Positions 1-14,402 of a stretch of DNA of 14,402 nucleotides are shown here, piece after piece. The stretch is from contig CAVRJG010000061.1 in NCBI GenBank assembly GCA_963721455.1, positions 1-14,402 on the forward strand. The letters are read 5' to 3'. Position 1 is the stretch's first letter, and each line of letters starts with the position of its first letter. The position numbers and the translations under genes are program-made. Source of the stretch: an uncultured Methanosarcinaceae archaeon. GTDB lineage: Archaea; Halobacteriota; Methanosarcinia; Methanosarcinales; Methanosarcinaceae. Under the pieces are notes generated by a model that worked only from the letters and a program-made list of their open reading frames with translations, was not told the origin of the DNA and searched no databases.

Positions 1-33
1 ATCTTTTTTTCGGTAAATCATAAATATTTGATG

Positions 34-47
34 ACTGTCAAATTAAG
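34..47. mobile_element. Probable terminal inverted repeat of an IS1634-family element extending off the left edge
   Basis: ACTGTCAAATTAAG matches 12/14 the ends of the IS1634 element at 12806-14401 (ACTGTCAAACTTAG / ACTGTCAAAGTCAG). No transposase is visible inside the window. Confidence 0.4.
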
Positions 48-427
48 CATTAGGAACTTGGGTTATTCGGAACTACTGAAATAACAGAATCCTTTATTAA
101 GTCAAACAATATCTCTGTAAAAAAATACCTTTTTGAAATGAATTTTGAATTCTATTTTCAAACAAAAAACTCGTTATTCTGTATCTAAACAAACATGAAA
201 TTCTTTGAATAACAGGCACAAATAAATGAAAGTACTTTACCCTACATTTTTTGATTATCGATCACATCATTACCTTGGGCAGTAATGTTGTCCAATTTGG
301 GGTTGCCAAAACTCATACTAAACTAATCAGTGAATTGCCATAGGAGGCTTAAATTTGATTAGGAGTAGAAAATGAAAAATCAGCATGCTGAACCAGTTTT
401 GTTCCGTACTTTCATGCTAAATGTGTT

Positions 428-960
428 GATTACCTTAATGGCCTGCTTCTCCTACCCTATAGGAAAAATCTGAGAAAAATGGCAATTTACTGTTGCAAAT
501 GCTCTAGCAACCAATCATTAAGCCATTTCCTCTCAAATTCTCCCCGGCCTTCTGCAGGTCTCCTAAAATCTGTTCGAACAAAAGCCATTCAAACTATAGG
601 CAAAAATGGTGTTCTTATACTTGACGAATCAGGCATAAAAAAATCAGGAAATTGTTCTGTCGGAGTTTCTCATTAGTATTGCGGCAACTCGGGAAAAGAG
701 GACAATTGTCAGGTTGGAGTATTCCTTGCGTATTTTAAAAAAGAAGAGAATGTTGATGGATGAAAGATTATATTCCTCAAAAATGGATTGATGACAAAGT
801 ACGTTGTTTAAAGGCTAAAGTTCCTCTTGAGGAGATTAGGTTCCGAACAAAGTATGAGCTTGGTCTTGAAATGATTGATAATGCAATAGAAGAGGGTATT
901 CCCTTCTCCTATATCACAATAGATGGATTTATATCACAATAGAGAAGTTTACGGGGGAAA
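428..960 (+). pseudogene. IS701-family transposase remnant
   Basis: Pieces translate to YLNGLL..RKNLRKMA, QSLSHFLSNSP, LILDESGIKKSG.SVGVSH*YCGNSGKEDNCQVGVFLAY, IPQKW...FRTKYELGLEMI..GIPFSYITIDGF..YG, which are IS701 DDE motifs. It has an in-frame TAG at 674-676, frameshifts around 735-775, a 20-bp duplication, and is truncated at about 960. Confidence 0.85.
910..949 (+). repeat. Imperfect 20-bp tandem duplication inside the IS701 remnant
   Basis: TATATCACAATAGA occurs at 910-923 and 930-943 and breaks the DGFYG motif. Confidence 0.75.
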
Positions 961-1115
961 TTTCCCGAAGTATACTGGGAAACTGCCAACGGGGCAATCC
1001 CCAGCAACTTTGCCGACGTTGCCTGTGACTGTCCTTTTTTACAAGTTCGATTGCAAGACTGGCCCTTATTGCGGGGGATCAGATCCCACACAATCTTCTG
1101 ACACGGAGTTTCCAT
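961..1115 (-). pseudogene. N-terminal part of an archaeal HTH transcriptional regulator (COG2522-like), C-terminally truncated
   Basis: Removing one G from G5 (1073-1077) and adding one T to T6 (1035-1040) gives METPCQKIVWDLIPAIRASLAIELVKKGQSQATSAKLLGIAPLAVSQYTSG(K). This fits the PC..LPAIRA.LA..L...G.SQ...A.LLG...AVSQY..GKRG family pattern. The sequence runs into the IS701 remnant at 960/961. Family assignment is from recognition, not a search. Confidence 0.75.
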
Positions 1116-1139
1116 AATTACCATCACTTTTTGAGATTT

Positions 1140-1254
1140 GGTCGTGGGTGTGAGTTATTGAAAACCGTAAACACAAGAATCTCTCTACATTTTCCTCAAA
1201 TACAGGAGATGTACTCGCTTTTTCGGAATTGATCAATAACTCATGTACACGACC
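1140..1254. repeat. Long imperfect inverted repeat with an internal hairpin, upstream of the HTH gene
   Basis: Arms 1140-1161 (GGTCGTG-GGTG-TGAGTTATTGA) and 1233-1254 (TCAATAACTCA-TGTA-CACGACC) give 18 Watson-Crick pairs. Internal stem 1186-1196/1204-1213. Confidence 0.6.
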
Positions 1255-1401
1255 TGAAATTTTACAATTGAAAACGAACATACCTTATATACATATATTT
1301 ATTTTTATTATGAAAAATAATAATAAGATTAATCCAGAATGCAATAACTTCAAGAAAATCGGCAGGTTTTTGAGAATTTATCTATTTTACCCAGTGATAT
1401 T

Positions 1402-2846
1402 CATTGGTCATCGGTTAAGAACTTACTTCCATCTCCCAATGGTGTTTTTCATTTCACCTTTTCATTAAAACCATTCTTCTCTGAACCTTTCTCTGTTTAT
1501 ATGCGGATCCAATGCTTGACTTTCATATACATTCATTATCGTTTCAAAAGTTCTTTGAATTCCACATCTATTCAGAATTACTGTCAACAAATCTGATGCA
1601 TTCTCTGCAAATATTGTGCTCCAACGTAACTGCGTATATTGAGCCATTTTTTCAGGATGAGCTGTTGAGTTTCTTACAAGAGTATAAATCCTTCTGCTAA
1701 CGATTAGTGTTAACATTGCTGTCCAGATTAGAGCCTCAATTACCTGCACATTCTTTGTTTCAAGAACGTCAAGAGCGTATTTGCTTTTTAACTCCTTAAA
1801 CAACAGTTCTATGTCCCATCTTGCTCCATATAATTTTGCAATGTCTTTTGCATTCAAAACATCTTTCTGAATATTTGTGATATATATGTGATGCTTTTCA
1901 TCCTCATCATTATATACCGCAACAAGACGTACAAGCATCTCATCCTGCTTTTGTTTGCCTTTATATGCTCTTCTTTTGAATGCTATTTTTACAACTGCAT
2001 CAATATCTTTTCCAGAAAGTTGTTCAATACACTCACTAACAGGTTTTCCCGCGAACTCTTTGCTTTTTGTCTTAGAAAGTCCCTCTTCAACAGAAACAAG
2101 AATAGGATCCATATTCTTCCTTATTCTTGAAACAAAATATCCTCCGTTTTCCTCAACTCTTGCGAACATTTGAGTTTTGTAAAAACCAAGATCTACAAGA
2201 AGAATACGGTCTTTGATCTAGGGACCTATTTTCAATGTTTTGATCTCAGCTGTTTTTTCAGAGTATAAAGTAACGGTTTTAGGGCCGTTAGCAACTGCAC
2301 TTACCATAACTCCTACTTTTACACCTGCAGCTACTGTTCTTGCTCTTGCTGCTGGAAACTTGTCTGCTAAAGAGGAGTGAAGACGAACAATTGTGCTGTC
2401 CTGAATGAGAACATCCTGGAAGTTTTCGAGTTTCTTGCTAAGTTTTCTACCAGGTTCTTTTGCAAGCTCTTCTATGCCGTGAATAACACACTGATGGAGG
2501 AACTCAACAAGTTGTGGAGTGAATCTATAGTACCAGCTGCTGTCGCTTAGGGTCTTATTTGATTCTTTTTCATAGTCTCTTTTCAAACTGGCAAGTGTAC
2601 GCTGCAAGCGGACACCAAAACCAAGAGTTAAAACCCAAAAGATGACGACAGGGTCAATTTTACGCTCACGTACTATGAGACAAGTTTCTTTGGCAGTTTC
2701 CCTTAACCACTCTTCGGGAAACATTCCCCGAAGAGAGTCTTCAAGAGTAGATGGGGGAAGAGGAGACATAGACGCACTAATATTAAGATTATTAATATAA
2801 AAACACATACGGGAGTGATTTAATAACGCTTAACCGATGACGCATG
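1402..2846 (-). mobile_element. Complete IS4-family (ISH8 group) insertion sequence, 1445 bp
   Basis: TIRs CATTGGTCATCGGTTAAG (1402-1419) and the reverse complement of 2829-2846 (CATGCGTCATCGGTTAAG) are 16/18 identical. Perfect 10-bp target duplication CAGTGATATT at 1392-1401 and 2847-2856. Confidence 0.93.
1465..2769 (-). CDS. IS4/ISH8-group DDE transposase, 434 aa, interrupted only by one in-frame TAG (codon 184, 2218-2220)
   Basis: The two track ORFs are in the same frame: KIGP*IKDRILLVDLGFYKTQMFARV. Motifs QDST, VDLG and Y..RW.IE..FKELK (YREK) are present. Confidence 0.88.
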
Positions 2847-2861
2847 CAGTGATATTCTACG

Positions 2862-2914
2862 ATAAAACTTAAATAGTCGCGATTGTTATGATTATTCACA
2901 ATTGTGAAGGTGTA
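2862..2914 (+). promoter_or_regulatory. iscS promoter (BRE/TATA) with tandem palindromic operator-like boxes and RBS
   Basis: A-rich BRE then CTTAAATA 2868-2875. Degenerate box TCGCGATTGTTA 2877-2888. Perfect 14-bp palindrome TTCACAATTGTGAA 2895-2908. SD AGGTG 2908-2912 ahead of GTG 2918. Confidence 0.65.
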
Positions 2915-2917
2915 AGT

Positions 2918-4102
2918 GTGACATCTGGAGACAAGACCATTTACATGGACAACTCTGCTACGACTCCTGCAAGAAAAGAAGTTGTCGAAGAGATGATTCC
3001 CTACCTGACAGAAAATTTCGGAAACCCTTCTTCTATCTATGAGATCGGAAAAATCTCAAAACATGCAATCGACAAAGCAAGAAAAAAGGTTGCAGATGCT
3101 CTCGGCGCTGAAGAAAATGAGATCTATTTCACATCCGGTGGTACGGAATCCGATAACTGGGCAATTAAGGGGATAGCCTTTGCAAACAGGAATAAAGGAA
3201 AACACATAATCACCTCTTCTATCGAGCACCATGCAGTCCTGCACACCTGTTTGTGGCTGGAAGGGCAGGGGTTTGAGGTGACATACCTGCCTGTGGATAA
3301 ATATGGAATGGTGACCCTTGAGGAACTGAAAAACGCGATCAGAGACCGACACTATACTCATTTCCATAATGCTTGCGAACAATGAAATAGGGACAATTCA
3401 GCCCGTCGAAGAAATCGGAAAAATCGCAAGAGAGAAAAAGATATATTTCCACACGGATGCAGTGCAGGCAATAGGCCATGTCCCTATAGATGTCAAAAAA
3501 ATGAACATTGACCTTTTATCTCTTTCAGGGCACAAGTTCGAAGGGCCAAAGGGATGCGGGGCACTCTACATAAGAAAAGGGACAAAAATAGAAACCCTTC
3601 TGCACGGCGGAGCCCAGGAAAGAAAACGCAGGGCAGGAACCGAGAATGTCCCAGCCATCGTGGGGCTTGGAAAAGCAATAGAGCTTGCAACGGGCGAAAT
3701 TGAAGACTCAAATAAAACTCTGCAAGCGATGAGAGAACGCCTGATTGAAGGGCTTCTGAAGATCCCGAAAACCCACCTCAATGGACATCCCACACAGAGG
3801 CTTGCAAACAACGTGAATGTCACGTTTGAATACATAGAGGGCGAATCTCTCCTGCTTCTGTTAAATGCGAAAGGAATTTTTGCATCCACAGGAAGCGCGT
3901 GCAACTCTTCTTCTCTCGAACCCTCGCATGTGCTTACGGCCTGCGGAGTTCCGCACGAAATAGTCCACGGTTCACTCAGGCTGAGCCTTGGAAGGATGAA
4001 TACCGAAAAAGAGGTGGACAGGGTACTCGAGGCTTTACTCGAGATAGTGCAGAAGCTCAGAAATATGTCCCCGCTGACCCCAGGGAGTACAGGACTATTT
4101 GA
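2918..4102 (+). CDS. iscS: Cysteine desulfurase IscS/NifS (~394 aa after correcting two 1-nt indels)
   Basis: Motifs [25 protein letters not shown] (PLP Lys) and STGSACNS (catalytic Cys). Extra C at ~3346 ([12 protein letters not shown]). Probable missing C at 4078-4081, giving ...MSPLTPREYRTI* with TGA 4100-4102; as written the frame ends at 4139. Confidence 0.93.
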
Positions 4103-4196
4103 GATTATAAATAGGGAAATTACAGGGAATTTTGAGTAAGAAGAAAATCTCTTTAAAATAATCCGAGAATTGAAAAGTAGCATTGGAGGACATCTT

Positions 4197-4586
4197 ATGG
4201 ATTACAGCGTTAAAGTAATGGACCATTTTTCAAACCCCAGAAATATGGGGAGCATTGAGAACAGTGACGGAGTAGGGGAGGTTGGAAACGCGAAGTGCGG
4301 AGATATAATGAAGATCTTCCTTAAGGTGGAAGAAGATCGGATTGCGGACGTGAAGTTCCAGACCTTCGGGTGCGGAGCTGCAATCGCATCAAGCAGTATG
4401 GCAACCGAACTTATCAAAGGAAAAACCCTGGAAGAAGCCTGGAAACTTTCAAACAAAGCAGTTGCAGAGGCACTTGACGGACTTCCTCCGATAAAAATGC
4501 ACTGTTCAATGCTTGCAGAAGAGGCAATCCATGAGGCAATTAATGATTATCTTCGGAAAAAGGGACTTGAGCCCTGGAAGGATTGA
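4197..4586 (+). CDS. iscU: Fe-S cluster scaffold IscU/NifU-N (129 aa)
   Basis: DHFSNPRN, CGD, FGCG and LPPIKMHC motifs. SD GGAGG 4185-4189. Confidence 0.95.
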   Translation: MDYSVKVMDHFSNPRNMGSIENSDGVGEVGNAKCGDIMKIFLKVEEDRIADVKFQTFGCGAAIASSSMATELIKGKTLEEAWKLSNKAVAEALDGLPPIKMHCSMLAEEAIHEAINDYLRKKGLEPWKD

Positions 4587-4635
4587 CTCCGGCTATTTGA
4601 AAAATTATCACGAATTAAAGTCCTGGAGAACATAG

Positions 4636-5369
4636 ATGGAGAAAATTACAAATGAAAAGTATATCAGGCAGATAATGCTTTTTGGGGAAGAGGGCCAGGA
4701 AAAACTGAAGAAGACGCAAAAGTATTTGTTGCCGGGGCAGGAGGTCTGGGATCTCCGGTTTCTACCTATCTTGCAGTTGCAGGGGTAGGGAAAATAATTC
4801 TTGTGGATTTCGATTCAGTGGATCTCAGTAACCTTAACAGGCAATTTCTTCACCATGAAAAAGATATTGGGAGAGAGAAGATAAAATCCGCAGAGGAAAA
4901 ACTGCTCTCCATGAATCCTGAAATAAAAGTAGAGACGATCAGGGAAAAAATCACGGATGAAAATGCAGGCTCAATAGTTCCTCCTTGTGACCTGATTATA
5001 GACGCGCTGGATAATTTTGATACAAGGCATGTCCTGAACAGGCTTGCAGTGGAACGGAATATACCCCTGATTCACGGCGCTGTCTCAGGGTACAGAGGTC
5101 AGGCAACAACAATAATTCCGGGAAAAACTCCCTGCCTTTGCTGTATTTTCCCGAGCTCCTTCAAGAAAGAAGTATTTCCGGTACTTGGGACAACACCAGG
5201 GGTAATAGGCTCAATCCAGGCAAATGAAGCGATTAAATATCTGACAGGACAGGGAAAGCTTCTGGAAAATCGCCTTTTATTATGGGACGGCCTTTCATGC
5301 TCTTTCAGTGAACTTAATGTTAATAAGACAGAGAATTGCCCGGTGTGTGGAATCAATAAAACACAGTAA
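4636..5369 (+). CDS. ThiF/MoeB/E1-like adenylyltransferase (~244 aa; frameshift at ~4710)
   Basis: ATG 4636 with SD GGAG gives MEKITNEKYIRQIMLFGEEGQEKLK, then after a shift AKVFVAGAGGLGS. DFDSVDLSNLNRQ, DALDNFDTR and two CxxC motifs (CLCC, CPVC) follow. Confidence 0.88.
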
Positions 5370-5428
5370 AAAAATTGAAAAACAGGTTTCTGCAGTTTTA
5401 TACCTGCAGTTTGGGGAATGAGATTATT

Positions 5429-6343
5429 ATGGAAAATCAGTTAATTGCAGAAGAAATAAAAAAACTCAAACAGGAAAGGAACGCAATAATCCTTTCACAT
5501 TTTTACACACGCAGGGAAGTTCAGGAAGTTGCGGATTTTGTAGGGGATTCTCTCTCCCTCTGCAAAGCAGCAGTGAATTCAAAAGCAGAGGTTATAGTTT
5601 TTGCAGGCGTTCATTTTATGGCAGAGTCGGCATCAATTATTTCCCCCGAGAAACTGGTCCTTTTACCTGTTCCAGATGCAGGCTGCCCTATGGCAGATAT
5701 GGTCACAGTAAAGTCTCTTAGAAGTGAAAAAGAAAAACATCCGGAAGCAGCAGTTGTTTGCTATGTAAACAGTTCAGCCGCAGTAAAAGCCGAATCTGAT
5801 ATCTGCTGCACATCTGCAAATGCAATAAATGTGGTAAATTCAATTGAAAACCGGGAGATTATCTTTATTCCGGACAAAAACCTCGGAGCATTTGTATCCC
5901 TTCATACCGACAAAAAAATACATCTCTGGCCCGGATTCTGCCACGTTCACGAGAACATCCGTGATGAGAATATAAAAGAACTACAAAAAATGCATCCGGA
6001 TGCGGAATTTCTTGCACATCCCGAGTGCAGGCCTGAAGTCCTTAGCCTTGCGGACCATATTCTCAGTACATCAGGGATTGTAAAAGAAGTGGAAAGATCA
6101 GGTTCCACGGAATTTATAATCGGGACCGAAATGGAAATTGTCCAGAGCCTGAAAAGAAAGTATCCGGATAAAAAATTCTATCCTTCGTCAGAGAAGACTT
6201 TTTGCTACAATATGAAAAAAATCACTCTCGAATCCATTCTGAACAGCCTTCAGAATATGGAATACGAAATCCATGTTCCGGAGCATATAAGGGTAAAAGC
6301 CAGAAAGGCGCTGGACAGGATGCTTGAGATCCGCGGGAATTAA
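5429..6343 (+). CDS. nadA: Quinolinate synthase NadA ([4Fe-4S]), 304 aa
   Basis: GDS, GVHFMAE, GCPMA, YVNS, CTSAN, GFCHVH, HPEC, ST, GTE and C..MK motifs, including the three cluster cysteines. Confidence 0.96.
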   Translation: MENQLIAEEIKKLKQERNAIILSHFYTRREVQEVADFVGDSLSLCKAAVNSKAEVIVFAGVHFMAESASIISPEKLVLLPVPDAGCPMADMVTVKSLRSEKEKHPEAAVVCYVNSSAAVKAESDICCTSANAINVVNSIENREIIFIPDKNLGAFVSLHTDKKIHLWPGFCHVHENIRDENIKELQKMHPDAEFLAHPECRPEVLSLADHILSTSGIVKEVERSGSTEFIIGTEMEIVQSLKRKYPDKKFYPSSEKTFCYNMKKITLESILNSLQNMEYEIHVPEHIRVKARKALDRMLEIRGN

Positions 6344-6348
6344 AATAA

Positions 6349-6383
6349 AAGGAAGGAAATAGGGTTCTTTCCTTGATTTTTTT
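6349..6383 (+). terminator. Hairpin plus T-tract after nadA
   Basis: AAGGAAGGAA-(6 nt)-TTCTTTCCTT stem with one G-U, followed by T7 at 6377-6383. Confidence 0.65.
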
Positions 6384-6451
6384 CCGGAAATATTTTTCGA
6401 AATTGTCGACCTGTGCCATATTTTTACCTTTTTTAATATTTTCTTAATAAC

Positions 6452-6510
6452 AGATAATTATTTATGTTACCATCACAATTGTGAAGATGTAGTAACAATT
6501 GTAAATATAT
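6452..6510 (+). promoter_or_regulatory. Promoter of tRNA-Cys/metY/metX with tandem operator-like boxes
   Basis: TATA candidates TATTTATG 6459-6466 or TAAATATA 6502-6509. Perfect palindrome TCACAATTGTGA 6473-6484 and second box TAACAATTGTAA 6493-6504, 20 bp apart. Confidence 0.65.
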
Positions 6511-6527
6511 GACAAAAGAGCGTGGGC

Positions 6528-6599
6528 GTCAGAATGGCAGAGTGGCTATGCCTCCGGCTGCAACCCGGAGATACGTGAGTTCGATTCTCACTTCTGACT
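6528..6599 (+). tRNA. tRNA-Cys (anticodon GCA), intronless, CCA not encoded
   Basis: Acceptor stem GTCAGAA/TTCTGAC, D stem GCA/TGC with G13-A22, anticodon stem TCCGG/CCGGA with loop CT-GCA-AC (6560-6562), T stem GTGAG/CTCAC with loop TTCGATT, discriminator U73. Confidence 0.93.
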
Positions 6600-6661
6600 T
6601 GAAAAATGGTGAATTTTCCGGGACAGGGTGAAGTACCTGGGAGACTCCCTGGTCGAGATAG

Positions 6662-8035
<1,374 letters not shown>

Positions 8036-8037
8036 GA

Positions 8038-9553
8038 ATGGAAATTTCGGCCCAGATTCCTTCCTTTAAAAACTTTTTTTCGGAAAAAAAAGGCCAGAAT
8101 ATAGGGATAGTCCGTTCAATGAACTACGAAATCCCTGGAATTTTCAGGCTCGATAGTGGAAAAACCCTTTCCCGTGTCAGGATAGAATACGAGATGTACG
8201 GGAAGATGAATGCGGATAAAAGCAACGTTATCCTGATCTGCCATGCCCTTACGGGCGATGCCCATGCTGCCGGACTTCATGCAGGCGATAAAAAACCGGG
8301 ATGGTGGAATATCGTAATCGGCCCCAATAAGGCATTTGACACTGAGAAATATTGCATTATCTGTTCAAACATAATCGGGGGCTGTAAGGGTTCCACAGGC
8401 CCTTCTTCCATAAACCCTGAAACCGGAAAACACTACGGCATCTCGTTTCCTGTAATCACTATAGCGGATATGGTAAATGCCCAGAAAAAGCTGGTCGAGC
8501 ATCTTGGGGTAAAACAGCTTTTTGCAGTTGCAGGCGGCTCGATGGGCGGAATGCAGGTACTTCAATGGACAGTCAGCTATCCTGAAATGGTAAAGAAGGC
8601 GATTGCAATAGCTACCACTGCGTCTTCAACCCCGCAGCAAATCGCATTCGGGGCAATCGGAAGGAAAGCCATAACTGACGACCCGAAATGGAACGGGGGA
8701 AACTATTACGGGAAAGAAATACCTGCACAGGGACTTGCACTTGCCCGTATGATAGGGCATATTACATACCTGAGCGACGCTTCGATGCAGAAGAAGTTCG
8801 GAAGAGACCAGCAGGAGACAGCAGTGTCAGACCTTTCCCCCGAATTTTCAGGTTGAGAGTTACCTGAATTATCAGGGAGATACTTTTACAAAGCGTTTTG
8901 ATGCCAATTCATATCTTTATATTACAAAAGCAGTCGATTTCTTTGACCTTTCGAAGAACGGATCCCTTATTGAGGGTTTCTCAGGCGTTACTGCAAAATA
9001 CCTTGTAATTTCCATAACTTCAGACTGGTTATATCCTCCTTATCAAGCTCAAGAAATCGTATCAGCTCTTACTGCAAACGGAGTTGATGCAAAATACGAA
9101 GAAATGAGGTCTCAATACGGGCACGATGCTTTCCTGCTTGAAGAAGGGCAGCTGAACTACCTGATAAGGGGTTTTCTCTCACAAATTCTTGTAAGCGACA
9201 TCATGAACCAGAAGTTTTATTCGGTTTCCAGAGATGAAACAATAGAAAATGCATCAGTACTCATGGTAAAAAAGAAAGTGAACCATCTGCCTGTCGTATC
9301 AGAGGACGGAAAGCTTGAAGGCATTGTCACCTCCTGGGATATTACAAAAGCCGTCGCCTGCAAAATCACCGAATTGGATGAGATAATCACCCGCGACGTG
9401 AAATATGTACGCGAAGGCGAAAAAATTGAGACTGCGTCCTCAATAATGGAAAAATATTCTATTTCCGCACTCCCTGTAATCGACTCAGAGAACCGCATAA
9501 TAGGCATGGTTACAAGCGAGAGCATAAGCGCTCTTATCGGAAGGTTCAGTTAA
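8038..9553 (+). CDS. metX: Homoserine O-acetyltransferase MetX with C-terminal CBS pair (~504 aa; +1 frameshift at T4 8845-8848)
   Basis: [17 protein letters not shown] (nucleophile Ser) and ARMIGHITY. Removing one T gives [31 protein letters not shown], continuous with two CBS repeats. Start 8038 (SD GAGGT) or 8032 (ATGA overlap with the metY stop). Confidence 0.92.
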
Positions 9554-9713
9554 TCTTCAGAAAAACAGGGGGCATCCTCCTCTATCGAACCTTTCAATAA
9601 CCGTCCTCCCTGATAGCAAGCAGAAATCCGAAATTTTTTGCACATCAAACGGTAACCAGATTGAAGAGAAGGATTCTGTTTCTTCAGCCCTGTAAATTAT
9701 TAAGTTATTTTTT

Positions 9714-9781
9714 GTAACTTCTTTTCCGTAACTTCTTTTCCGTAACTTCTTTTCCGTAACTTCTTTTCCGTAACTTCTTTT
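9714..9781. repeat. Tandem repeat, 14-bp unit GTAACTTCTTTTCC, 4 perfect copies plus 12 bp
   Basis: Units start at 9714, 9728, 9742, 9756 and 9770, with no spacers. Confidence 0.95.
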
Positions 9782-9989
9782 TTAAGTTGGAAATAAACGT
9801 GGTTTGTGTTTAATCGATTTATACTGCCCCAGGGGAACACGAAATGGCATTTTCGAGTCGTTTGTATCCCGCGCAAATGCTTGACTGGAACCGGATTTGC
9901 AGAAATAAGCCTCAACCGCGTAAGTCCTGAAGAATTAAAAAAAGCCACTGACGGAGAGGCCGCTTCTCCTTTTTGCGCTCATAATCCTT

Positions 9990-10021
9990 AAAAATGTAAA
10001 GTAGCAAGAACGCTACTTTAC
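9990..10021 (-). terminator. Terminator-like hairpin of the surface-protein gene
   Basis: Perfect 10-bp stem GTAAAGTAGC/GCTACTTTAC (9996-10005/10012-10021) followed by ATTTTT on the minus strand. It overlaps the ancestral stop at 10018-10020. Confidence 0.65.
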
Positions 10022-10119
10022 TTCACGGTGATATAGTTAGTCTTTTTCAGTATATTGCTACCTGCGCCATTTGTCACTGTTAAGCTAACGGTGTATTTTC
10101 CGGCTTTGGTGAAGCTATG
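10018..10119 (-). pseudogene. Orphaned C-terminal half of a PKD domain, out of frame with the propeller gene
   Basis: Translates HSFTKAGKYTVSLTVTNGAGSNILKKTNYITVK*, matching the PKD consensus H.Y..AG.YTVSLTVTN..GS....K.NYITV. Confidence 0.85.
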
Positions 10120-11035
10120 AGAGATCACTCATACAGATACTACCGGAATCTGACCACACTACAACATTGCCGGACACAGCCGGTGTTTGTGCAGTGTTAC
10201 CAGAAGACAATTGTGTGCTCTTTCCGGTAGCTATGTTGTACACATATACGTCACCTAATTGTGTGGAAGCAAGGTCATTGTGTTTTAAATACACAATCCT
10301 GTTGCCGCTTATGTCAGTTGCACCACCGGTGTCATAACCAGTCATATCATCACCGGTTGTGACATCTGCCTGTTGCTTGGTAGCAATATTATATATGCGG
10401 ATATTGCCCAGTCTGGTGTTGAAATCTGACCATATGACTTTGTTGCCATATATGTGAGGGTAATAATTGTCGCCATATTCACTTACGTCTATTACTTTCC
10501 CGGTGGCGATATCATACATATAAATCTGCGGAAGATCTCCAGCATCATAGTAATATACTATCCTGTTATCGAATATGTCAGGCCTATCCCCGCGTGCTAT
10601 TTTAGTCTGGGTAGATGTAGAGATGTCACACATGTAGATATTACAATTTATGCCATCACTATTTGCGCTCCATAATATTCTGTTTCCATAAATTGCAGGA
10701 ATGCTGCCGGAATCTACATTTTGCGTAACTTGAGACCTGGCAGCAGTCGATATGTCATAAACAGTAAGCTCTGGTGTCCCACTACTCTCGTCGTGCCATA
10801 CTAACCTGTTGCCGGAAATAGCCGGATGAGAAGCTGAAGATGAGCTAATTACAGTGTCTTTTTTAGTTGTCAGATCATAGACGTGAATACTGCCATCTGT
10901 CCACACTACTTTACTACCATCAATAGCAGGATCACATCCACTGCCAATTTTTGTCACCTGTGCAGCTGACGCTACCGTCGCTAACACTATGGAAAAAATA
11001 AAAATTAAAGATATTGAAAAAATTTTATTTTTCAT
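10115..11035 (-). CDS. Secreted/cell-surface beta-propeller repeat protein (Methanosarcina type), C-terminally truncated
   Basis: Signal peptide MKNK-hydrophobic-ASA and about 7 repeats of P.I.GN.(I/V)VW...IY.YDI.T. Confidence 0.85.
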   Translation of the reverse strand: MKNKIFSISLIFIFSIVLATVASAAQVTKIGSGCDPAIDGSKVVWTDGSIHVYDLTTKKDTVISSSSASHPAISGNRLVWHDESSGTPELTVYDISTAARSQVTQNVDSGSIPAIYGNRILWSANSDGINCNIYMCDISTSTQTKIARGDRPDIFDNRIVYYYDAGDLPQIYMYDIATGKVIDVSEYGDNYYPHIYGNKVIWSDFNTRLGNIRIYNIATKQQADVTTGDDMTGYDTGGATDISGNRIVYLKHNDLASTQLGDVYVYNIATGKSTQLSSGNTAQTPAVSGNVVVWSDSGSICMSDLS

Positions 11036-11297
11036 CTTTTTCCCCCAACATGTGCCGTTTATAAAGCCTAAATATTTCCGGGCTTTATCATAGGAACAAA
11101 AACTTATATTAAATTTAATTTATTTGCAAGCGTATCCCATAACTTAAAACTTACTTCTTTGAAGCTCGTCTTTTGAGTAACAAAGCGAGTTTCCAATCAT
11201 AAAAACGACCCTGAAAAGTCTAAATGATTAAGAATAAAATGATTCTGGAATAGGCTCGCAATAATCTACGTTTTTTTTGAATTAATCTGTAATATAT

Positions 11298-11332
11298 TAT
11301 TGTATTAATACAATATGTTGCCGATATAAATA
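11298..11332 (-). promoter_or_regulatory. Candidate promoter and palindromic operator for the surface-protein gene
   Basis: Perfect 18-bp palindrome TATTGTATTAATACAATA 11298-11315, just downstream of minus-strand TATTTATAT (11332-11324). Confidence 0.4.
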
Positions 11333-11441
11333 TACATAAGTAAAATACCGTCTAATTTTTGTTACTCATCAATGTTCACTATAAAACATTGAAAAGTTAG
11401 CTTTGAATACGTGAGCAAAAAAGGATTTTTATCCGTGTCTT

Positions 11442-11702
11442 TTATGACCGTTCTCGTTTAGATATCAGATTTGAAACTATCACGAAACTGAAGACAAATA
11501 TTATGCCAAGTAGTATTATATTTGCATGGCTGCCTATACCTGAAAAGTTATTGACAAAAGGACTGGTTATAGAATAAGCAGTGTTATTGACGGAGTAAGT
11601 GTTCTTTGGATGCAGTCCGTAATAAGCTGCCTCAATAAGCAATGCTATAAGTGACGTGAAACCGGCTATCATAAAACTGCGTATTATAGTGTCAAATCTC
11701 AT
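11442..11702 (-). CDS. Small hypothetical membrane protein (86 aa, two TM helices)
   Basis: Two hydrophobic segments flank an N/S/T-rich loop with sequons NNT and NFS, followed by a basic C-terminus. Confidence 0.5.
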   Translation of the reverse strand: MRFDTIIRSFMIAGFTSLIALLIEAAYYGLHPKNTYSVNNTAYSITSPFVNNFSGIGSHANIILLGIIFVFSFVIVSNLISKRERS

Positions 11703-11825
11703 TCTCGATCATCTGTTATAACTGCATCCTGCAATATAAATAAGTTTATCTCAGTCGAATATCCTGAGGATTTTTTCTATGGGGACAAAAAGCGGGCTTG
11801 AAATTATGAATCCTGAATTTTGACC

Positions 11826-12200
11826 CCCTGTAACGTCAGTCGCTGTATCGTGTCGTTCTTTCCACGCTCGACGCAGGAGAGCGGCCTGCCCAAAAAAAAT
11901 GAAAAAAGAAAAAGAGGATAAAAAGAGACGCAAAAATTGCTGAAAGAGCCAAAAGTGAAAAAACCAAAATCCTGTAAAGGGGCAAATAAAAAACTAAAAC
12001 TATCTGAGAAATACTTCTTTTCAATATTTTCTCTTCAGTCTCAATTTTCGTTCTTTTTTTACAGGGCCGCCAGACAAGCTGGCGGAGGCGCTTATATTTA
12101 GCTGTAAATAAAAATGAATCCCCCGTCGTCAATGAAATTATTTCTCAGACCGGACGGTGAATTTTCTCCATAATTATTCTATAGCCTGCTTTCGGCAGGT
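11826..12200. ncRNA. Candidate structured non-coding RNA or long 5' leader
   Basis: Cluster of GC-rich stems in AT-rich DNA: 11873-11889, 12067-12085 (7 bp perfect) nested in 12058-12064/12102-12108, 12123-12157 and 12185-12199. No convincing ORF. Confidence 0.3.
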
Positions 12201-12805
12201 CGACATAAAAATCAATTCAATATTTCTATTGATATCGTTTTTTTCAGAACATTTGAAATTCAATTTAAATCAAAAATTACTAAATGTTAACCATAACATT
12301 ATTAATATATATTTGTGGTAAATGAGATAAATGTCAAATCGTGTTGGATATATAGTCCGTATGATATTGGTTTTTAAGTAAACCTACAAAAAATAACAAT
12401 TAAGGATATTTAGATGTTAGAATGTGCTTGCTGCCGAATGTAGGCTATAGTATTCCGGGAACAAGATTAATTAACTGGTTATAAGTTGTTATTTTCTTAA
12501 TCATAGAAGAATGGAAAACTCTAAAAGTTCATTTGCCAAAGTTAAACTGATCTCTCATGAAAATCCACGTCCTCCAGCACTCTGCCCTTAACACTCTCGA
12601 CAATCGAAGAATACGCCAGAACTAAAAACCATCCCCTTGAGTCAATCCGCTTTTACAAAATTACAAATCCACTTTCGTTTGTTGAGCAATTATTAAAAAC
12701 GATAGTGACGAATTGGTTATATTTAAGTGCCCTCTGCAGAAAGTTAGATCTAATATTTTTTAAATTTACCTTTATGGCCCATCTGTTTCGTTTATTTCTG
12801 TATTA

Positions 12806-14401
12806 CCTAAGTTTGACAGTATCTACTAATTCATAGTGAAAATCGATCCTATTTTTAGCTTAAATGGATTTGACAAAACTTATGAATATATAAAATTTTA
12901 TTATATATTCTACGGAATCGTCCCCATTTTTGTTACAATTAAGCTATTGATCTTATCAAAATTAGCAAAAATATACTTTTTGACCCCATTTTTCAGGAAT
13001 TTTATTGTAAGTGTCAAATTCATCAAGCTTTTTTTGATGAATTTTGTGGACCTATGTTTAATCTCCTTGAATTCATATCGCATTAGCGATATGAATAACT
13101 AAGCAATAAATCCCAGTAGAATAGCTCCATAAATGCTATCGTCTGACCACACTCTCAATGGCTTAATCTGAATTTCGTTTTTTAACGAGTTGAATATTTT
13201 CTCAATAGAATCCTTTTCTCGATATGTTTCCAATGCTTTCTCAAGTGTCAAATCTTTGTTCGATTTGAGACAAAAAAATCCTTCTCTTCCATTAATTATC
13301 GAACTTTTTAGGAGTTCTATTGCTTCCTCATCACTAAGCTCTTCGAGCTTAGTCCTGAAAGAGTAATCAATTTCAATCAACTCATTGTTGACTCTGAATT
13401 TTTTGGGAAGCTTTTTATTCTTTACGATTACTTCCTGGATCTCTTTCGCTTCTTGTAACTTCTTTAGAACAGTTCTTGCTTTAGATTCCAGCTGTTTCTT
13501 CTGTAAAGATTCAGAGTAATAAAAATACTTGATGCTACTTGGCTTGACGATTTTTATCCCATATATACTTTTTTCGGAATCTACCAGTTCAGCTGTTTTT
13601 GGATCGAAATTCTCAATAATTTTTTCGTCACTTGTATTCAGTTTCATGGAAGTGAGATACTTCATCTCATCTTCTTGTATCAACTTAATATTGTCTGCTG
13701 TATTAGCCCCTTTATCAAAAACAATAAGAGAACCTTCTTTAAGTTTACTTTTTACCTGATTATAAGTATCGGGAAAATGCTGCAGATCAAGAACGTTTCC
13801 TCTATTCACTGTAATTCCAGTAGGTATGTTTATGGGTTTTTTGAGTTCACTAACTCCAACTGTTATCTGTAGCTTATCAGGTCTATGATCTCTACTGTAT
13901 CCATACTTGCCAAGTTTGGATTTAGTGCCGTGAAGAACTATACTTGTCCAGGTCAAGGTTTATATCCGTCTCTTCAAAATCATAAATCGAAAACAGACTG
14001 TTTAGAATATCCGAGAGGATTTCTTCTTTGTTACGCCCCAGGATTTCAAGGGTTCTGTAAAGAACTCTTTCATGGAATCTTTCAAGGTTTAAGATGTCGA
14101 GAATTTCTTCCTGATTTAACCATTTGCCAGCTTCCTTGATGCTGAAATTATCGGTGAGCTTATAGCTTATCAATCCTACCAATAAACTATTGAGATCAAG
14201 ACCCTTGCTTTTATGCTTGCCAAAAATATCACAAAAATGAAGCTTTTCATAGTAAGATTGGACAGCAAGAATTGATCCTATAGGAACACATATATTCTTG
14301 TTCGGAATTGTAGGAAATGCTCTCTGTTTTGTGTTTAGATTCATTTGACCGAATAACACAAAACAAAGAGCACTTATTTTTATCTAACTGTCAAAGTCAG
14401 G
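12806..14401 (-). mobile_element. IS1634-family insertion sequence (~1.6 kb)
   Basis: TIRs CCTAAGTTTGACAGT (12806-12820) and the reverse complement of 14387-14401 (CCTGACTTTGACAGT) are 13/15 identical. The target duplication cannot be checked because the window ends. Confidence 0.85.
12910..14344 (-). pseudogene. IS1634-family transposase (~477 aa) with a +1 frameshift at 13951-13952 and an in-frame TAG at 13099-13101
   Basis: DWTS (restored), GYSRDHRPD..Q, FDKG and Y..KD.IEK.F..LK motifs. Reading continues GFIA*LFISLMRYE... for 62 codons to TAG 12910-12912, with TAA two codons later. Confidence 0.85.
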
Positions 14402-14402
14402 T

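Follow-up and report, generated by a model that had tools for sequence, protein, structure and literature searches.

A palindromic motif as the probable operator of a sulfur/cysteine regulon in Methanosarcina, and a divergently encoded HTH protein as its candidate repressor

We propose that the palindrome TTCACAATTGTGAA is probably the operator of a Methanosarcina sulfur/cysteine regulon, bound by a 118-residue helix-turn-helix (HTH) protein that is encoded divergently from the cysteine desulfurase gene iscS (iscS2) and acts as a repressor. The evidence for the motif is a comparison of sequences among related, non-independent genomes, starting from a stretch of 14,402 nucleotides (the window; contig C61 of genome G000) whose features are listed in Table 1. 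The inner part of the 14-mer, the 12-mer TCACAATTGTGA, occurs exactly at 2896-2907 and 6473-6484, and the two exact sites are alike in 18 of 19 extended positions (…GAAG[G/A]TGTA). Each forms a pair with a weaker box, at centre-to-centre spacings of 19 and 20 bp; the 12-mer inside tRNA-Cys box B is TAACAATTGTAA (6493-6504, 2 mismatches). On the iscS side, box 2 ends 1 nt ahead of an AAGGTG Shine-Dalgarno-like run, and iscS has its in-frame GTG start codon at 2918. An earlier note on this DNA had pointed to the perfect palindromes, their companions, their placement after TATA, the 18/19 identity, and a weaker box at 1262-1273, and all of these were recovered when the sequence was read again.

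Table 1. Features of the window (positions in the 14,402-nt stretch)
Feature	Position	Strand	Basis or remark
HTH regulator remnant (pseudogene)	909..1127	-	only residues 1-52 recognisable; frame errors; truncated by IS701-like fragments (479-942)
Short multi-copy repeat, approximately 115-130 nt	1137..1264		blastn of window 880-1402 against the genome, at least 20 copies
Regulator's own-promoter box TTACAATTGAAA, minus strand TTTCAATTGTAA, 3 mismatches	1262..1273	-	candidate autoregulatory operator
IS4-family insertion sequence with terminal inverted repeats	1401..2846	-	NCBIfam transpos_IS4_1 on both transposase halves
iscS TATA-like element CTTAAATAG	2868..2876	+	sequence reading; TATTTAAG on opposite strand conserved in orthologous loci
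iscS box 1, degenerate, TCGCGATTGTTA, 3 mismatches	2877..2888		GTCACAATTGTTAT in other species
iscS box 2, perfect 14-mer TTCACAATTGTGAA	2895..2908		over predicted start site
iscS2-type cysteine desulfurase	2918..4139	+	end-to-end NifS/IscS model matches in ORFs 2888-3385 and 3369-4139; frameshift near 3346-3385
iscU2-type scaffold	4197..4586	+	NifU_clost 231 bits
ThiF/MoeB/E1-like adenylyltransferase, frameshifted	4635..5369	+	only 4803-5369 open; intact form on C60
nadA, quinolinate synthase	5429..6343	+	NadA 435 bits; hairpin and T-run before next promoter
tRNA-Cys TATA-like element ATAATTATTTATG	6454..6466	+	mean column identity 0.89 over 23 genomes
tRNA-Cys box A ATCACAATTGTGAA	6472..6485		column identity 0.91; holds exact 12-mer 6473-6484
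tRNA-Cys box B GTAACAATTGTAAA, consensus ATCACAATTGTGAA	6492..6505		column identity 0.91
tRNA-Cys (GCA) isodecoder	6528..6599	+	ARAGORN; Rfam tRNA 55.7 bits
metY, O-acetylhomoserine sulfhydrylase	6692..8035	+	TIGR01326 649 bits
metX, homoserine O-acetyltransferase, C-terminal CBS pair	8032..9553	+	split 8032-8856 / 9104-9553; uninterrupted 521-aa MetX-CBS in G041

The motif is clearly over-represented. In G000, the exact 12-mer is present in 10 copies versus 0.37 expected, making it tied second among all palindromic 12-mers and first of 60 palindromes of the same composition. Since the iscS locus exists in three copies that are 95-96% identical (C61, C60, and C17) and the C23 and C29 sites are duplicates, these 10 copies represent approximately 6 independent sites. 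Within the window, the exact 8-mer core ACAATTGT is found 6 times versus 0.33 expected, a count that none of 200 shuffled sequences reached. The weak boxes are not significant on window statistics (13 matches at 3 or fewer mismatches versus 9.63 expected, with 35 of 200 shuffles reaching 13); they are validated by orthology, as canonical boxes occupy the same positions in other species. The 30 other genomes of the genus have 0 to 15 exact copies each, compared to 0 to 2 for a reversed control pattern (3 in G000), and the excess goes together with confinement to promoters. Of 9 exact sites in G041, 6 are intergenic by the ORF calls, and the other 3 fall within the 5′ end of an ORF taken at its longest possible length, whose real start may differ.

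Alignment of orthologous iscS and tRNA-Cys/metY upstream regions, suggested in the earlier note as a check, shows that the motif is conserved in both. For metY-linked tRNA-Cys, two recognisable boxes follow TATA in 25 out of 25 rows (24 distinct loci, including that of the window); the CAATTG core is exact in both boxes at 12 loci and in one box at 9, and at 3 loci both cores differ by 1 nt. Across 23 full-length upstream regions (22 belong to other genomes of Methanosarcina), column identity is 0.91 for each box and 0.94 for the tRNA, but only 0.62 for the spacer and 0.45 for the far upstream flank, i.e., the boxes are kept while the flanks diverge. On the iscS side, boxes are visible in 12 of 16 Methanosarcina loci (420 nt shown per locus). 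The HTH gene itself has a CAATTG box of the form TT[C/T]TCAATTGTAAA behind its own TATA in 14 of 16 Methanosarcina orthologue loci, and in 2 out of 2 further ones.

The genes behind the motif are functionally coherent. The exact sites of G041 precede tRNA-Cys-metY-metX/CBS, iscS-iscU-thiF-nadA, cysK-cysE (twice), genes for a PP-loop protein with a cysteine desulfurase and FdhD, tRNA-Cys genes, a SepSecS/SepCysS-like gene with a second O-acetylhomoserine (OAH) sulfhydrylase, and a small ORF after a NifH-like gene. Such targets recur in G007, G004, G015, G014, G042, and G006, which add a hybrid-cluster protein (3 genomes) and a ThiS-like gene, so that cysteine, homocysteine, Fe-S, sulfur-carrier, and tRNA-Cys genes are all represented. 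The proposed genome scan for sulfur genes was therefore positive, with sites at cysK-cysE, the SepCysS-like gene, and others; the targets that had been named for the regulon stand, but its scope had been drawn too narrowly, as further tRNA-Cys genes, the hybrid-cluster protein, and the ThiS-like gene also belong to it. A search of the G000 genome found neither cysK nor the SepCysS-like gene, and the regulon there is small and partly decayed, with several targets frameshifted. In M. barkeri, cysK and cysE are reported to be down-regulated together with genes of the methionine pathway (Harris et al. 2021, PMC8196204), which is compatible with a single regulon.

The candidate regulator, intact on contig C60 of G000, has a putative XRE-like HTH (approximately residues 31-54) preceded by a single long helix, and a C-terminal CxxC…CxxxC module plus Cys5. 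Its five cysteines (Cys5, Cys87, Cys90, Cys100, and Cys104) and the recognition-helix motif AVSQYxSxKRG are invariant in 22 family members. Scans of Pfam and NCBIfam assigned no family; the best Pfam match is HTH_3 (PF01381; E 0.0031, 18.0 bits, under the 23-bit gathering cut-off), P22_Cro matches weakly (E 0.003), and the atlas neighbours are HTH_3 clusters. In the AF2 model, the HTH core has a pLDDT of 86-93, the Cys100 block averages 65, and residues 102-118, including Cys104, are below 50. Foldseek matches of this model have E values of 0.6 or higher, while the nearest solved folds by VIA-align are DNA-binding HTH domains, the best being the DeoR DNA-binding domain (Z 6.6, rmsd 2.0, 48 residues), within the range of common arrangements. 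Rrf2 (PF02082, approximately 130 residues) is absent from the Pfam scan of the protein at E≤10, and a PF02082 search of the whole of G000 returned only partial matches inside other, longer frames (231-754 aa). Judging from the sequence, the most likely role of the five cysteines would be to bind an Fe-S cluster or to serve as a thiol/persulfide switch; alternatively, they could form a structural zinc site.

Gene and motif occur together in most genomes of the genus, with exceptions. An orthologue is present in 23 of 30 genomes of the genus, and all 23 hold at least one site; conversely, the only three genomes with 0 sites (G009, G011, and G013) are without it. The remaining genomes without a full-length orthologue are G035, where the gene is cut by a contig end, the incomplete G016 and G032 (75% and 81%), which have sites and no detected orthologue, and the exception G006, discussed below. 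In complete genomes, exact sites cluster within approximately 45 kb of the HTH gene. Twelve homologues of approximately 40% identity come from another family of the order; 11 of the 12 have [A/T]TAACAATTGTTAA approximately 13 nt behind their own TATA, and the remaining one differs at 1 nt; a subfamily-like homologue in G049 has no box within 170 nt.

Would a different protein bind the operator, leaving the divergent HTH protein as merely a regulated neighbour? One reason to ask is G006 (99% complete, 10 contigs), which has 10 exact sites including tandem arrays, but no IscS2 and no orthologue, only a paralogue of 38% identity. The sites there may be bound by the paralogue or by some other protein, or the island may be missing from the assembly; the last is plausible since in G010, the sister genome, a contig of 1.7 kb carries both iscS2 and the HTH gene. 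The paralogue (37-38% identity) is ubiquitous and shares the invariant recognition-helix residues, yet it also occurs in the motif-free G009, G011, and G013, so that specificity is unreadable from the recognition helix alone. Moreover, the paralogue-type genes (9 loci) have no box on their own promoters, whereas the distant orthologue-type homologues of the other family do. Unrelated candidates are a wHTH (HTH_24) gene behind one G007 site and a similar gene downstream of the C23 site pair in G000. Overall, we consider a different binder unlikely. Still harder to credit, and in our view very improbable, is a palindrome that works in RNA, through a hairpin in the leader or as a processing signal, or that is left over from a mobile repeat copied along with duplicated promoters. 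Some sites would be transcribed if the start is as predicted, tRNA-Cys genes are tandemly duplicated together with their promoters, and the genome is rich in IS elements and short repeats. However, the leaders are predicted to fold no better than shuffles (z-scores -0.63, +0.77, and +0.27), box A and iscS box 1 sit between TATA and the predicted start, the flanks around sites at different genes are unrelated, and an Rfam search matched tRNA and no other family.

With the HTH protein as the binder, the sign of regulation is suggested by box position only. One to four copies are found 0-27 nt downstream of TATA, where they would cover the region of RNA polymerase recruitment and transcription start; adjacent copies are commonly 19-20 or 29-30 bp apart and would thus share one face of the helix. 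Activation or dual regulation, turning on sulfur assimilation under sulfur or Fe-S shortage, is a quite unlikely reading, although sequence data do not give the sign and the tRNA-Cys arrays of G006 (box approximately 27 nt behind TATA, with 8-10 nt between it and the 5′ end of the mature tRNA) differ in geometry from the iscS promoter. The archaeal repressors MDR1, LrpA, Phr, and NrpR act at or after TATA, while archaeal activators usually bind upstream of BRE/TATA; the boxes, at or downstream of TATA in all seven promoter types examined, match the former and not the latter. As a repressor, the small, presumably dimeric HTH protein would control its own gene, iscS2-iscU2-thiF-nadA, and tRNA-Cys-metY-metX, and, where present, cysK-cysE, the SepCysS-like/OAH-sulfhydrylase operon with its dedicated tRNA-Cys genes, the second cysteine desulfurase, the ThiS-like carrier, and the hybrid-cluster protein. 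A cluster or thiol/persulfide switch would couple DNA binding to sulfur or Fe-S sufficiency, and the system would be a functional analogue of bacterial IscR/CymR on an unrelated fold.

Like IscR (Rrf2, [2Fe-2S]; E. coli and other bacteria), the candidate is a small regulator encoded with iscS/iscU; relatives from yet another family of the order (f2, genus g2) have the arrangement iscS-iscU-HTH. The conserved cysteines of the candidate might carry a cluster, and it would regulate itself and Fe-S assembly genes. Unlike IscR, it has no Rrf2 domain, in which three cysteines (plus a histidine) ligate the cluster; HTH type and operator differ, and its targets include cysteine and homocysteine synthesis and tRNA genes. 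CymR (Rrf2; Bacillus/Staphylococcus) and CysB (LysR; enterobacteria) likewise join cysK/cysE-type genes with other sulfur assimilation through one factor, but belong to unrelated families with unrelated motifs, and the promoter architecture here is archaeal. The archaeal repressors NrpR (Methanococcus/Methanosarcina), MDR1, LrpA, Phr, and SurR also use palindromes, often in tandem, over the polymerase recruitment site, with other folds and operators (GGAA-N6-TTCC for NrpR, GTT-N3-AAC for SurR). SurR is sulfur-responsive via a CxxC redox switch; to our knowledge, none of the five controls cysteine, Fe-S, or tRNA-Cys genes. XRE/Cro-type HTH proteins (HTH_3) resemble the candidate in their weak sequence match, short length, and palindromic target; the sub-threshold score, the long helix before the HTH, and the added CxxC…CxxxC module with Cys5 set it apart. 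More tentatively, and with the balance of probability against it, the protein may be the founder of an as yet uncharacterised family of archaeal HTH repressors that sense Fe-S clusters or persulfide. Such repressors would correspond to IscR/CymR without being Rrf2 proteins, link Fe-S assembly with both cysteine-synthesis routes, and place dedicated tRNA-Cys isodecoders (A37 rather than G37) under transcriptional control. These tRNAs lie within the leaders of metY and SepCysS-like operons, and the scaffold that they provide for tRNA-dependent cysteine synthesis would be made only under a shortage of sulfur amino acids. We know of no described precedent for such control of tRNA-Cys isodecoders.

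Few known organisms have a higher demand for Fe-S clusters and sulfur than methanogens, and the literature searched does not name a regulator for their genes of cysteine, homocysteine, or Fe-S assembly; nor did the search turn up a published description of the motif. A defined operator and a named candidate protein make the question directly testable in the genetically tractable Methanosarcina. Through the regulon map, several genes that are little understood (those for the SepCysS-like paralogue and the hybrid-cluster protein, a 95-aa ORF, and the NifH-like neighbours) become connected with sulfur metabolism. The finding also points to regulated tRNA-Cys isodecoders, with a bearing on why Methanosarcina retains two Cys-tRNA routes, and the operator could double as a sulfur-responsive promoter part in methanogen engineering.

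In the window, the regulator gene is dead. While its own-promoter box and its co-occurrence with the motif speak for the HTH candidate put forward earlier, the gene is a remnant at this locus (match 960-1115, 71% identity to the C60 copy over residues 1-52), and it is an IS4 transposase gene that lies immediately divergent from iscS. Control of the window genes would then act in trans from the intact C60 regulator. The short repeat is inserted between the regulator start codon and the regulator's own box. The IS4 element, flanked by the 9-bp direct repeat CAGTGATAT (1392-1400 and 2847-2855) and with its transposase broken by a stop (1465-2169 and 2218-2808), lies between iscS and the remnant, with 21 nt left to the iscS TATA; from approximately 2851 on, the sequence is again homologous to C60. 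G000 is generally rich in IS elements and short repeats. The iscS, thiF, and metX genes of the window are all frameshift-broken; for iscS, a related RNA contig is without one base at 3346, and C60 has an intact 404-aa copy. The isc2 locus of M. acetivorans is the very locus studied here; an excerpt of the study concerned (PMC7585200) points out its clustering with methionine and NAD genes and describes no regulator. The tRNA-Cys of the window differs from the two housekeeping tRNA-Cys genes on C52, and its mature, CCA-tailed form is present in an RNA run.

The perfect 12-mer palindrome that the earlier note had reported ahead of iscS and tRNA-Cys is present at both positions, and its three weaker boxes were likewise recovered in place. 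With its flanks, the element is the 14-mer TTCACAATTGTGAA. The core ACAATTGT occurs 6 times in the window versus 0.33 expected, a number equalled by 0 of 200 shuffles; the weak boxes alone are not significant there, with 13 matches at ≤3 mismatches versus 9.6 expected. Throughout the window's own genome, G000 (3.94 Mb, 73 contigs, 42.5% G+C; the 14.4-kb contig C61 is the entire window), the 12-mer has 10 copies versus 0.37 expected, ranking joint second among all palindromic 12-mers and first among 60 palindromes of the same composition. By its protein relatives, this genome belongs to Methanosarcina. Because contigs are duplicated, the ten copies reduce to approximately 6 independent sites (iscS, tRNA-Cys, a tandem pair on C23/C29, C50, and C7). 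Left out of the regulon count were C33:43345, within an ABC permease frame, and C7:11873, at a contig end without an ORF.

Orthologous tRNA-Cys regions were taken from 30 other Methanosarcina genomes. For the metY-linked tRNA-Cys, all 25 rows (24 distinct loci, the window's included) have one common layout of TATA, approximately 6 nt, box A, 6 nt, box B, approximately 20 nt, and the tRNA. The exact CAATTG core is found in both boxes at 12 of these loci and in one box at 9, with single-base variants in both at 3; three fetched rows represent a different tRNA-Cys gene, without boxes. With 23 full-length upstream regions aligned by MAFFT, mean column identity per segment was 0.45 for the distal flank, 0.89 for TATA, 0.91 for box A, 0.62 for the spacer, 0.91 for box B, 0.70 for the leader, and 0.94 for the tRNA. 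At iscS, the pair TTCACAATTGTGAA-N5-ATAACAATTGTGAC adjoins the iscS TATA at 12 of the 16 Methanosarcina loci with an orthologue of the candidate HTH regulator, and TT[C/T]TCAATTGTAAA comes right after the TATA of the HTH gene at 14. Conservation at both iscS and tRNA-Cys/metY, which the earlier note had proposed to check by alignment, is thus found, in related genomes that are non-independent samples for motif conservation and co-occurrence alike. The canonical boxes in orthologous loci mark the window's degenerate companion boxes, on sequence comparison, as decayed canonical boxes.

Scanning for the motif at sulfur genes, another check put forward at the outset, placed sites before cysK-cysE, a SepCysS-like gene, and further sulfur genes. 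The complete genome G041 has nine exact sites, placed before tRNA-Cys-metY-metX/CBS; iscS-iscU-thiF-nadA; cysK-cysE at two loci, each immediately downstream of an HTH gene copy; genes for a PP-loop protein, a cysteine desulfurase, and FdhD; a stand-alone tRNA-Cys; tRNA-Cys genes preceding a SepSecS/SepCysS-like gene and a second OAH sulfhydrylase; and a small ORF that follows a NifH-like gene. Targets in other relatives are iscS2 (G007, G042, and G015), cysK (G007, G004, and G015), a NifS-like desulfurase (G007), tRNA-Cys with OAH sulfhydrylase (G007 and G014), two tRNA-Cys with a SepCysS-like gene (G004), a hybrid-cluster protein (G007, G014, and G006), a ThiS-like carrier (G004), and a 95-aa ORF (G004 and G014). 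In complete genomes, the majority of sites lie at most approximately 45 kb from the HTH gene. The regulon of G000 is reduced relative to other genomes, and tblastn found neither cysK nor the SepCysS-like paralogue there. Taken together, the palindrome is very probably the operator of a regulon.

Several targets deserve separate mention. The hybrid-cluster protein (Prismane family) is an unexpected sulfur-regulon member; its gene has a box approximately 140 nt upstream in G006 (L074), G007 (L120), and G014 (L132). The 95-aa ORF is conserved, belongs to no known family, and lies downstream of a NifH-like gene, preceded by two perfect boxes; in G000 it is interrupted, with a small wHTH (HTH_24) gene farther downstream, and a similar gene lies approximately 245 nt past a G007 site. 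The approximately 45-kb G041 island with most sites looks like a sulfur-metabolism island, as it also codes for two nitrogenase-component-1-like proteins, a NifH-like protein, ThiI, ThiE, ThiM, FdhD, and PdxS. Both G041 cysK paralogues have a leader of approximately 230 nt, with conserved blocks between box and start codon, which may form a second, RNA-level control layer.

Coordinates of features, in the window unless a locus or contig is named
Feature	Position	Remark
IS701-like fragments	479-942	
Small HTH gene remnant	909-1127, minus strand	dead
Short multi-copy repeat	1137-1264	
IS4-family element	1401-2846	9-bp direct repeat on flanks; stop inside transposase
Perfect 12-mer	2896-2907; 6473-6484	
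iscS	2918-4139	frameshift near 3346-3385
iscU	4197-4586	
ThiF/E1-like gene	4635-5369	frameshifted
nadA	5429-6343	T-run after gene
tRNA-Cys	6528-6599	
metY	6692-8035	
metX with CBS pair	8032-9553	split in two
Decaying locus copy	909-5369; 8032-9553	
Box pair before 95-aa ORF	L003 (G000:C23) 4295-4336, duplicate on C29; L076 (G006:C9) 3178-3543; L126 (G004)	perfect boxes 30 bp apart in G000, 29 in G006, 52 in G004
Genes of the island with most sites (nitrogenase-component-1-like, NifH-like, ThiI, ThiE, ThiM, FdhD, PdxS)	L070 13464-16370; L071 3423-4337 (G041)	
cysK leaders	L069 9363-9602; L072 3023-3303 (G041)	
HTH homologue and YcaO gene	L023/L093 165-1812 (G025:C92)	box between
Housekeeping tRNA-Cys	G000:C52:119175-119395	two genes
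tRNA-Cys arrays	L073 (G006:C1) 4021-5830; L070 (G041) 4870-9003; L125 (G004) 1501-2064	two to four genes
Approximately 155-aa ORF	L073 4315-4791 (G006); L070 7428-7892 (G041)	

The regulator was expected next to iscS as a divergent HTH gene. In the window, the immediate divergent neighbour of iscS is instead a transposase, and the regulator is a dead remnant farther left. The copy carried by the window is decaying, with regulator, iscS, thiF, and metX-CBS broken, two IS insertions, and the short repeat. The G000 assembly holds two further copies of the iscS region, on C60 (96.1% identity over 2496 nt) and C17 (95.4% over 1534 nt); C60 has intact iscS and iscU and, in divergent orientation to iscS, the gene for a 118-aa HTH protein. 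At 95-96% identity, the three copies are therefore either real paralogues or co-assembled strain variants.

The intact 118-aa protein scores below all Pfam and NCBIfam cut-offs (best HTH_3, E 0.003), and its more than 600 close relatives are annotated just as "transcriptional regulator" or "hypothetical". Across 22 aligned sequences, comprising orthologues, paralogues, and distant homologues, five cysteines (Cys5, Cys87, Cys90, Cys100, and Cys104) and the stretch A-V-S-Q-Y-x-S-x-K-R-G are invariant. In the AlphaFold model, which has five helices, the HTH core is confidently predicted and the tail is disordered. The solved structures nearest to this model are DNA-binding HTH domains of a generic kind, with none at E ≤0.001 in a Foldseek search against the PDB; a sequence search of solved structures returned chance-level rows only (E 0.047 and 0.19). 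Canonical Rrf2/IscR was not found in G000. Genes of this protein family recur beside ISC genes, divergent from iscS2 in Methanosarcina and in the order iscS-iscU-HTH in another family. In G025, from another family of the order, a box-bearing HTH homologue is divergent from a YcaO gene; judged from the family name only, this neighbour is possibly another sulfur link (thioamidation).

The regulator is tied to the motif by the box in its own promoter, by boxes in the promoters of distant homologues, and by co-occurrence across genomes. Homologues of approximately 40% identity from three genera of a different family of the order have [A/T]TAACAATTGTTAA approximately 13 nt past their own TATA at 11 of 12 loci, the twelfth having a 1-nt variant, while none of nine paralogue-type loci has the box, which paralogue promoters likewise lack. 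Among the 30 same-genus genomes, 23 have the orthologue, and all 23 have 1-15 exact sites; the zero-site genomes G009, G011, and G013 are all without it, and in G035 a contig end truncates the gene. Against the regulator as binder, G006 (99% complete, 10 contigs) has ten perfect sites but lacks IscS2 and encodes the 38% paralogue instead of the orthologue; this is possibly an assembly gap, since a 1.7-kb contig of its sister genome G010 carries both iscS2 and the HTH gene. Also against it, the paralogue has the same invariant helix, yet is present in motif-free genomes. No box was found for the G049 homologue, and no CAATTG-type palindrome upstream of iscS in G019, which is of the iscS-iscU-HTH type. 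On balance, the 118-aa HTH protein probably binds the candidate operator. What stands of the earlier interpretation is the operator shared by sulfur promoters and its HTH link; the HTH copy nearby is dead.

At each of the seven promoter types examined (iscS, tRNA-Cys/metY, HTH, cysK, tRNA-Cys arrays, 95-aa ORF, and distant homologues), the boxes follow TATA at a distance of 0-27 nt. Archaeal repressors bound downstream of TATA block polymerase recruitment, and by this precedent we read the HTH protein as a putative repressor. Boxes are spaced by 19-20 or 29-30 bp, and also by 24, 35, and 52 bp; the first two spacings would put neighbouring boxes on the same helix face. Dimers of the protein would bind, with cooperativity where boxes are paired, and repress its targets plus its own gene. 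Given its five invariant cysteines, the protein may sense the signal through an Fe-S cluster or a thiol/persulfide switch; on present data, these residues may equally well form a structural zinc site. A repressor role for the protein is plausible, and so is sulfur or Fe-S status as its signal. Action of the boxes at the RNA level is not supported: leaders fold no better than shuffles, and Rfam at the gathering threshold returned tRNAs only for the window and five loci, leaving the cysK leaders without a match.

In the wetland metatranscriptome X1 (the only one to contain 19% of searched words, as contigs from which starts, levels, and single transcripts are not readable, with stretches lacking coverage carrying no meaning, and with DNA possibly in the library), contigs match the window locus at 90-100% identity. 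Among them are tRNA-Cys with a non-templated CCA, the mark of a mature tRNA, and a contig of 1418 nt that spans the 3' portion of the tRNA and extends into metY. Harris et al. 2021 (PMC8196204) describe cysK, cysE, and methionine genes as jointly down-regulated when M. barkeri is under perchlorate. Full-text literature, exclusive of subscription papers and supplements, yielded no description of a regulator or motif for these genes, and the earlier note had likewise been unaware of any description of the motif; the exact motif string occurs in three papers on unrelated subjects. A repressor with operator and regulon is a familiar kind of system; accessible literature has no description of the protein family or the operator, or of dedicated tRNA-Cys genes as regulon members.

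G000 has three tRNA-Cys genes, with boxes only at the window's. This gene is a distinct isodecoder, with A37 in the anticodon loop CUGCAAC, versus G37 in CUGCAGA for the two housekeeping genes; acceptor stem and body differ as well. A37 is conserved across the 23 aligned metY-linked sequences, and m1G37 of tRNA-Cys matters for SepRS/CysRS. In G006, three of four consecutive tRNA-Cys genes begin 8-10 nt past a box, and the fourth lies approximately 265 nt past a fourth box and 12 nt ahead of a SepCysS-like gene. Most genes in such arrays have their own TATA and box. A gap of 12-13 nt separates the last from a SepSecS/SepCysS-like gene of 460 aa, after which comes a second OAH sulfhydrylase. As the window's tRNA-Cys-metY and the arrays show, it is thus a recurring design for a sulfur amino-acid operon to have a tRNA in its leader. 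Between operator-linked tRNA-Cys genes lies a conserved ORF of approximately 155 aa, belonging to no family and ending in …SSYCC.
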